NCBI GenBank assembly: GCA_007693605.1
Contig: REDG01000035.1
Location: forward strand, 1 to 64,000
Direction of reading: 5' to 3'
Length of the DNA stretch: 64,000 bases
Source: Bradymonadales bacterium
Lineage (GTDB): Bacteria > Bdellovibrionota > UBA2394
Each line of letters opens with the position of its first letter. The stretch's first letter is position 1. Both the position numbers and the translations under genes were made by a program. Under the pieces are notes generated by a model. The model ran no database searches, was not told the origin of the DNA, and was given only the letters and a program-made list of their open reading frames with translations. Below are positions 1 to 64,000 of this stretch, piece by piece.

Positions 1-77
1 GCGCTTCGTCTTTCTACAAAATCGGCGGTATAGACGGTGCTATAGCCAGTTTTGTCTTCGGAAGCTGACCTCGACAT
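1..77 (-). CDS. Possible 5' end of a hypothetical protein running off the window (MSRSASEDKTGYSTVYTADFVERRS...)
   Basis: ATG at 77 on the minus strand, open to the window edge, same orientation as ahpD; too short to assign. Confidence 0.3.
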   Translation of the reverse strand, partial: MSRSASEDKTGYSTVYTADFVERRS

Positions 78-116
78 CTTCTAACACGGCTCTTTTTAAA
101 AGTGCAAAGCCAAAAA

Positions 117-647
117 CTAGCGTCGTCGGATTTGCTCAAAGGCAATGGCTAGCCCGTTAATGCAGGATGCCAGTCTGGCCACATCATGAACGGTCTCGAC
201 ACTTCCCCCATGCTCAATCACCGACTTTTCATGGCCTTCCACACAGACCTCACAGCCATTGATCACGGAAACAGCCAAAGCGGCCATCTCAAAGGCCTTC
301 TTGCCCATCACAGGCTTTGCCATCACACTCATTCGAAAACCCGCAGGCTTTTGATAATCGTCCTTTTTTACAAAGTGACGAAATCGATAATAGTTGTTCG
401 CCACTCCCATCACGATGGCAGCATCTCTCGCCTCTGAAATTTCTTCGTCGGAGGCTTCAGATTCCTTTGCAGCCTTTTCGGCAAAGGCAATCAATTCGGG
501 ACAACGCACGGCCTCTGCACAGGCAAGAGCCGTTAAGGCTGACTCCTTTCGACTATAGCTCTCACTTTCAAAGAACTTCTTAAAGTTCAACTTCATATCC
601 GTAAGTGTTTGTCGGTCAAATTTTTCAAATAACTGGTCTGTGTTCAT
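117..647 (-). CDS. ahpD: Alkylhydroperoxidase AhpD (carboxymuconolactone decarboxylase family)
   Basis: NNYYRFRH and SVINGCEVCVEGH (CxxC plus His) motifs; follows ahpC; AGGAG RBS. Confidence 0.9.
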   Translation of the reverse strand: MNTDQLFEKFDRQTLTDMKLNFKKFFESESYSRKESALTALACAEAVRCPELIAFAEKAAKESEASDEEISEARDAAIVMGVANNYYRFRHFVKKDDYQKPAGFRMSVMAKPVMGKKAFEMAALAVSVINGCEVCVEGHEKSVIEHGGSVETVHDVARLASCINGLAIAFEQIRRR

Positions 648-680
648 GGGGTTCTCCTGTCTCTGACATCGGGTTCGCTC

Positions 681-718
681 AAAAAAAGAGAGGGGCAGAT
701 GACCCGCCCCTCTCTCTT
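681..718 (-). terminator. Intrinsic terminator between ahpC and ahpD
   Basis: GAGAGGGGC/GCCCCTCTC stem followed on the minus strand by a 7-U tract. Confidence 0.7.
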
Positions 719-728
719 GGTACTCAAA

Positions 729-747
729 CTAGTGGTTGGACCACTAG
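729..747. repeat. Copy of dispersed TTGGACCACTAG motif, in a short hairpin
   Basis: CTAGTGGT-TGG-ACCACTAG; the same 12-mer recurs at 14111, 26765 and 58498 (reverse complement). Confidence 0.6.
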
Positions 748-755
748 CAGCGGGA

Positions 756-1340
756 TCAAGCAACTTTAAGAGTGTCTTTTCCTTTTTCCCAGCAGCTGGG
801 GCAAAGTTCATCCGTCTGGAGGGCGTCCAAAACTCGAATGAACTCTTTGGTGTTTCGTCCCACTTTTAAATCACAAACATCGACATATCGAATAATGTTG
901 TCGGGATCGACAATGAATGTCGCTCGAAGAGGGGCTCCTGCACCTTTTGCAAGAATGCCCAACTCTTTCGATAGGGTTTTATTGTAGTCAGCAATCATTG
1001 GAATGTTGATGTCCTTCAAATCGGGATGGTTGTTTCTCCATGCCAAATGAACATGCTCTGAGTCACAGCTAGCTCCTAGAACCACAGCGCCTCGGTCCTT
1101 AAACTCGCCGAGGTGCTTGTCGAAGTCGACAATTTCTGTCGGGCATACGAAGGTGAAATCGAGCGGCCAAAAGAAAATGACTCGCCACTTTCCCTTGCTG
1201 TCGTCGAGTGCAATCTCCTGAAAGTTTTCAAAATAGTTTTTGGTGTTTGAGGTGCAGGCCTGCAGCTTAAAACTGGGGAAAGTGTCTCCCACAGTGAGCA
1301 TCCCTCGATTCTGTGTTTCATTGGTTTCTGAGTTGTTCAT
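756..1340 (-). CDS. ahpC: Peroxiredoxin AhpC (2-Cys)
   Basis: PLDFTFVCPTEI peroxidatic motif; ELCPSCW resolving region; AAGGAG RBS. Confidence 0.95.
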   Translation of the reverse strand: MNNSETNETQNRGMLTVGDTFPSFKLQACTSNTKNYFENFQEIALDDSKGKWRVIFFWPLDFTFVCPTEIVDFDKHLGEFKDRGAVVLGASCDSEHVHLAWRNNHPDLKDINIPMIADYNKTLSKELGILAKGAGAPLRATFIVDPDNIIRYVDVCDLKVGRNTKEFIRVLDALQTDELCPSCWEKGKDTLKVA

Positions 1341-1376
1341 TTTTACACTCCTTACTTCTTTTATTTTTCATTCGAC

Positions 1377-1814
1377 TTATCTGGTTTCACACTTTTCATT
1401 CGGGCTTTTCTTCTTTCGCCCACGAATCAAAACATCAATCTCGGCGATCTCGTAGCTGGCATCAATTTTTAAAAGTTTGGTATCCACTTCACAGAGGCGG
1501 GGGTCCAGATCAGTCAACTCGCCGGTGCTCTCATCGTAAAAGTGGAAATGGGGCTCGACATTGCAGTCGTATCGCAGCTTTTCAGTGCCAGGATCTTTCA
1601 CCGCTCGAATCAAACCGTGTTGGGTCAACAAATTGAGGGTGTTGTAGACGGTGGCCAAAGAGACGCTTGGCATTTTCTTCTCTACCGCAATTCGTACTTC
1701 TTCCGCCGTGGGATGAGATCGTGTGTTCAAAACAAAGTCTGCGATGGCCACCCGGGGGGCGGAGGCCTGAATGCCCAAATCATTGAGCTTCTGACGAATA
1801 GCTTCGAAAGACAT
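1377..1814 (-). CDS. perR: Fur-family regulator, probably PerR/Irr-like
   Basis: HPTAEEV, SLATVYNTL, RYD and HFHF motifs; heads ahpCD; lacks C-terminal CxxC pairs. Confidence 0.75.
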   Translation of the reverse strand: MSFEAIRQKLNDLGIQASAPRVAIADFVLNTRSHPTAEEVRIAVEKKMPSVSLATVYNTLNLLTQHGLIRAVKDPGTEKLRYDCNVEPHFHFYDESTGELTDLDPRLCEVDTKLLKIDASYEIAEIDVLIRGRKKKSPNEKCETR

Positions 1815-1820
1815 GCCTTT

Positions 1821-1855
1821 ACTTTAGAATAATTCTAATATTAGAGCAAGTCTAA
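1821..1855 (-). promoter_or_regulatory. sigma70-like promoter overlapped by two Fur/Per-box-like 7-1-7 inverted repeats
   Basis: Perfect TTAGAAT-A-ATTCTAA (1824-1838) and imperfect TTAGAGC-A-AGTCTAA (1841-1855); minus strand reads TTGCTC-17-TAAAGT-6-ATG. Confidence 0.75.
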
Positions 1856-1892
1856 AATACTTGTTTCTGAAAACAGCAATCAGTTCAGGGGC

Positions 1893-2951
1893 TTAAGCCT
1901 GTTCGCTCAAGAGGCTTTCAATAGCCATTCTAATGTCTTTCTTTTGGGGAACGCTGTGATTCTCCAGCACGGGGCTCAATCCGATCCCAGGCACCGCTTT
2001 TCCGCAAAGAAGCTTCGGACGGACCGCCAGCTCGTAGAACATCTCATCCACAACCCGTCTCAACAAATGCTCAGCAAAATTTGAGATCTCGGTTTCCTCG
2101 TTCACGAAGATGACTCGGCCCGTCTTTCGAATCGACTTTGTGATGGCCTCCCAGTCATAGGGAATCAAACTCCTGAGGTCGATCACTTCGATATCGCCCT
2201 TAGACTCCTTTTTCAATTCTTCTGCGACTTGCAGGGAGATCGGCGCAAGTCGACCATGGGTGATGAGAGTCGCATCTCGTCCTTCTCTCGCAATCTTTGC
2301 TTTCCCAATGGGAATCTCCACTTCTTCAAGTTTTGGCCAATTGGGTTTCCATTTCGAGCGGTCTCCAATGGGGGCATCGATCATTTTTTTCAAAGCCTTT
2401 TCGTCTTCCGGTTCGCCCGGAATCAAATCTCGGCCCTTCGCTCGGAGGAGGGCTTTGGGCTTCAAATACAAAACGGGGTTATCGTCTTTAATCGCCGCGA
2501 TCATCAATCCGTAGGCGTCGAGTGCGGTCGAGGGGCAAACCACCTTCATGCCGTGAATTTTTGAAGCAATGCTGTCGAATGAATGCGAGTGATAAATTGA
2601 GCCATGAATCCCGCTTCCGGTGGGGGTCATGAAAACGACCGGGCAGGGCATCAGGCCCCCCGAACACCACAAGCTATTGCCAGCCAACTTCAGTAAATCA
2701 ATGGTGTTAAAAATATAGTCGACGAACTGAATCTCAGCGACGGGCCGAGAGCCCGCCCAGCCCAAACCAATGGCAGCTCCCACAATTCCTCTCTCGTCGA
2801 GCGGAGAGTTCCAAGCTCGTTTCAGACCTTGAGTCGCTGTGAAAACCCCGCCCAAGGGAGGGCCGACATCTTCGCCAAAAATCTCCTGAACCCCTAAGTT
2901 CTCTTCGCCATAGTGAAGGGCCATTCGAATGGCCTGCGCCATATTTGCCAT
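1893..2951 (-). CDS. 2-oxoacid (probably branched-chain) dehydrogenase E1 beta subunit
   Basis: FGEDVG, GGVF, PVAEIQF, HSHS, IEVIDLRSL; start reassigned to MANMAQ at 2951. Confidence 0.9.
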   Translation of the reverse strand: MANMAQAIRMALHYGEENLGVQEIFGEDVGPPLGGVFTATQGLKRAWNSPLDERGIVGAAIGLGWAGSRPVAEIQFVDYIFNTIDLLKLAGNSLWCSGGLMPCPVVFMTPTGSGIHGSIYHSHSFDSIASKIHGMKVVCPSTALDAYGLMIAAIKDDNPVLYLKPKALLRAKGRDLIPGEPEDEKALKKMIDAPIGDRSKWKPNWPKLEEVEIPIGKAKIAREGRDATLITHGRLAPISLQVAEELKKESKGDIEVIDLRSLIPYDWEAITKSIRKTGRVIFVNEETEISNFAEHLLRRVVDEMFYELAVRPKLLCGKAVPGIGLSPVLENHSVPQKKDIRMAIESLLSEQA

Positions 2952-2955
2952 AAAC

Positions 2956-4011
2956 TTAACTTCCCCCTTTTTTTGGGTAACTCTTATCGACGCCTTCCAC
3001 AAAAACGCCATTCCAAATATCTTCCGGCTCTGGATAAGGCTCTTTCTTGACTTGATTGTAGGCTTCGTCGCACTCCTTCTGACAGTCTGACCAAACTTTC
3101 TTGAGATCTTCGGTCTTCATCAAGCCTCTCTTTTTCAGTTCGGCTTCAAAAACCTCAATGCAATCCACCTCGTCCACCCGATTTGCACCAGAAGATGAGC
3201 TGTGGCCATGAAGTCGACTCGTCTTTGCTTCCAACAAATAAGGCCCCCGAGTCTTTCGAATATGTTCGATGGCCTCCTGAATCGCTCGATAAGATTCCAC
3301 CGGATCATTTCCATTAATCGTTTTTCCGGGCATGCCCTCAAAGGCTTTCGCCCAATTCGAAATGCTCCCTTCTCCGTGCTGGTCTTTCCAGGGTGTTGAG
3401 ATTCCGTAGGCGTTATTGACCACCACAATCAAAATCGGAAGAGGGTTGGCGGGTCGAGTCGCCCAAACGAGACAGGAATGGAAATCTCCCTCTGCTGTTC
3501 CTGCGTCACCTCCGGTTACAATACTCAGGCCGTCTCCTCCGTGGCGCTTCTGAGCGATCGCCGTTCCAATCACGGTGGAGTACTGCGTCTCAATGGTGGG
3601 AGAGACGGGCATGATATTCCACTTAGGAATGCAGTAGTGATTCACAAAATTTCGTCCACGGGAGTAGGGGTCTGTGACAGCCGTTCGCATCTGTCGAATG
3701 GTGTCGATTGGCTTAGCACCCATGGCCAAGGCGATTCCGCTGCTGCGGTAATGTAGGTGAAGATAGTCGAAGTCGTTGCCTTGGCCTTTTCGAACCTGAA
3801 GCCCCAGCGGAACTCCAAAGCCTTCTTCTCCGGGACCTCCAATCCAGAAAAAGCCGTCACCGCCCTTGCTCATTTTGATCAGTCGTTCTTCAAGAACCCG
3901 ATTCAAAACCATCAGGCGATGCATTTTTTTTAAGAGCTCAGGACCTAAGCTTTCGTAGGGATCTGAACTTCGCCGATTCATTGTCTTTACTTTTCCTGTC
4001 ATTGTTTTCAC
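2956..4011 (-). CDS. 2-oxoacid dehydrogenase E1 alpha subunit (ThDP-dependent)
   Basis: GDAGTAEGDF...VVNNAYGIS ThDP motif and RLHGHSSS loop; exact start uncertain (4011/4002/3981). Confidence 0.9.
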   Translation of the reverse strand: MKTMTGKVKTMNRRSSDPYESLGPELLKKMHRLMVLNRVLEERLIKMSKGGDGFFWIGGPGEEGFGVPLGLQVRKGQGNDFDYLHLHYRSSGIALAMGAKPIDTIRQMRTAVTDPYSRGRNFVNHYCIPKWNIMPVSPTIETQYSTVIGTAIAQKRHGGDGLSIVTGGDAGTAEGDFHSCLVWATRPANPLPILIVVVNNAYGISTPWKDQHGEGSISNWAKAFEGMPGKTINGNDPVESYRAIQEAIEHIRKTRGPYLLEAKTSRLHGHSSSSGANRVDEVDCIEVFEAELKKRGLMKTEDLKKVWSDCQKECDEAYNQVKKEPYPEPEDIWNGVFVEGVDKSYPKKGGS

Positions 4012-4086
4012 CCTGCCTTTTGAAATATTCTGAATTGGGGCTTGTGTCCAATCGTAAAGCCTTAAAATCAGCCCGTTCTAGGGGCC

Positions 4087-4680
4087 CTAAGCGGGTAAAT
4101 TCTTCACAAAATGAACAAAATACCGAAAGCCCGACCAAAGAGCAGCCAAGACGGAGATTCCCAAAAGGATCTGACCCCAAATGAGAACTTGCTCCCAGTT
4201 CAAAAGTAAAAGGCTAATGGCGACAAATTGAATGGCCGTCTTTATTTTTCCACCTCGATCAGCGGGGACGACCAGTCCGACGCTTGATGCAATTCCCCGC
4301 AGTCCGGTGACGGCAATTTCTCGACCCACCGTGACGATCACCATGACTGGCCCCAAAAGAGACAGAAGCCGCTCGTCTCCTGCCACATCCAAGCGACCGA
4401 GCCACAGCAACATGATCATCGTGCACACAATGATCAGCTTGTCGGCAAGGGGGTCAAGTAGAACGCCCAACCTCGATTCCGACTGGTAGCGACGAGCGAT
4501 ATAGCCATCCACTCCATCAGAGATCGCAACCGCCACAAAGGTAATGGTCGCTCCGATGTTGAAGTCCCAATACAGAAGCAGAATGATGAGGGGCACAGCA
4601 ATCACTCGACTCACCGTAATGAGATTGGGCAGCAGATAAAAATCTGACTGATGAATGGAGTCCTTTTGGCGTTTCATCAC
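4087..4680 (-). CDS. pgsA: CDP-diacylglycerol--glycerol-3-phosphate 3-phosphatidyltransferase
   Basis: LPNLITVSR and DGVDGYIARR...GVLLDPLADK CDP-alcohol phosphotransferase motif. Confidence 0.9.
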   Translation of the reverse strand: MMKRQKDSIHQSDFYLLPNLITVSRVIAVPLIILLLYWDFNIGATITFVAVAISDGVDGYIARRYQSESRLGVLLDPLADKLIIVCTMIMLLWLGRLDVAGDERLLSLLGPVMVIVTVGREIAVTGLRGIASSVGLVVPADRGGKIKTAIQFVAISLLLLNWEQVLIWGQILLGISVLAALWSGFRYFVHFVKNLPA

Positions 4681-5315
4681 TGAACTTCCAAAAATCGTAG
4701 GGAAGGGGCGCTTTGATCGCCTTGAAAGGAGTAGCGCAGAGAGCCATAGGGGCCACTAATGTATAGAATCAGATGATCTACTTCTTTGAACTCATACTTA
4801 GGAAACTGAATTCGATAGGTTTCGCCAAACCGACTCATACTTGGAAAGAAGTGTCGCTGGCTCTCCTCGCGAGACGAAAACCTTTCAATTCGAGTGGGGC
4901 TTACCCGCAGATCTCCCGATTCATCCTCTAGGCTGAGTCGCCAAGAGGAGTTGGGTCGGTGAAAGTCGTTAAGCCTGGCATCTCTTGTCATCGCCGTGAG
5001 AATGAAAACAACATAACTCTCTTCTTCTGCCAGTTGTTCTAAAGCCAGCGCATTCTGTTCGCTCTCACTTAAACGGAAGCTTCGAGTCATTTCTTCTACG
5101 TAGGCTTCTCTTAAGCGAGCATTCCAATGGGTGACATTGGCTTGCAAGACGATATCAAAGTTGCTGGAAACGCTTCTTTCCTGGGTCTGACTTCGATACA
5201 AGGACTCGTAGGGGCTCTCCCCACGAATGGGATCAAAAAAATGCCGGCCACCATCTCCGCCCTTGGAGCAGGCCGCCAGAATCAAAAGACCGCAAGCCAG
5301 AAGGTTTCGTTTCAT
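4677..5315 (-). CDS. Hypothetical lipoprotein
   Basis: Signal peptide with LAAC lipobox; 4-nt overlaps with both neighbours. Confidence 0.75.
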   Translation of the reverse strand: MKRNLLACGLLILAACSKGGDGGRHFFDPIRGESPYESLYRSQTQERSVSSNFDIVLQANVTHWNARLREAYVEEMTRSFRLSESEQNALALEQLAEEESYVVFILTAMTRDARLNDFHRPNSSWRLSLEDESGDLRVSPTRIERFSSREESQRHFFPSMSRFGETYRIQFPKYEFKEVDHLILYISGPYGSLRYSFQGDQSAPSLRFLEVQ

Positions 5316-5860
5316 TCCTCTACGATTCCAAAGTCCCTCTTTTGATACAAGCTACAAAAGCGATAACCCGCATTTTTTATTTTTTCGCCGCCTCCTTCTT
5401 CTCGATCGACAACGGCGAGAATGCCCAAGACCTTCCAGCCGTGTTTTTCGAGCTTCTGCACGGCATCGAGGCTTGACTTTCCACTCGTCACCACATCCTC
5501 CAACACCACGACCGGACTTTCAGAAGGAAGCAAGTCCCCGCCCTCAATCAGTTGCTGGAGTCCATGTTCCTTGGCTTCCTTTCGAACAATGAAGGCGGTG
5601 AGAGGAGAGGACTTCATATGAGAGGTGATTGCCACGGCCGTTGCCAAAGGATCGGCGCCCAGAGTAAGCCCGCCAGCCCCGCGTGCTTCCGGAAACTCGG
5701 CCTGAATCTTGTCAAAAAGTTCTTGGCCCAACCAGTAAGCCCCATCGGCCGTCAAACTCACTCTCTTGACATCGATATAGAATTGCGACTTTCGACCGGA
5801 AGAGAGTGTCACGGCCTTTCGTTGAAAAGCTCGCTCTTTCAATAGATCTAAAAGATTCAT
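5312..5860 (-). CDS. pyrE: Orotate phosphoribosyltransferase
   Basis: TLSSGRKSQFYID, VRKEAKEHG and VVVLEDVVTSG PRPP motif. Confidence 0.95.
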   Translation of the reverse strand: MNLLDLLKERAFQRKAVTLSSGRKSQFYIDVKRVSLTADGAYWLGQELFDKIQAEFPEARGAGGLTLGADPLATAVAITSHMKSSPLTAFIVRKEAKEHGLQQLIEGGDLLPSESPVVVLEDVVTSGKSSLDAVQKLEKHGWKVLGILAVVDREEGGGEKIKNAGYRFCSLYQKRDFGIVEE

Positions 5861-6171
5861 GTTAGCAGCTCCCTTAACTCATAGACTTTTTTCAGGTCTC
5901 CTCGAAGCTTCAGTTTTCGAGTCGCCAGGGCCCAGGGGATATTGAGCTTCCCTTCAATTAGCTTCTGAAAGTCCTCTTCACTGAGTTCAAGCGCACAGTC
6001 CGGATTGGGAGCCTCTCCTGATTCCACTTTGATCGGACTTCGACTTAAGTCGATATGCCAAATCTCCGCATCGATCTTGATTTGGTAGACACCGGCCCGA
6101 GCCTGAAGCCGATCGGCTTTCGCCTGAAGATATTGGTTGACTGTGACTTCGAAGAAATCATGCAGACTCAT
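5857..6171 (-). CDS. SCP2 sterol/lipid-binding domain protein
   Basis: WHIDL...PDCALELSEEDFQKLIEGKLN...KLKLRGDL SCP2 pattern; ATGA overlap start at 6171. Confidence 0.8.
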   Translation of the reverse strand: MSLHDFFEVTVNQYLQAKADRLQARAGVYQIKIDAEIWHIDLSRSPIKVESGEAPNPDCALELSEEDFQKLIEGKLNIPWALATRKLKLRGDLKKVYELRELLT

Positions 6172-6923
6172 CGCTGAAAGCGTCTCCACCGAGCTTTGGG
6201 CTCTAAAATCTCTTTGGCGATGATCGCGCTCTGTACGCCCCGAGGAAAGTGCAGGTCAAAGAAGTTCGCACCAGGGCCTCGGCGGGCATAGGGACGATCT
6301 GTTCTGGCATAGGCCGAAGGGGGCAAGGCCCGACGGTCTCCTAACTCCGATTCGCGAAGACTCTCAATCTCTGCCACTTCCACATCTTCAGGCCCACCGA
6401 TTTCATATTCACCGATCTCGGGCACATCTTTGTCAATGGCTCCAATCTGCTCAAGAAAATCTTCAATCTGAACTTCCAGATTTCCGCCTTGGCGAAGCAC
6501 TCGATAGGGGGCTTGTCGAGCTTGTTCTTCCGCTTCCTCAAGGCTGCTGGAATCCCCCTCCCAGCCTGAACTGTAGGGCTGTTCCGCTTCTCCCGAGGAG
6601 GGTAGGTTCGAGTTCTCTGAAGACGGGGTGGAAGAGGGAAGCTCCTCATCCCACTTGATGCTCTCCGCTTGATCCCTTCGCCCTCGGCCTTGCCCAGTAG
6701 GGGCCCAGTCCCCCGAACTGGATGGAGGGAGGGGCTGAGGTTTGGCTCGCTCTGCTCGTACAGGTGGAGCGTCGACCTTCTCCCGAGCTTCGCGGCCCAT
6801 TTTTTCTCGGGCTTCTTTCAAGCGCTGCTTTCGCTTGCGCTCCACCCACCAGCTGAAGACCCAAATGGCCACGACTAAGAGGAAAAACCAGTTTCCCTCG
6901 GCTGTTAGAAGGCTTGGTTCCAT
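6168..6923 (-). CDS. Hypothetical membrane-anchored low-complexity protein (position like YqfB after floA)
   Basis: One N-terminal TM helix, acidic Pro/Ser-rich middle, C-terminal AIIAKEILEPK. Confidence 0.65.
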   Translation of the reverse strand: MEPSLLTAEGNWFFLLVVAIWVFSWWVERKRKQRLKEAREKMGREAREKVDAPPVRAERAKPQPLPPSSSGDWAPTGQGRGRRDQAESIKWDEELPSSTPSSENSNLPSSGEAEQPYSSGWEGDSSSLEEAEEQARQAPYRVLRQGGNLEVQIEDFLEQIGAIDKDVPEIGEYEIGGPEDVEVAEIESLRESELGDRRALPPSAYARTDRPYARRGPGANFFDLHFPRGVQSAIIAKEILEPKARWRRFQR

Positions 6924-7904
6924 TTACTGCTCAGTTTTTGCCTGGTTACTTTGCTTGGCAATCCCTTCTCGCATTTCCGTGTCAGACACAATATTTCTCA
7001 TTTGATAGTAGTCCATCACGCCCAGATTTCCTGCTCGAAAGGCGTCGGCCATGGCCATTGGAATCAGAGCCTCTTTCTCAATGACATTGGCGCGCATTTC
7101 TTGAGCTTTGGCCTTCATCTCTTGTTCAGCAGCAATCGCCATGGCTCGGCGCGACTCGGCCTTGGCTTGCGCGACTTTCTTGTCCGCTTCAGCCTGGTCT
7201 GTTTGCAGCTTCGCTCCGATGTTTTCTCCGACATCAACATCAGCGATATCAATAGAAAGAATCTCGAAGGCGGTTCCGGCATCTAGGCCTTTCGAGAGAA
7301 CCGTCTTTGAAATTTTGTCCGGATTTTCAAGAACTCCTTTGTGCGACTCTGCGCTTCCGATCGTGGAGACAATCCCTTCACCGACCCGAGCGATGATGGT
7401 TTCTTCTCCGGCTCCTCCGACCAACTTTTCAATATTGGCTCGTACCGTTACCCGGGTGACGGCCTTCAACTGAATTCCGTCTTTCGCGACGGCGGCAACG
7501 ATCGGGGTGGTGATGACTTTGGGGTTCACGGTCATCTTGACGGCCTCCAAGACATCTCGACCGGCCAAGTCAATCGCGCAGGCCCTTTCAAAGGTTAAGT
7601 TAATATTCGCTTTGTCGGCAGAGATCAGTGCCTGCACCACTCTCTGAACATTTCCTCGGGCGAGGTAGTGAGTTTCTAACTGGTCGCTGGTGACGGGGAG
7701 CCCCGCTTTAATTGCGGCCACTCTCGACAGAACAATCACTCGCGGATTGACCCCCCGAAGACGCATTCCAATCAAGGTTCCAATTCCAACATAGGCCCCC
7801 GACAACAAGGCCTGTACAAACAGGGCGACCGGAACAATCCACAAAATGAAAACAAAGAGGATGACCGATATAAAAATCACAAATAATAAGACGGTTGCGT
7901 CCAT
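6924..7904 (-). CDS. floA: Flotillin-like protein FloA (YqfA family)
   Basis: [56 protein letters not shown]. Confidence 0.95.
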
Positions 7905-8005
7905 AAGAAAAATTCTCCTTCAATTGATTAATCTCTGATTCTGTCTATTGCCACGGAGACTAACAAAATTTTCTGAACTTGGCAGGCCAGATTTTCGAAA
8001 AGTCT

Positions 8006-9385
8006 TCAAATGGCCCGAACGATGATTCGAACCCCTTCGGTGTCGATGACCTCGATCTTGCGGCCCCGCTCCAAAAAGGCCCCATCGGAGACCACCTGGT
8101 AGCTTTTGCCGTCAATTTCAGCCCTGCCGACCGGCCGGAGGTCAGAGAGAAGAAGGCCCTGCTTGCCAATCAAGGACTGTAGACTGTCTCTTGCCCCCCT
8201 TTCTTCGCCGCCCCCTTTTTCAAGGCTCGTTCTTAGCACCAAGGGGGTCCGATTCGGCCTCTTCCGAAGTAGAAAGTAGAGAATGACCATCCCGAACAAT
8301 GTGACCACCAGACCAATGGCGACGGACTGAAGTTGATCTTGAACATCGGGGGCTGAAATGCTGAAGGGAATGTTCGGGGAGACTCCGGCCCAAAACAAGG
8401 CCCCCACCACACACAAGATGCCGGCAATGGCGAAGAGGAATGTCCCTGGGGCGACAAAGATTTCGACCCCAATCAAAATTAAACCCAAAATGAAAAGAAG
8501 AACCTCTTCCAGCCCAGCCAGGTTAACGATGAATTTGCCGAAGAAATAAAGGCCCAGACAGCTCAAGCCCACAATTCCCGGAACGCCAAATCCTGGGCTT
8601 TGAATTTCTAGAATTAGCCCCAAAATTCCAGCAGACATTAAGAGCCCCGCCACTGTTGGGTCGGTCAGAAACCGCACGATGGATTCTGCCCAAGAAATCT
8701 CAAATTCTTCGACCAGCGCATTCTCAAGCTCCAGAAACTTCAAGACTTCGGTTCGATGGTTGAGAGTGGCGTCCGAAATGCCGTGTTCGAGAGCCATTTT
8801 GTCGGTCAGGGTGAGAACTTCGCCCTCAGCGATCAGCCCAGGAATTTCTTTGCTCGCCATCACCATGGCTTCTGCAATCTCTCGAGATCGACCGTTTCTC
8901 TCTGCGGTCGCCCCCATTTCACCTCGAAAGTAGCTCACAAACTTTTTGCCAGCGTCTTGAGCGCCTTCTCCTCCAGCTTGAACTGGAGTGGCCGCCCCCA
9001 TGGTAGATCCACCGGCAAAAACGATTTTATCGCAGGCCAGTGAGATCAAAGCCCCAGCGGAAATGGCGCGCTTATTCACCCAAGCCAATGTGAGCACGGG
9101 GCTGTCCATAATGGCGTCTCGAATATCCACCGCCGCGTCGACTCGGCCTCCAAAGGTGTCGACTTCAAAAACAACCGCGTCAAAATTGTTTTCTTCGGCG
9201 TATCGCAGGGAGCGTTGAACAAAAGGCGAAAGACCTAACTCGACGGTTCCCTCAAAAGGAACCCACAAAACTTTTCCAGCCGTGACGGGCTCTTCGTTCT
9301 CTCCAATCAGATGACTGCCGAGGCTGAAAATCAGGCTTAAAACAATAAAAATACCAGATCGGTAAGCTTTCACGATTGCATTCAA
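8006..9385 (-). CDS. nfeD: NfeD family membrane-bound serine protease
   Basis: DTFGGRVD, AISAGALI, MGAATPV ClpP-like domain, TM block, C-terminal LRPVG OB domain; upstream of floA. Confidence 0.92.
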   Translation of the reverse strand: MNAIVKAYRSGIFIVLSLIFSLGSHLIGENEEPVTAGKVLWVPFEGTVELGLSPFVQRSLRYAEENNFDAVVFEVDTFGGRVDAAVDIRDAIMDSPVLTLAWVNKRAISAGALISLACDKIVFAGGSTMGAATPVQAGGEGAQDAGKKFVSYFRGEMGATAERNGRSREIAEAMVMASKEIPGLIAEGEVLTLTDKMALEHGISDATLNHRTEVLKFLELENALVEEFEISWAESIVRFLTDPTVAGLLMSAGILGLILEIQSPGFGVPGIVGLSCLGLYFFGKFIVNLAGLEEVLLFILGLILIGVEIFVAPGTFLFAIAGILCVVGALFWAGVSPNIPFSISAPDVQDQLQSVAIGLVVTLFGMVILYFLLRKRPNRTPLVLRTSLEKGGGEERGARDSLQSLIGKQGLLLSDLRPVGRAEIDGKSYQVVSDGAFLERGRKIEVIDTEGVRIIVRAI

Positions 9386-9417
9386 GCAGTCTTTTAGTCA
9401 CGAATCAAACAGCGAAT

Positions 9418-10260
9418 TCAAAAGCGAAAGCGAGGTCTAGACCTGGAGTCCGCCGCATCCAAGATTTGTTTCAAGTCTTCGGCCCCGTCACGAGTTCTTG
9501 GCAAGGTGTAACCCCGGCTCATCAGGGCGTCTCCGCCTAAGAATCCGATTCTGGCCCCCGCATAAGCCCCCACGCCGGCTCCGATAATAATGAATCCTCC
9601 GCGGCTGGCCCACTTCAAGATCAGTCCTAGACTCAACTCTGTTTTTGCGATGGGCAACATCTTTTGAGTTGCCATAAAACTGAGATAACCCACGGCGGCA
9701 GCTCCAACCACAGCCCCAGAAATGCTCAAGACTTCCGTCCATAATTTTCGCCGCTCTAGCAGGCGAAGGTCCTCGTCTCGCAGCGCCTGATCGAGAACAT
9801 GAAATCGGCCGTATTCGTCTAGGTTCTTACGATAGCTACTATAGATGACATAGAGGCGGTCCCACCAGATTTGTTCCGATTCAGATTGGAAGAGTCGTTT
9901 GGTGATTTCTCCCACCAGCGCCATAAAGTAGGGGCTGGCTTCCGGATCTTCTGGGAAAAAGTCTGCCTCTAAAAAGCGATCCACCAGTTGAATAAACTCC
10001 TCTTGTCTCATTTCAATCAACTTCATGATGCGCTTATAACGGTCGCCAAGATCGGGCCAGCCATCGTTGAACTGATCTTCCAAGGCTCTCATCTCGTTTT
10101 CGTTTCTCGGCGCGCGGACTCCTAAGCCTTCATCTTCTAAAAGTGAAATCATCTCATGATCGTCAGGTTCAACCAAAAAGATCAAGCGAGGCTCGGCCAT
10201 CGAATAGGCCGGAAAGCCAAGACATCCCATCAAAATCCAAGTCGCGAAATTCTTTTTCAT
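9418..10260 (-). CDS. Secreted hypothetical protein with glycine-zipper hydrophobic hairpin
   Basis: Signal peptide; SISGAVVGAAAVG...GAGVGAYAGARIGF; GGGAG RBS. Confidence 0.75.
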   Translation of the reverse strand: MKKNFATWILMGCLGFPAYSMAEPRLIFLVEPDDHEMISLLEDEGLGVRAPRNENEMRALEDQFNDGWPDLGDRYKRIMKLIEMRQEEFIQLVDRFLEADFFPEDPEASPYFMALVGEITKRLFQSESEQIWWDRLYVIYSSYRKNLDEYGRFHVLDQALRDEDLRLLERRKLWTEVLSISGAVVGAAAVGYLSFMATQKMLPIAKTELSLGLILKWASRGGFIIIGAGVGAYAGARIGFLGGDALMSRGYTLPRTRDGAEDLKQILDAADSRSRPRFRF

Positions 10261-10293
10261 ATTTCTCCCCCCCCTTGTCGAACCCCTCTAATC

Positions 10294-10896
10294 TTAAAAG
10301 TCTCCGGAAATTTCTTTGGCTGAATCCAAGCGCCTCATCAGCCGATCCAAATCTTGTGAAAGAAGATCTCGGTCGTAGGATCGGGGTGGTGAGTAGCGCA
10401 GATCAGAGAGTAAAAAGCCAAAGCCCGCACCGGCCAATCCGCCTACCGGAACCACTAGCCAAAGAAGCTGGCTGCCAAAGGCTTTTGACAGCATATATCC
10501 GGCGGGAATGGCCACAAGCACTCCAATCACCGCCCCCGTTGCAGAGTAGATCTTTCTTTTTGTTTTTGCGAGCGCCAGTCTCTTTTCAAACTCTCGCTCC
10601 AAAGCTCTGTGAAGGCTGAGACTCAGCGGCCATCGCTCAGGTTGCTCGGCCAGAGAGTCTTCAATCAGCCGAAGTAGACGAACCACTTCTTCTCCGGTCT
10701 TCACACTAAAGACGGATTCGGCCAATCGTTCCGAAATCAGTCGAGCCAGCGGATCGTCAAAGGCCAACTGGTGAGACTTGAAGTCATAAAAATAAAAGTC
10801 AAATTCAGGAGGAAGCTCTCTGGCCCACAAGCTGTTGGCGAAGAAGTAAAGGCCCAAACTCGCAAGCAGACTTCTAGCGAATCGGAATCTGTTCAT
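10294..10896 (-). CDS. Secreted hypothetical protein with glycine-zipper hydrophobic hairpin
   Basis: Signal peptide; SATGAVIGVLVA...GGLAGAGFGF; AAGGAG RBS. Confidence 0.75.
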   Translation of the reverse strand: MNRFRFARSLLASLGLYFFANSLWARELPPEFDFYFYDFKSHQLAFDDPLARLISERLAESVFSVKTGEEVVRLLRLIEDSLAEQPERWPLSLSLHRALEREFEKRLALAKTKRKIYSATGAVIGVLVAIPAGYMLSKAFGSQLLWLVVPVGGLAGAGFGFLLSDLRYSPPRSYDRDLLSQDLDRLMRRLDSAKEISGDF

Positions 10897-11629
10897 AGAA
10901 ACTCCTTTCGAGCTGAGAGAGTCTTTCTGAGATATCTTGTGTTGATGATCCGGTTCTTCGAATGAAGTCCTCTCCGTTTGGATACTTCAAAACAAAATCT
11001 CTGGCAGTGAGCACATCGGGGTCAATCGGAACGAATTGCCCGACGACATGAGGGCTGGCATAGTATCCGGCAGCCGCTCCTCCACCCGTGAGGATTGCCA
11101 GGGCAAAAACCTTTCCGAAAACAGATTGTGTTCCCGGTGCTCTGAAGTAGATGAGGGCAGAGCCGCCGGCGAGCCCCAAGACGGCACCCCCTGCGGCCGA
11201 CCAAAGCCGGAAGCTTTGCTCAAATTTCTCTCGGTCGCCGATGATCAAGCGGGCCTGATCGACCATCTGATTTCCGATGAGATAGAAGAAAACTCGAAGC
11301 TCCTGGTATTCAGACAACACCTGCTTGAGGCTTGAATTGAACTCTTGATCATGATCGAGATGGAGGCTCGCGAAGTAAATCTGAGAAACTCTGCCGGCAA
11401 TGCTCAAAAGCTTTTCCACTTCTTCCTCTTGTTGCCTTGGGCTGAGGTCAGAGGCTCGTTCTCGAAAGCTTTGAGCGCTCTCCACAAAGTCCGCCAGTTC
11501 TTGTTCAAAGATCTCGATTCGATGCACCCAAAGCTCTTGGCTTGCTTGGGTGACACTAGAGACTCCGAAAAGAAGGGCGAGGCCAAATCCTAAGAGCGAC
11601 CGTCCACACCACCGAGTTGTTTTGTTCAT
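10874..11629 (-). CDS. Secreted hypothetical protein with glycine-zipper hydrophobic hairpin
   Basis: Signal peptide; SAAGGAVLGLAGG...GGGAAAGYY; GGAGG RBS and ATGA overlap. Confidence 0.75.
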   Translation of the reverse strand: MNKTTRWCGRSLLGFGLALLFGVSSVTQASQELWVHRIEIFEQELADFVESAQSFRERASDLSPRQQEEEVEKLLSIAGRVSQIYFASLHLDHDQEFNSSLKQVLSEYQELRVFFYLIGNQMVDQARLIIGDREKFEQSFRLWSAAGGAVLGLAGGSALIYFRAPGTQSVFGKVFALAILTGGGAAAGYYASPHVVGQFVPIDPDVLTARDFVLKYPNGEDFIRRTGSSTQDISERLSQLERSFYEQIPIR

Positions 11630-12960
11630 CGCGTTCGACCTCCATCGCTTGAATTTCTGTGAGTTGGAACTTCTAAGCTTTGCTCAATGAAAGCGATCTC
11701 TCTTTCAATCTGGGCTAATCGTTTTTGAATCTGATTTCGAGCCTTCTCGAGAACTTCTTGTCGCCGAAGGACCTGGTCGTATAGGTCGTAAGACTCCAGC
11801 TTTAGTTGCATCAGCTTGTTGCCACCTCCAAGGCGCAAAGGATGTTGTTGAATCGACCAAAACTGGAAGGCGCTAAAGGCTGTTAGGGTTCGAAGAAAGC
11901 TCGGACCGACCCAAGCTTTCAGAATAAAGAAGTCAAACATGAAGGTTCCAACCGAAGCGGTGAAGGCATTTATCTCCTCTTCTTGGTAGAGTCGAGAATG
12001 GAGCTGCTGATCGGCCTGATTTCGAAGCAAAGGATTTGCAATGCTTTGCATATTTTCGAGCCCAAGTACGCCGAACTCGAGATCATTGAAAGCCTGTAGG
12101 CTGTCGATGGCCTTTTCAAGGCTATCGTAGGCTCGCGATAAGAATCGGTTTCGAGGGGCATCAAAGAGTTCGTTTGGGCCGGCCAAACGAGACCACTCGC
12201 GAAGGTGAAGCAACATTTGAAGTTGCTGAGCCGGATTGAGGCTCGGAAACAGCGGGGGTTGATGGGGCGAGCCCGTCAGCACACTAAACTCATCTGCCTC
12301 TCCGAAGACTTGTTCACTCAATTTGTGAAACTTATCATAATGAGCTTCTGAACGAGCTCGGGTCTCTTGAAGCCTTTCGGAGTTGTGTTCCATGAAGGCT
12401 TCCGTGACTCCTGACAGGGCTTTCTGCCCTCGGTCCATATGGAAGGCGACTTCCAAGAGCCCCCGACCGATGAGTCGTTTCAATTCGAGTTTTCTCTGTG
12501 GGTCGGCCTGAACCTCGGTGAAAACCCGGATGAGGTCTTGAATCAAGTAGAGATCTGAAATCAGCGTGTACCAGGAGCTCCGCCAGTTGATGTGATGCGA
12601 GACATGAAATCGTTGCTCTCTCCACTGGTCACTCCGATCCAGTACATGAGGGGGCGCGGACGAAGCCAATCGATAGCCAGAAAAAATGGCTCGATCAAAG
12701 TCGGCGACAAAGGGAGAAGTCGATCGAGGGAGTCGAGCCAGATGGTGCGAAAGCTCTTCTAGCAGGGCCATCTTCTGCAATTGGCACGAAGGAGTGTGGC
12801 AAGGGGGACGACCTTTCTCCACTCTCTCTAGAAATGAAGAGAATTCTCGATGAAGGGATGTCAGTCCGTCGAGTTGCGCCTGCAAAGAGGGTGGAGGCCC
12901 ATCTGACAAAGCCATCGTCAGTGCCGAAAAAATGAAAGTGCTGCCTAAAAACATCCCCAA
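11626..12960 (-). CDS. Secreted helical hypothetical protein with late hydrophobic segment and coiled-coil tail
   Basis: 444-aa ORF with hydrophobic N-terminus, FTASVGTFMFDFFILKAW...FSAFQFW segment and heptad-like C-terminus. Confidence 0.7.
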   Translation of the reverse strand: MGMFLGSTFIFSALTMALSDGPPPSLQAQLDGLTSLHREFSSFLERVEKGRPPCHTPSCQLQKMALLEELSHHLARLPRSTSPFVADFDRAIFSGYRLASSAPPHVLDRSDQWREQRFHVSHHINWRSSWYTLISDLYLIQDLIRVFTEVQADPQRKLELKRLIGRGLLEVAFHMDRGQKALSGVTEAFMEHNSERLQETRARSEAHYDKFHKLSEQVFGEADEFSVLTGSPHQPPLFPSLNPAQQLQMLLHLREWSRLAGPNELFDAPRNRFLSRAYDSLEKAIDSLQAFNDLEFGVLGLENMQSIANPLLRNQADQQLHSRLYQEEEINAFTASVGTFMFDFFILKAWVGPSFLRTLTAFSAFQFWSIQQHPLRLGGGNKLMQLKLESYDLYDQVLRRQEVLEKARNQIQKRLAQIEREIAFIEQSLEVPTHRNSSDGGRTR

Positions 12961-13102
12961 AGAACCCCAACCTCAAATTAGTGAATTGAGGCCTCGGTGG
13001 CAATGAAAATGATGCAAAGCTCCAACACAGAGACCGCCAAGACAACGCAACCCGCACAGCCTGAGTGAGGGGCAGACGGGCTTTTAGCGCCACTCCCAAG
13101 GT

Positions 13103-13972
13103 TTAGACGGATTGGCTCCGCAGCCTAGTAACCTGAAAACTCAAGTTCTGAGTTCGACGGTTTTGTGTGATTTCGACTTGCTCAAGAGCCGAATGCAGTC
13201 GTTTCAGGCAGGACTGAAGTTGTTTGCGATCCATGTCGGCAAGAAAGACCAAGAACTCATTCTCCTGACATCGCAAAACTCGATCGGAGCCTCGAACCGT
13301 GCGGGTAAGGGTTCGAGAGGTGGCCTCCACCAGCTCAGAAGCGGCCACTGGGCCCAGAGATTTCTTCAATCTCGACCATGAAGAAATGACCACTCGTAAG
13401 CCTTGGTTTCGGCTTCTTTGGATCAGATCGGCATGAAGATCTTTTGAGAGATCGATGGGTTCTCGAAGATTCGGGTTGCCTGAGAAGCTTTGCAAGTCCC
13501 GATCGTTGACCATTTCTACCAGTCGTTGGTTGTTGTCGTGCAGACTTCGTTTGAGTGCGACATCTCTCATAATTCGCGGGAGCTGCGTGAGAAAATCTAG
13601 TGACTTGAATTCACTTAAAACAAGAGTGCAAAGATGAAGGCTCTTCTTTCTTCGTTGATTCAGGATGCGGTAGCTTTCGGGTGAGAGCACCAAGATTTTG
13701 TGATAGAACTTACTCTCTCGAAGCACCTGGTCAAAAAGCTTCAGCTGACCCTCTGCAAACTTCTTGAGCTCAATAAGAACCCCAAGCGGTCGACTTTGTT
13801 TGAGTTCCTTTGAGATTCTGGGAAGAACTTGTGATCGGAAGGACAAAAACTGAAAGCACTGGCCAGGGAATCGGCTCTTCATGATCGACTCGAACAAGGC
13901 TTCATGGGCCTTCGAACCCGAGCGAACCACTAGCCACGAGTTTTGCATCGTCGAGTCTACCCGTTCTCCCAT
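13103..13972 (-). CDS. Degenerate GGDEF-domain protein (probable c-di-GMP receptor)
   Basis: VRGSDRVLRCQENEFLVFL aligns to the GGDEF loop; GAGGAG RBS before ATG 13972; TTGCAC...CATAAT promoter-like sequence upstream. Confidence 0.65.
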   Translation of the reverse strand: MGERVDSTMQNSWLVVRSGSKAHEALFESIMKSRFPGQCFQFLSFRSQVLPRISKELKQSRPLGVLIELKKFAEGQLKLFDQVLRESKFYHKILVLSPESYRILNQRRKKSLHLCTLVLSEFKSLDFLTQLPRIMRDVALKRSLHDNNQRLVEMVNDRDLQSFSGNPNLREPIDLSKDLHADLIQRSRNQGLRVVISSWSRLKKSLGPVAASELVEATSRTLTRTVRGSDRVLRCQENEFLVFLADMDRKQLQSCLKRLHSALEQVEITQNRRTQNLSFQVTRLRSQSV

Positions 13973-14110
13973 CTCCTCACTCACGCCCCGATTATGGGCA
14001 ATGATATGACGAAAGTGCAAGCCTTAATTCGACCCCGTCGGAGCCTCTCTCGATCCTTGTTGGCTACTTTAACAGTTCTCATCTGTCTCGGGATTCTGAT
14101 CAGAGGCGGA

Positions 14111-14122
14111 TTGGACCACTAG
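14111..14122. repeat. Dispersed TTGGACCACTAG motif overlapping a TAG stop
   Basis: Exact 12-mer, preceded by GCGGA. Confidence 0.6.
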
Positions 14123-14469
14123 CGCCGCCTTCGGCGACGAATCCGATCTTCAAGTCCGTGAACGGCCTTTCGATAGAAGTCCACTTGGGCCTCTGCAGAT
14201 CGAATACGATTGCGGCGGCTTAAGACCCCCCCAGACTCCCGAGCTCTTTCTTCTTCTAGTCGTTCTTCAGCAATTCTTAACAAAGCTCGCTTTCGAATCA
14301 AAATTTCTTCTGTTTCCTCCGGCCAAGACTCCAGAAACTCTTGGGTCACTTCCGAGAATCGACGAATGGCGTAGTCCTCTGGGCTGACAAAACTCAAACC
14401 CGCCCCATCCTCTTCTGGGCTTGAAAGGCTCAACACAAGTAAAAGAGCAAGATTGTTCATGACCTCCAC
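14119..14469 (-). CDS. Small hypothetical protein with hydrophobic N-terminus
   Basis: Fills the intergenic gap; GGAGG precedes ATG at 14460, which may be the true start. Confidence 0.55.
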   Translation of the reverse strand: MEVMNNLALLLVLSLSSPEEDGAGLSFVSPEDYAIRRFSEVTQEFLESWPEETEEILIRKRALLRIAEERLEEERARESGGVLSRRNRIRSAEAQVDFYRKAVHGLEDRIRRRRRR

Positions 14470-14688
14470 ACCGCTTTCTATGCTTTCAGAAAGCCCCCAA
14501 TTCTTACAATCGAAAAAGTTTGCAGACCAGAGGGCTCAAAATTGGCTCTCTCGGCGCCTTTCGCTCTCCATTCTCGATCGACAGAGTCTCAAGATGTGAA
14601 GGAACTTTTGTTTCCCCGCCTTTGGCATAGATCCTGTAGTGGTTTTAGGCTTCTGGGTGTTTGTGTTTCCGTGAGAAGGGTGGTTCTC

Positions 14689-15828
14689 ATGGGGTTGAGA
14701 GGGTTAGTCATTTTGGGTCTTTTCTTGGGGAGTTCCCTGCTAGAGGCTCAGTCGAAGGTTTATCAAGCTGAAGAAATCTTTCCCCGAGTGATGGTCGACG
14801 ACCATGCGGTCTATATGTTGGAGTCCGTTGAACTCTATGAAAATGAGACCGTCGTCTTTTCAGAACCCTCTCGGGTCTTCGTTCAAGACTTAAAGTTTCA
14901 CCCCAACGCAGGCTTTTTCATCGATGGAAGTGAAATCGATCTGATGGTTTCAGGAAAACTCGAATCAGAGGGTGGAGGAATTCAAGCTCGTTCCAGCATT
15001 CGTTCAGAGGCCGGCGCGGACGGTGATGTCGGAGTAGACGGAGAGAAAGCTCAAGATGGACTTCGAGGTTCGGCGGGGTCTCACGGATCTAATGCGACGG
15101 ATGGGGGCCATGGAGGTCATGGGTCGTCCATTCGCATCACCAACCCTCATTTGTCGGGCGACCTCATTTTAATCACACGAGGCGGTGACGGCGGGCACGG
15201 CGGACGAGGCGGCAGTGGCGGCAAAGGGGGAGTGGGTTTTTCAGGTGAAGATGCTCGGATCCTCTATGAGTTCAGGGGCCTCGACTCTTATCCGTTGGAT
15301 ATGTTGGTAGACATCGGAATGATGATTGGGGTGCCGGTGGTCGGTCAGGTTCTCGCCATCATGAAAATTTTTAATGGCTTACGAATTGGAGATGGCTTTG
15401 ATGGCTATGACGGCGGAGCCGGCGGTAATGCGGGTAATGGCGGAAGCGGCGGAGATGGCGGAGACGCTGGAGACATCTTTGTGATGATTGGGAAGAGAGA
15501 CCCTCAAACTGAGATTCGAGTGAACGCGCGAGGAGGTCTTGGCGGAGTGGGCGGCCCTGCGGGAGTTCCGGGTGTTGGGGGCCCAGGTGGCGAAGGGGGC
15601 CGCGCCGGTGGGCTTTGGTCTAAGAATGGGAAGCCCGGAAAGGCCGGAGCAACAGGTGAGCCTGGTCTAAGAGGAGAGAGGGGGATGCCGGGCCAGGCCG
15701 GAAGAGTGGCGTTGCACGAAACAGGAAGTCCCAAGTTTGTGGAGTGCTACATTAGCTTTGAAAGAATGAGAGATTTGGGAGTGGATGACTCCGTTGCGGT
15801 AGACTTTTTTCTTCGTTGCATCCCATGA
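14689..15828 (+). CDS. Secreted glycine-rich/collagen-like protein 1
   Basis: Signal peptide from ATG 14689; G-X-Y and GGX repeats; GEDAR motif. Confidence 0.8.
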   Translation: MGLRGLVILGLFLGSSLLEAQSKVYQAEEIFPRVMVDDHAVYMLESVELYENETVVFSEPSRVFVQDLKFHPNAGFFIDGSEIDLMVSGKLESEGGGIQARSSIRSEAGADGDVGVDGEKAQDGLRGSAGSHGSNATDGGHGGHGSSIRITNPHLSGDLILITRGGDGGHGGRGGSGGKGGVGFSGEDARILYEFRGLDSYPLDMLVDIGMMIGVPVVGQVLAIMKIFNGLRIGDGFDGYDGGAGGNAGNGGSGGDGGDAGDIFVMIGKRDPQTEIRVNARGGLGGVGGPAGVPGVGGPGGEGGRAGGLWSKNGKPGKAGATGEPGLRGERGMPGQAGRVALHETGSPKFVECYISFERMRDLGVDDSVAVDFFLRCIP

Positions 15829-16637
15829 TTTTAACATCGCTTCATTGGATCGCCTTTTTCAGTTTTCAACTTTTTGTCGACGAAGATTGGCAAGAGACGG
15901 AGGCGCTGGTTCTTGAAGAGTTGGAGCTTAAAAAAGATGAGTCCATTGAACTTCCCGCCTTTCAAAACATTCGCATCAAGAGCTTGATCGCTCGAGAGGG
16001 CGCTCGAATTCAATTTCCTGTTCAACACTCGGGGGCCTCTGCCGACTGGAGTTCGGACGGGGGCAATGGCGGCAGCGTTCTGCTGTTTGTGGACAAACTG
16101 GATGGGCATATTGTGGTGGAGGCTCGGGGTGGCGACGGAGGAGTCGGCAGAGACGGTCGTGACGGACAAATGGGAGCTCGGGGCAGTCGAGGCCGAGACG
16201 CTCGAAGACTCTTTTTCTTTTGGTTGGGGCCTGGGGAGCGAGGTGGTCACGGTCGCCCCGGCGAAAATGGAGAAGCGGGTGAGAATGGCGGCGACGGTGG
16301 CAAGGGTGGTCGCATTCAAATCTACATTCAAGAAAAACTTCCAGGCTCTCAGGTGCTTGTGGATGTGTCTGGCGGTAAGGGCGGCGCTGCCGGCCGTGGA
16401 GGTCGAGGAGGTTTGGGCGGCCCAGGAGGGCCTGGCGGTCGAGGATGGATGGACGGACCTCAGGGAAGAATGGGAGAGCCCGGCAGCCCTGGCAATCCAG
16501 GAAGGCCCGGTCGACCTGGAGCACCTGGCGAAAGCCTCATTTTGCAATTGAGCCCCCAACAATATCTCTGTGCGCAGCTTTGGGAGTTGAAGGCACTATC
16601 AACAGAGGAGGCCCTGTGGGATTGCTTCGCTCGATAG
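15825..16637 (+). CDS. Secreted glycine-rich/collagen-like protein 2
   Basis: ATGA overlap with the previous gene; same repeat architecture; GRDAR motif. Confidence 0.8.
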   Translation: MILTSLHWIAFFSFQLFVDEDWQETEALVLEELELKKDESIELPAFQNIRIKSLIAREGARIQFPVQHSGASADWSSDGGNGGSVLLFVDKLDGHIVVEARGGDGGVGRDGRDGQMGARGSRGRDARRLFFFWLGPGERGGHGRPGENGEAGENGGDGGKGGRIQIYIQEKLPGSQVLVDVSGGKGGAAGRGGRGGLGGPGGPGGRGWMDGPQGRMGEPGSPGNPGRPGRPGAPGESLILQLSPQQYLCAQLWELKALSTEEALWDCFAR

Positions 16638-17380
16638 CTTTGATCAGTTTGTGTTTTGTCTTCACAAAAACGGAAGCCACTGAAGACTATAGCTTTTGGT
16701 GGGCGAATGAAGGTCTTGAAGTTTCTTGGGATCCAGAAACCGATGTCCTTTTGGTTGAGGCTAACGGAGAAGATGGAATGCCAGGCCGGGCGGCTTGGAT
16801 GGGTTCCGCCCCGAGTGCGGGGAGTTCTGGAGCGAGCGGCGGATCGGTCACTCTCGTTCTTCACCGAATGCCCAAAGAGTTGCGAGTCGTTGCTCGGGGA
16901 GGGGCCGGAGGAGACGGAGCGACTGGAGCTCGAGGAAAGGCCGGTCGGATCGGTAAAGAGGGTCGAGACGCGAGAGTTTTTTCTCGTCCGAGGCCGGGTC
17001 GTCCAGGAGGTGACGGAGAAAATGGAGGCCGAGGCTCTGACGGAGGACAAGGGGGTCAAGGGGGCTTTGTGCGAATTGTCTATTGGCCTCAATTGGAGTC
17101 CTACAACCCCTATTGGCAGAGCCGAGTCTTCGTAGATGTTTCGGGAGGACGGGGAGGTCGCGCAGGCCTTGGAGGAGAGGGCGGTCGCGGCGGTGAAGGT
17201 GGTCAAGGAGGCAAACAGCTGATTTCTGATCGTCGAGAGCCCGCGGGTCGCCCCGGGGCCGATGGCCAATGGGGTCCCCCTGGATACTCGGGCCAAGCAG
17301 GGGATGAGGGGCAGATCCAGCTTCTTGAAGTGAGCCAGGCAGAAGAAATACTCGTCGAAATCCTCTCGTCTTCACGCTAA
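16616..17380 (+). CDS. Secreted glycine-rich/collagen-like protein 3
   Basis: GTG at 16616 after GAGGAGG; signal peptide; GRDAR motif; VDVSGG-GGX repeats. Confidence 0.8.
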   Translation: MGLLRSIALISLCFVFTKTEATEDYSFWWANEGLEVSWDPETDVLLVEANGEDGMPGRAAWMGSAPSAGSSGASGGSVTLVLHRMPKELRVVARGGAGGDGATGARGKAGRIGKEGRDARVFSRPRPGRPGGDGENGGRGSDGGQGGQGGFVRIVYWPQLESYNPYWQSRVFVDVSGGRGGRAGLGGEGGRGGEGGQGGKQLISDRREPAGRPGADGQWGPPGYSGQAGDEGQIQLLEVSQAEEILVEILSSSR

Positions 17381-17455
17381 ACAAGTCTTTATATCAATGC
17401 CAAACTTCTCTTTCGGGCCCGAATCTGGTTAGGATTGAGGCGTGGGAGATGACTC

Positions 17456-18121
17456 ATGAAGCTTTTTCTAGACACTGCGAATATTCAAGAGCTTAAAGAC
17501 GCGGCGCAAACGGGACTCATCGACGGAGTGACGACGAATCCGTCGCTGGTAGCAAAAGAGGGCGTGAAGTTTGAAGATCGGCTTCGCGAGATTTGCGAGT
17601 TCATCTCAGGCCCTGTCAGCGCCGAGGTCATCTCGTTGGACTATGAAGGAATGATGAGAGAGGCGAAGAAGCTCGTTACGATTGCCAAAAACATCGTGAT
17701 CAAGGTTCCCCTCACTCGAGAAGGTTTAAGGGCTTGCAAAAGCCTTCGGGCCGACGGTGTGGATGTGAATGTCACCCTGTGCTTTTCACCCCTTCAAGCG
17801 CTCTTGGCGGCAAAGGCCGGGGCCACATTTGTCAGTCCCTTTGTTGGGCGTCTAGACGATATCGGACAGGCGGGGATGTCTTTGATTGAGGACATCCTGC
17901 AGATATTTAGAATGCAGCAGCTTGAGACTCAAGTCTTGGTCGCCAGCGTTCGACACACCGAGCATTTATTGCAGGCCGCTATGATGGGGGCAGATGTAGC
18001 GACGATTCCCTATAAGGTCTTCAACCAGGCCTATCAGCATCCTCTGACAGATATCGGAATTGAGAAGTTTCTTGCCGATTGGAAAAGCTCCAAAACGAGA
18101 CAGGAAAGTTCAACTTCTTGA
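17456..18121 (+). CDS. fsa: Transaldolase / fructose-6-phosphate aldolase (small type)
   Basis: [36 protein letters not shown]. Confidence 0.93.
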
Positions 18122-18636
18122 GTACTCAATTCGCAATCAGTCTCCTTCTTTTCTTTGGAGTCGCGGCCCTTGTGTACCTGTTTTACATTCTTTTGCAGCC
18201 CAAGTTCAAAGCTTCCGATTCCGATCGATTGGCCCGTCGGGCCTTGCGCAAGAAGGAGAAAAAGAAGCCTCAAGACAAAGAGTTTTCCGGGGAGGGCTTT
18301 TCGGCCAGTCAGCTTCGAGGAAGCATGCCTCGCTTGGTTCCGACTCAAACTCCCGCCGCGAACAAAAAGGCCAGAGAAGATTTGATGAGGCTGATTTCTG
18401 ACCTAAAGTCTGTGCGAAAAGAAGAGTTTTTTCAGAGTCTTCCAAACGAAGATGTCTCAGAAGAGGAGTTCTCTTCTTCTGAAATCATCAATGCCTTGGT
18501 GGGCACCTTAATCTCTGAAGTGGAAGTGAAGGGAGAGGATTCTGAGAAACTGTCGAAACTCTCACTCGACGCCTCGTTACTCTTTGACGAAGAAGAGGCT
18601 GAAAGCTTCGCCAAAGAGTTTGAACAAAAGACTTAG
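18118..18636 (+). CDS. Hypothetical single-TM membrane protein
   Basis: TTG overlapping the fsa stop; N-terminal TM, basic then acidic tail. Confidence 0.6.
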
Positions 18637-18649
18637 TTGGACGACTAGC

Positions 18650-20752
18650 CTAGCGAATTCGGAGCTGAAAGTTTCGGTCTGAGTGAATCAGTGCGGCCCT
18701 CGTTCGAAAAAACTGAAGCCTTCTTTGTCTCTGAAGCCAATCTTCGAAGCTCTTGAGCGATTCTGATGAAGGCAGGTCCTCAGTGATGAGTAGCCATCGA
18801 GGAATGGGTTCTCGAAGGCTACGCTGAGGGCTGGTGTCTCTCAATTGAAAAAAGCGCCACTTCAAGCTCTCAGCGCTGGGGCTGGGTGAGCACACCAAAC
18901 GTTTCATCGACTGGGCGTCTCTCTCAAAAAACAGAAGAAGGCAGACCCGAAAAAGACCTGAAATCTCGGCGCCCCACTCCTGTAGCCCCAGCTGCAACTC
19001 TCGTTCGGGCCCCGTTCGTTTCAAGGAGATCGAAGCCCGTTCTGTTAACGGGAGTCGCCCTTCCTCGGTGATCAGTACATGAAGTTGGTAGATTTCAAGA
19101 TGAGTGCGACCTTTGGCCGGGGCTGTGAGCAAGGAGTGCACCTCGCTGTCGGAAGCCGAGATCAACTCAACCAAGCTCTCCCAAGCCCTTGGTTCGATCT
19201 TCATAAGCTGCTCTGGGCTTTGGTTCAGAAGGTCGTTGACTCGGTCTTGGTTAAAAATCCCAACCTCATCAATTTGTGTGAGCTCGTTGGGGCGGGCGAC
19301 CAGAAAGTGGGGGCTTTGGTTGAAGCTTTCCACCTGAGGCAGCACGCCAGGGCTCACCAAAAACCACTGCGGTGGAATGAAGGCAAGCCGCGAGACTCTG
19401 ACCTCCATCAAGAGCCAAAGATCTTCATCGAGATAGAGAGGTTCGGACCCCTTCAGGGTCGCACGAAGAGAAATTTGTCCTCGCGAGTTGGTCTCTGCCT
19501 CTCCCTCCCAGCGGGCAAGAGCCAGAAGGTCTTCCCCTTCATTGGGCCTGTGCTTCAAGGCAAAGATGCGCATCCGGAGGGCTTGGTTCGAGAGAGGGAG
19601 CAGCTTCGAGTGACCTTGAATTTTCAAGCTCTCGACTTCGACTTGGGACTCGAACTGAAATCGGCTTTGAGCCAAGAGATTCAGATCTTCGTCGAGGCTC
19701 AGCTCTGCCCCGGCCTTTCGATGAAGACTGAATCTCGAGAGATGGAGCCTTTGGGCTTCGGTCGAAGCGGGAAGAAAGCTTTGATTCTGCCAATTCGCAG
19801 GAGCCCGATCGGTTCCGCGCCGCCAGGCGAGAATCAGTGGATTCCTATCCGATTCTGAAAGATTTAGAATGAACGACCAGCGAGAACGGTCGGGATAGAG
19901 TTCTTCTGCGGATTGGATGTCGAGGTCAATTCTTTGCTGATATTCATGTTCGAATGGAGAGTAGAGCAAATCAAACTCTAAACTGAAATTTCCGAATCGG
20001 TCGGTGGAGCTTTCCTTTCGAATCGAGCTTGCCCAGCGCTGATCTCGAAGACTAAAGCTCAACGGAAGCTCGGGGATGGCGGCCCCCGTCTTTTCGTCAA
20101 TGATCTGTGCTCGATATCGAAGTCGAACTCTCTCAAACTCTCCGTCCAAGCTTTCTCTTTGTACGAATTCCCAACTGGGCGCATAGGTGGCAAAAGTTCT
20201 CGAATTCATTTTAGCGGCTCGCGCACGCAAAAGCTCAGGGTTTGGAGCTTTTTCCAATGGGGTGATACTCGGCTGAGCGACTCCTTGAATCTCTCGCGTA
20301 TTCAGTTGAAACAGGAAGCTGCCGAGCTGACTGGAAGAAATTCGGATGGGAATTTCTCGAAGGTCGTTTCTGGTGTAGGGATGAACTTGCAGAAGGAATT
20401 CAGCACTCAATTGCCCAGCCTTGTCTGTTCGAATGACATTCTCAGCCTCGAGAACCTCTTCTGAAAAAATCTCGAGTTGGAACGGGTGAAAGGCCAAGGC
20501 TCTCAAGCTGACGCGATCAGTTAAACTCCAACTCAAACGAACAGAAAGACAGTCTCGATTTGAGTCTCTAGGTTCGGGGCAATTGGCATTCGAGACTGTC
20601 GGAGTTCCCATCTCCACTTTCACTCGATCTTCGAGTGTAACAAACTCAAAGTCTCTCATGCTGCGATCTTGGCAAGCACCGAGAAAAAGTCCGACGATAA
20701 ACAAGAACAGGGCTTGGGCGGTTCTGGTCTGAATCAAAGCTTCAGTTCGCAT
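18650..20752 (-). CDS. Large hypothetical lipoprotein, beta-rich
   Basis: About 700-aa ORF with FLGAC lipobox; repeated TD..G motifs (TDKAGQ, TDRFGN, TNSRGQ) suggest Ig-like modules. Confidence 0.65.
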   Translation of the reverse strand: MRTEALIQTRTAQALFLFIVGLFLGACQDRSMRDFEFVTLEDRVKVEMGTPTVSNANCPEPRDSNRDCLSVRLSWSLTDRVSLRALAFHPFQLEIFSEEVLEAENVIRTDKAGQLSAEFLLQVHPYTRNDLREIPIRISSSQLGSFLFQLNTREIQGVAQPSITPLEKAPNPELLRARAAKMNSRTFATYAPSWEFVQRESLDGEFERVRLRYRAQIIDEKTGAAIPELPLSFSLRDQRWASSIRKESSTDRFGNFSLEFDLLYSPFEHEYQQRIDLDIQSAEELYPDRSRWSFILNLSESDRNPLILAWRRGTDRAPANWQNQSFLPASTEAQRLHLSRFSLHRKAGAELSLDEDLNLLAQSRFQFESQVEVESLKIQGHSKLLPLSNQALRMRIFALKHRPNEGEDLLALARWEGEAETNSRGQISLRATLKGSEPLYLDEDLWLLMEVRVSRLAFIPPQWFLVSPGVLPQVESFNQSPHFLVARPNELTQIDEVGIFNQDRVNDLLNQSPEQLMKIEPRAWESLVELISASDSEVHSLLTAPAKGRTHLEIYQLHVLITEEGRLPLTERASISLKRTGPERELQLGLQEWGAEISGLFRVCLLLFFERDAQSMKRLVCSPSPSAESLKWRFFQLRDTSPQRSLREPIPRWLLITEDLPSSESLKSFEDWLQRQRRLQFFRTRAALIHSDRNFQLRIR

Positions 20753-21813
20753 CCTAAAATCCATTCTTGGCGATCGTTTTGTAAGAGATTTTGTCGAATT
20801 CGATTAGCCCTTTGAAAGGAAGCCCATAGGCTGAGTTCATCCAAAATGAAATACGATAGTTCGACTCGAAAGCCTCGTCGGTTTGTTCCCCCCAGCTCTT
20901 GATCGAGCAAAGAGGCGATTTGCAAATCGGACTCAATTGAAAAGAGTTGAGCGGCGAACAGAAAATTTGATTTCGTATTCGGTCGGCCCAGCTTGCCTTC
21001 GAGATAGAAGCCCCGGTCTTTTTGCTCAGAACGCAGATTGAGCGCTGCCGCCGCACGCAACTCGGTCAGAATTCCAAAGGGGTGGCTCGCAACAGACAGA
21101 GCTACTTCTATGGGGGCAAAATTCTCTTCAAAGCCAGAAGCTTGATCTTCTTCCAATTGCACTCGATTGCCAGACGCAACCGAAGCATCGGCGAGCGCGC
21201 TGGAAGGCTGATGCTGCCAAAAGCCCGTGGCGCTCAAGCTCCCCCGTGTAAAGTCTCCAAACTGTGCTCCGAGTTCGAAGCCGGCCAAAAAACTCCAAGA
21301 ACGGCGCCTTTGCTGATTAAAACGAATATCGGCGGCTTGAGGGCTTAAGGAGAACTGACCCGCATAAAGCCTCAGTTCAAATCTTTCACCCCAAGCGAGC
21401 TGTTGCAGAAGCCCTTCCGGATTTCTTTGGGGGTCCCAAAGCAGGGGAGAGGCCATCGACGAAAGTGGAAACTTCCCCAAAAAGATCTCGAAGGAGCTCA
21501 GCTCTCCCAACTCCCAAGCTCTGTTCAAAAAGCCTTGTGAGAGTCCCAGACTCTTCTGTCCGAATCCGTCGGCCAGTCGAACCCAAGAGAGCGAGTGGGG
21601 TTCGGCCTCAGAGGCTCGCAATCCGAGCCCAAAGCGCCATTTTTGCCACTCACTAAAAAAATTCAGGCCCGCCTTCAGCTCAAGTACAGACTCGTCTTTT
21701 TCTGTCTCGAAGCTTTCTCGATACCGCAGGCCCAGCTCAGGTCGTAGCTCCCAGGTCTCTGCTACAGAAGCCTGGGTTATGAGAAGACCCACAATTAAAT
21801 TGAGTGTAGGCAT
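20734..21813 (-). CDS. Putative outer-membrane beta-barrel/porin
   Basis: Signal peptide; LRYRE, FLGKF, LLWD...PEG and GGTNRRG motifs; alternating beta-strands. Confidence 0.6.
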   Translation of the reverse strand: MPTLNLIVGLLITQASVAETWELRPELGLRYRESFETEKDESVLELKAGLNFFSEWQKWRFGLGLRASEAEPHSLSWVRLADGFGQKSLGLSQGFLNRAWELGELSSFEIFLGKFPLSSMASPLLWDPQRNPEGLLQQLAWGERFELRLYAGQFSLSPQAADIRFNQQRRRSWSFLAGFELGAQFGDFTRGSLSATGFWQHQPSSALADASVASGNRVQLEEDQASGFEENFAPIEVALSVASHPFGILTELRAAAALNLRSEQKDRGFYLEGKLGRPNTKSNFLFAAQLFSIESDLQIASLLDQELGGTNRRGFRVELSYFILDELSLWASFQRANRIRQNLLQNDRQEWILGCELKL

Positions 21814-21840
21814 AATTCAGAGAAGGCTTAGCAAAGTTCG

Positions 21841-23961
21841 ATGCGTCTAGACCAATGGTTATTTGAAGAAGGTTATTTTGAGTCTCGAGAGAAGGCCCGT
21901 CGCGAGATTTTGGTCGGAAGAGTGCGCGAGAAGGGCAGTGGCGAGGTTTTGGATAAGCCCGGCCAAAGGGTGAAGTCAGGCCTGCAGGTGCAGATTTTGG
22001 CGGCCAGTCGCTTTGTGAGTCGAGGCGGCGAAAAATTGGCGGGCTTTCTTGACGAGACAGGCCTCCAAACCGAGGGCTATCGGTGTCTCGATGTGGGTTC
22101 CTCGACGGGAGGCTTTACCGACTGTTTGCTTCAACGGGGAGCCCAATCGGTGGTGGCCGTTGATGTGGGAAGCCATCAGTTGCATGAAAAGCTGCGGAAA
22201 GACCCTCGGGTGGAACTCTTTGAGAATCAGGACGTTCGACATTTTTCTTTTGAGTCGGGGGCTTCGTTCGATCTCAGCTGCGTAGATTGCTCCTTCATCT
22301 CGTTGAGAAAGCTCTTGCCTTCTTTGATCGAAAGGCTTCGTTCGAAAACCTGGATCATGCTCTTTAAGCCTCAGTTTGAAGTGGGTCGCGGAGTACGCAT
22401 GCCGCGGGGCGTAGTGCCAGAGAGAGCCGCCTGGAAATGTCTCGAGGAAATGCTTCTTTTTTTGGATTCCTTAGGATTTAATTCGCTTGTGATTCGAGAG
22501 AGCCAAGTTCGTGGAACGAAAGGCAATCAGGAGGTGTTTATTCAAGCGTCGATCGAAAAACAACAGGGAAGAGATCTTTTACACATCTTCAGAACTTACG
22601 ACATCAGGGGCCGAGCTGGCACCGAGCTGACTCCTCAGCTCATGAGAGGAGTGGGGAAAGTTTTGGTCAGACGGCTTTTGTCTCGCTTTCCGAAGGAGAA
22701 AAAACTGAGAGTGGGCTTGGGTCGAGATCAAAGACCGAGCTCGCCAGAGTTGGCACGAGCGCTTCAGGAGGGTTTGCAACACCCTGCTCTTGAACTGTTT
22801 TGGGCGGGTGAGGTGGCGACTCCTTCGCTTTATTTTGGAAGTCAGCACTTCTCTTGGCATGCCGCATTTCAAGTCACCGCGTCGCACAACCCGACGGAAG
22901 ACAACGGATTAAAAATGTTAATCAATGGGCAGGCGCTTTTTGGTGATGAGATTCGTGGAATTGGTTTGGAGGTCTTGGCAAGAGCACCCGAGCTGGAAGC
23001 CCAGCCTGGCGAATTGCCTCTTATAGATTGTCATGAAGAACTGCAGGCCTCTTATCTAAAATTTTTACACTCTGATATTCAGCTCGATAGAAAATTTCGA
23101 GTGGCAGTGGACTGTGGAAATGGAATGGGAGGGGTTTTGGCAAGGCGAGCGCTGGAGCCTTTTTGCGACAAGCTGGAGATTCTATTTGAGACCGTAGATT
23201 GTCGCTTTCCGAACCATCCGGCCGACCCGAGTGTCGGGGCCAATATGCAAGACCTTGTCGCATTGATGAAGAAAGACGAGTTTGATGTGGGCTTCGCTTT
23301 TGATGGGGATGCCGATCGCGTAGGAGTGGTGACCCGTCAAGGCCGTATTTTGTGGGGAGACGAGATTCTGATGCTCCTGGCAGAGAAGGTTTTGAAAGAG
23401 AAGCCCGGAAGCGTCGTGATCGGAGAGGTCAAGTGCTCTCAGAAGCTCTTTCAGATGATTCGCGACCGAGGCGGACAGCCTGTGATGTACCGAGCCGGGC
23501 ATAGTCTCATGAAAAAGAGGCTGAAGGAGTTGGAGGCTCCGATCGCCGGAGAGATGAGCGGGCATCTGTTTTTTGGGGATCGGTTTTTTGGCTTTGACGA
23601 TGGAATCTACGCGGCTCTTCGAGTTCTGGAAGTGATGGCCGTTCTCCATCTTGACCTGGATGAGTGGATCAACAGTTTTCCTGAAATGACTTCGACCCCA
23701 GAGATTCGAGTTCATTGTCCAGAAGATCAAAAGCAGGCTTGGGTAGAGAAGATTAAGGGACTTTTTGAAAAGGATGAGGGAGCCGAACTCAATTTGATTG
23801 ACGGGGTTCGAGTGAGTTTTCCAGATCAGTCTTGGGTTCTTGCCCGAGCAAGCAATACGGAAGCCGCCATGGTCTTTCGCATTGAGGCCTTGACCCCTGA
23901 TCGGCTAGAGGAGTTACGAGCAAGAATGGAAAAGAGTTTGGGAGTGCTTGTTCGTGTTTGA
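21841..23961 (+). CDS. TlyA-family rRNA methyltransferase fused to phosphomannomutase/phosphoglucomutase
   Basis: N-terminal MRLD, FVSRGGEKL, DVGSSTGGFTD, FKPQFE, GTKGNQE; C-terminal IFRTYDIRG, TASHNP, FDGDADR, GEMSGH, RASNTE; one frame. Confidence 0.88.
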   Translation: MRLDQWLFEEGYFESREKARREILVGRVREKGSGEVLDKPGQRVKSGLQVQILAASRFVSRGGEKLAGFLDETGLQTEGYRCLDVGSSTGGFTDCLLQRGAQSVVAVDVGSHQLHEKLRKDPRVELFENQDVRHFSFESGASFDLSCVDCSFISLRKLLPSLIERLRSKTWIMLFKPQFEVGRGVRMPRGVVPERAAWKCLEEMLLFLDSLGFNSLVIRESQVRGTKGNQEVFIQASIEKQQGRDLLHIFRTYDIRGRAGTELTPQLMRGVGKVLVRRLLSRFPKEKKLRVGLGRDQRPSSPELARALQEGLQHPALELFWAGEVATPSLYFGSQHFSWHAAFQVTASHNPTEDNGLKMLINGQALFGDEIRGIGLEVLARAPELEAQPGELPLIDCHEELQASYLKFLHSDIQLDRKFRVAVDCGNGMGGVLARRALEPFCDKLEILFETVDCRFPNHPADPSVGANMQDLVALMKKDEFDVGFAFDGDADRVGVVTRQGRILWGDEILMLLAEKVLKEKPGSVVIGEVKCSQKLFQMIRDRGGQPVMYRAGHSLMKKRLKELEAPIAGEMSGHLFFGDRFFGFDDGIYAALRVLEVMAVLHLDLDEWINSFPEMTSTPEIRVHCPEDQKQAWVEKIKGLFEKDEGAELNLIDGVRVSFPDQSWVLARASNTEAAMVFRIEALTPDRLEELRARMEKSLGVLVRV

Positions 23962-24469
23962 GTTGAGTAGCCCGCCCTTTGTGGACCTTCAGAAAGAGAA
24001 GCTCCTTCAATTGTACCAGTCTCTCAATCAGCCCGTTTTGTCTCCTGAGCCCGGCTTACCCGCAGAGACGGCGCAGGCCTATTTCATTCTGAGTCTGGGG
24101 CAGGGAGAAAAGCTTCATCTGTATATTGGGCTTTGTTTCTTAGATTCGAGTCATCGCATTTTGTACAAAAGCGAGGCTTTCTCGGATGAAGAGATGGTGA
24201 ATTGTCTTGTTGAGGCGGAATCTTTCGTCGGCGAAATGGGCTTCATGATGGATGACCTTCATTTTCAGGACGGTTCTGAGGCCGAGCGAAGGGAAATGAA
24301 GCGGACCAACCCCTTTTTTTATCGAGAGCACAGCCAGTTCTTAGAGGCCCTCACTCGACAAGAGAAAGCGGAGAAGGTCTCGAAAGCCCCCTTGACACAA
24401 CGACAGACGGGCTCTCAGAAATATTCGTTTTTTCTAGAACACTATGTCAGAATGTTAAGCATGCTGTAG
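23954..24469 (+). CDS. Hypothetical protein upstream of the pilotin gene
   Basis: Overlaps the previous stop; contains AESFVGEMGFMMD; function not recognised. Confidence 0.6.
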   Translation: MFELSSPPFVDLQKEKLLQLYQSLNQPVLSPEPGLPAETAQAYFILSLGQGEKLHLYIGLCFLDSSHRILYKSEAFSDEEMVNCLVEAESFVGEMGFMMDDLHFQDGSEAERREMKRTNPFFYREHSQFLEALTRQEKAEKVSKAPLTQRQTGSQKYSFFLEHYVRMLSML

Positions 24470-24481
24470 GAGGCGACTTAT

Positions 24482-25258
24482 ATGATGAATTCATCAAGGA
24501 AATGGCTAGTGTTGTTTTTTGTGGGGGGCTTGGCGCTTGCCTGCTCTTCGAAGACCGAATTGACTCATCAGCCGATGGGCGAGAGGGCTTCGGTTCAGTA
24601 TCAATTTGCTTTTGATTTTTTTCGGGGGGGAGATATTGTGCGGGCTCGATCGGCCGCGCTGACGGCCGCTGAACTCGCTCCCCAGGATGCGGATGTCAGA
24701 AACCTGCTGGGCTTGATTTATTTTCGAAGGGGAGAGTATGAGCAGGCAGAGCGGGAGTTTAAATTAGCCTCTCAGTTGAACCCAAGAATGTCCGAGGCGC
24801 ATAATAATTTGGGGACTCTCTATTACGACTTGCAGCGCTATGAAGAGGCATTAGAGGCTTTGGATCGAGCTTTGGACAATCCTCTGTATTTAAATCCTGA
24901 GCGAGTTCACAACAACCGCGGTCTTGTCTTTGAGGCTATGGGTCAGCACGATAAGGCCCGAGAAGAATACGATCGAGCGATTTTTTTGCGGCCTAGTTAT
25001 CATTTGCCTTATCAAAACTTAGGCAGAATGTTGGTGACTTTGGGGGTGCACGCGGAGGCTCGTGACTTTCTTGAAAGAGCCGTGGTGCTTTGTGATGAAT
25101 GTTTAGAGCCAAGGTATCATTTGGGCATGGCCCTGCTTGAGACGAACCACCGAGAGGAGGCGATTCGTCTGTTCAAAGAGGCCCATGAGATGAACCCCAG
25201 AAGTTACTTTGGGCAGTTGGCAGGGGAGCGACTTGAAAGAGAAGGGATTGCTCGATAG
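24482..25258 (+). CDS. TPR lipoprotein, type IV pilus pilotin-like (Tgl/PilF/PilW)
   Basis: ALAC lipobox, TPR repeats, ALDNPLYLNPE motif, upstream of rodZ. Confidence 0.75.
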   Translation: MMNSSRKWLVLFFVGGLALACSSKTELTHQPMGERASVQYQFAFDFFRGGDIVRARSAALTAAELAPQDADVRNLLGLIYFRRGEYEQAEREFKLASQLNPRMSEAHNNLGTLYYDLQRYEEALEALDRALDNPLYLNPERVHNNRGLVFEAMGQHDKAREEYDRAIFLRPSYHLPYQNLGRMLVTLGVHAEARDFLERAVVLCDECLEPRYHLGMALLETNHREEAIRLFKEAHEMNPRSYFGQLAGERLEREGIAR

Positions 25259-26040
25259 TGGGAACTGAAGCCAACGGAGATTCCGATAGCGTTGAACTCT
25301 CTGAGTTGACTGAGAGCTTTGGGGATTACCTCAAGAAGCAGCGCGCCGCCACGGGGAAGTCACTTGAAGAAATTGCGAGAACGACTCGAATCTCGAAAAG
25401 ATACCTAGAAGCCTTTGAGGAGAATCGAATTCGAGACTTTCCGGAAACGGCTTTCGCAAAAGGTTTTCTTCGAAACTACGCTCAAGAGATTGGTTTAGAT
25501 TCCGAAGAGTGTCTCAGTCGATACGATCAGTTAATGCGGGCACAGATGCCCACTCAAATTCGAGACCTCAAGAGAAACACGGCGAGCAGCCATCTTTTGA
25601 ACTTGGGAGCCAAGTCGTCAAAGAACTGGTCTTTGGGGATTTCTCTGGCCGTTGGGGGGCTGGTGTTACTCACTGTTCTGTGGATGATCGGGTCTAAGCT
25701 CTTTCAGGCGGGCCCTGATTTGGCTGAAAGAGAGGTTCTCAGGCCTGGTGTCGTCGAAGTCGAAGAGTTTCGAGTCGATGAAGAACGGTCTTTGGTGGCA
25801 GCTCGACCCTCTTCGTTGGAGTTGAGGGCTGACACGAGGCTCACTTTGATTGTGCGATTAGATGAGTCGGCCTCTCAAGAGATAATGATTTCTCCTGGAG
25901 AGACAAAGGTCTTTGAGGTTTTTCGTCAGGTGGAGCTTCAGGGGGTCGACCAGGGCGGGCTGGAGCTGACCTACAACGGACAGCCTCTTGAGGTCGCGGG
26001 CTCAAGCGTAAAACTGTTTAATCGATTTCTTTTTGACTGA
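25258..26040 (+). CDS. rodZ: RodZ-like cytoskeleton protein (HTH, TM, DUF4115)
   Basis: FGDYLKKQR...TRISKRYLEAFEE...FAKGFLRNYAQEIGLD, single TM, C-terminal LTYNGQ. Confidence 0.8.
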   Translation: MGTEANGDSDSVELSELTESFGDYLKKQRAATGKSLEEIARTTRISKRYLEAFEENRIRDFPETAFAKGFLRNYAQEIGLDSEECLSRYDQLMRAQMPTQIRDLKRNTASSHLLNLGAKSSKNWSLGISLAVGGLVLLTVLWMIGSKLFQAGPDLAEREVLRPGVVEVEEFRVDEERSLVAARPSSLELRADTRLTLIVRLDESASQEIMISPGETKVFEVFRQVELQGVDQGGLELTYNGQPLEVAGSSVKLFNRFLFD

Positions 26041-26900
26041 TGGCAGAGGCCTTTATTCTTTCTTGTCGAGCTTACTCAGAGAGTGATCTGATTGTTGAGT
26101 TTTTCATGGAAAACGGAGAGAGATGTCAGGGCTTTGCCCGAGCCGCCAAAAACTCCAAACGAAGATTTCCGCATCAGTTTCGTTCTACGGGTCTTTATCA
26201 GGTGAGTTTTTCAAAGCGAAGAGACTCACGCTCTTTGAGCCCGGTCGCAAGCTGCGAACTCCTTCGCTATTATGAGGGTATTGAGTCTGGAAGCTTTTCG
26301 ACTCTGCTGCGATGGACATTTTTGATGGAGTGGCTTCGGGAAGAGGCGGTTGAGCCTATTGGGTTTGAAGACTTGAAGCTTTTTGCCGAGAAGATGAGTG
26401 GAGGCTTATCTCAAGAAGCCTTGCTCGAATTCTGCCGCTTCTCAATTGACCAGCAAGGTTTGCGTCCAAACTTTTTGGAGTGTAGTCACTGTCATAAAGC
26501 CATGGACGAATCAAAGGGGGTTGTTTTTTCTTTAGCCCGATTTGGCTTGTGTCATCCTGAATGCGGAGCCGGCTTGCGGCTTTCATCGAATGCGGTCGCG
26601 TGGTGGTCTGAGGCCTTTGAGCCGAGTGGGCCACTGTCCGCAGAAGACGCGAGTGCACTCGAAAAGATTCTTCCCTCTTATCTCCAGTCTGGCTTGGGTC
26701 GAGAGCTCAAAAGTCTTCGACTGCTTCAGCAAGAACTTTCTGAGAGCTCTAGTGGCCCAAGCGGTTGGACCACTAGTTCAGGCAGACTTCCGTCCCCTCT
26801 TGAGCAAGTTCTTCGAGTTGAGGAAAGAGCGCCATCATTGCCACCCTTTCCTCCATCCCTCGGCCTAGCCGGTGAAGATTTGCCAAAACCGATCGGATGA
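26040..26900 (+). CDS. recO: DNA repair protein RecO, with C-terminal extension overlapping the next gene
   Basis: YSESDLIV, ARAAKNSKRRF, GLRPNFLECSHC...CHPEC zinc motif, ELKS. Confidence 0.8.
   Translation: MAEAFILSCRAYSESDLIVEFFMENGERCQGFARAAKNSKRRFPHQFRSTGLYQVSFSKRRDSRSLSPVASCELLRYYEGIESGSFSTLLRWTFLMEWLREEAVEPIGFEDLKLFAEKMSGGLSQEALLEFCRFSIDQQGLRPNFLECSHCHKAMDESKGVVFSLARFGLCHPECGAGLRLSSNAVAWWSEAFEPSGPLSAEDASALEKILPSYLQSGLGRELKSLRLLQQELSESSSGPSGWTTSSGRLPSPLEQVLRVEERAPSLPPFPPSLGLAGEDLPKPIG
26749..26776. repeat. Hairpin of two inverted copies of the dispersed motif
   Basis: CTAGTGGCCCAA-GCGG-TTGGACCACTAG; contains the TAG stop of the S8 peptidase gene. Confidence 0.7.
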
Positions 26901-28503
26901 GCTTCGGCGATTGGAGGCTTGCAAAGACCCCCAAGTTCTCAGGATGGTAAGCTAAGAGAGATCGTTGAAGCCACATGGCATGTTGAGTGTAGGCGAGGAG
27001 CAATTCGTCCTCTTCGCAAAAGTCTTGATAGTTGTAAGACAGAAAGCGAAGGCCTTCTGAGTAGAAGTTGAAGTTTCGGCTGTAGAACTCAGACATTCTC
27101 TCAAATTCTGACATATCGTCAGAGAGCAAGACTTGTCGATAGACGCTTCGACGATAGGCTTCTGAGTGCCGAGGGGCTCTAATCTCTTCGATACGGGCTC
27201 TTCGTATCTCTCTACTGAAGTCGAAAAGCTCTTCTAGTCTAAGAGCCTCTGCCAGAGAAATAGACTCAGCCTCCATGACACGAGAAAGTCGTATGGCGAG
27301 CAAGGTGGCTTTGTAGACATTGATAAGACCTCGACCCCAGTTCTGAGATTTTCTCTCTAGTTTCCAGGCTGTTCTTTCAAGAATCTCCTCTAGCAGCTCT
27401 GCGGGCTCCTCCGGAAAAATCACTCGAAGGTTGGCCAAGGCACCCGATGCCAAGGGGGCCGCCATGCTTGTGCCTGACATCAAGCCCAAGGAGGCGCCGA
27501 CCTCGGCTCTTGAGTGAAGTCGAGAGGCGATATCCACACCAGGGGCCATGATGCGAACTTTTCGTCCGTAGTTGGAAAAACTGGCGACGCCACCCCAAGG
27601 CCCGATGGCACCGACCACGAAGGCCCCTTCGGTTTTATCGGCAATCCAACCCCTGCCAAGGCTCTTCCCATCATTTCCTGCTGCGATCACCAAGTTGGCA
27701 TTCTTCTCAGTGCGAACTCGTTGGGCGGCACGAAGATAATCGTTCGATGCTGGAAGCTGAAGACTCATATTGACGATGAAGTTGGCGTAAGGGAATTCAA
27801 GCAAACTCTCAAGAAAGTAAGGAAAGTCTTGCGGAAAGTGGCGAACATTGCCTTGAAAAGCGTCGAAGGCAAAGAGTTCTACATTCGGACTAGTTCCGAT
27901 CTCAAGCTCAAGGCCGCCAATCGTGCCCGCCACATGAATGCCGTGATCTGATTGAATTCTGGGCAGAGGACTTTTGAAGTCTGGGATCACAATTTCTTCC
28001 AGAAGAAGCGTCTCTAACCAGGAGCTGGCGAACTCGAGGTCAGCCGGCCTGTCGTTGCTCATACGATCGCCAGTTGGAGTGCCGCTCAGAAAATCCATAA
28101 AACGAAAGCGAAGCCTTCGGTCGGGCAGTTCTGGAAAGGGCAGTTGAGTCGCTCGCGGATCATCAATCCGATCGTCCATCACAATCACTCGAGCGGCTTG
28201 ACCCCCAAATCTCGACAAGGGCTCGCGGGCGAGTTCGGCTCCCGAGATTCTCAAGTGCCACAATAGAGGAACGGGTCCGTAGGGAGCCTCCGTCAAGACC
28301 TGTGGACGACGGCCTTGTTGGGCCGACTCCACGGGAGCGCTTCGATCTAAACTCTGATCTAGAATTTGAGCGATTCGCTCCGCCGAGATTTCAGCAGAAA
28401 GACTGAAGTGCCCACTAAAAGACGCCAGCAAAACAGCTGCCACCCCCGCTAAGCATCGAACTGAAAGAGAACCGACCGAATTCCGTCGAAAAAAGACCCC
28501 CAT
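26773..28503 (-). CDS. Secreted subtilisin-like (S8) serine peptidase
   Basis: VIVMDD, HGIHVAGTI, AAGNDG, ASFSNYG, GTSMAAP; signal peptide; start probably 28503. Confidence 0.88.
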   Translation of the reverse strand: MGVFFRRNSVGSLSVRCLAGVAAVLLASFSGHFSLSAEISAERIAQILDQSLDRSAPVESAQQGRRPQVLTEAPYGPVPLLWHLRISGAELAREPLSRFGGQAARVIVMDDRIDDPRATQLPFPELPDRRLRFRFMDFLSGTPTGDRMSNDRPADLEFASSWLETLLLEEIVIPDFKSPLPRIQSDHGIHVAGTIGGLELEIGTSPNVELFAFDAFQGNVRHFPQDFPYFLESLLEFPYANFIVNMSLQLPASNDYLRAAQRVRTEKNANLVIAAGNDGKSLGRGWIADKTEGAFVVGAIGPWGGVASFSNYGRKVRIMAPGVDIASRLHSRAEVGASLGLMSGTSMAAPLASGALANLRVIFPEEPAELLEEILERTAWKLERKSQNWGRGLINVYKATLLAIRLSRVMEAESISLAEALRLEELFDFSREIRRARIEEIRAPRHSEAYRRSVYRQVLLSDDMSEFERMSEFYSRNFNFYSEGLRFLSYNYQDFCEEDELLLAYTQHAMWLQRSLLAYHPENLGVFASLQSPKLIRSVLANLHRLGRGMEERVAMMALFPQLEELAQEGTEVCLN

Positions 28504-28642
28504 AAAACCCCCTATTTCCCCATCTGAGATTTTACGACTCGCGTTAACGCACTGCAAGTAAATTCCGTTTTTGGCCTGAGAAAAGTCTGCACATTTTCAG
28601 TTCTTTCGATTAATTCTCGAAACAGGAGTTCAAAAGCAGAAT

Positions 28643-29986
28643 ATGTCAGGTTCTCAGGCCGATAAGATGGCAAAAATAGTTTCCTTGTGTAAACGAAGAG
28701 GGTTCATTTTTCAATCCTCCGAAATCTACGGGGGTTTGAACTCCTGCTACGACTATGGCCCTTTGGGGGCCGAGCTGAAGTCTCGGGTGAAGTCCCTTTG
28801 GATGGACTCCATGCTTCGGGAGCATGAGAATATCAAGGCACTCGATAGCTCGATTCTGATGCACCCCAAGATTTGGGAGGCCTCGGGGCATGTGTCCAAT
28901 TTCACCGATCCCCTGGTGGATTGTCGCACTTGCAAAGCCCGATTCAGAGCCGATCAGCTCGACTTGAGTTCCTGCCCGAAAAAGCCCTCAAAAAAACCGG
29001 GCGAGTGTGAGGGGGAGTTCACCGAAGCTCGTCAGTTTAACCTAATGTTTCGCACCTTTATGGGGCCTCTGCAAGACGAGTCGGCCGTGGTGTTCTTGCG
29101 ACCTGAAACGGCTCAGGGGATCTATGTGAATTTCTTAAATGTCATGACTTCTAGCCGACAAAAGATTCCGTTTGGAATCGCGCAGATCGGAAAGGCTTTT
29201 CGCAACGAGATCACACCAGGCAATTTCATTTTTCGAATGCGTGAGTTCGAGCAGATGGAGATGCAGTATTTTGTAAAGCCAGGTGAAGACATGGCGAGTT
29301 TTGAAGAATGGAAAGAGAAGAGAATGCAGTGGCATTTGGCCATGGGAATTCGAAAAGAAAAACTTCGGTTTCATGAGCACGGGCCTAAAGAGCTTGCGCA
29401 CTATGCCAAAGCGGCTTTCGATATTCAGTACGAGTTCCCCTTTGGATGGCAAGAGATCGAGGGGATTCATCACCGAAGTGACTTTGATTTAAAACAGCAC
29501 GAAAAGTTTTCCGGAAAACGGCTAAGCGTTCACGATGTCGACACCAAAGAATCTTATACCCCCTTCGTGGTTGAAACTTCCGTCGGTTGTGATCGCGCTT
29601 TGTTGACACTCATGGTCGATGCCTATGGTGAAGAACAGGTGGAAGCCAAAGAAGGGGAAGAAGGCGGACAGCGCGTGGTACTTCGCTTTTCACCGAGAGT
29701 GGCACCGGTGCAGCTCGCCGTCTTTCCGCTTTTGAAGAAGCCTGAGTTGCAGGAAAGGGCTCGAAAGATCCACCAAGATCTTAAGAAGACCTATCGATTG
29801 GAGTTCGACGAAAGTGGCAGCATCGGAAAGCGCTATCGTCGAGTTGATGAGATCGGCGTGCTGAGTGCCGTCACCGTAGACTTTGAAACGGATTCCGTGA
29901 CGGTTCGAGATCGAGATTCTATGAAGCAAGAGAGAGTAGGAGTGGAGCAGTTGCCCGCCTATTTGGCTGAACGATTGATCACTTGA
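28643..29986 (+). CDS. glyQS: Glycine--tRNA ligase (alpha2 type)
   Basis: SLCKRRGF, DYGPLG, LRPETAQG, FRNEITP, REFEQME, GSIGKRY. Confidence 0.96.
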   Translation: MSGSQADKMAKIVSLCKRRGFIFQSSEIYGGLNSCYDYGPLGAELKSRVKSLWMDSMLREHENIKALDSSILMHPKIWEASGHVSNFTDPLVDCRTCKARFRADQLDLSSCPKKPSKKPGECEGEFTEARQFNLMFRTFMGPLQDESAVVFLRPETAQGIYVNFLNVMTSSRQKIPFGIAQIGKAFRNEITPGNFIFRMREFEQMEMQYFVKPGEDMASFEEWKEKRMQWHLAMGIRKEKLRFHEHGPKELAHYAKAAFDIQYEFPFGWQEIEGIHHRSDFDLKQHEKFSGKRLSVHDVDTKESYTPFVVETSVGCDRALLTLMVDAYGEEQVEAKEGEEGGQRVVLRFSPRVAPVQLAVFPLLKKPELQERARKIHQDLKKTYRLEFDESGSIGKRYRRVDEIGVLSAVTVDFETDSVTVRDRDSMKQERVGVEQLPAYLAERLIT

Positions 29987-29998
29987 GGAGGTGTCACT

Positions 29999-32815
29999 AT
30001 GGAACTAGCAAAGTCCAAAGTCTTGAGGTCCAAGCTGGCCGGTCAGAGAAAAGACTCCGCAAAGAAAGGCAAGAGTTCTGTGAGAAAGAGTCAGCCTGTG
30101 AGTGAGCAGCGATTGAAGAAAATGATTTGTAGCATAGGCTTTCGGGCGAGTCCCTTTGCTGAGGCGAAGGCACTGAAGTTAGATTCCAAGCGACTTGCAG
30201 AACGATTGGGCGGCAAGGGAGCGGGCCTGGTGGAGATGACTCGATTAGGGCTTCCGGTGCCCCCCGCCATCAATCTATCTACTGAGCTGTGTCAGATTTA
30301 TCTGCTTCGGGGAAGTTTGCCTAGTTCAGTCATGACTTGGACGATGAAGGCCATTCAGGGCATGGAGAAAAACCTAAACCGTGAGTTTGGTTCGGATACA
30401 AGACCCTTGCTGGTTTCGGTTCGATCGGGAGCCCCAATCTCGATGCCGGGCATGATGGATACGATTCTGAATCTCGGCTTGAACACCAAGATTGTCGAGG
30501 CTTTGTCGGGGGAGTCGGTCGACCAGGCTAGGTTTTGGTGGGATTGCTATCGTCGTTTCATTGTGGCCTTCGCAGAAGTCGTTCTGAAAGAAAGGAGAGA
30601 CCCCTTTGAGCGAAAACTTGAACGAGCGAAGAATTTGGAACGAGTGATCGAAGATTCGAAGCTTTCTGCTGAGTCTCTAAAAGACCTCTCTTTGGAGTAT
30701 CTTTCTATGCTCGGGTCGAAGTTTCCTCAAGATCCGGGCGGGCAGCTCAAGAGGGCGATTGAGGCGGTCTTTCAATCCTGGAACACCGAGCGAGCCCTGC
30801 ACTATCGTCAGTTGAATCGAATTCCTGAACATTGGGGGACGGCGGTTAACATTCAGGCGATGGTTTTCGGGAATAGAAATGAGCGATCGGCCACGGGGGT
30901 TGTGTTTACGAGAAACCCCTCGACGGGTGAGAAAAAGCTCTATGGCGAGTATCTTATCAACGCCCAGGGAGAGGATGTGGTGGCAGGCATTCGAACGCCT
31001 GAGTCGATTGAGGGCCTTTCGAAAAGATTGCCGAAGGCGGCTAAGGAGCTTCATTCGATTCTGAAGAAGCTCGAGGGGCAGTATGCAGAAGTGCAGGATG
31101 TCGAGTTCACCATTGATGACGGGCGTCTTTTTATTTTGCAGACCAGAACGGCCAAACGAACAGCCGCCGCAGCCGTTAAGCATGCGATTCAATTTGTTTC
31201 TGAAAAGAAATTGCGGCCAGAAGAAGCTTTGTTTCGCTTGAGTTTTGATCAGGTCAAGCAGATGCTCCACCCCTCTCTTCAGCCCACCAAAGAGAGCCCG
31301 CTTGGAAAGGGGCTTCCGGCGAGCCCGGGGGCCGTTTCGGGAAAGCTGGCTTTTGATGCGGAAGCCGCCGTACAGATGAACCGGGCCGAACAGCGGGTGA
31401 TTCTTGTAAGAAAAGAAACCTCGCCAGAAGACATTGTTGGCATGAGTGCTTCTGAGGGAATTCTAACAGCCACCGGAGGCATGACTTCGCATGCCGCTGT
31501 GGTTGGTCGGGGCATGGGAAAATCATGCGTTGTGGGTTGCCAGAGCCTTCAGATTGACGAGAGTCGACGCGAGCTTCGTATCGGAGATGTCGTCTTACGA
31601 GAAGGGGATGTGGTCACTCTTAATGGTTCTACGGGTGAATTTTATCGAGGAGAGTTGCCGACCTTGGCCACTAGTTGGAGTCGAGAGGCAGAGAAGTACT
31701 TTGGTTGGGCGGATCGTTTTGCACGAATGCAGGTTTTGACGAACGCCGACACGCCGGTGCAGTGTCAGACCGCGCTTGAGTTGGGCGCGAAAGGAATTGG
31801 ACTTTGTCGAACAGAGCATATGTTCTTTGAGCCCTCAAGGCTTCGTTCCTTTCGCAGGATGATTCTAACGGAAGATCAAGCGACTCGGCTTGAAGAGATT
31901 CAGACTCTAAGGGCTCATCAGACTCGAGACTTTATCGAAATTTTTCGAGTGATGAATTCTCGTTCGGTTTGTGTGAGGTTGCTAGATCCCCCTCTGCACG
32001 AGTTTCTTCCGAAACTAGAGGACGAAGCGGAGTTGCGTGTTTTGTCTGAGGACTTGGGCATGAGCCCGTTTGACTTAAAACGCCGATTGCAAAGCCTGGA
32101 AGAAAGCAATCCGATGCTGGGCCATCGGGGCTGTCGCCTCGGCATTAGCTTTCCAGAAGTTTATCAGATGCAGGTTTTAGCTCTGGTGGGAGCATTAGCG
32201 ACTCACCTTGCCAACGGTGGGCGACTCGAGTGTAAGATCATGCTCCCATTGATTGTGGCAGCGCCTGAGCTGGATTATTTGCTTTCAAGATTAAAGAGGC
32301 TGGCTTTGTCTGAAGTTCCCCAGAAGTTTCATTCTAAACTAATGAAGTCGATTAAGTGGGGGAGTATGATTGAGTTGCCCCGAGCGTGCATGGTTGCAGG
32401 AGACTTAGCGAAGGATCTTGATTTCGTATCCTTTGGAACCAATGATCTCACTCAGACCGGATTGGGAATTTCTCGCGATGATTCTCATAAGTTTATGTCA
32501 GTTTATTTGGAGAAAGGACTCTTTCCAGCTGAACCTTTCGAGCAACTCGATCAAGAGGGAATTGGCCAATTGATTCGTTTTGCAGTTGAAGCTCTTCGCA
32601 AAGCCAATCCAAAGATTGAGATTGGAGTCTGTGGCGAACATGCCGGCGACCCGAGTAGTATTGAGTTTTTTGAGCAGCTGGGGTTTGACACGATTAGTTG
32701 TTCTCCCTACCGTGTGCCAGTTGCGAGATTGGCAGCGGCCAGGGCCGTTCTTCAGACTCCAGTGAAGTCGAAGCTTCGAAGAACCGCCAAGAAGTCTTCC
32801 AAGAAAGGATCTTAA
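29999..32815 (+). CDS. ppdK: Pyruvate, phosphate dikinase
   Basis: LGGKGAGL, SMPGMMDTILNLG, GGMTSHAAVV, GLCRTEHMFF, SFGTNDLTQ, GVCGEH. Confidence 0.96.
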   Translation: MELAKSKVLRSKLAGQRKDSAKKGKSSVRKSQPVSEQRLKKMICSIGFRASPFAEAKALKLDSKRLAERLGGKGAGLVEMTRLGLPVPPAINLSTELCQIYLLRGSLPSSVMTWTMKAIQGMEKNLNREFGSDTRPLLVSVRSGAPISMPGMMDTILNLGLNTKIVEALSGESVDQARFWWDCYRRFIVAFAEVVLKERRDPFERKLERAKNLERVIEDSKLSAESLKDLSLEYLSMLGSKFPQDPGGQLKRAIEAVFQSWNTERALHYRQLNRIPEHWGTAVNIQAMVFGNRNERSATGVVFTRNPSTGEKKLYGEYLINAQGEDVVAGIRTPESIEGLSKRLPKAAKELHSILKKLEGQYAEVQDVEFTIDDGRLFILQTRTAKRTAAAAVKHAIQFVSEKKLRPEEALFRLSFDQVKQMLHPSLQPTKESPLGKGLPASPGAVSGKLAFDAEAAVQMNRAEQRVILVRKETSPEDIVGMSASEGILTATGGMTSHAAVVGRGMGKSCVVGCQSLQIDESRRELRIGDVVLREGDVVTLNGSTGEFYRGELPTLATSWSREAEKYFGWADRFARMQVLTNADTPVQCQTALELGAKGIGLCRTEHMFFEPSRLRSFRRMILTEDQATRLEEIQTLRAHQTRDFIEIFRVMNSRSVCVRLLDPPLHEFLPKLEDEAELRVLSEDLGMSPFDLKRRLQSLEESNPMLGHRGCRLGISFPEVYQMQVLALVGALATHLANGGRLECKIMLPLIVAAPELDYLLSRLKRLALSEVPQKFHSKLMKSIKWGSMIELPRACMVAGDLAKDLDFVSFGTNDLTQTGLGISRDDSHKFMSVYLEKGLFPAEPFEQLDQEGIGQLIRFAVEALRKANPKIEIGVCGEHAGDPSSIEFFEQLGFDTISCSPYRVPVARLAAARAVLQTPVKSKLRRTAKKSSKKGS

Positions 32816-32820
32816 GAGTG

Positions 32821-34287
32821 ATGAACAGTTTGGTCGGCCGTGCATGTTTTTTCCTCCTTGCCGTTTTACTGATGGGTTGTGAGGGAAGTTTTACGGGGGA
32901 TCCTCCTGAAAACCCTTCATCGCTTCTCGGCCAGGGGGCTCTGATGGAGCTAGACGGGCCCTATCAGGTTAAAGACAGAGAGTTTTTGGGGCAGCGATAT
33001 TTGATTGTAATGAATACCGCTGAGGCGCTTCGCTTCAGAAACGGGGGTCTTATCTTTTACGAGATTGAAGGGGCCGACACATTCTCCAGACGAGCTGCTT
33101 TGGATTTGAAGATTCCTCCCTTCTCAGGAGATTTTGAGGTCTACGAGCGAGAAGGGGCTTGGCATGTGTTCGTGACCGATCGGAGGAATCAGCGACTTCG
33201 GGTTTTCATTTGGGATGCCATCGAAGAAGAGTTTGAAGAGGCTCTGGATGCTGACGGCAATCCTTTTGTGTTTGAGACTTTCCGAAACCCCAGAGAGATC
33301 ATTCTTTTTACGGATCAAGGGGCCAAAGATTATCTGGCGATTAGTCACTTTAGTTCGGGGACCCTTCAGTTTTTTGATTTGGAAGAATTTCGTTGGTTTG
33401 ATCAGTCTGATCTTGTCGAGAGATTTGGCTCAAATTTTGCCCAGACCATTGCGACTGTGCGGCGAGAAGAGCTGGTCGGTGCGAGTTTTCGGATGGAGGT
33501 CGAGAATTCTGACACCATGAACCTTCGAGGGGCTTCCGGCGCTCAGCGAGCCGGTTTTGGAATAAACCCCGGACTCTTTTTGGGCGGAGATCAAAGTTTT
33601 TTTGTCTATGCTTCGAATTCGGCCTCTGCTCTTTTCGGCTTTCGTTTTGAGAGTTTTGTGAACTCTGCGAATCTACTTTGGAACCTTCGGGCTGAAGAGC
33701 GAGGATTTCGAGATCAGGACGGAAACCGAGTCGAAGGATCTCAAGAGCGTGGCTTTCGAGGGATTTCGCGAGATGGGGAGAACCATATCTTCGCGGCGAG
33801 CCGAGCCGACAATCGAATCTACAGAGTCCCCAGCTCAGAGTTTGATTTCAGCACGAATCGAAATCAGAACACTCGAGCTTACAACGAAAATGCTCAGAAT
33901 TTTGCCTTGCAGCCACAAGAGGATCTATCGGACGAGGAAGAGAATTTCGTGATCGACCGGGAGGCCAGAAAATTCCCCCGGCTCGGAGACTTGACGGTCA
34001 ACGGAAGACTAGGGGCCGTGGCGGCAGATTTGTTGTGGGTATTGTCCTATGAGGCGAGAGGAGCTGGAGGTCGAGGTTTTGAAATTTCTCGACTCTATCA
34101 GTTAGAGCTGCTCGGAGATCCTCCGCTGTATCGGATTGCAAACAGCTTTGAGTTCGCCGAAGGGGACGCCCCCCAGAAACTGCTCTTATTGGAGGATTTG
34201 GACCGCCTTGTGGTGAGCGGCTTGGGAAGCCACGAAATCTCGGTTTTCGATGCTCTGACGATGGACCTTCTGTTCAAGCTGGAGTAG
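32821..34287 (+). CDS. Hypothetical lipoprotein, likely beta-propeller
   Basis: LLMGC lipobox from ATG 32821; blade-like motifs FVTDRRNQRL, ASRADNRI, SGLGSHEISVFD. Confidence 0.7.
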   Translation: MNSLVGRACFFLLAVLLMGCEGSFTGDPPENPSSLLGQGALMELDGPYQVKDREFLGQRYLIVMNTAEALRFRNGGLIFYEIEGADTFSRRAALDLKIPPFSGDFEVYEREGAWHVFVTDRRNQRLRVFIWDAIEEEFEEALDADGNPFVFETFRNPREIILFTDQGAKDYLAISHFSSGTLQFFDLEEFRWFDQSDLVERFGSNFAQTIATVRREELVGASFRMEVENSDTMNLRGASGAQRAGFGINPGLFLGGDQSFFVYASNSASALFGFRFESFVNSANLLWNLRAEERGFRDQDGNRVEGSQERGFRGISRDGENHIFAASRADNRIYRVPSSEFDFSTNRNQNTRAYNENAQNFALQPQEDLSDEEENFVIDREARKFPRLGDLTVNGRLGAVAADLLWVLSYEARGAGGRGFEISRLYQLELLGDPPLYRIANSFEFAEGDAPQKLLLLEDLDRLVVSGLGSHEISVFDALTMDLLFKLE

Positions 34288-34302
34288 AGCCTTTTTCTTG
34301 AA

Positions 34303-34797
34303 ATGCTCAAAAGCTCTGAAATGCATCTGGTCTTGGTCGCGCCAAGAATTCCTGCGAATGTAGCGAGTGTGGCTCGAACGGCGATGGCCTTGGGGGCCAA
34401 GCTTCATCTGGTGGGGCCCTTTGGCTTTCGCTTAGACGAAAAGTCTATGGCTCGGGCATCGGTGGGCTACTTTAAAGAAGTAGACTACCAGACCTATATT
34501 GACTTCGACGACTTCTGGAAGTCGGCCCCTGTCGCGAGCTATATTTTTGTCACGAAACGGGGTGATTTTGACTACTCCGAGATCTCGTATTCACCGCCCC
34601 TTTGTTTGGTTTTTGGAAACGAAGAAGAGGGAGTGCCCCCAGAGTTTTGGGAAGTCCCAGGAGCCCAGAAATTTGTGTCTTGTCGGATTCCCACGGTCTC
34701 AGTACGCTGTTTAAACCTAGCGGTTGCGGTCGGAATACTGGGATTTGAGGTTCAAAGACAGTGGAGGCTGCAGAGAAAAATTGAGGGGGTAGGGTGA
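34303..34797 (+). CDS. trmL: tRNA (cytidine/uridine-34-2'-O)-methyltransferase, SPOUT family
   Basis: PRIPANVASVART, LHLVGPFGF, LVFGNEEEG, RCLNLA. Confidence 0.88.
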   Translation: MLKSSEMHLVLVAPRIPANVASVARTAMALGAKLHLVGPFGFRLDEKSMARASVGYFKEVDYQTYIDFDDFWKSAPVASYIFVTKRGDFDYSEISYSPPLCLVFGNEEEGVPPEFWEVPGAQKFVSCRIPTVSVRCLNLAVAVGILGFEVQRQWRLQRKIEGVG

Positions 34798-37700
34798 AGC
34801 TAAAACGCTTGTTAATGCAGGGATTCAAGTCCTTCGCAGACAAAACCGAGCTGGTTTTTGATGAGCAAATTGTTGGAGTGGTGGGCCCAAACGGCTGCGG
34901 AAAGAGCAATATTGTAGACGCCATTCGCTGGGCGATGGGCGAGCAATCCGCCAAGGGGCTTCGTGGCAAAGAGATGTCTGATGTCATTTTCGCCGGGACG
35001 CCGGCCCGAAAGGCTTCGGGTCTAGCGGAAGTCAGTTTGGTCTTTGATAACTCTGACCATCAGGCCCCTGCGCCTTATACGGATTGCGCAGAAATCATGA
35101 TTACTCGCCGGCTTTATCGAAGCGGAGAAAGTGACTACCTGATCAATCTGGTGACCGTGCGCTTGAAAGATATTCATGACCTTTTTCTGGGCACGGGCTC
35201 TTCGGCCAAAGCCTATTCCATCGTGGCCCAAGGCAAGGTAGACGAAGTGGTTTTGGCAAAACCCGAAGACCGCCGTTTCTTGATCGAAGAAGCCGCCGGC
35301 ATCGCGAAGTACAAAATCCGAAAGCAGTCGGCCGAGAGAAAAATGGAGGCCACCCAGCAAAATCTAGATCGCGTGAACGATCTCTTAAGGGAGCTGGAGA
35401 AGAATTCAAAGAACCTTGAGAGGCAGGTCGAAAAAGCGGAGAAGTTTCGCTCTCTGCAGTCTGAGTTGAAAGCCAAGGAGTGTGATTGGATTGCGGCTCG
35501 ATTGAAGCGATTGGATGAGTCAGCCGTCGCCAATCAAGAGGCCTTGCAGTCTGCTCAAGATGCTCTCACCGAAAAGCAGTCTCGGCTTGCTGAAATTGAA
35601 GCGAAGATCGAGACTCTACGGCTTGAGTCCTTGCAGTACGAGAAGATCACCGCAGAGGATTATGAGTCTTTGATGTCTACGAAAGATCAACTTGCTCGCT
35701 TGGATACCGAGAGGGAGTTGGCCCAACAGAAGATGGAGCTTTTGAACAATCAAATCGCCGAAAGGCGATCAGATGTCGCAAGGTTGGGATCAAAATTTGA
35801 GAATCAAGAGGGCTCAAGGCAGCAGCTTCAGGCAGAGCTAGAGAGACGACAGCAAGAGAGGCAGCAGGCCGATCAGAAGCTTCGAGAGCTTCAGGCGGCA
35901 AGGGATCAGGCAGAGGATCGACTCAAAGACACTCAGGCAAACCTTGAGCGGATTTCTGAGGTCTTACAGGCTCATCGCTCTGAGCTGGCGGTAGAGAGCC
36001 AGCAATTGAAGATGAAAAGGGCTGAGCTTGTAGACATTGAGCTCTATCGGGCGGGTTTGGAGTCTCGCCTAGAGGTAGAGCGGCAAGAGATCAAAAGCCT
36101 AGAGATTGAAGACCACAGCTTTAGCGAAGACTTGCAGACAAAGCTTGATGAACTTCGAGTAAAAAAAGAAGAAGAGCAAGATCTCAGCGGGCGACGGGAG
36201 CAGCTTCTCAAAGAGCGAGAGAGTTTGCTAGCGGAGCTTTCTCGGCTCGATTCGGGCTGCATCGAGAAAGAGGCCGCTATTAAAAGCCTTAAGCAGTTAG
36301 AGCAACATGCTTTGGGTTACGATGGCATGGCTTTAGAGCTCAAGAAGCAAACGGGTCTGGAGCTCCTCATGGATCAAGTCAAGTTTCGACCAGAGGCTCA
36401 GGATCTGGGCGAGACCTTGATTTATCATCTCGGCCAGTTCTTTACAGAGAGTCTTGCCGATCAAGCGCTCGAGGCTCGGTGGACGAGTCTTCTATTGAAA
36501 GCGGGCTCCAATCGCCCGGAGCGCAGTCTGAGCTCTCTGCTGGACGAGTCGTCGAGTGAGCAGGTCAAAGATTTATTCTCTGCCATTGAGCTGGTGGACG
36601 AAATCGATTGGGAGTCGCCCACGGAGTTCTGCCAGTTAGATCGAAAAGGCGGCTGGCGAGCTTCTTTGGGGGCGAGTCTGGAGTTGAGAAGTTTTGGTAA
36701 GGTTTCTAGAGAGCAGAGCCCCTTCTCTCGCCATCATGAGATCATTCGCTCTGAGCAGGAGCTTTCAGAACTAAGACAAGAGCTGGGAGCGATGCAGGCG
36801 CGAGTGGAAGACAATCTTCAAAGGCAAGAAGAGCTTCGCAAGAACCTAGAGAAGACTCAATTGGCGCGACAAGAAATTGAACAGAAGCTTGAAGCGCTTC
36901 GTCAGGATCGAGAGCTGATTTTACAGCAGAAAGCCGGAAAGAATGCTCTTGCAGAAGAGCTTTCTGAAGAGATTCAAAAGACCGAGGAAAAGATTGCGAA
37001 GAAGAACGGCGAGATTCTCAGTCTGCCTGAGTTGAAGAGCACAGAGTCGATGGAGTTGGAGCTGGCGGAGGCTCGGCAAAGACTGGCTGAGGCGAAGAAT
37101 CAACTCGATGAAAGAGACGCCGATTGGGTGGAGTACCGAATCGAATGTGGAGCTTTGCAAGAGAGGCTAGAAAGAATTCAGCAGCAGTTTGTTTCGCTCG
37201 ATATGGCTCAGTCCGAGTACAAGCACAACCAAGGTCTTTACCAAAAGGATATTGAATTGTGGGAGCAAGAGATTCACTCGCTTCGACAGAATGTCAAAGA
37301 CTGGGCTGAAAGGGGCGCTCAAGAGCGAGAGAAGGTCCAATCGCTTGAGAAGGGCCTCGCGAAGTCTAAGGATCAAGTCGCAAACTTTCGTCGTGATTTG
37401 GAGGAGCTAGAGAAGTCTCGGCGAGAGTGGGCTTCATCAAAAGAGGAGTTGGTCGAGAGTCTTCAAGCGCTGGAGCTTGAAAAACAGCGCTTTAGCCTTG
37501 AGCTTGAGGAGATCAATCGCAGTCTTGAGGAGCGCTATGAGATCTCGGCTCAACAGCTTTTGTCCTCTCTTTCAGAGGAAGACTTAGAGAGCTTGGCGAG
37601 TTCGTCCTTGGAAGAGATGGCCCTAGAGGTGAAGGCTTTGAGGGAGCGCTTGTCGAAGTTCGGAGATGTGAATCTTGTCGCCCTCACCGAATATGAAGAG

Positions 37701-38288
37701 ATGAAGTCTCGCGTGGAGTTCATGAACACTCAAAGAGAGGACTTGTTAGGCACCTTAAGCTCACTTCAGAGCATCATTGATCGGATCAATCGAATCTCTG
37801 AGTTTCGCTTTCGAGAGACTTTCAATGCGATTAACCATAATTTTCAGCTCCTCTTTCCGAAACTTTTCGGAGGGGGTAAGGCTTTTATGCGATTGACTGA
37901 TGAGTCGCAGCTCTTAGAGACCGGCGTAGAGATTTTTGCAGAGCCTCCTGGAAAGAAGATCCAGGCGATGTCTCTGTTAAGTGGAGGGGAGAAGGCCATG
38001 ACGAGCATTAGTCTGCTCTTTTCTCTCTTTGCCTATCGCCCCTCTTCATTTTGTATTCTGGACGAGGTCGACGCGCCCTTGGACGACATCAACACGAGGC
38101 GCTACAACGAGATCATTCGAGAAATGTCCTCTCTTTCTCAGTTTATCGTGGTGACGCACAACAAGCGAACCATGGAAGCCGCATCCACCCTCTTTGGGGT
38201 GACTATGCAAGAGCCTGGCTGTTCTCGAATTGTTGGGGTCAACCTCACCGAAGCCAAGGCGTTCACCACGGCAGCGGCTGAGGCTTAA
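34794..38288 (+). CDS. smc: Chromosome segregation protein SMC
   Basis: GFKSF, GPNGCGKSN Walker A, long coiled coils, LSGGEK signature, CILDEVDAPLD, VTHN. Confidence 0.96.
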   Translation: MKLKRLLMQGFKSFADKTELVFDEQIVGVVGPNGCGKSNIVDAIRWAMGEQSAKGLRGKEMSDVIFAGTPARKASGLAEVSLVFDNSDHQAPAPYTDCAEIMITRRLYRSGESDYLINLVTVRLKDIHDLFLGTGSSAKAYSIVAQGKVDEVVLAKPEDRRFLIEEAAGIAKYKIRKQSAERKMEATQQNLDRVNDLLRELEKNSKNLERQVEKAEKFRSLQSELKAKECDWIAARLKRLDESAVANQEALQSAQDALTEKQSRLAEIEAKIETLRLESLQYEKITAEDYESLMSTKDQLARLDTERELAQQKMELLNNQIAERRSDVARLGSKFENQEGSRQQLQAELERRQQERQQADQKLRELQAARDQAEDRLKDTQANLERISEVLQAHRSELAVESQQLKMKRAELVDIELYRAGLESRLEVERQEIKSLEIEDHSFSEDLQTKLDELRVKKEEEQDLSGRREQLLKERESLLAELSRLDSGCIEKEAAIKSLKQLEQHALGYDGMALELKKQTGLELLMDQVKFRPEAQDLGETLIYHLGQFFTESLADQALEARWTSLLLKAGSNRPERSLSSLLDESSSEQVKDLFSAIELVDEIDWESPTEFCQLDRKGGWRASLGASLELRSFGKVSREQSPFSRHHEIIRSEQELSELRQELGAMQARVEDNLQRQEELRKNLEKTQLARQEIEQKLEALRQDRELILQQKAGKNALAEELSEEIQKTEEKIAKKNGEILSLPELKSTESMELELAEARQRLAEAKNQLDERDADWVEYRIECGALQERLERIQQQFVSLDMAQSEYKHNQGLYQKDIELWEQEIHSLRQNVKDWAERGAQEREKVQSLEKGLAKSKDQVANFRRDLEELEKSRREWASSKEELVESLQALELEKQRFSLELEEINRSLEERYEISAQQLLSSLSEEDLESLASSSLEEMALEVKALRERLSKFGDVNLVALTEYEEMKSRVEFMNTQREDLLGTLSSLQSIIDRINRISEFRFRETFNAINHNFQLLFPKLFGGGKAFMRLTDESQLLETGVEIFAEPPGKKIQAMSLLSGGEKAMTSISLLFSLFAYRPSSFCILDEVDAPLDDINTRRYNEIIREMSSLSQFIVVTHNKRTMEAASTLFGVTMQEPGCSRIVGVNLTEAKAFTTAAAEA

Positions 38289-38418
38289 GTTCGCTCCCTT
38301 TTCGGGACTGTCGCCAAACTCTGGATTCGGGAGTGGCGTTAATGGCCCATCTGCTTCGGCGGCTGCTTCGCTCCCTTTTTGTGATGATCCTCTGCTGAAA
38401 TTTCGATAGAAGGTCTTC

Positions 38419-39522
38419 ATGTCTGATTTTTCATGGTCGCCGGAGTGGATTTTTGGCCTGACGCTCATTTTGTTGATGCTCTATGGTCTGGGGCTTGTCT
38501 ACAGAAAGTGGAAGTATGGAAACATCGACCGCTTTACGAGTCGCAAGAAGAAGGCCCCAGTCTCAGAGGATTCAGAGCTGGAGCGTTCGGATTCTGAATC
38601 GAGAGCCGGTGTTCGTCCGCCCTCTGCCGATCAGGAGCTGAAGCCCACAAAAAAGAGACTTCGACTGTCCAAAGCCATTGCGGATTGGTTTCCACTTCTT
38701 CAGAAGGACTCTAAAGACCCCAAAGAGTGGGAGCGAGTGATGATTTCTTCTGATCTTGGACCAAAACTGACGAAAGACTTGATTGCTGAGCTTCAAGGCC
38801 TTGAGGAAGAGCCTAAGGTTTTCTTGAAAAGACGATTGAAGGCTTGGCTTGATATCGAGACCCCCAAAAGGCCCGAAGACTCTTCGAGTCGTCCCTGGAC
38901 GGTCTTTGTGATCGGCGTGAATGGAGCGGGCAAGACGACCAGCATCGTAAAGTTAGCTCATTTCTATCGAAATCAGGGAAAATCGGTGGCAGTAATCGCC
39001 GCCGACACCTTTCGAAAGGCGGCGGTAGAGCAGCTTCAACGAGCCTGCGATCGTCATCAGATACCATGCTTTCAGGTGGTTCGAGAAGGAAGCACCGAGG
39101 GGGCCGATCCGGCCTCCGTTGTTTTCGACGGCCTAAAAAAGTTTCGAGAAGTCGATATCGTGTTGGTCGATACCAGCGGGCGGCTTCATAATAAAAAGAA
39201 CCTGATGGAAGAGTTAAAAAAGATGCAGAGGGTCGCCGAAAAGGCCTTGAACTCACCGCCTCAAGAGAAGCTTTTGGTGATTGATGCCTCTTTGGGGCAG
39301 AACGCGGTGCAGCAAGCTGAAAGTTTTCATGAAGCGGTGGGGGTCACGGGGATCATGTTGACCAAGCTAGATGGTTTGAGTCGGGGCGGCAGTGTTTTTC
39401 AGATGGTTCAGAGTCTGAGAATTCCCGTTCGATTTCTCGGAACCGGGGAGTCGGTTGAAGATCTGAGGGAATTTCGGGCAGATGAATTTGTCGATGAAAT
39501 GTTTGACCAGACTGGCACTTAA
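38419..39522 (+). CDS. ftsY: SRP receptor FtsY with N-terminal TM helix
   Basis: GVNGAGKTT, DTFRKAA, DTSGR, TKLDG; follows smc. Confidence 0.95.
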   Translation: MSDFSWSPEWIFGLTLILLMLYGLGLVYRKWKYGNIDRFTSRKKKAPVSEDSELERSDSESRAGVRPPSADQELKPTKKRLRLSKAIADWFPLLQKDSKDPKEWERVMISSDLGPKLTKDLIAELQGLEEEPKVFLKRRLKAWLDIETPKRPEDSSSRPWTVFVIGVNGAGKTTSIVKLAHFYRNQGKSVAVIAADTFRKAAVEQLQRACDRHQIPCFQVVREGSTEGADPASVVFDGLKKFREVDIVLVDTSGRLHNKKNLMEELKKMQRVAEKALNSPPQEKLLVIDASLGQNAVQQAESFHEAVGVTGIMLTKLDGLSRGGSVFQMVQSLRIPVRFLGTGESVEDLREFRADEFVDEMFDQTGT

Positions 39523-39581
39523 TACTAAGGCTTGAAACCAGTTTGTCGTAATCAAGGAACTACCAGAGGAGATAGAGAGAA

Positions 39582-39758
39582 ATGTCAGATAGCTTAATTA
39601 TTCAATCGAAGATACGGGATGTATTTAAAGAGGCGGGATGCAACACAGGAAGTGATGCGATTGATTCCCTTAATCAAGAGGTGGCTCGAATTGTGAAGCG
39701 CGCAGTCGAGAGAACAAAGGAGAACGGTCGAAAAACCGTAAAATCTTCAGATATTTAG
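39582..39758 (+). CDS. Bacterial histone-fold protein, Bd0055-like (58 aa; absent from ORF track)
   Basis: MSDSLIIQSKIRDVFKEAGCNTGSDAIDSLNQEVARIVKRAVERTKENGRKTVKSSDI; AGGAG RBS; RKTV-x3-D histone-fold motif; terminator downstream. Confidence 0.88.
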   Translation: MSDSLIIQSKIRDVFKEAGCNTGSDAIDSLNQEVARIVKRAVERTKENGRKTVKSSDI

Positions 39759-39792
39759 CCCATTTTCGCTAAATTTTTCCGAAAACGAGTAT

Positions 39793-39824
39793 AAAAAAAG
39801 GGCCTCCCAAAGGAGGCCCTTTTT
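39793..39824. terminator. Bidirectional intrinsic terminator
   Basis: A7-GGGCCTCC-CAAA-GGAGGCCC-T5 between convergent genes. Confidence 0.9.
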
Positions 39825-39843
39825 GCAAACCCAAGAAGAGAGC

Positions 39844-39966
39844 TTACTTTCTCTTTTTCTTAGTAGCTTTTCGCTTGGTTGCTTTTCGCTTAGAAGCTTT
39901 TCGCTTCGTTGCTTTCTTCTTAGTAGCTTTTTTCTTAGTAGCTTTTCTTTTTCTTCTAGCGGCCAT
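39844..39966 (-). CDS. Small highly basic histone H1-tail/protamine-like protein (40 aa; absent from ORF track)
   Basis: MAARRKRKATKKKATKKKATKRKASKRKATKRKATKKKRK; AAGGAGA RBS; DNA repeats vary mostly synonymously; ends near the terminator. Confidence 0.82.
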   Translation of the reverse strand: MAARRKRKATKKKATKKKATKRKASKRKATKRKATKKKRK

Positions 39967-39987
39967 GTTTTCTCCTTCGTCGATTTT

Positions 39988-40047
39988 GAATTAGGTCAGG
40001 GGCTTTGTCCTCAAGTAACGAAGAGGATAAATCCACTGATCCAATTC
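39988..40047. other. Long imperfect hairpin upstream of the basic-protein gene
   Basis: GAATTAGGTCAGGGGCTTTGTCCTC / GAGGATAAATCCACTGATCCAATTC, about 25-bp imperfect stem. Confidence 0.55.
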
Positions 40048-40102
40048 TGTTTATCAAGAATCGAAAAACAACAACAGCGTTTTTCTGCTCTTGACACTTA
40101 CT

Positions 40103-40133
40103 AACATTTTAAAATGTTTTTCTTTTGTTGCAA
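40103..40133 (-). promoter_or_regulatory. Candidate promoter of the basic-protein gene with an overlapping palindrome
   Basis: Minus strand TTGCAA-16-TAAAAT in AT-rich DNA; perfect palindrome AACATTTTAAAATGTT at 40103-40118. Confidence 0.4.
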
Positions 40134-40231
40134 TACCTATTTCTTAATTCTCTGCGAATTTTGCAAAAAAATTGCCTCAAAGTTTCAATTCGGACATGAA
40201 ACAAAGTCTATTGAGTACATTCTCGTGCAGC

Positions 40232-41143
40232 TTATCGGATTTCGATTCTTCGATCGGGATTGTTTCGACTAGTTCGGCGAGCTTTTGGCTTGGGCAAGCT
40301 TCTCATGACTTCGATCGATTGCTGAAAGTTTCGAGGCAGTTGCCGCATGTTTGCCGGAGTTGGGGAAAAGTAAATGCTCTCACCGCTCTCTAGTGTGAGT
40401 TCGATGTATTGATCGGTAGTTTGAGAGATCGAACGAACCTCTTGAGGTCGAAACCGCTGTCCGGCCACTTCATACTCCTGTTGAATCTGCGCTCTTTTGC
40501 CCTCTTGGATTTCTTTTGACACATATTGAACGCCCAAAAAGAGGTTGAGAACGAGTAGAGCGACCAAGGCGCCAAACTTCTGAAATCGCTCCCGTCGGCT
40601 CTGGGCCTGCTCCCACTTCAACAGGCGGATCTCCTCTAAGCGATCGATGCTGGCCTGTTTCGTCTTGGCTTGAACCGCGACGCCAGACGGCAGTGCCGAG
40701 CGAACAAAAGACTCTAAGCGCGACCGAATGTCTTGAGTGAGGTTCACAAACTCTACCCCAAGTCCATTAGGAGCGACCCGACACACCCGAGCCTTCAGTT
40801 GAAAGTCAAAGCTTTCTCCATTTGCCGGATTCGGAACGCTGAAATGAATGCCGATGAGTTCGCCCACCCGCCTCTTCTCGTCAGTTTTGACAAAAAGGCC
40901 CCCTAAAGAGATGTTCTCAATATAGTGCTTGGCGAATTGTGCATCGTGCGAAAAACGAAGGCTAATCTCGTTCTTTCTAAGCCCGGCCCGTGAAAAGCTT
41001 CTTCGCTCGTCCGGACTGGGATGTTCAGGCTGTGTGTCTGAATCTAAAGACTGCGCCTTCGAATCTGCTTCAGCCGTTGATGGCTCTGACTTGTCGGTCC
41101 CTTCCGTATCGAAGAGGCTTTCAATTCGGTCTTTAAAATCCAT
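40232..41143 (-). CDS. PilZ-domain membrane protein
   Basis: RRSFSR (RxxxR) and ENISLGG (NxSxGG), GLGVEF; one TM then a soluble domain. Confidence 0.8.
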   Translation of the reverse strand: MDFKDRIESLFDTEGTDKSEPSTAEADSKAQSLDSDTQPEHPSPDERRSFSRAGLRKNEISLRFSHDAQFAKHYIENISLGGLFVKTDEKRRVGELIGIHFSVPNPANGESFDFQLKARVCRVAPNGLGVEFVNLTQDIRSRLESFVRSALPSGVAVQAKTKQASIDRLEEIRLLKWEQAQSRRERFQKFGALVALLVLNLFLGVQYVSKEIQEGKRAQIQQEYEVAGQRFRPQEVRSISQTTDQYIELTLESGESIYFSPTPANMRQLPRNFQQSIEVMRSLPKPKARRTSRNNPDRRIEIR

Positions 41144-41302
41144 GAAATCCCCGCACTCCAAACTTCAGTTTACCAAATTCCCTGAATTTTCGGGCCTCTA
41201 GCTCAAATGAGAATGATCTGGCCCCCTGAATCCGAAAGAGCGGAACTAAGTGACTAAAATCACTGCTTTTCTAAAGGGCTCTCCTCAAGATAAAAGAGAA
41301 GG

Positions 41303-41992
41303 ATGTTGAAGAGATTTTGGATTTGGATGCCCCTTTTATTATGTTTCTCCATCGGTTCAGCCGAGGCCTTCTCTGGATCGGTGGGATTTCATGTGAACCA
41401 AAGGGCATTCAATGATGAACGATTTGGGTCTATGAATGGCTTTTCTGATTTTAAGCCTGAGTTTGAGCTGAGGTTTGGGCTTCACGAGTTTTATCCTCGC
41501 ATTGAACCCTTGCTTTCGGTGGCCTATCAGAAGAATTCGGCCACGGCCTGTGCAGTCGAGGCAGACGGCTTTACCTGTCTCCCGGCCGACCAGCAGGTCG
41601 GAAATCAAGATCGTTTTGAGTACAAGATTCTTAGTTTGGGAACTGGGGCTCAGTGGAAGGCCTGGGAGCCTGATTATTTTCCGATCATCCCGACCAGCTT
41701 TGTTCAGGTGGTCTATCGTCGAGTGTGGATTGAAAAGGTGGGGGCGGCAGCCGATGAGCTTGGCAAGGCCAAAGGAGGTGACTTGGGTTTTGACTTCGGC
41801 GGAGGTGTGCTCATTTCTTTTATGTATGACCAGCGGCGAAAGTCAGAGATGTCTTCAGAGTGGGGAGTCAAAGATTTTGGTTTGCAGATTCAGGCCCGCT
41901 ATATTCTGGCCGGTCTTTTGAAATCCGGCATGGCGGGCGTCACAGGCACCGGCGGCTGGAGCTTGGGTGTCGGACTTTTGGTCGATTGGTGA
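41303..41992 (+). CDS. Outer-membrane beta-barrel protein
   Basis: Signal peptide, amphipathic strands, C-terminal GLLVDW. Confidence 0.7.
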   Translation: MLKRFWIWMPLLLCFSIGSAEAFSGSVGFHVNQRAFNDERFGSMNGFSDFKPEFELRFGLHEFYPRIEPLLSVAYQKNSATACAVEADGFTCLPADQQVGNQDRFEYKILSLGTGAQWKAWEPDYFPIIPTSFVQVVYRRVWIEKVGAAADELGKAKGGDLGFDFGGGVLISFMYDQRRKSEMSSEWGVKDFGLQIQARYILAGLLKSGMAGVTGTGGWSLGVGLLVDW

Positions 41993-42843
41993 CTTCCGGT
42001 GCTGCCGACGATCAGCTCCTTTTGAGAGTGGCTTATGACGGCCGTCTCTTCTCTGGCTTTCAAAGGCAGAGGTCATGCGAGAGCGTTCAAGAGTTTGTTG
42101 AAAAGAAACTCCAGAAAGCCTTGGGTTGGAACTCTCATATTCAGTTTGCTTCGAGAACAGATGCAGGAGTGCATGCCCTAGATCAATGCATCATTTTACC
42201 CGCTTCAAAATCTTGGTTTTTAAAAAAGCATTCCAAAAAGCTGTCTCGCCTACGCCTGTATTTGAACTCCCACTTTGAGCGCAAAGTGGTGGTTTGGCAG
42301 GCGGCATGGTTATCCGCCAATTTTTCATTCAAAAAAGATGTCTTGTGGAAGACCTACCGCTACTTGATCTACAATTCCAGAGTTCCTCTTGTCATGGATT
42401 CGGATCTTTATCTCTGGATCAAAAAGCCGCTGGACTGGGAGGCCATGAAGAGAGAGGCCAATCACTTTTTGGGGGAGCACGACTTTGCCGCCTTCGCGAA
42501 ATCCTCTGGTCGAGAGGCTGCGAGCAAAGCTTCAGGCACCACTCGAAAGATTTTGTCGATGAGGATGAAAAGAAGTCCTCATCCCTCTTGGAGCGACAGC
42601 CAGTTCATTGAGATCGATGTAAGGGGAAAAGGCTTTCTTCACCATATGGTGAGAAATATGGTGGGAAGCCTGGTGGATATTGGGATGGGAAAGCCGCTTG
42701 ATGTTTTGGAACTGCTGCGAGGCCGCATTCGAGATCGAGCCGGCAGAGCTGCTCCTGCCTCGGCGCTGACTCTGCTTAGAACAAAAGTACGAGACTCTCG
42801 TCTAAAAGTTTTCGACCCAAGTCCCCAAAGTCCCAGGCTCTGA
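41989..42843 (+). CDS. truA: tRNA pseudouridine(38-40) synthase
   Basis: VAYDG, SRTDAGVHA, GEHDFAAF, FLHHMVR; GTGA overlap start at 41989. Confidence 0.93.
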   Translation: MTSGAADDQLLLRVAYDGRLFSGFQRQRSCESVQEFVEKKLQKALGWNSHIQFASRTDAGVHALDQCIILPASKSWFLKKHSKKLSRLRLYLNSHFERKVVVWQAAWLSANFSFKKDVLWKTYRYLIYNSRVPLVMDSDLYLWIKKPLDWEAMKREANHFLGEHDFAAFAKSSGREAASKASGTTRKILSMRMKRSPHPSWSDSQFIEIDVRGKGFLHHMVRNMVGSLVDIGMGKPLDVLELLRGRIRDRAGRAAPASALTLLRTKVRDSRLKVFDPSPQSPRL

Positions 42844-42872
42844 GTATAATAGGCCTTGGGGCAATCGTTATA

Positions 42873-45800
42873 ATGAAGGTTTTTCAGATGCGGGGGGAAA
42901 CCGCAGACGAAGCCAGAGAGAGGCTGTCTGCGGACCTTGGAATTGATAAGGATCAGCTAAGGTTCGTTCGAGAAAAAAACAAAGAGTTCTCGTTCGAGGC
43001 TTCTGTCTGCCCTCCCATCTTGGATATTGAAGTTTCCAAAGACAAGTTGAAGGCTAGAATTCGGCGAATTCAGTTGCCTCAAGGCGATTCTGCTCCGAAG
43101 TTAACCACCGACTTTGTGCTCGAACAGCTCAAGAAGAAGGGCATTCAGTTTGGCATCAAGACGGAAGAGATTACGGCCGCTCTCTTTAAGATCTCTTCAG
43201 ATCCGAATTTTAACGACACCAAACCACTGAGCATTCTGGTCGCAGAGGGGGAGAGCCCTTCGTCGGCCCAAGGCGGACGACCGCAATGGGTGCTCGACCT
43301 GAAAAAGTTCGAAGGCGGAAAGTTTGCCTTAGCCAATAAAGATGAAGTGGTGGCGAAAGCCCCTACGGCCGTTCCCGGTCGTGAAGGTAAAACGGTGACC
43401 GGCGAGCCGATCCCTTTTGATTTTGAAGAGTCCTTTCGATTGCCCATCGGAAAGGGAATCGGAGTTCGCCGTGTGAAAGGTCATACCGAGTACTTTACTG
43501 AATCTTTCGGCCGCGTCTTCGTAGATGACGGCACTCGAGTTCGGCTCGATGTGGATATCAAAGACCAGAAGGATGGCCTAGAGGCGGTCGTGGAATTAGT
43601 CGGGCCAAAGACATTCTCAGGCAAGAGCGTCTCAGCTCAGGACATTCTTGAAGCCGCCTCTGCACACGGAGTTTCAAAAGGGCTGCTCAGTCTTGAAGAA
43701 GTCGAGAGACAGATTCGAGCCGTCAAGAAATGGCCTGCTCGTATTGTATTGGCGAAGGGAAAAGATCCGGTTGATGGGCAGCTTGGAGATCTGAAAGTTC
43801 ATTACAAAACTCCTCACTCTGAAAAGCCCCTCGATGTTGAAAGAGCCAAGTTGGGCATTGTGTTTCCGGGAGAAATCATCGCCAGCATCCAATTTGCCCA
43901 CCCTCCTCAAGACGGGTTTACCGTCTTTGGCGAAGTTCTTCGGGGGCGGCAATGCAACGAGCAACCCATCTATCCGGGAAAGAATGTGAAGCGGGTTCGG
44001 CTAGAGACTCACGAGGAGCTTCATGCCACGGCTTACGGTCAGGTCAAGATTGTGGAGGATCGAATTCATGTTGAAAACATCGTCAGAGTTTCGCAAGACG
44101 CCATGGAGGCCACTCTAGACCTGTTTCCTCAACAGCCTCTCAGGGTTGAAGATATTCAGAATCTTCTTCGAGATAAAGATGTCCTGGCGGGTTACGAGAA
44201 AGAGGATATCGAGAAAAAGCTACAGTTGGTTGCCAACGGGCAACGCCGCGAGCCTAAGCTGGTATTGGCAAAGGCGCGCCCTGTCATTCCCGGAAAGAGC
44301 GCCAAAATCCGCTACTATTTTCGCCCATCAGAGATGAAGTCGAAGGGCATTCTCATCAAATCTCAGCCGAGAGACTATTTTGCCGCCCCCGGGGATCTTT
44401 TGTTGGTCAAATTTCTTCCCGAAGAGGCCGTTGAAGGATTCAATCTCTATCGAGAAAAGATTCCTGTGCCCGCCGAGATGAAGTCCGCCGACATTCAGAT
44501 TAAAGTGGGCGATCTGATTCGAGAAGAGTTGAGGGGGAAAGATGGAGACCCCAATGATCTGCCGCGAATAGAGTTTCGGGCCGAAAGTTTTGGGGTTGTT
44601 TCGTGGAAGAACAAAGAACTCAGCTTGAAGTCGGTGATCGAGATTCCCGAGTCTGAAGACTTTGTTCAGCTTCGCTTGCCCCAGAAGAGTGATTTTGGGC
44701 GCGCCATTAGCTTTGAACTGGTGAAGAAGGTGGCAGAAGAAGAGGGAGTGCGAGTAGAGCTAGATCGAGAGGCCATTGAGAGGTGTTTGCGGACTGCGCG
44801 AGCGAAGCCTACTGATTTGGTTCCCGTGGAAATTGCCCGCTCTCAGCCCGCCAAAAACGGGGAAAACGCCAAGATCGAGTACTTTGTGAAAATCAACGGC
44901 GAGAGTGTCGAAAAGTTTGTCAGCCGCGAACTCCCCACTCCTGAAGAGATTCTTCAGGCTGATTGTGTGAGGCCGGGCGATGTGATCGCCATTAAAACTC
45001 CGGCAGGAACCGGAGAAGACGGAAAGAGTGTTTTTGGGCGCCGCATTGTGGCCGAGCGAGGGGTGGACGAGCCGTGGATGCTTGGTCGAGGACTCGAGAG
45101 ATCGAGTGATGATCGCTCTTTGGTGGTGCAGACTCAGGCTCCTGCCTTTGTTTTTGTCGAAGACGGACGATTGGTGGCCAGGTCGACTTTAGAAATTGCT
45201 CCGGACAAAATGTCAGCATCGATGACGATCTATCCTTCTTCTAACCCCAGGTTTCAGGCCAGGGAAGAGAGGGTCATGACGATGATCCAAGCGGAGGGGA
45301 TTCAGGCGGGGCTTCAGATCGAACGAATTCGCGAGGCCATTCAGAGCTGTTTAACCGATCAAGCGCCTCAAACATTTGAGGTGGCCGTTGGGCAAGCTCC
45401 AGAAGTGGGAACCGAAACCAGCTATGAGTTAGCGGTAGACACCGACCGATCTCAGCTTCGCTCTGACGGTAGCGTGGATCACAAGGCGGCCAGCGTCTTT
45501 TTGCAGGTTCGCAAGGGGCAGCTGCTCTTGCTGAAAAGGCCCGCAACTCGAGGAGCGGACGGATTCAATATTCTTGATCAAAAAATCCCTGGCATCATGG
45601 GCAAAGACTATGAGGTGGCAGCCGGAGAGGGCGTGAAAGTCTCAGATTCTGGGCTGGAATATTATTCGACCCGAGACGGAATTCTTGAATTCACTGGAAA
45701 GCGAATTCAAGTGATTGAAGGTCTCATGGTCAACGGAGATGTGGACTACTCGACGGGGAATATTGATTCGGATCAGGCGCGAGTCATCATTCGAGGTTCC

Positions 45801-46598
45801 GTCTTGCCGGGCTTTGAGCTTCGCTCAAAATCTGATGTGAAGGTCGAGAAGGTGGCCGAGGCCTGCATCATCGAAGCGGGCGGAGAGCTTTCCGTTTCGG
45901 GGGGAATCGTGGGTAAAGACAAGGCCCATATCAGTGCCAAGAAGAAGCTGGAGTGTCTCTATATTAACAGTGGAGCGACGGTGGAATGCCATGGGGACAT
46001 TGTCTCTCGAAACGAAATACTCAATAGTCAGATTCGCTCTGGCGGAAGAGTCCTCTGTGTAGAGGGTGCAGGAGCGGTGTCTGGGGGCGAGATTTGGAGT
46101 CAAAAGGGGGTCGAAGCCAAGGTTTTTGGGGCCCAAGGCTCTGAGAGCAAAACCCATATACACCTGGGCCTCAACTTTATGGAGCTCCAAGCGGCTCTTA
46201 AACGGATCGAAGATGAGGGCTTAAAGGCCAAAGAGGAGGATCTTCGATCTGAGATGGCCGAAATGGATAAGGAGCTTAAGGAGATCTATGAAAAGATTCC
46301 CGAAGCTTCGGAGAAAAGTCCGGAAGACGCGGCTGAACTACAGGCTCAATACAAAGATCTCTACGAGAACCGTAAGCTCAAAGAAGAGAAGCTAGGAACC
46401 GTAGAACGGCAAAAGGCCGTCATTCTGAAGCATGTTCAAAAGGCTAAAGATTTCAAAGTCATCGCCAGAGAGATGATTCACCCGGGAGTCGTCTTCCATC
46501 ACGAAGGCGTCGAATGGGTGATCCGGGAGCCTATGCGAGCGGTCGAGATTTCCTGGAGTGAGGCTTCTAAGAATTTTGTCATGCGAAAAGCCCCTTGA
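42873..46598 (+). CDS. Very long DUF342/FapA-family protein with tandem N-terminal modules
   Basis: C-terminal GDVDYSTGNID...IRGSVLPGF region, GSVDHK; about five repeated V(S)xDxxxA modules; Jag_N-like start. Confidence 0.8.
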   Translation: MKVFQMRGETADEARERLSADLGIDKDQLRFVREKNKEFSFEASVCPPILDIEVSKDKLKARIRRIQLPQGDSAPKLTTDFVLEQLKKKGIQFGIKTEEITAALFKISSDPNFNDTKPLSILVAEGESPSSAQGGRPQWVLDLKKFEGGKFALANKDEVVAKAPTAVPGREGKTVTGEPIPFDFEESFRLPIGKGIGVRRVKGHTEYFTESFGRVFVDDGTRVRLDVDIKDQKDGLEAVVELVGPKTFSGKSVSAQDILEAASAHGVSKGLLSLEEVERQIRAVKKWPARIVLAKGKDPVDGQLGDLKVHYKTPHSEKPLDVERAKLGIVFPGEIIASIQFAHPPQDGFTVFGEVLRGRQCNEQPIYPGKNVKRVRLETHEELHATAYGQVKIVEDRIHVENIVRVSQDAMEATLDLFPQQPLRVEDIQNLLRDKDVLAGYEKEDIEKKLQLVANGQRREPKLVLAKARPVIPGKSAKIRYYFRPSEMKSKGILIKSQPRDYFAAPGDLLLVKFLPEEAVEGFNLYREKIPVPAEMKSADIQIKVGDLIREELRGKDGDPNDLPRIEFRAESFGVVSWKNKELSLKSVIEIPESEDFVQLRLPQKSDFGRAISFELVKKVAEEEGVRVELDREAIERCLRTARAKPTDLVPVEIARSQPAKNGENAKIEYFVKINGESVEKFVSRELPTPEEILQADCVRPGDVIAIKTPAGTGEDGKSVFGRRIVAERGVDEPWMLGRGLERSSDDRSLVVQTQAPAFVFVEDGRLVARSTLEIAPDKMSASMTIYPSSNPRFQAREERVMTMIQAEGIQAGLQIERIREAIQSCLTDQAPQTFEVAVGQAPEVGTETSYELAVDTDRSQLRSDGSVDHKAASVFLQVRKGQLLLLKRPATRGADGFNILDQKIPGIMGKDYEVAAGEGVKVSDSGLEYYSTRDGILEFTGKRIQVIEGLMVNGDVDYSTGNIDSDQARVIIRGSVLPGFELRSKSDVKVEKVAEACIIEAGGELSVSGGIVGKDKAHISAKKKLECLYINSGATVECHGDIVSRNEILNSQIRSGGRVLCVEGAGAVSGGEIWSQKGVEAKVFGAQGSESKTHIHLGLNFMELQAALKRIEDEGLKAKEEDLRSEMAEMDKELKEIYEKIPEASEKSPEDAAELQAQYKDLYENRKLKEEKLGTVERQKAVILKHVQKAKDFKVIAREMIHPGVVFHHEGVEWVIREPMRAVEISWSEASKNFVMRKAP

Positions 46599-46845
46599 AT
46601 TGCTAACGGCCCGTCTGCTTTGTGGGGGGAGAGGGCATTTTCGGGGGCTTTTCCCCCTTGACCAGTTCTTCAGCTGGTTTTACACCTGTGCTTCTATGGC
46701 AACGGAAAATTCAAAGGGGGCTCGCCGCTTTGTAGGCTGGCAAAAGACTCCTATTCAACAGGCGAGTTTCGGCTCAACCACCAAGGGGGGGCGTAGAAAG
46801 AGTTTTGAAATCAAGGGCGCTCGGGGCAGCTTGAAGCTAGAGTCG

Positions 46846-47274
46846 ATGAAGACCTACTTGTTAGATGCTTCTTTAGTTCCTGTCGGACGACTGGCGACGG
46901 TGGCCGCAAGCCTACTTTCAGGAAAGCATAAGCCCTCGTTCACCCCAGGAGCTAATTCTGGAGATCAGGTGGTTGTGATCAATGCGAATCGCGCTTTCTT
47001 TAGTTCAAATAAAGCAGAAAAGAAAATTTACTACTGGCATACAGGCTGGATGGGCGGGCTAAAAATGAGAACCGCCGGTGAAGCGCTTGAGAGAAACCCA
47101 GAGAGAGTGATCTTTGAAGCAGTCGAGGGCATGTTGCCAAAAAACCGACTCTCTCAACGGCAGCTTGTTCATCTGAAAATTTATAAGACGGCAGATCATC
47201 CCCATCAGGCACAGAAACCCTATGCCTTGACGGAAGAACATTTTGGTTTGAAAAAACTTGGGCTTGGAGACTAG
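46846..47274 (+). CDS. rplM: 50S ribosomal protein L13 (may start at 46696)
   Basis: GRLAT, GKHKPSFTP, GDQVVVINA, YYWHTG, GMLPKN, HPHQAQKP. Confidence 0.95.
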   Translation: MKTYLLDASLVPVGRLATVAASLLSGKHKPSFTPGANSGDQVVVINANRAFFSSNKAEKKIYYWHTGWMGGLKMRTAGEALERNPERVIFEAVEGMLPKNRLSQRQLVHLKIYKTADHPHQAQKPYALTEEHFGLKKLGLGD

Positions 47275-47279
47275 AGGAT

Positions 47280-47672
47280 ATGGCATCGAATCAGATTTTT
47301 CACGCAGTAGGAAAGCGAAAGACTTCGATCGCTCGGATCTATCTGCAAAAGGGAAAGGGAGTGGTCACAGTCAACTCTCGACCTCTGAGTGAGTATTTTG
47401 ATGAATTGAATCGTTTTAAACTTTTGAGATCTTTGAAGACCTTGGGTTTGGAGTCTCAAATGGATGTCAGTGTGAATGTAGAAGGAGGCGGCCCTTCATC
47501 TCAGGCTGAAGCCTGCATGTTTGGAATTGCCAAAGCTTTGACGCTTGTCGACGCAGGGCATCGCCCTGAGCTCAAAAAGAATTCTCTGCTCACTCGAGAT
47601 GCTCGAGTGGTCGAGCGCAAGAAGTACGGCCATAAAAAAGCCAGAAAGAGCTTCCAGTTCTCGAAACGATAG
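47280..47672 (+). CDS. rpsI: 30S ribosomal protein S9
   Basis: GKRKTSIAR, GGG, LTRDARVVERKKYG...QFSKR. Confidence 0.97.
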   Translation: MASNQIFHAVGKRKTSIARIYLQKGKGVVTVNSRPLSEYFDELNRFKLLRSLKTLGLESQMDVSVNVEGGGPSSQAEACMFGIAKALTLVDAGHRPELKKNSLLTRDARVVERKKYGHKKARKSFQFSKR

Positions 47673-47806
47673 AGCGGACTCTCCACTCCTCGCCATCGCT
47701 TCCTCATCTTTAGAAATGATAGCTCATGGGCCCTCTTTTTTTGGAGCGTCAAAATCGACGCTTTCTTTTCCCTGCCCGAAAGCATGGTATACTACTTGCA
47801 GGTCCT

Positions 47807-49405
47807 ATGGCAGCTGATTTACGCCTATCGATGAAACTCGGCCAGCAGATGGTCATGACGCCTCAGTTGCAGGCGGCCATCAAACTGCTGCAGATGAACC
47901 GTCTCGAACTGACTGAGACCATTAACGCTGAACTCCTTGAAAACCCACTTCTTGAAGAAACGGCTGAACTGTCTGAGCTGGAACTCAAGAAAGCAGAGCT
48001 AGAAAAACAGGCGAATTCCTCTGAGAGTCTGCAAGAGGTTAGTCCCGAGAAGGACAAAGACCCTGAGTTTGATTGGGAGGCCTATCTCGAACAGAGTTTC
48101 TCTTATTCGGGAAAGAGCACCGGAGGGCTTGGGCATGACCCCAACCAAGAAGAGGGTCCGGGCTTTGAGGCCAATCACACGCGCGCAAGAAGTCTGTCGG
48201 AGCATTTGCTGCAACAGGTTCAAATCAATGAGTTTAATGGGGTCGAGAAAGAGATCGCGCAAGACATCATTGGCTGTCTTGATGATCAGGGCTATTTTCG
48301 TGAACCATTAGAAGATCTCGCGAAAAGAAGCGAGGTTCCTCTCGAACAGGCGGAGTTCGTACTGCAGTTGGTGCAGGAACTGGATCCGCCTGGGGTGGCG
48401 GCCCGAGACCTCAGAGAATGCCTCTTGATTCAGTTGAAGCAAGCCAAGCTTCGCTTCAAGTCGCACAAAGAGCTTTTAAAGCAACTCATCGAAGACCATC
48501 TGGTTCACTTAGAGAAGAGAAACTTTAAGTTGATCGCAAAAGAAATGGGATTGGAGATGGAAGAACTAGGCGAGTTGATCGAAACTCTTCAGGAGTTTGA
48601 ACCCCGTCCGGCAAGACCCTTTTCTGAGGTCGACAACAACTACATCACTCCCGATATCTATATCTATCAAATGAATGACGAGTTTGTGATCTCAATGAAC
48701 GAAGACGGATTGCCAAAGCTTCGCATCAGTCGATTGTATCGAGACATTTTACGGACCCTTCCCGAAGCAAAGAAGTTGATTGAGACCGCCAGTGCAAAGT
48801 CAAAAGAGAGTGTAGAGGAAGAGTTGGGCATATTGGCAGACAAGCTTGTGGATCAACAAAGGCCCATGGAGGGCGCTGAGGAGAGTGGGCAAGATCCTCG
48901 AACCTATATTCAGGGGAAGCTTCGCGGGGCTCTCTGGCTGATTCGTTCCATTCATCAGAGGCAGCGCACCATCTTTAAGGTGACCGAAAGTATTGTAAAG
49001 AGTCAGAGGGACTTTCTGATTCATGGGGTGAGTCATCTTCGACCGATGGTCTTGAAAGATGTGGCCGCAGATATTGGGATGCATGAGTCTACGATTTCGC
49101 GAGTGACCTCAAATAAATATGTGCATACGCCCCAAGGAATTTTTGAGTTGAAGTACTTCTTTTCAAGCGCTATTCAGAGAACCAATGGCCAAGACATTGC
49201 TGCCGAGAGTGTTAAAGAGAAGATCAAGTTGATTGTGAAGTCTGAAGATGAGCAGAATCCGACAAGCGATCAGGGCATTGTTGACGAGCTGCGCCGACAA
49301 GGGATTGACATCGCTCGTCGAACGGTTGCGAAGTACCGAGAGATGTTGGGAATTCTCCCATCTTCTCAGAGAAAGACATTAGTCAAATCTAAGCGAATCC
49401 GTTAA
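47807..49405 (+). CDS. rpoN: RNA polymerase sigma-54 factor
   Basis: MTPQLQAAIKLLQ, HESTISR and ARRTVAKYRE RpoN box; start reassigned to 47807. Confidence 0.96.
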   Translation: MAADLRLSMKLGQQMVMTPQLQAAIKLLQMNRLELTETINAELLENPLLEETAELSELELKKAELEKQANSSESLQEVSPEKDKDPEFDWEAYLEQSFSYSGKSTGGLGHDPNQEEGPGFEANHTRARSLSEHLLQQVQINEFNGVEKEIAQDIIGCLDDQGYFREPLEDLAKRSEVPLEQAEFVLQLVQELDPPGVAARDLRECLLIQLKQAKLRFKSHKELLKQLIEDHLVHLEKRNFKLIAKEMGLEMEELGELIETLQEFEPRPARPFSEVDNNYITPDIYIYQMNDEFVISMNEDGLPKLRISRLYRDILRTLPEAKKLIETASAKSKESVEEELGILADKLVDQQRPMEGAEESGQDPRTYIQGKLRGALWLIRSIHQRQRTIFKVTESIVKSQRDFLIHGVSHLRPMVLKDVAADIGMHESTISRVTSNKYVHTPQGIFELKYFFSSAIQRTNGQDIAAESVKEKIKLIVKSEDEQNPTSDQGIVDELRRQGIDIARRTVAKYREMLGILPSSQRKTLVKSKRIR

Positions 49406-49413
49406 AGATATAG

Positions 49414-50487
49414 GTGATGAGCAGAAACTCAAAAGGCCGAGAACGATGGAAGCAAGGCTTCCGCCAACGCTTTGGCTGGTTGCGACATTGGCTTAAAAGA
49501 GATCCAGAGCCTCTCACTCTGCTCCTGATGACCAAGGGTCATCTCGAAGTTCGAAAGCTCTATCTCAGCCCGAAAAGTATCTGGTGGATTAAAATCGGCA
49601 GTGTAGCGGCAGTTTGCTTTCTGGCACTGAGTACCGTTATTTTTATTCAGTTTGTGGTGACTCTCCCCGACAGAAGTTTACTGGAACGAGAGAACCTCGC
49701 CCTACAGAGAGAGTTGAATCATATTCAGTTCCATCTCGATACATTGCAGACCACAGTCGACCGAGTACAGCGCTTCAACCACAAGTTGCGAGCGCTGACG
49801 GATGTGGATAAAGAGTTTGCCAAGAGACAGCAGGGTCCTCTCGGTCAGGGAGGGGGAGAAGAAGTAGTTGAAGACGGAGAATTTCTGTACCACTTCGGGG
49901 ACTTTAGTATCGAAGAGAATAGTTTGGAGTTAGCAAGAGATTCGCAGCCGCACCTTGATCGGCGCCAGAGGTTTTTAGTTCAGAAATTGTACTCTTGGAT
50001 GAATCGCCTCTACCGAGACACGGAGCTAGAGAGTCAGAGCGTGGAGGAGTTGTTCGAAGTTCTGAAGGGCCAAAAGCTTCAGCTCGCGGCAACGCCGTCG
50101 ATTATGCCGGTGCGAGGCTGGGTCACCTCTCACTTTGGATACCGAATTGACCCCTTCTCGGGGCGAAGGTCACTTCATCGGGGAATGGATGTGGCGGCTC
50201 GTAAGGGTTCCCCAATTGTTTCCCCAGCCGAAGGGGTCGTGAGCTTTTCGGGGCCTTACGGGGGCTTTGGAAATACGGTGATTGTGTTTCATGGTTATGG
50301 AATTTCGACCCTCTATGCCCATGCGCAAGATCTTCTGGTTCGAGCCGGACAGCGGGTCAGCCGAGGGGATGTTTTGGCGACGGTCGGCAACACGGGCCGG
50401 TCTACAGGCGCTCACCTACACTATGAAGTTCGGGTCAACGGAATTCAGGTAGATCCGCGCAAGTACATCCTGGATCGCTCTCTCTAG
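49414..50487 (+). CDS. M23 family metallopeptidase
   Basis: TM plus coiled coil; HRGMD and TGAHLHYEV zinc motifs. Confidence 0.92.
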   Translation: MMSRNSKGRERWKQGFRQRFGWLRHWLKRDPEPLTLLLMTKGHLEVRKLYLSPKSIWWIKIGSVAAVCFLALSTVIFIQFVVTLPDRSLLERENLALQRELNHIQFHLDTLQTTVDRVQRFNHKLRALTDVDKEFAKRQQGPLGQGGGEEVVEDGEFLYHFGDFSIEENSLELARDSQPHLDRRQRFLVQKLYSWMNRLYRDTELESQSVEELFEVLKGQKLQLAATPSIMPVRGWVTSHFGYRIDPFSGRRSLHRGMDVAARKGSPIVSPAEGVVSFSGPYGGFGNTVIVFHGYGISTLYAHAQDLLVRAGQRVSRGDVLATVGNTGRSTGAHLHYEVRVNGIQVDPRKYILDRSL

Positions 50488-50547
50488 TGTGTCTGACATT
50501 TAAGCGTTTACGAAGAATTTCCTTTTCAGCTAGGTTGAAGATTCAAG

Positions 50548-53199
50548 ATGCAAAGTTTTTTCAAAAGATTTCTGGGCTCTAGAAACGATCGTGAAGTCGC
50601 GCGTCTCATGGCAGAAGTCGGCAAGATCAACGCGTTTGAAGCCGATTTAGAGCGGCTCTCAGATGATCAACTGAAGGCCAAGACTCAAGAGTTTCGAGAG
50701 CGACTCGAGAAATCAGAGAGCTTGGATGGTCTTTTGCATGAGGCCTTTGCCTGCGTCCGAGAGGCCTCGAAGAGGCATTTAAAGCTCAGGCACTACGATG
50801 TTCAGATGGTGGGGGGCATGGCCCTTCATCAAGGCAAGATCGCGGAGATGAAAACGGGTGAGGGAAAGACCTTGATGTCGACCCTTCCGATTTATCTGAA
50901 TGCTTTGAGTGGAAAAGGGGTTCACCTCGTCACGGTGAACGACTATCTGGCGAAGAGGGATGCGGAGTGGATGGGGCCCATCTATGAAGCTTTGGGCATG
51001 AGTGTTGGAGTGATTGTGCATGGGATTGATGATGTGGCTCGAAAAGCCGCTTATGCTTGTGACATCACCTACGGCACAAACAATGAGTTTGGTTTTGACT
51101 ATCTTCGCGACAATATGAAAGTTCAGTTGGAGAATCTCTGCCAAAGAGAGCTGAACTACGCGATCGTCGATGAGGTGGATAGCATCCTGATTGATGAGGC
51201 AAGAACTCCCCTGATTATTTCAGGGCCCTCCACCAAGTCTTCTGATAAGTATTCTCGTTTAAATCGGGTGATTCCCTTCTTGAAGAGAGAAGTTCATTAC
51301 ACAATGGATGAGAAGTCTAGAACGGTGCACCTGACGGACGAAGGGGTCGAAGAGGTGCAGAAACGATTGGGCGTCGACAATCTTTATGATCCTCGTCATA
51401 TGGAGACTTTGCATCATGTCGATCAGGCGCTGAAAGCCCATGTCATGTTCAAGAAAGATGTCGACTATGTGGTGAAAGATGGCCAGGTCATTATCGTCGA
51501 TGAGTTCACTGGGCGACTGGCCCCAGGCCGCCGTTACGGGGATGGCTTACACCAAGCCTTAGAAGCCAAAGAAGGCGTTCAAGTTGCGACGGAGAATCAA
51601 ACTCTCGCCTCCATTACCTATCAGAATTATTTTCGAATGTACTCTAAGCTAGCGGGAATGACTGGAACGGCAGAGACCGAAGCGGAAGAGTTTGCATCCA
51701 TTTATAAGCTGGATGTTCTTGTCATTCCGACTCATCGCCCTATGATTCGTATCGATCACTCGGATGTGATTTACAAGACGAGTCGGGCTCGAGATCGGGC
51801 AGTGGCCGAAGACATCAAAGAGAGGCATCAGAAGGGCCAGCCCGTTTTGGTGGGCACGGTCTCGATTGAAAAATCAGAGAGGCTGAGCGAGCTTCTAAAG
51901 AAAGAGTCTGTCCCTCATCATGTGTTGAACGCGAAGCATCATGAGAAAGAAGCCCAGATTGTGGCGGCCGCCGGTCAGAAGGGTTCTGTGACAATCGCCA
52001 CAAATATGGCCGGTCGAGGGACCGACATTAAGCTCGAAGAAGGAGTAGCCGATCTTGGAGGCTTATACATTGTCGGCTGTGAACGGCATGAGGCTCGTCG
52101 GATTGATAATCAGCTGAGAGGCCGCTCGGGGCGGCAAGGGGACCCCGGAGAGAGCCGGTTCTATCTGAGTCTTGAAGACCAGATGCTGCGAGTCTTTGCG
52201 GGCGATCGGATGATGAAAATCATGAACTTCTTTGGCATGGAAGAAGATGAACCGATCGAAGCCAGAATGATTAGTAAGTCCATCGAAGATGCCCAGACTC
52301 GAATGGAGGGTCGCAACTTTGATACCAGAAAGCATCTTCTGAAGTATGATGATGTGATGAACCACCAGAGAAAGGTGGTGTATCAGTGGCGCCGAAAACT
52401 TCTTGGAAAAGAAGATGTTCGCACGGAGATTCAGGAGAGCGCCGAAGAAGTGATCGGAGCCATTTGTGAAGAGCATATTCCTCCAAAGGCGGTGGTGGAG
52501 GACTGGGACTGGTCTGGATTGAAAGAGTCCATGCTTCGTTTTGTCGGAGAAGACCTCGGCTTGGACGAAATTCAAAAAGAGATTGAGGACGCCCCTCCCT
52601 CGACGGCCGATCAGAAGCTTTTTGAGGCCATCGTGACTCGGTGGGAAAAGTATTACGGCGAACTTGAGAGTGAATTGACCCCGGAACTTCTTCGGCGGCG
52701 AGAGCGGGTGGTCTTTTTGCACACCCTAGACGACCGATGGAGAGAGCATCTGCTCAATATGGATCATTTGCGAGAGGGGATCAATCTTAGGGGTTACGCT
52801 CAAAAGGATCCGGTTCTTGATTATCAAAAGGAGAGCTTCCGACTCTTTGAGTTGATGTTCGCCCGAGTGAAGCAAGAGGGGGTCGAAAGGCTCAACCGCC
52901 TCAAGGCGCTTATGGCCTTTGAAGAGGCTCAAAGAATGATGAGCCCTGAAATGCGCCGACAAAAACTTTTAGCCGAAATGGACGAAGAGCAAAGGCTACG
53001 ATCTGAGCGGGCCAGAAAGTTGGCAGAAGCCTCTTCAGCGGCCCGAAGGGGCGGGCAGGCGTCGGCGGCCAAGCCCGAGACCATGCGAAGACAAGAAGAG
53101 AAGGTGGGTCGAAATGACCCCTGTCCCTGCGGAAGCGGCAAGAAATTTAAGAAGTGTCATGGGATCAGCAGTAGCGCGAGCCTCCAGGAGAAGGGTTAA
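50548..53199 (+). CDS. secA: Preprotein translocase subunit SecA
   Basis: [51 protein letters not shown]. Confidence 0.98.
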
Positions 53200-53368
53200 A
53201 GGAGGTAACCAGCCCTCGATTTAAAGAGGTTGGTCATCCATAATTTCTCGGGATTTGTTTAACCGACACCAGTTGCCCTGTTTTTCCACCTAAGTGACAC
53301 ACTGGTAATACACTGAAAAGAGGGCATTTTCCTTTTCCTAAATCATATGGTATTATAAGACATAGGTT

Positions 53369-53671
53369 ATGCCTGGGGCGGTCTTGGTCCACCACGAAAA
53401 GCTCTTTCTAGCCTATGAGGTGATCGCAGAGGTGAAGGTTTGGAGTATAGACCACTCAGAATACTATCCAGAAGGCTTCAAGTACTCACTGTTTGCCGTT
53501 CGGGAAGGGAGCGTCTTGGTTGGCTATGACAACCACAAACCCAAGTCTCACCATCGGCATTACCTCGGAAAGGAGACTGTCTATTCGTTTCGAGGGATCG
53601 ACAAGCTGATGTCTGACTTTTGGAATGATCTTCAGGATGTCCTTGACGCCCTATCGAAGGAGGAAGTTTAG
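53369..53671 (+). CDS. DUF6516/TumE-like putative toxin
   Basis: YPEGFKYSL...VGYDNHKPKSHHRH...LMSDF pattern; paired with a downstream HTH gene. Confidence 0.65.
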   Translation: MPGAVLVHHEKLFLAYEVIAEVKVWSIDHSEYYPEGFKYSLFAVREGSVLVGYDNHKPKSHHRHYLGKETVYSFRGIDKLMSDFWNDLQDVLDALSKEEV

Positions 53672-53672
53672 A

Positions 53673-54050
53673 ATGAATATGAAAGCGATCAAGATTCAGA
53701 TTAAGCCCACAAAGGATTTTCTGAACGATACAGCAAAGATTATGAAGGCCATTCAGGCGGGAAAGAGGCCAAAGCCTGTAAAAGAGCCAAAGTTTTTCTT
53801 TGAAAGCTTGGATGCTGTAAGAAGCATCCTGACAGACAAGAGAATGCAGCTTCTAAGGCTTATTAAAAAAGAAAGGCCTAGCTCCATCAAAGAGCTGGCT
53901 CGATTGGCCAAGCGAGACTTCAAGGCTGTCTATGCTGACATTCAGAAGCTAGAACAATTTGATTTGGTCCAGGTTACTAAATCAAGGCCAGGCTCGAACA
54001 CTCAAGTGCGCTCAAAGGTGTCGGCTATTCAATTCAGCGTAGAGATTTGA
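53673..54050 (+). CDS. Winged-HTH putative antitoxin/regulator (HVO_A0114-like)
   Basis: FESLDAVRSILTDKRMQLL...PSSIKELARLAKRDFKAVYADI; AGGAGG RBS. Confidence 0.7.
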   Translation: MNMKAIKIQIKPTKDFLNDTAKIMKAIQAGKRPKPVKEPKFFFESLDAVRSILTDKRMQLLRLIKKERPSSIKELARLAKRDFKAVYADIQKLEQFDLVQVTKSRPGSNTQVRSKVSAIQFSVEI

Positions 54051-54194
54051 TGAAGCTCCTTTGGCTTGCCAACACAGCCTCTATTCTCCGGGGGAAGGCG
54101 ATGTGGCCGTCACTATACAGCGTCTGGCAGGCACGATTCTGTGGGCTAGGGGAGGCTTCAAAGTCTTGATGGGCCGGAAATCCATTTCGCCTGA

Positions 54195-54223
54195 TTGACA
54201 CCCGAGAAGAGCTTTTCTAGCGT
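54195..54223 (+). promoter_or_regulatory. sigma70 promoter of the gap operon, probably leaderless
   Basis: TTGACA-17-TAGCGT ending 7 nt before ATG 54231; no SD. Confidence 0.6.
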
Positions 54224-54230
54224 CCCGATT

Positions 54231-55265
54231 ATGATCCCACTTCAGAAAGAACTTCGTTTAGGCATTAATGGTTTCGGTCGAATTGGTCGATGCATTCTTC
54301 GGTTGATTGCAAAGCATCCTGACTTTCAAGCCGGCAAGTTGGTGGTCACCCAAATTAACGATCTCACCGACGCCAAAACCCTAGCACACCTGTTGAAGTA
54401 TGATTCTGTTCACGGCCCCTTTGATCAGCCGGTGGTGGCTGAGGGAAATCGCTTAAGAATAGGAGATCATTTGATTCCGGTCACAGCGGAGCCTAAGCCA
54501 GAGAAGCTCGATTGGGCCTCTTCATCGACAAGTCTCGTCTTGGAGTGCACAGGGCGTTTTAAAAATCGAGAGGAGGTGGCCCAACACTTGAAGGCGGGAG
54601 CCAAGAGGGTGATTGTTTCTGCCCCTCTAAAGGGAGCAGATCGGACCATCGTTTTCGGGATCAACGAGAAAGAAATCGATCTGGAAAAGGACCTTGTTTT
54701 AAGTAATGCCTCTTGCACCACGAACTGTTTAGCTCCCGTCGCAAAAGTGATTCATGAAAGTTTTGGAATTGTCAGGGGCTCGATGACGACCGTGCATTCT
54801 TATACCAACGATCAACGAATCTTGGATCTTCCGCACTCCGATCTTCGGCGGGCTCGAGCCGCGGCCGTTTCGATGATTCCCACAACGACCGGAGCGGCCA
54901 AGGCAGTGGCTTTGGTTCTGCCAGAGCTCAAAGGGCGCTTGGATGGAATGGCCGTGCGGGTTCCGACTCCCAATGTTTCTTTGGTCGATCTGAATGTCTT
55001 GGTGGAAAAGAAGGCCAGCCCTGAACAAGTAAACGAAAAACTCGAGGCTGCAGCAAATGGACCACTAAAAAACATTCTATTTGTGTCTCGCGAAGAGCTG
55101 GTATCGATTGACTATCGAGGTCGTTCGGAATCCTCTCTGGTCGACGCTCCCTTCACTGCCGTTGTGGATGACTATTTTGTTAAAGTCCTTTCTTGGTACG
55201 ATAACGAATGGGGTTTTTCAGCTCGAATGCTTGATCTCAGTTGTTATCTAGGTTCCCATTCATGA
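54231..55265 (+). CDS. gap: Glyceraldehyde-3-phosphate dehydrogenase type I
   Basis: GINGFGRIGR, SNASCTTNCL, WYDNEWG. Confidence 0.97.
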   Translation: MIPLQKELRLGINGFGRIGRCILRLIAKHPDFQAGKLVVTQINDLTDAKTLAHLLKYDSVHGPFDQPVVAEGNRLRIGDHLIPVTAEPKPEKLDWASSSTSLVLECTGRFKNREEVAQHLKAGAKRVIVSAPLKGADRTIVFGINEKEIDLEKDLVLSNASCTTNCLAPVAKVIHESFGIVRGSMTTVHSYTNDQRILDLPHSDLRRARAAAVSMIPTTTGAAKAVALVLPELKGRLDGMAVRVPTPNVSLVDLNVLVEKKASPEQVNEKLEAAANGPLKNILFVSREELVSIDYRGRSESSLVDAPFTAVVDDYFVKVLSWYDNEWGFSARMLDLSCYLGSHS

Positions 55266-56524
55266 AGCTTTTGAAGATTGAAGATTTGCCATGGGAAAAA
55301 ATCCCAGAAAAGAAGCGAAAAGTATTTCTTAGGGTGGATTACAATGTCCCCTTAAAAGACGGACGAGTTCTCGACGACTTTCGAATTCAATCGAGCTTGC
55401 CGACCATACGAAAACTTCAAGAGATGAAGGCGGTGATTGTGATCGGCTCCCATTTGGGAAGGCCTCAAAAGGAGCCCAAAAAAAAGGCCAGCTTAAGCCT
55501 TGTGCCGGTGGCGGAGCATTTGGCGACCCTACTCGGCCAAGAGGTGATTTTTTCTGAAGAGATTCAAGGCTATGCGCTGGGCAAACTCATTTCAGACGCG
55601 AAAGCGGGTGAGGGCATTGTTTTCTTAGAGAATTTGAGATTTCATCCTGAGGAGGAGAAGAACGATCCTCATTTCGCTGAAGTCCTTCAAAACGCTTTGC
55701 CCATCTATGTGAACGATGCCTTTGGGGCCTCTCATCGGGCCCATGCTTCCGTTCAGGCGCAGGCAGAGAAGACGCGCTTGAGAGCGATGGGTGAGTTGTT
55801 GGCAAGAGAGGTCAGTGTTTTGGAGAAGATTCTACGAGAGCCAAGTCCGCATCAAATGGCCGTCTTGGGAGGCGCGAAAATTGAAGATAAGATAAAAGTG
55901 ATTGAGTCTTTGCTGCGAACTTGTCGAAAGATTTTTATTGGGGGTCGCATGGGCTTGAGTTTTTTAGCGGCTCAAGGCCTGTCTCTGGGTGGAAGCCGTA
56001 TGGAGCAAGAGTCCATTCAGCTTGCAAAGAGAATCACGGCCGACGCCAAGCGAAGAAAGGTCGAGCTGTTTTTTCCAGAGGATGCTCGCCTAGGGGAGTC
56101 TTTGGAGTCTACGACCTGCCGAGTGACCGCTCTAAACAAAAAGTTTTATCCGACAGAGTCTGAAATGATCTTGGACATTGGCCCCAAGACCTTAGAGTCG
56201 TGGACCTCGGAGTTAAAGAAGGCGGATCGTGTGCTCTGGAACGGGCCCATGGGAGTGTTTGAGAACCCCGTTTTTGCCGAGGGGACTTTGGGTCTTGTCG
56301 ACTTTTTGATAGAAAACCGAGAGAAGATTCAAGCGGTTTTAGGGGGGGGTGAAACGGTGGCGGCCGCGGCTCAGAGAGGAGCCTTGGGTCAGCTGTGGCA
56401 TGTTTCGACCGGGGGAGGCGCCATGTTGGAGTTTTTAGAAGGGAAGGCTTTGCCCGGCATTGAAGCTCTAAAGCTTCGAGATCGAGAGATCCTTCAACTT
56501 CAAGATTTGGATCTGGCCTCATGA
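55262..56524 (+). CDS. pgk: Phosphoglycerate kinase
   Basis: RVDYNVP, SHLGRP, NDAFGASHR, WNGPMGVFE, STGGGA. Confidence 0.96.
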   Translation: MKLLKIEDLPWEKIPEKKRKVFLRVDYNVPLKDGRVLDDFRIQSSLPTIRKLQEMKAVIVIGSHLGRPQKEPKKKASLSLVPVAEHLATLLGQEVIFSEEIQGYALGKLISDAKAGEGIVFLENLRFHPEEEKNDPHFAEVLQNALPIYVNDAFGASHRAHASVQAQAEKTRLRAMGELLAREVSVLEKILREPSPHQMAVLGGAKIEDKIKVIESLLRTCRKIFIGGRMGLSFLAAQGLSLGGSRMEQESIQLAKRITADAKRRKVELFFPEDARLGESLESTTCRVTALNKKFYPTESEMILDIGPKTLESWTSELKKADRVLWNGPMGVFENPVFAEGTLGLVDFLIENREKIQAVLGGGETVAAAAQRGALGQLWHVSTGGGAMLEFLEGKALPGIEALKLRDREILQLQDLDLAS

Positions 56525-57246
56525 AGCTGTTTGGCAACTGGAAGATGGCTCAGTCTCGTCAAGGGGCTCAAAGCTTTGCAGCCGATGCTAGCGGCTATCG
56601 TCCCGATCCGTTGGTAGAGTCGTTGATCTTTGCCTCTTGTTTGCAGATCCCTGAGATGATGGAGCGATTAAAGGATTGGAGTTTTGGGGCTCAAGATTGC
56701 TCCGCCGAGTTGCCAGGGCCCTATACTGGTCAGGTTTCTGCAAGAGAAATTTCTGAGTTTGGGGTGAAAGATCTTCTGCTCGGGCATTCTGAATGTCGAG
56801 CGGCTGGGCAGTCGGAAGAGCTATTGAAGAGAAAGCTCGAGCGGGCGAAAGAAGCTTCATTAAGGCTTTGCTATTGTGTTGGAGAGAGCCTTCAAGAGCG
56901 AGAAGAGGGTCGCTTGTGGGATTGTTTGAGTCGGCAGCTTGAGAACCTCGAGAATTGTTCTGCTGAGTTTTGTATCGCCTACGAGCCCGTTTGGGCAATC
57001 GGTACCGGTAAGACGGCATCACTGGAGCGGATTGCTGAAGTGCATCTTTGGATTCAGGCTAAGTTTCCGAAGGTTCCCATTCTATACGGAGGCTCCGTAA
57101 AGCCCGAAAATTCTGCAGAAATCATGGGTTTAGAGTCTGTGGGGGGGCTTCTGGTGGGAACTGCAAGTTTGAAGTGGGAGTCCTTGGAAAAGATTCTGGA
57201 GCTTGCTAGTCTTGAAGCTCAGAAAAGGAGACAACGCGCCAAATGA
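56521..57246 (+). CDS. tpiA: Triosephosphate isomerase
   Basis: GNWKM, GHSE, AYEPVWAIGTG, LYGGSV. Confidence 0.95.
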   Translation: MKLFGNWKMAQSRQGAQSFAADASGYRPDPLVESLIFASCLQIPEMMERLKDWSFGAQDCSAELPGPYTGQVSAREISEFGVKDLLLGHSECRAAGQSEELLKRKLERAKEASLRLCYCVGESLQEREEGRLWDCLSRQLENLENCSAEFCIAYEPVWAIGTGKTASLERIAEVHLWIQAKFPKVPILYGGSVKPENSAEIMGLESVGGLLVGTASLKWESLEKILELASLEAQKRRQRAK

Positions 57247-57641
57247 ATACAGATGCTGGTGTTTTTGAGACGATTCTAATGAGTTTTGAGCTGCCCCTGA
57301 TGCTCTTTCAGGGCCTAATTTGCTTGGCCATTATTGTTCTGATTCTTTTGCAGTCAGGCAAGGGAGACGATTTAGGCACCGCCCTTGGGGGCGGCGGCTC
57401 AGGCAGCACCGTTTTGGGAACGGGAGGAACCTCGAAGTTGCTCGTGAAGCTGACGGTCATTTTTTCCGTTTTGTTTATGGTGAACAGTATTGGGTTGGCT
57501 AAGATTTCAACGGCAAAGAGTGAGAGAGGGAGCGTGGTTCGAATGTCAGATCCCTTGGGAGATTTCAATCCTTTTGAATCTGAAGAGCTCCGAGGGCTTG
57601 ATCCCGAGTCTATCGAAGAGATCGAACCCGACTTGGAGTGA
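57243..57641 (+). CDS. secG: Preprotein translocase subunit SecG
   Basis: ILLQSGKG...GGG with two TM helices; follows tpiA. Confidence 0.9.
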   Translation: MNTDAGVFETILMSFELPLMLFQGLICLAIIVLILLQSGKGDDLGTALGGGGSGSTVLGTGGTSKLLVKLTVIFSVLFMVNSIGLAKISTAKSERGSVVRMSDPLGDFNPFESEELRGLDPESIEEIEPDLE

Positions 57642-58501
57642 GTCTACTTCGGAGATTTTCCACAATTAAGATTGGCGGCTCTGCCGAAAGAGTGCTCTGG
57701 ATGTCAGAGCTGTCTGGAAGAATCGACGATCTTCCTCAACCGATTCGCGTGCTCGGCAACGGCAGCAATGTTCTGATGTCTGAGACATTGCGAGGAACTG
57801 TGATTTTGACTCGAGAGGAGTCTCTTGCCGCTCCCGAGATCGTCAGAGAAGAGCCCGACGAGATGCAACTGATTCTTCCTGCCGGAATGTTTTTGCCAAG
57901 TCTTTCGAAGTGGACCGCTGATAGAGCTTTAACCGGCGCGGAGTTTATGGTCGGAGTGCCTGGCACCATCGGTGGTGCTGTCGTGCAGAATGCGGGGGCG
58001 AATGAACAGAAAACTTCTTCTTTGGTGGTCGAGGTGGAAGCCTGGGATCTGGAGTCCGCAGCGCTGCGGTGGGTCTCGGCTGCGGATGCTGAGTTTGCTT
58101 ATCGTTCCAGTCGCTTTCAGAGAGAAAAGTTTTTGCTCAGACGAGTCAAGCTTCGGTTGAAGCGGGGCGAGCCCGAAGAGATTCAAGCAAGGCTTAAACT
58201 CAATTTGGATTATCGACGGCAAAAGACGCCCTTTTCAAGACCGAGCCTGGGGTCGATGTTTACGAGAATTCCCAAAGAAGATGGAGACTGGTGGTATCCT
58301 GGGCAGCTGATTGAGTCGGTCGGCCTAAAGGGCTTTCGGCGAGGCCAGACTCAGATCTCAGAAGTTCATGCCAATTACTTTGTCAATTTGGGGGGGGCTC
58401 GCTTTTCTGAGGTTCTCTCTCTGATGGATCTGGCGCAAGAGCGAGTCCTGAAAGAAACGGGCCTAGAGCTTCGACCCGAGGTGCAGATTTGGCAAGACTA
58501 G
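57638..58501 (+). CDS. murB: UDP-N-acetylenolpyruvoylglucosamine reductase
   Basis: LGNGSNVL, PGTIGGAVVQNAGA, FAYRSS, GSMF, HANYFVN, LRPEV. Confidence 0.92.
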   Translation: MSLLRRFSTIKIGGSAERVLWMSELSGRIDDLPQPIRVLGNGSNVLMSETLRGTVILTREESLAAPEIVREEPDEMQLILPAGMFLPSLSKWTADRALTGAEFMVGVPGTIGGAVVQNAGANEQKTSSLVVEVEAWDLESAALRWVSAADAEFAYRSSRFQREKFLLRRVKLRLKRGEPEEIQARLKLNLDYRRQKTPFSRPSLGSMFTRIPKEDGDWWYPGQLIESVGLKGFRRGQTQISEVHANYFVNLGGARFSEVLSLMDLAQERVLKETGLELRPEVQIWQD

Positions 58502-58513
58502 TGGTCCAAGCGG
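58498..58513. repeat. Dispersed motif copy CTAGTGGTCCAAGCGG overlapping the murB stop
   Basis: Exact reverse complement of TTGGACCACTAG plus GCGG, as in the 26749 hairpin. Confidence 0.65.
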
Positions 58514-58610
58514 TAAATTTTTTCCGTGTTGTGCTGAGGCCAGTTTGAGGCGATGCAGGGCGGCAGTGGGTCTGAAAAAAAATGGATCTTGACCATTTTT
58601 TACAAAAGAA

Positions 58611-59351
58611 TCATCGCAGGGTGGTGAAAAATCGATTCCATCGAAGGAAGGGAAAGTTCCGTCGATCAAATGAAAACCAGATAAAACTTCCCTGACCCAA
58701 AAGATAGTCTCGCGGAACGACGCCCCATTCCCTCGAGTCTGAACTGTCGTCTCGATTATCTCCAATGACAAAGAAGCTGCCCTCTGGAACTTCAATGGGG
58801 CCGGCATTTCGTGGGGCTCGGAGGTGGGAGTGGGCAACAATATAACTTCGGTCGCCAAGGTGTTCACGGAACAGGCTCATATGATCGGGATGGTACTCTT
58901 TACCTGCATCCAAGAGAGTATCTGTATCTTCAATCGGATCCAAACGAAGGGCTGTGCCGTTCAGCCAAACGCGCTTATTTCGTACTTCCACAATGTCTCC
59001 GGGGATGCCGATGACTCTCTTGATAAAGTCCTTCGACCGGTCATTTGGGTATTCAAAAACGACGATGTCTCCTCGCTGAGGGTCGTTGCGATGAATCCAC
59101 TTGTGTCGCGTAAAGGGAATGTGCAGATCGTAACTATACATCTTTACAAAGATAAACTCTCCAATCTTGATGGTGGGAACCATGGAGCCTGTTGGGATGT
59201 GGCGCGGAGAGGCGATCGTGGTTCTAAAGAGAAAGGCTACTACTACGGCCAAGCCCAAGGGTAAGACCCACTCCTTTAGAAATCCCCGAGCGCTTTTCGG
59301 CAGATTGTTCCATGACCTTTGAATCTCAGTCCTAAATCCCATTTCTGCCAC
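58611..59351 (-). CDS. lepB: Signal peptidase I
   Basis: IPTGSMVPT, FIKRVIGIPGD, GDNRDDSSDSR. Confidence 0.95.
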   Translation of the reverse strand: MAEMGFRTEIQRSWNNLPKSARGFLKEWVLPLGLAVVVAFLFRTTIASPRHIPTGSMVPTIKIGEFIFVKMYSYDLHIPFTRHKWIHRNDPQRGDIVVFEYPNDRSKDFIKRVIGIPGDIVEVRNKRVWLNGTALRLDPIEDTDTLLDAGKEYHPDHMSLFREHLGDRSYIVAHSHLRAPRNAGPIEVPEGSFFVIGDNRDDSSDSREWGVVPRDYLLGQGSFIWFSFDRRNFPFLRWNRFFTTLR

Positions 59352-59355
59352 TTAA

Positions 59356-60390
59356 TCACGCTTCTCTTGAAAGTGTCGAGCGAGAATCGATCACCCCGCC
59401 TCTCGGAGCAGAAAAGAAGCCCTGATTCTTTTCGTTTTGATCACGAACAAGAAGGCTCTCTTTCCACCGACGCCCTTTCATGCAAAGAAACTTCTCACAT
59501 CTTCCTTTGCCGCCCACATCTTGACTCACCACTCTCGCTTGAGTTTCTGAAAAAGCAGAAGCCTGCTGTCCAAACACGAGAAGAGAAAAGCTCAGACGAG
59601 ACTTGCGAAAGCCCAGCTTTCGCACAAGTTCCCAATATCGAGCAGGGGCAGAATATTCCACTTCTTCATGACACCACTCGTCTTGGGCCAGGGCCGGACA
59701 GGCGAGTGCGTGCGTGCAGGGCAGAAGAATCTGAGTCAGATTTCTCAGCTGATCTCGAAAGCGAAGCAGCCTCTGATTGGTCAGTTTATCGGCAGGTTCA
59801 ATAATGATGAACAGGTCGTCTCGAGAAGCCAATCGCAGCTGAGCGAGCCAGTTCTTTGTAAACTGACTTTTTGGGTTCTGCCAAATCTCATTCCAAACAT
59901 TCGCCATCAGATGAATTTGAGCAGAGGATTTTTTCAAGCGAGGCCACCGTTTAGCGAAAGAGACTTCGCTCGGAAGAAAGGCTGCGAACTCCGTCTTCGC
60001 CCAATCGACCGGGCGAGGGTCTCGGTCAACGGCGATCACGCGATCAATAGAAAGCCCTTCTCCTTTAAAAAATTCGTAGGCCCCTAAACTCCCGCCTAAA
60101 CTGCCCGCCCCATAGTCTAAAAGACTGATTTTAGACTGCTGAAACCTCTCAAGATAGCCCCAGACCTTGAGCTCCTGAAAGACTCGCTTGGTCTTCAAGG
60201 CCGTCAGAAAGCCAAAGTAACAAGAATAAGGCCGATACACACTCTCTCTCCAAAGACTCTGCTTCTGCCGATGATAGCCCTCACAAAGTCTCTTCAGGGC
60301 CAAGACCTGATTCTGCTCAATTTTCTTCGAGAAGAAGGCCTTTTCGAGTTCGCCAGACAATGAGACTTTTGGGGGCTTTGCTTTGGGCAT
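59356..60390 (-). CDS. Rsm22-family (small ribosomal subunit) methyltransferase-like protein
   Basis: LLDYGAG SAM motif, IIIEPA, PCTH...CP...WCH, FSLLV, LC..G. Confidence 0.75.
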   Translation of the reverse strand: MPKAKPPKVSLSGELEKAFFSKKIEQNQVLALKRLCEGYHRQKQSLWRESVYRPYSCYFGFLTALKTKRVFQELKVWGYLERFQQSKISLLDYGAGSLGGSLGAYEFFKGEGLSIDRVIAVDRDPRPVDWAKTEFAAFLPSEVSFAKRWPRLKKSSAQIHLMANVWNEIWQNPKSQFTKNWLAQLRLASRDDLFIIIEPADKLTNQRLLRFRDQLRNLTQILLPCTHALACPALAQDEWCHEEVEYSAPARYWELVRKLGFRKSRLSFSLLVFGQQASAFSETQARVVSQDVGGKGRCEKFLCMKGRRWKESLLVRDQNEKNQGFFSAPRGGVIDSRSTLSREA

Positions 60391-60793
60391 GGGGGTTACT
60401 ATTAGCAGGCTCCAGTCAGGGCCTCAAGGGGACTGTCGCTAAGGGCCCACCTGCTTTGAAGGGCTTCGGGTCCTGATTTGGCGTTAGATAGGCCTCTTGA
60501 TCTCAGAGTTCAGCATGAGTTCTGGAAGCATCCGCTGGGGACCGCCTAGAATGCCAAACAACTTCGATAACATCCAGGGCCCGCTCCTCCTCGCGCCAAC
60601 GACTTTTTACTTCGCTTCCCAGTCCAGCCGCTCGGAGAGCCCCATCGGCTGTCTTCCATAACTCATGCCACCCAGCCCTAGCCAGCGCTCGATCTACCAC
60701 TTCTTTCTTGTGATGGGAATGTTGAGGGGCTTCGAATCAGCTCTCAAGTGATTTGCATTTGCTCTTTCTCTCGAAATTTCGCATCTTAACGGC

Positions 60794-61363
60794 ATGTCGC
60801 AACAAGAAGCCCCCTCTTCGTTTATGGTCCCGGCGACCATTCAAGGTGTTTTTGAGGAGTTAAAAACCGAAGACCAGAGGTTGAGCCGAGAAAGGGACTT
60901 TTCTCGGCCCTCACCCTTCTCGGCCATGCGGCTCGCTCTAGAGACTCAGATTCAGTCCGGAGACTTTGGTTCTAAAGATAAAGAGCTCGTGATTCGAGCC
61001 TTCGAGATTCTTTTGAGCATTGAACAGCGGACGGCTCGTATCGAAGAGTTTTTATTGAAAAGAGAGAGGGGTGAAAAGACGCCTTTGTTTCAGTGGCTGT
61101 CGGTGAAACTCAGCGGAGAGGCCTGTGTGCTTCAGCTCTCGGATCGACCCCGATTTAAGGTCGGGGCTCTGTTTTGGTTAGACTTTTTGCTCCCCTCTGT
61201 TCCAGAATATCGAATTCGATGTATTGCGGAACTGGCCTCTCAGGTGGAGTGCGACTATCAACTTGTTTTTAGACAGATTCATCCCGAAGATCAGGAACAG
61301 ATCTATCGCTTTGTGAGACAGCGAGAGCGAGAGATCATTCGTCAAAAATCTCCTCGCGTATGA
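60794..61363 (+). CDS. Hypothetical protein with PilZ-like C-terminal domain
   Basis: VKLSGEA (degenerate NxSxGG) and F..IHPEDQEQIYRFVRQRERE tail. Confidence 0.6.
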   Translation: MSQQEAPSSFMVPATIQGVFEELKTEDQRLSRERDFSRPSPFSAMRLALETQIQSGDFGSKDKELVIRAFEILLSIEQRTARIEEFLLKRERGEKTPLFQWLSVKLSGEACVLQLSDRPRFKVGALFWLDFLLPSVPEYRIRCIAELASQVECDYQLVFRQIHPEDQEQIYRFVRQREREIIRQKSPRV

Positions 61364-62121
61364 AGATTCTTTCTTGGAATGTGAACGGCTTTCGAGCGGC
61401 TTGTAAAAAGGGCCTGGTGCAGACACTTCAAGACATCAAACCAGACATTGCCGGAATTCAGGAGCTCAAGGCTTATCGTGAGCAGTGTGAAGACTTCTCT
61501 GCGGCCTCTCTCGACTACCGAGAAGATTGGCACTCGGCCGAGAGGCCCGGCTACAGTGGGGTAGGGCTGTTCTGGCGAGGGCCGGAGTCTTGGAAGGCGA
61601 CCTCCGGAATGGGCCTGAGCGAAGTCGATCGAGAGGGGCGGGTGCAAATCTTAGAGACCGAGGATCTATCCCTTGTGAATGTCTATGTGCCCAACGGTGC
61701 AGCGAGTGAGGAGCGACATTTTTTTAAAATGGAGTTTTTGGATCAATTCCTCGAGTGGTTGCGCGCTTTAGATCAAAAGAAGCCTGTCGTTTTGTTTGGA
61801 GATCTGAATATTGCCCATCGTGAAATCGACATCCACGACCCCGTTCGTTTAGATGGCACCAGTGGTTTTAAGCCGGAAGAGAGGGATTGGGTGACAAAGC
61901 TTCTGAAGGCAGGCTTTGTAGACGCCTTTCGAGAAAAGCATCCCGAAGCCCGAGACGAATACAGTTGGTGGTCCTATCGGGCGGGGGCTCGGCAGAGAAA
62001 CAAGGGTTGGAGAATTGACTACTTTGTTGTTTCTGAACGAATCCGAAATCGAATCAAGCGCATCGAGATGGCTCAACAAATTACAGGCTCCGATCACTGC
62101 CCTTTGATTTTAGAGATCTGA
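61360..62121 (+). CDS. xth: Exodeoxyribonuclease III
   Basis: SWNVNG, GIQELK, YVPNG, GDLNIAH, WWSYR, GWRIDY, GSDHCP. Confidence 0.96.
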   Translation: MKILSWNVNGFRAACKKGLVQTLQDIKPDIAGIQELKAYREQCEDFSAASLDYREDWHSAERPGYSGVGLFWRGPESWKATSGMGLSEVDREGRVQILETEDLSLVNVYVPNGAASEERHFFKMEFLDQFLEWLRALDQKKPVVLFGDLNIAHREIDIHDPVRLDGTSGFKPEERDWVTKLLKAGFVDAFREKHPEARDEYSWWSYRAGARQRNKGWRIDYFVVSERIRNRIKRIEMAQQITGSDHCPLILEI

Positions 62122-62365
62122 AGCAGCATCGGGCTGCCTTCATTCTGAGGCTTGGTCGGGACATTCCTCACAGCAGAGTCTGGGAAATGGGCAAAATCAG
62201 CAGCTTTCGGGAGTCTTTGTCGCAGTTGGAGGGACATCTCGAAACGGTCAAAGCCGGCTTTCATGAAGATGATGTCCATGCGGTAAAGCTGTTTGATCTT
62301 CAGTAGTCTGTTTTAGGCTTTCCTGAGGGTGTCGTAAAGTAGTGCCATCTGCCTTGTCAACCTCG

Positions 62366-63901
62366 CTAGTCTGGCACTTCCGTCTCCCGACCCCATCCAT
62401 CAGTATAGGCCTCTTCTTTTGGGAGGTTCTTTTCGCTGAGTTCCTTGCCATCAAAGCTGAGGAGCTTGAACTGATCTTGAAGCTGGGTTTGGATGTGTAC
62501 AGGGCGGCGCCAGCAGTGGAACAAAGTCTTCAGACTCTCTTTGGCCGTGGCGAGCTTGAGTTCGGCCCCTTCAAATCGATGCCATAGGTAAAGCTCCCCG
62601 CGATTTTGATAGTTGCCGTCGACTACAAAAATAAAGGGAGAACCCCGATTCGTGAGTTGAAACAAGAGTTGCTGTTTAATCTTTTCAAACTCTCGAGACG
62701 CAATTTCGTACTCATTAGACTTAGGATTCAAGGCGAAGGTGAAAAGTTTGTGCTCTTGGCAAAACTCTGGAGTCAAAAACTCATCAATAAACATTAAATC
62801 ATTGTAAACTTTTCGAACCTCAAAGATCTTCTTTCGACCTAGATTGGTTTCTTTGTTCCAGGCCTTTTTCTCTGCAATGTTCTCACAGTTGTCGTAGTCC
62901 GTTCCAAATCGACCCATATCCCATCGTTCTTCAATATGTCGAAAAAGCTCAATGCCGATCTTATAGGGATTAAATCGACCTCCTGCCATCGACATGGTGC
63001 CCGCGTGAGAGTTTGCATAGTCGACAATCTCAGAGTCTTCTAGCTTGTGCTTTGTCATGATGGTCGAGTGCCAATAGCTCGCCCACCCCTCATTCATGAT
63101 CTTTGTTTGAGCCTGTGGAAGGAAATAATAAGCTTCCTCTCGAATGATACTCAGCACCTCTCGCTCCCAATTTTCCAAAGGGGCGTACTGAATCAAAAAA
63201 GCCAGGACATCTTGAACCGGTCTCTGGGGAATCTTTCTCTTCTCCTCATGCTCCTGTAGAAGCTTCTTTCTTTGCTCTGCCAAGAACTCTGGAGGGTTAA
63301 TGTATTTCTCCATATAGTCCTTCGCTTTCAACTTGGCGACTGGGAGTCGAGAGGGATCCACATCATAGGCTGAAGCCTCTTGAGCGGACTCAACCGGAAA
63401 GTTCGCTCTTGGGTCAATCAGGTTGTCGATGGTGAGGCAAAGGTCGATGAAGCTTTCCACTCGTTCGGCACCAATGTTCTCGACGAAACGACGGATCTGA
63501 ACGGCGTGGTTAGCCATCATATCAATCGCCTTTCGATTCGTCGTCCCAAAGTAAGCATTGTTCTTAAAAAAATCGGCATGTCCGTAGACATGCGCCATCA
63601 CGAGCTTCTGATCCATTAGGCTATTGCCCCGCATCAGATAAGCGACTACGGGATCATTGTTAATGACCATTTCGTAGATTTTAGAGAGTCCGTAGTGGTG
63701 GCTCTTCGAAAGCCGCTCATACTCCATCCCAAAGCTCCAGTGGGGGTAGCGGGTCGGAAAGCCCCCGTAGGATGCGAGCTGATTCATGACATCATAGTCG
63801 ACGATCTCAAAAATCGTGGTATAAAAGTCGAGGCCGTAGTTGGAGGCAATTTTTTCAATTTCCTCCTTATGCAAAGCCAGCTCGCGAGGAAGATCCGACA
63901 T
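62366..63901 (-). CDS. spoVR: SpoVR family protein
   Basis: GFPTRYPHWSFG, KIYEMVIN, AHVYGHADFFKNN, TKIMNEGWAS, NPYKIG. Confidence 0.95.
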   Translation of the reverse strand: MSDLPRELALHKEEIEKIASNYGLDFYTTIFEIVDYDVMNQLASYGGFPTRYPHWSFGMEYERLSKSHHYGLSKIYEMVINNDPVVAYLMRGNSLMDQKLVMAHVYGHADFFKNNAYFGTTNRKAIDMMANHAVQIRRFVENIGAERVESFIDLCLTIDNLIDPRANFPVESAQEASAYDVDPSRLPVAKLKAKDYMEKYINPPEFLAEQRKKLLQEHEEKRKIPQRPVQDVLAFLIQYAPLENWEREVLSIIREEAYYFLPQAQTKIMNEGWASYWHSTIMTKHKLEDSEIVDYANSHAGTMSMAGGRFNPYKIGIELFRHIEERWDMGRFGTDYDNCENIAEKKAWNKETNLGRKKIFEVRKVYNDLMFIDEFLTPEFCQEHKLFTFALNPKSNEYEIASREFEKIKQQLLFQLTNRGSPFIFVVDGNYQNRGELYLWHRFEGAELKLATAKESLKTLFHCWRRPVHIQTQLQDQFKLLSFDGKELSEKNLPKEEAYTDGWGRETEVPD

Positions 63902-63948
63902 CTTGTCTTCATTGTATCGAAATATGGCGCTCCTGTCCCAACAAAGCG

Positions 63949-64000
63949 TTATAGGCCTTTTTTTAGGAACTCCTTGATGGAATCGTAGATCGCTTCTCGG
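63949..64000 (-). CDS. 3' end of upstream gene, probably YeaH/YhbH (DUF444) family
   Basis: ...REAIYDSIKEFLKKGL*; assignment rests mostly on the usual prkA-yeaH-spoVR gene order. Confidence 0.5.
   Translation of the reverse strand, partial: REAIYDSIKEFLKKGL

Follow-up and report, generated by a model that had tools for sequence, protein, structure and literature searches.

The gene order smc-ftsY-histone, facing a 40-aa lysine-rich ORF, raises the question of whether a bacterium encodes a dedicated chromatin system here or keeps several DNA-acting genes side by side. The window is a 64,000-nucleotide stretch of a Bradymonadales contig (REDG01000035.1), and the features of the locus are collected in Table 1. 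The small histone gene between smc-ftsY and a tiny, unannotated lysine-rich gene is real, as are its neighbors, and SMC, the histone, and the lysine-rich peptide all likely act on DNA. The explanation favored here, with about even confidence, is that three separately built units act independently on the nucleoid and are neighbors through inheritance of gene order within one family, rather than forming a dedicated system.

Table 1. Features of the smc-ftsY-histone-polylysine locus, in positions of the window
Feature	Position	Strand	Description
smc	34794-38288	+	1164 aa, chromosome segregation protein SMC; TIGR02168 883 bits, cut-off 567
REP-like repeat element	38300-38380		smc/ftsY interval; genome-wide, 92 blastn matches in genome, self included
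Hairpin with T run, terminator-like	38358-38372	+	smc/ftsY interval; closes REP-like repeat
ftsY	38419-39522	+	367 aa, SRP receptor GTPase; TIGR00064 266 bits, cut-off 261
Predicted sigma-70-type histone promoter	39503-39532	+	-35 in last ftsY codons, -10 just after stop
Histone gene	39582-39758	+	58 aa, tail-less face-to-face alpha3 histone (residues and model), net charge +2
Bidirectional intrinsic-terminator-like hairpin	39793-39824		Likely part of Lys-gene cassette
Polylysine micro-gene	39844-39966	-	40 aa, six A-[T/S]-K-[K/R]-K pentamers, net charge +25
Lys-gene leader	39967-40100	-	Hairpins variable in sequence, conserved extended SD block
Lys-gene promoter, predicted sigma-70-type	40106-40133	-	TTGCAA, 16 nt, TAAAAT

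Layout and transcription signals

The original prediction described smc-ftsY followed on the same strand, after 59 nt and without an evident terminator, by a histone-fold gene that converges on a 40-aa Lys/Arg gene at one common bidirectional terminator. The layout is borne out: the histone ORF starts 59 nt past the ftsY stop, a search for a terminator-like site in the ftsY/histone interval saw none, and 85 nt separate the convergent histone and Lys/Arg ORFs. Folding within this gap gives the shared hairpin an 8-bp G+C-rich stem between A7 and T5 (-24.7 kcal/mol); the consensus terminator scan did not pick it up. The REP-like repeat and terminator-like hairpin between smc and ftsY had been overlooked.

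The histone gene is likely transcribed from a separate promoter located at the end of ftsY. A -10-like hexamer, spaced by 17 or 18 nt, occurs there in 10/11 family sequences, and in 7/11 the ftsY stop codon and the proposed -10 box share nucleotides; in the source genome the predicted promoter is weak (7/12). Single-sequence promoter shuffling at the locus is a weak test (15-101 of 300 shuffles equally good), and the promoter case rests on aligned position across genomes. Two RNA runs from the same study gave 0 reads on 37400-40400, and their control ribosomal-protein region, with partial reads only and none of at least 99%, does not show the organism to be present there.

The SMC, histone, and polylysine units

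The SMC protein has Walker A, signature, and Walker B motifs. Its partners in bacteria are ScpA and ScpB, and both genes are present in the genome on another contig. As in the bacterial Smc-ScpAB system, the protein scores above the TIGR02168 cut-off; in contrast, the hinge (PF06470) escapes Pfam detection in 4/4 family SMCs, and is detected in 3/3 SMCs from other families. The smc-ftsY pair is older than this locus and occurs without a histone: 8 genomes from three other families have the two genes side by side, and neither a histone nor a Lys gene lies within 1.5 kb of smc-ftsY in the five loci read there. Bacillus subtilis has an rnc-smc-ftsY operon. Strain names of the form 'smc ftsY::ermB' appear in the literature (PMC8357415). 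Against the condensin part of the original prediction count the age of the gene pair, its occurrence without a histone, and the position of scpA and scpB on another contig.

Residues and predicted model alike place the histone among the tail-less face-to-face (FtF, HLp-like) alpha3 histones. Residues R44, N48, R50, T52, and D57 are invariant across 49 aligned sequences; R50, T52, and D57 make up the RxTxxxxD motif, and R44 and N48 have the same spacing as R41 and N45 of D4GZE0, the Arg and Asn that define the FtF interface (PMC11390915). HLp is both the best sequence match (E 2.7e-8) and the top Foldseek match of the model (pLDDT 94; TM 0.91-0.94). A nucleosomal core or HMf-type histone, in which a full-length alpha3 and a long alpha2 build the four-helix bundle, is ruled out by the modeled alpha3, which is shrunk to one turn, by a TM of 0.64 to HMfB, and by an NF043032 score of 28.9 bits (cut-off 50). 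The proposed Bd0055-type identity gives way to the FtF type. Bd0055/HBb share the alpha3 fold (TM about 0.9) and the phylum, but are dimers that lack the tetramer-interface Arg and Asn (PMC10627809; PMC11390915), both of which the present histone has.

HLp of Leptospira perolatii (PMC12701072; PDB 9QT0/9QT1) is the closest characterized relative, sharing the FtF residues and a gene that adjoins smc in Leptospira, and is the only one of these proteins for which wrapping of ~60 bp of DNA has been demonstrated (PMC12701072). It differs in an N-terminal extension, absent here, and in its neighbors, which are map and a DUF350 gene in Leptospira and ftsY and the Lys micro-gene here; the present genome also has an HU/IHF-family gene. 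A histone tree of 114 rows and 58 columns, with unsettled bootstrap, serves as a basis only for family monophyly and the sister group. The same genome carries a second histone copy, with no Lys gene or smc nearby.

The Lys gene is not a chance ORF, because no other ORF in the 2.19-Mb genome combines an SD-like site with a length of 12-60 aa and a K+R content of 55% or more, and because it is conserved in relatives, among which 193 synonymous and 36 non-synonymous differences were counted. Its product contains 18 K, 7 R, and no acidic residues; the peptides of family relatives are shorter (17-31 aa). Promoter, SD, and terminator are conserved, with both promoter boxes aligning in 10 family sequences, and this conservation shows a self-contained cassette of promoter, leader, SD, ORF, and terminator. 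Rfam gave no match in the window, so the leader is not among its listed families.

The peptide is one member of a polylysine class that is widespread and stands alone. Lengths in this class range from 11 to >100 aa by pentamer expansion, many members being 12-13 aa. A protein search with the 40-aa peptide returned four candidates, none significant, and low complexity makes this search uninformative; there was no Pfam or NCBIfam match, HC2 included. Linker histone H1 is defined by a globular winged-helix domain, and is ruled out for a 40-aa low-complexity peptide with neither this domain nor a family match. Tiny basic ribosomal proteins (bS22, eL41, and bTHX) were rejected on the lack of a family match and the length range of the class. 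The peptide is Lys/Ala-rich like the H1 C-terminal tail, and small and very basic like a protamine, but unlike a protamine it is Lys-rich, and most of its relatives lack Arg. The earlier H1/protamine-like label was dropped given the missing globular domain, the shorter relatives, and a class distributed independently of histones. Chlamydia Hc2 and Bordetella BpH1 likewise have Lys-rich tandem pentamers of variable number and no acidic residues, but measure about 150-237 aa and carry two basic residues in each pentamer, as opposed to 17-40 aa and three here (PMC2848022). Among nine other class members, one scores against Pfam HC2 (113 aa, E 6.6e-5, below cut-off). Binding of the peptide to nucleic acid is likely a matter of charge alone; for similar Lys-rich repeats, the binding partner is RNA (PMC12818456) or polyphosphate granules (PMC9239181).

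Gene order within and outside the family

The order smc-ftsY-histone-Lys gene is kept across a family of uncultured predatory-type bacteria. In 10/11 family genomes the histone gene converges directly on the Lys gene, and in the eleventh the two are separated by 1.7 kb; read by eye, one hairpin is common to both in 6/10, and 4/10 have separate terminators. Insertions split the block in 3/11, and one genome has a helicase gene between histone and Lys gene. As to synteny, conservation of both small genes across the family upholds the original prediction, and the unrelated trmL, 529-aa, and pilZ genes flanking the locus, kept about equally well, together with the absence of the block elsewhere, count against it.

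The complete arrangement was not found outside the family. In 29 non-family genomes with a histone and an smc hit, the two are never direct neighbors, though in 4 they lie within 10 kb of each other. Distances are 3.1-3.4 kb in one other family (3/3 genomes) and 8.7 kb in another genome, and histones turn up close to smc more frequently than a rough estimate of chance would have it. These near-smc histones are of other types (ZZ/dimer-like or tailed FtF), and the intervening genes are unrelated or divergent. Seventy-four further histone loci (L047-L120), with flanks of up to 7 kb and many shorter, have neither smc nor ftsY and no adjoining Lys micro-gene, sister-group tail-less histones included; archaeal tail-less FtF histones also have no Lys gene alongside.

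The view from the Lys micro-gene is similar. A histone is nearby in 3/120 metagenome loci of the polylysine class, 40 of which carry only 300-nt flanks, and all three are family-like; ftsY stands beside the micro-gene in family-like metagenome loci only, and the filter found no micro-gene at 18 non-family ftsY loci, which gives no sign of a general link between ftsY and the Lys gene. No histone is near the micro-gene at 26 non-family phylum loci, and in three genomes the nearest histone is 130, 138, and 540 kb away. A profile that matched in 4/5 genomes found no histone in four micro-gene genomes (75-93% complete); in other genomes the micro-gene co-occurs with dimer-type, tailed, or no histones, and its 97 flanking ORFs are miscellaneous. 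Missing synteny is still compatible with a partnership of the gene products. The original prediction knew of no described locus combining the parts, and a histone beside smc had already been described for Leptospira (PMC12701072). Among the papers listed by literature searches, none reports a histone paired with such a peptide gene, and searches on the peptide motifs and on unannotated lysine-rich polycationic small proteins gave no hits.

Independent units or a dedicated system

With independent units, SMC would cooperate with ScpA and ScpB made from genes elsewhere, and the histone, transcribed from its putative promoter at the ftsY end, would form a ring-shaped tetramer, suggested by residues only, that wraps ~60 bp as HLp does. 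The peptide would act as a gene-encoded polyamine or an H1 tail does, neutralizing phosphates and condensing DNA. The histone gene would have settled between ftsY and the Lys cassette in the family ancestor, and in some members may use the terminator of the cassette. The proposed system of core histone, linker-like protein, and condensin is retained for its genes and their family order, with independence favored over a dedicated system. The convergent histone/Lys pair counts against independence, as do the histones found close to smc elsewhere.

A doubtful but possible variant keeps the independence and has the peptide bind mainly RNA, ribosomes, or polyphosphate with no chromatin role, so that the locus would be smc-ftsY, an FtF histone, and an unrelated micro-gene. 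The many 12-13-aa members of the class are similar in size to tiny basic ribosomal peptides, and the class occurs in genomes in which no histone was found and beside miscellaneous genes; PhaF KPAA repeats bind mRNA, AlgP localizes to polyphosphate granules, and chlamydial Hc2 prefers RNA (PMC2848022). However, a ribosomal protein that fills a fixed pocket would not be expected to grow by pentamer expansion, no ribosomal family matches in Pfam or NCBIfam, and the weak HC2 match of the 113-aa member also speaks against this variant. Least probable is that smc and the histone are a pair regulated together, as has been proposed for Leptospira, and that ftsY and the Lys gene are bystanders. Such a pair would accord with the terminator-free ftsY/histone interval and with histones no more than 10 kb from smc in two more families of the phylum and next to it in Leptospira, but the other histone types and intervening genes there, the insertions that part smc from ftsY in 3/13 family genomes, and the repeat and terminator-like hairpin between them here argue otherwise, as does B. 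bacteriovorus, in which the smc peak falls early in growth and that of bd0055 late (bioRxiv 2025.09.24.678257).

It is also unlikely, if somewhat less so, that the family split the job of a tailed FtF histone, a near-neutral core wrapping DNA and a free 17-40-aa polylysine serving in trans as detached tail or linker, between or over FtF tetramers, with the pair kept by selection. The peptide start resembles histone tails, and the convergent pair and common hairpin fit this. Against it stand the tail-less FtF histones without such a gene, the peptides beside dimer-type, tailed, or no histones, the separate terminators, and the inserted helicase gene. Gene fission of a tailed histone is itself unlikely, given opposite strands, separate promoters, and a peptide class older than the family. 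If the split were true, bacteria would have separately regulated core-plus-linker chromatin encoded beside smc. The locus is family-restricted and shows no new system; its under-described element is the widespread micro-gene class. This overlooked polylysine micro-gene is, across the phylum, a cheap and testable candidate for a missing factor, and the family supplies a natural pair, a 6.4-kDa histone and a 2-5-kDa peptide, both of which can be synthesized.

Gene layout and conservation in the family

The original prediction, in which smc and ftsY are followed on the same strand by a histone gene that converges on a small Lys/Arg gene (the Lys gene), agrees with the layout found here. The two convergent genes are separated by an 85-nt gap containing a hairpin with A7 on one side and T5 on the other, and a terminator scan of the window found no terminator-like site between ftsY and the histone, as had also been claimed. 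The smc/ftsY gap holds a REP-like palindromic repeat that blastn matches 92 times in the genome (itself included) and whose copies often form inverted pairs about 100-150 nt apart. Because this repeat terminates in a hairpin and a T run, read-through from smc to ftsY is not certain here. Both scpA and scpB lie on another contig (C44) of the same genome. Pfam detects the SMC hinge (residues 480-660) in none of four family SMCs vs 3/3 from other families, and the family hinge is probably strongly diverged. On the contig that carries the histone, 27.6 kb away from it, is the only HU/IHF-family match in this genome (90% complete), and the window also encodes an unusually long FapA-like protein.

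Coordinates of features at the locus and elsewhere (window positions unless a contig or locus is named)
Feature	Position	Strand	Remarks
smc	34794-38288	+	above its NCBIfam cut-off
SMC hinge region	~36200-36800		
REP-like repeat	38300-38380		smc/ftsY gap
ftsY	38419-39522	+	above its NCBIfam cut-off
Histone		+	58-aa ORF; start 59 nt past ftsY
Lys gene	39844-39966	-	40 aa; 18 Lys, 7 Arg, no acidic residues
Lys-gene leader hairpin	39990-40050	-	
FapA-like protein gene	42873-46598		1241 aa; five FapA_N repeats
HU/IHF-family match	G000:C30:67386-67658		own genome
Second histone copy	G000:C49:5438-5611		57 aa; own genome
Lys gene of another family	L031:1514-1660		48 aa
ORF downstream of it	L031:1808-2092		

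An orthologous histone is present in 11 of 14 family genomes; of the others, one has a contig that stops at an SD-like site directly past ftsY, and two (87% and 76% complete) also lack an ftsY match. The histone follows ftsY in 9/11; in the tenth, a contig end preserves just the final ftsY codons, and the eleventh is truncated. Histone and Lys gene are directly convergent in 10/11 (one cut by a contig end), and in the eleventh the Lys gene lies 1.7 kb off, behind an inserted DEAD-box helicase gene (named from motifs). The four-gene block is unbroken in six of the 11, cut by contig ends in two and interrupted by insertions in three. Judged by eye, the histone/Lys gaps contain one shared hairpin in 6/10 and separate hairpins in 4/10. 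Ahead of smc lie trmL and a 529-aa gene at all eight loci that extend far enough, and pilZ comes after the Lys gene in 8/10, so the chromatin genes are held together no better than their neighbours. A candidate histone promoter, whose -35-like hexamer falls within the final ftsY codons and is followed at 17 or 18 nt by a -10-like element, occurs in 10/11 sequences; its -10 overlaps the ftsY stop codon in seven and not in three, and its score in the window is just 7 of 12. The pattern speaks for a promoter of the histone's own, apart from ftsY, without being proof. Frequent internal initiation is reported for Bacteriovorax operons (PMC10634947).

Outside the family, smc and ftsY adjoin in eight genomes from three families, and the five such loci read have neither histone nor Lys gene within 1.5 kb. 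Several 94-99% complete genomes (families f4, f7, f9, f13, f14) lack FtsY/Ffh matches at E 1e-30, and the SRP pathway there is possibly lost or strongly diverged. The predicted synteny, kept within the family, was not found beyond it: smc adjoins a histone in 0/29 non-family genomes having both matches. The two lie within 10 kb in four of these, the remaining distances being lower bounds with many pairs on different contigs. Three belong to one family (L151-L153, 3/3 genomes), where a ZZ/dimer-like histone sits 3.1-3.4 kb upstream of smc beyond two opposite-strand glycosyltransferase-like genes; in the fourth, a tailed face-to-face (FtF) histone is 8.7 kb away. Such proximity in two of ten families, vs a rough expectation of 1-2% each, counts against pure chance. 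Neither smc, ftsY nor an adjoining Lys micro-gene was found at 74 further histone loci (named, mostly archaeal genomes; flanks of 7 kb at most and in many cases less), which include the four sister-group tail-less histones. Term searches of PMC10627809 and PMC11390915 brought up no passage on smc-histone gene order. The tentative remark that no described locus combined these genes does not hold for the histone and smc, as a Leptospira FtF histone gene adjoins smc and cooperation has been proposed (PMC12701072); for a histone beside such a peptide gene, or the peptide motif itself, no paper was found in the open-access literature. The locus is a variant, confined to this family, of the known arrangement in which a histone gene lies near smc.

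Class of the histone

Among solved structures, the closest match is HLp, the FtF histone of Leptospira perolatii (E 2.7e-8), followed by Bd0055 (3.5e-7). The structure model (pLDDT 94) gives TM 0.91-0.94 to HLp and 0.64 to HMfB, but the fold alone cannot tell the histone from the Bd0055 type (TM ~0.9). The interface residues decide the class: an Arg and an Asn join two FtF dimers into a ring, whereas Bd0055-type dimers lack them (PMC11390915). The window histone has both (R44 and N48), as well as RxTxxxxD, invariant across 49 aligned close relatives. It is therefore FtF, like HLp, and not of the Bd0055 type named in the original prediction. HLp forms stable tetramers and wraps ~60 bp (PMC12701072), and by analogy the window histone may do likewise. 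It lacks a tail, and its net charge is +2 (family orthologues 0 to +1); in the compared set, tailed bacterial FtF histones mostly carry about +7 to +11 and archaeal tail-less ones about +1 to +5. A second tail-less FtF copy, 64% identical, converges on a response-regulator-like gene with its own hairpin, and has neither smc nor Lys gene nearby.

The Lys gene and its class

The Lys gene is genuine. No other ORF in the genome passes a filter that asks for a length of 12-60 aa, a K+R share of 55% or more and an SD-like site, and the nine family orthologues read from end to end encode 17-31 aa. Pairwise comparison of 10 sequences across their 11 shared codons gives 193 synonymous vs 36 non-synonymous differences, with 216 at third positions (pairs non-independent; in one sequence an extra Lys codon was passed over). 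In all 10 family leaders the -35 and -10 boxes line up, as does an extended SD block, with variable sequence between them. Three members (the window, L004 and L011) have in common a long leader hairpin whose outer arms match and which in the window has no Rfam match; the hairpins of the remaining members differ. Because a similar terminator lies 3′ of the gene even without an adjoining histone, the cassette is self-contained.

The C-terminal peptide motif occurs in an estimated ~460 metagenome stretches. Of 120 examined (40 with flanks of 300 nt only), 62 hold an ORF that has a good start signal and a length of 45 aa or less, in many cases just 12-13 aa; a histone is near in three, all family-like, by a profile that recovered 110/110 control loci. 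Of 28 short peptide ORFs followed by 1 kb or more of sequence, one has a histone. Within the phylum, 39/251 genomes match (reversed control, 3). The 26 non-family loci read comprise 12 free-standing peptides (20-51 aa), eight Lys-rich proteins (100-245 aa) and six incidental matches, with no histone within 1.5 kb at any; where measurable, the closest is 130, 138 or 540 kb from the peptide gene. Four genomes of one family (75-93% complete) have the peptide gene and no histone by this profile. Flanking genes (97 ORFs, 52 chosen loci) are an assortment of enzymes and unknowns. The Lys gene belongs to a widespread, apparently undescribed class of polylysine micro-genes.

Functional readings

The observation of a histone and a basic peptide beside smc is confirmed, while their proposed union in one chromatin system is supported only in part. 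The most likely reading, to which we give about an even chance, is that smc, histone and peptide are three independent units on one nucleoid. Smc-ScpAB would provide long-range folding, the established function of the protein family; the FtF tetramer would wrap short DNA stretches, as inferred from HLp; and the peptide would be an encoded polycation neutralising phosphate, to judge from its composition and the analogy with Hc2/BpH1 (PMC2848022). A peptide aimed instead at RNA, ribosomes or polyphosphate, for which Hc2, PhaF (PMC12818456) and AlgP (PMC9239181) offer precedents, is the main rival, tentative though it is. That the peptide serves the tail-less histone as its tail in trans would fit a beginning like that of FtF tails, but tail-less FtF histones elsewhere lack such a neighbour, and we consider this improbable. 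Least probable is a co-regulated smc-histone pair; the insertions weaken this idea, as does the finding that in B. bacteriovorus smc and bd0055 differ in their timing (bioRxiv 2025.09.24.678257).

Lys micro-peptides at six loci (L194, L198, L201, L206, L304, L305) have one or two cysteines at their start, and these might serve in metal binding or cross-linking. At L031, in another family, the same promoter boxes accompany a Lys gene that sits shortly upstream of a second ORF, which, from its sequence pattern, we take to be a Fis-like nucleoid-protein neighbour.

Follow-up and report, generated by a model that had tools for sequence, protein, structure and literature searches.

The window, a stretch of 64,000 nucleotides from an uncultured member of the Bdellovibrionota (contig REDG01000035.1), carries a micro-gene of 40 codons on its minus strand. 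The surrounding gene order is SMC (34794-38288, plus strand), FtsY (38419-39522, plus strand; PF00448, E 2.1e-68), a 58-aa histone-fold protein (plus strand), a terminator, the micro-gene (minus strand) and a PilZ protein (minus strand). The locus comprises:

39582..39758, plus strand: gene for a 58-aa singlet with a histone fold (HBb/Bd0055 kind), facing the micro-gene tail to tail
39793..39826, both strands: bidirectional intrinsic terminator, stem GGGCCTCC / GGAGGCCC, with flanking A-run and T-run
39844..39966, minus strand: coding sequence of the micro-gene, 40 codons plus TAA, assigned on the basis of orthologues and a codon-position test
39859..39947, minus strand: diverged tandem array of 15-nt units encoding six pentamers, found by Tandem Repeats Finder
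39967..39984, minus strand: ribosome-binding block ATCGACGAAGGAGAAAAC, with AAGGAGA at 39971-39977
39985..40099, minus strand: predicted 5' leader with two hairpins, the second kept in G000, G002 and G005
40106..40133, minus strand: sigma-70-type promoter TTGCAA-16-TAAAAT from a promoter scan, TTGCA and TAxAAT being invariant in 9/9 complete orthologues
40232..41161, minus strand: PilZ-domain protein of 309 aa (PF07238, E 1.3e-13)

The frame from 39966 to 39844 translates into MAARRKRKATKKKATKKKATKRKASKRKATKRKATKKKRK, a peptide of 40 aa composed of 18 K, 7 R, 8 A, 5 T, 1 S and 1 M, with 0 D/E. K and R account for 25 of the 40 residues (62%). MAARRKRK is followed by six pentamers of the form A[T/S]K[K/R]K (ATKKK, ATKKK, ATKRK, ASKRK, ATKRK and ATKKK, in this order) and by a terminal RK. 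Re-reading of the frame and its translation confirmed the length, the 25 basic residues, the absence of acidic ones and the six repeats given in the initial annotation. The array has a period of 15, 5.9 copies, 79% matches and no indels. Its units differ, as had been claimed, either synonymously (GCT/GCA; ACT/ACG/ACC; AAA/AAG) or by K/R and T/S swaps. From its composition the peptide is presumably disordered, with no fold.

The genome of the window (G000) is a 2.19-Mb assembly of 79 contigs with 49.4% GC. A K+R content of at least 50% was found in 24 of its 42,606 first-start ORFs of 12-120 aa. The micro-gene is the longest of these 24 (40 aa) and the only repetitive one, the runner-up being a non-repetitive ORF of 22 aa. 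This rarity and the gap in length place the micro-gene beyond chance.

A spacer of 265 nt separates the micro-gene from the PilZ gene, which lies upstream on the same strand and has an orthologue at the same position in G002 (31% identity, E 9e-41). The spacer carries the micro-gene's own promoter. A transcription start is predicted from this promoter near 40099 and yields a whole 5' UTR of ~133 nt. The predicted leader fold leaves the Shine-Dalgarno (SD) region unpaired, and AAGGAGA is 4 nt distant from the ATG. The predicted 310-nt transcript folds with a z of -4.24, SD and start being open. Its terminator, common to the micro-gene (minus) and the convergent histone gene (plus), is a 13-bp GC-rich hairpin with a U-run, preceded by a small hairpin after the TAA. 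The fold amounts to -31.9 kcal/mol (z -6.16), and 0/200 shuffles were as good. The ribosome-binding site AAGGAGA and a stop just ahead of the terminator, both seen earlier, were found again, the hairpin lying ~20 nt past the TAA. A consensus scanner listed the promoter-like site from 40133 to 40106, and the hairpin at 39793..39826 was absent from its list. An Rfam scan gave no match at the gathering score; the best was MicX, with 29.6 bits (cut-off 75) on the opposite strand. Among the sequencing runs listed as containing the window DNA, none was of RNA. In the ~6% covered of each of two metatranscriptome runs, which come from the study that yielded the window DNA, 0 reads fell on 38400-41200, and the organism may be absent from both. 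From the consensus-like promoter, the strong SD and the stabilising hairpins we infer that the micro-gene is translated in vivo and abundant. Read from the DNA, the promoter, structured leader, SD, ATG-GCN-GCN, lysine-rich frame and terminator make up a self-contained unit.

The arms of the leader hairpin at 39985-40050 (AATTGGRTCAGTGG ... CCCCTGA) are conserved, and its tip varies. The hairpin occurs only in G000, G002 and G005, the genomes with the three longest peptides. After the stop, at 39827-39843, lies a pyrimidine-rich stretch, CUCUCUUCUU, for which the fold predicts pairing with the purine-rich coding region; several orthologues likewise have CU-rich 3' UTRs. At 40103-40118 of the window, a perfect palindrome of 16 bp, AACATTTTAAAATGTT, overlaps the -10 box. 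The promoters of the eight orthologues do not conserve this palindrome, which makes a role as operator doubtful.

The convergent histone matches the Pfam family PF00808 (CBFD_NFYB_HMF, E 0.0016) and the NCBIfam family NF043032 (archaea_histone, E 1.1e-6), each below the curated cut-off. It was typed as a 'bacterial dimer' histone (HBb/Bd0055) from the description available in PMC11390915. Identity to orthologues in the genomes of ten relatives is 69-74%, and the family alignment has a mean column identity of 91%. The protein is present in a 15-billion-protein collection as a singleton. The genome of the window holds two tail-less histone genes of the HBb/Bd0055 kind (56-58 aa), which are 64% identical to each other. 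The window copy follows smc-ftsY, and the second copy is located at G000:C49:5441-5608 (L022). Genes for 58-aa histone-fold proteins with 34-43% identity were found at 34 MAG loci among the 48 returned (L069-L106), titled Nitriliruptoraceae, Nitriliruptorales, Egicoccus and Actinomycetota. The phyla given for 'bacterial dimer' histones in the available text of PMC11390915 do not include Actinomycetota. Diverged histone paralogues in G006, G011 and G007 (L019, L020, L026) have short basic starts, MAKKK... or MAKKNKKGKKGE..., and G006 also has a zinc-ribbon and histone-fold protein resembling ZZ-histones (L027). G006 and G011 are also two of the three family genomes in which no micro-gene was found. 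A search for a Rosetta-stone protein, in which a long lysine tail would be joined to a histone, returned only the short MAKKK or MAKKNKKGKKGE starts (L019, L020, L026) and the zinc-ribbon histone (L027), none with a long tail, and the idea was dropped as evidence.

Orthologues and selection on the peptide

The family set consists of 14 genomes of uncultured Bdellovibrionota, in which the DNA beside the histone orthologue was read. A tblastn-type search with the peptide gave weak matches only. The micro-ORF is present in 11 of the 14 genomes, complete in nine (G000, G001, G002, G003, G004, G005, G007, G012 and G013) and cut by contig ends in two. G009 retains the 5' part, its contig ending just past the start codon, and G010 the 3' part beside the histone. 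The micro-ORF and the histone gene converge in 10 of the 11 genomes. The complete copies encode 17, 18 (five genomes), 22, 31 and 40 aa. The window copy is thus the longest: among the eight others that are complete, G002 has 31 aa and the remaining seven have 17-22 aa. The window copy also contains seven Arg, G002 one, and the other seven complete copies none. Eight of the nine peptides start with MAA[K/R]KK or a close variant, and G003 with MAKKKK. A basic C-terminal run preceded by A[T/S] ends all nine, and the A[T/S]K motif is kept in 9/9.

The expression signals follow the same pattern. A TTGCA-N17-19-TAxAAT promoter with invariant alignment columns, a leader of 55-171 nt with stable hairpins, an ATG start, and a GC-rich hairpin with a T-run after the stop were each found in 9/9 complete copies; GCN GCN follows the start in 8/9. 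The ribosome-binding block CTCGACGAAGGAGAA is nearly invariant across the family and predicted to be unpaired.

No micro-gene was found in G006, G008 and G011 (87, 95 and 76% complete), three of the 14 family genomes. In G008 the site has been rearranged, and a gene for a DEAD-box helicase now follows the histone on its downstream side. In these genomes the micro-gene may therefore be dispensable, moved or unassembled. Assemblies tend to break within the micro-ORF, as seen from the contig ends in G010 (L017) and G009 (L108). The Logan contigs of the run containing the window DNA are split at 39835-39983. Such breaks inside the micro-ORF partly explain why the gene is absent from catalogues.

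The substitution pattern points to the encoded peptide. Among the all-purine codons of the nine ORFs (n=126), G occupies positions 1, 2 and 3 in 2, 7 and 62 cases, respectively. G at position 1 encodes Gly and G at position 2 Arg or Gly; the number of GAR (Glu) codons is 0. In the five 18-codon orthologues, the variable columns are distributed over the codon positions as 3/3/15, and pairwise codon differences comprise 67 synonymous versus 20 non-synonymous ones. Every family copy is free of Glu and Asp codons, internal stops and frameshifts, and all length differences between copies are multiples of three. Frameshifts or stops in orthologous loci had been named by the initial annotation as evidence that would speak against the gene; none was found in 9/9 complete orthologues. 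Frame, start, stop and SD are kept in 9/9 and changes are mostly synonymous, the behaviour of a conserved coding gene. Selection acts on the protein, because a constraint on the purine tract would spread A and G evenly, whereas Lys is kept and Glu absent. The selection on protein level first proposed from the repeat units of a single copy is thus borne out by the purine codon positions and by the excess of synonymous differences among relatives. On these comparative grounds, the micro-gene is a real, separately transcribed gene under purifying selection on its amino acid sequence.

Database searches and the wider phylum

The peptide matched 0 Pfam and 0 NCBIfam families at E <= 1, which agrees with its earlier description as domain-free. 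By exact look-up, neither the peptide nor any of four related micro-ORFs (31, 30, 34 and 77 aa) occurs in the 15-billion-protein collection. A word-indexed protein search yielded none among 4 candidates of 22-70 aa and none among 130 candidates of 71-2000 aa, a result made uninformative by the composition correction of HMMER and by such ORFs not being called. A full HMMER scan gave 14 matches at E <= 0.001 (best 3.8e-9), located on lysine-rich stretches of proteins of 158-1017 aa. Pfam was run on 10 of the 14, yielding three unrelated domains (WGR, DUF4272 and SUKH), two sub-threshold HC2 matches and five proteins with none. The matches were rejected as a protein family: the similarity is compositional, because the domains found in the scanned proteins were unrelated. 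The ESM Atlas offered, as leads only, unnamed clusters of 39-55 aa at 0.94-0.95 and, as nearest family-bearing cluster, PF07382 (score 0.87, 23% of members). The titles and abstract openings listed by literature searches contained no description of lysine-rich micro-genes. In the available main text of the Bd0055 paper, the terms 'lysine-rich', 'H1-like', 'protamine', 'Bd0054', 'Bd0056' and 'ftsY' do not occur (PMC10627809). The micro-gene is unannotated and has been missed by gene callers.

A phylum-wide DNA pattern was applied to 301 genomes. It demanded a fourth basic codon and recovered 2 of 13 family orthologues. Stand-alone micro-ORFs of 26-34 aa were found in the families f3, f5 and f10, the 26-aa copy belonging to f3. 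Both copies in f3 are located between hisS and an rlmH-like gene, and both in f5 beside one and the same response-regulator gene. These micro-ORFs of other families have their own SD and terminator each. Longer repeat proteins of 77 aa (f32) and 113 aa (f4) also occur, and f12 has a protein of >200 aa with a similar lysine-rich N-terminus. In G118, a frame from L055:1501 onward reaches the end of the locus without a stop, a length of at least 507 aa. This frame begins with ~60 lysine-rich residues (MAAKKKKK...) and then resembles, by eye, the start of a primary sigma factor. Judged by this sampling of genomes, the micro-gene class is phylum-wide. A histone match within ~1.5 kb was found at 0/9 loci from other families, so the adjacency to a histone gene is a trait of one family, inherited and not repeatedly evolved.

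Candidate roles of the polycation

The reading ranked first, held with middling confidence and by analogy, is that of a free polycation which would bind the DNA of the nucleoid non-specifically by charge and aid its compaction. With ~25 positive charges and no fold, the peptide would neutralise phosphates and thereby promote compaction, as the lysine-rich tails of H1, Hc2 and AlgP do. The main ligand would be DNA rather than RNA, ribosomes or polyphosphate. DNA was placed first because of the design shared with the tails of Hc2, H1 and AlgP and because of the need of small cells to compact their DNA. In Bdellovibrionota, the very small cell of the attack phase has to accommodate a large chromosome, and the histones of these bacteria (Bd0055/HBb) were recognised only in 2023. 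Further chromatin-remodelling or compaction proteins of B. bacteriovorus are still unidentified according to the available text of a review (PMC11318664). The micro-gene is an obvious candidate for a missing compaction factor of the Bdellovibrionota. A gene for a bare polycation would escape gene callers and trypsin-based proteomics, and often assemblers as well, the contigs of two relatives ending inside it.

The DNA condensation and phase separation put forward in the initial annotation are inferred from the composition of the peptide. By itself, the sequence favours none of DNA, RNA, ribosomes and polyphosphate as ligand. A phospho-switch on the Thr/Ser residues, proposed at the same time, is possible, the circumstantial evidence being the A[T/S]K motif kept in 9/9 and nine Hanks-type kinase domains in the genome of the window. 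The small non-A-rich codons may also simply interrupt slippery A-runs. The sequencing run containing the window DNA is labelled soda lake metagenome. Binding of oligolysine to DNA depends steeply on salt. The additional charges and the Arg of the window copy could, speculatively, maintain tight binding where salt and pH are high.

A ribosome- or RNA-associated polycation, either an accessory ribosomal protein or a general RNA chaperone and not a nucleoid protein, ranks second and is possible, though on the unlikely side. Tiny, very basic accessory ribosomal proteins are known in bS22, Thx and eL41. The size, the charge and the strong, conserved signals of the micro-gene suit small ribosomal proteins equally well, and the f3 position between hisS and an rlmH-like gene is a translation-related context. 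Hc2 binds RNA with higher affinity than Hc1 does and represses translation, as described in the available part of PMC2848022. However, the peptide matches no Pfam or NCBIfam model at E <= 1, those of the small basic ribosomal proteins bL34, bL36, bS21, bS22 and Thx included. Its length ranges from 17 to 40 aa in the family and exceeds 100 aa in the phylum, unlike that of proteins filling a fixed rRNA pocket, and a ribosomal-protein operon was seen at none of the loci read.

Binding to polyphosphate or another non-nucleic polyanion would make the peptide a granule organiser or charge buffer and is quite improbable. A precedent exists in AlgP, whose KPAA-rich tail associates with polyphosphate granules and spaces them, according to the text available from PMC9239181. 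Nor does a pure polycation by its nature prefer DNA. Yet no polyphosphate kinase or granule gene was found among the neighbours read, and the peptide has no anchoring domain such as that of AlgP.

An equally slim chance is given to a cis-regulatory small ORF, of which the translation would matter and not the product: sensing of Lys-tRNA or ribosome stalling would control termination and antisense read-through into the histone gene. A-rich lysine runs slow ribosomes or let them slide, the short ORF is followed by a terminator within ~20-80 nt, and read-through would indeed be antisense to the histone gene. A leader peptide or attenuator is, however, hard to reconcile with the arrangement, since a downstream gene on the same strand is absent in the family; the minus strand continues into the 3' end of the convergent histone gene, as it does in the nine complete orthologues. 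Stop and terminator lie ~10 to 80 nt apart, depending on the copy, and neither inspection by eye nor the minimum free energy folds revealed a conserved antiterminator pairing. Retention of Lys and A[T/S]K and exclusion of Glu and Asp indicate that the product matters, and the ORFs of other families are placed in unrelated contexts with their own terminator.

A non-coding, purine-rich small RNA, with the open frame as by-product of the purine tract, is very improbable. Conservation of promoter and terminator fits a small RNA too, the AAG/AAA tract lacks stops in all same-strand frames of several orthologues, and the predicted mRNA is well folded (z -4.24). Against this, a constraint on the purine tract would allow A-to-G changes at all codon positions, whereas 2/7/62 were observed; SD, spacing, ATG and stop are conserved in 9/9, and Rfam gave no match at the gathering score. 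Least probable of all is a role in predation, for which the polycation would be passed to prey and there disturb the outer membrane or condense DNA: polycations permeabilise Gram-negative outer membranes and the relatives are titled Bdellovibrionota/Bacteriovoracaceae, a predatory group, but the 40 residues contain neither signal peptide nor hydrophobic stretch and no secretion genes adjoin the micro-gene.

The nucleoid-binding reading can be extended to the neighbouring gene, at a rather low probability. The peptide would then be a histone tail encoded in trans and form, together with the tail-less HBb-type histone, the two halves of one chromatin system. It would neutralise the DNA along the stretches coated by histone or in the gaps between them. 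The number of repeats and the Arg content could be tuned to the ionic environment, as suggested by the 40 aa and seven Arg in the soda-lake genome. If true, this would be a minimal bacterial analogue of the division of labour between core histones and H1.

Comparison with known lysine-rich proteins

The micro-gene is of a minimal lysine-rich, H1-like kind and a member of neither Hc2 nor H1 nor the protamines. The label 'protamine-like' of the initial annotation was dropped; it fits poorly because the peptide is dominated by lysine (18 K versus 7 R) and contains no Cys, and Pfam gave 0 matches, protamines included.

With the C-terminal domain of H1 and tail-only H1-like proteins the peptide shares a Lys/Ala/Thr/Ser-rich, presumably disordered and net positive chain, and its gene adjoins one for a histone fold. 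In contrast to H1, it is bacterial and ten-fold shorter and has no winged-helix domain, no Pro and no S/TPKK. The globular domain of linker histones H1/H5 (PF00538) was not found, and 40 aa leave no room for it; homology to H1 was not detectable in the Pfam, word-indexed and full HMMER searches.

Hc2 of Chlamydia and the Hc2-like BpH1 of Bordetella consist of consecutive lysine-rich pentamers that vary in number, and bind DNA and RNA by charge, as far as described in the available text of PMC2848022. The likeness lies in the lysine-rich pentamers (six units, 15-nt period, 5.9 copies), the Ala/Thr/Ser spacers, the variable repeat number and the absence of a globular fold. Hc2 is a protein of 165-237 aa whose repeats have conserved flanks and whose pentamers each carry two basic residues (PMC2848022, available part). 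The micro-gene peptide, in contrast, is 40 aa long (most relatives have 17-22 aa), carries three basic residues in each pentamer and lacks flanks, only MAA lying outside the basic repeats, and the PF07382 profile gave no match at E <= 1.

AlgP of Pseudomonas has an H1-like, lysine-rich KPAA tail that binds DNA and polyphosphate granules and spaces the granules, according to the available text (PMC9239181). Both are lysine-rich low-complexity repeats, the binding of polyanions being that of AlgP. AlgP consists of an N-terminal domain and a Pro-containing tail of 154 aa, whereas the micro-gene peptide is a bare tail without Pro.

ScvA of Coxiella, which we take to be a protein of ~30 aa, rich in Arg and Gln and not a Lys pentamer repeat, is compared here with no claim of homology. 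ScvA and Hq1 are described in the available part of PMC4766238 as small basic proteins that bind DNA in the condensed small-cell variant. Like the micro-gene peptide, ScvA is very small, basic and free of domains, and the developmental form in which it is enriched has a condensed nucleoid.
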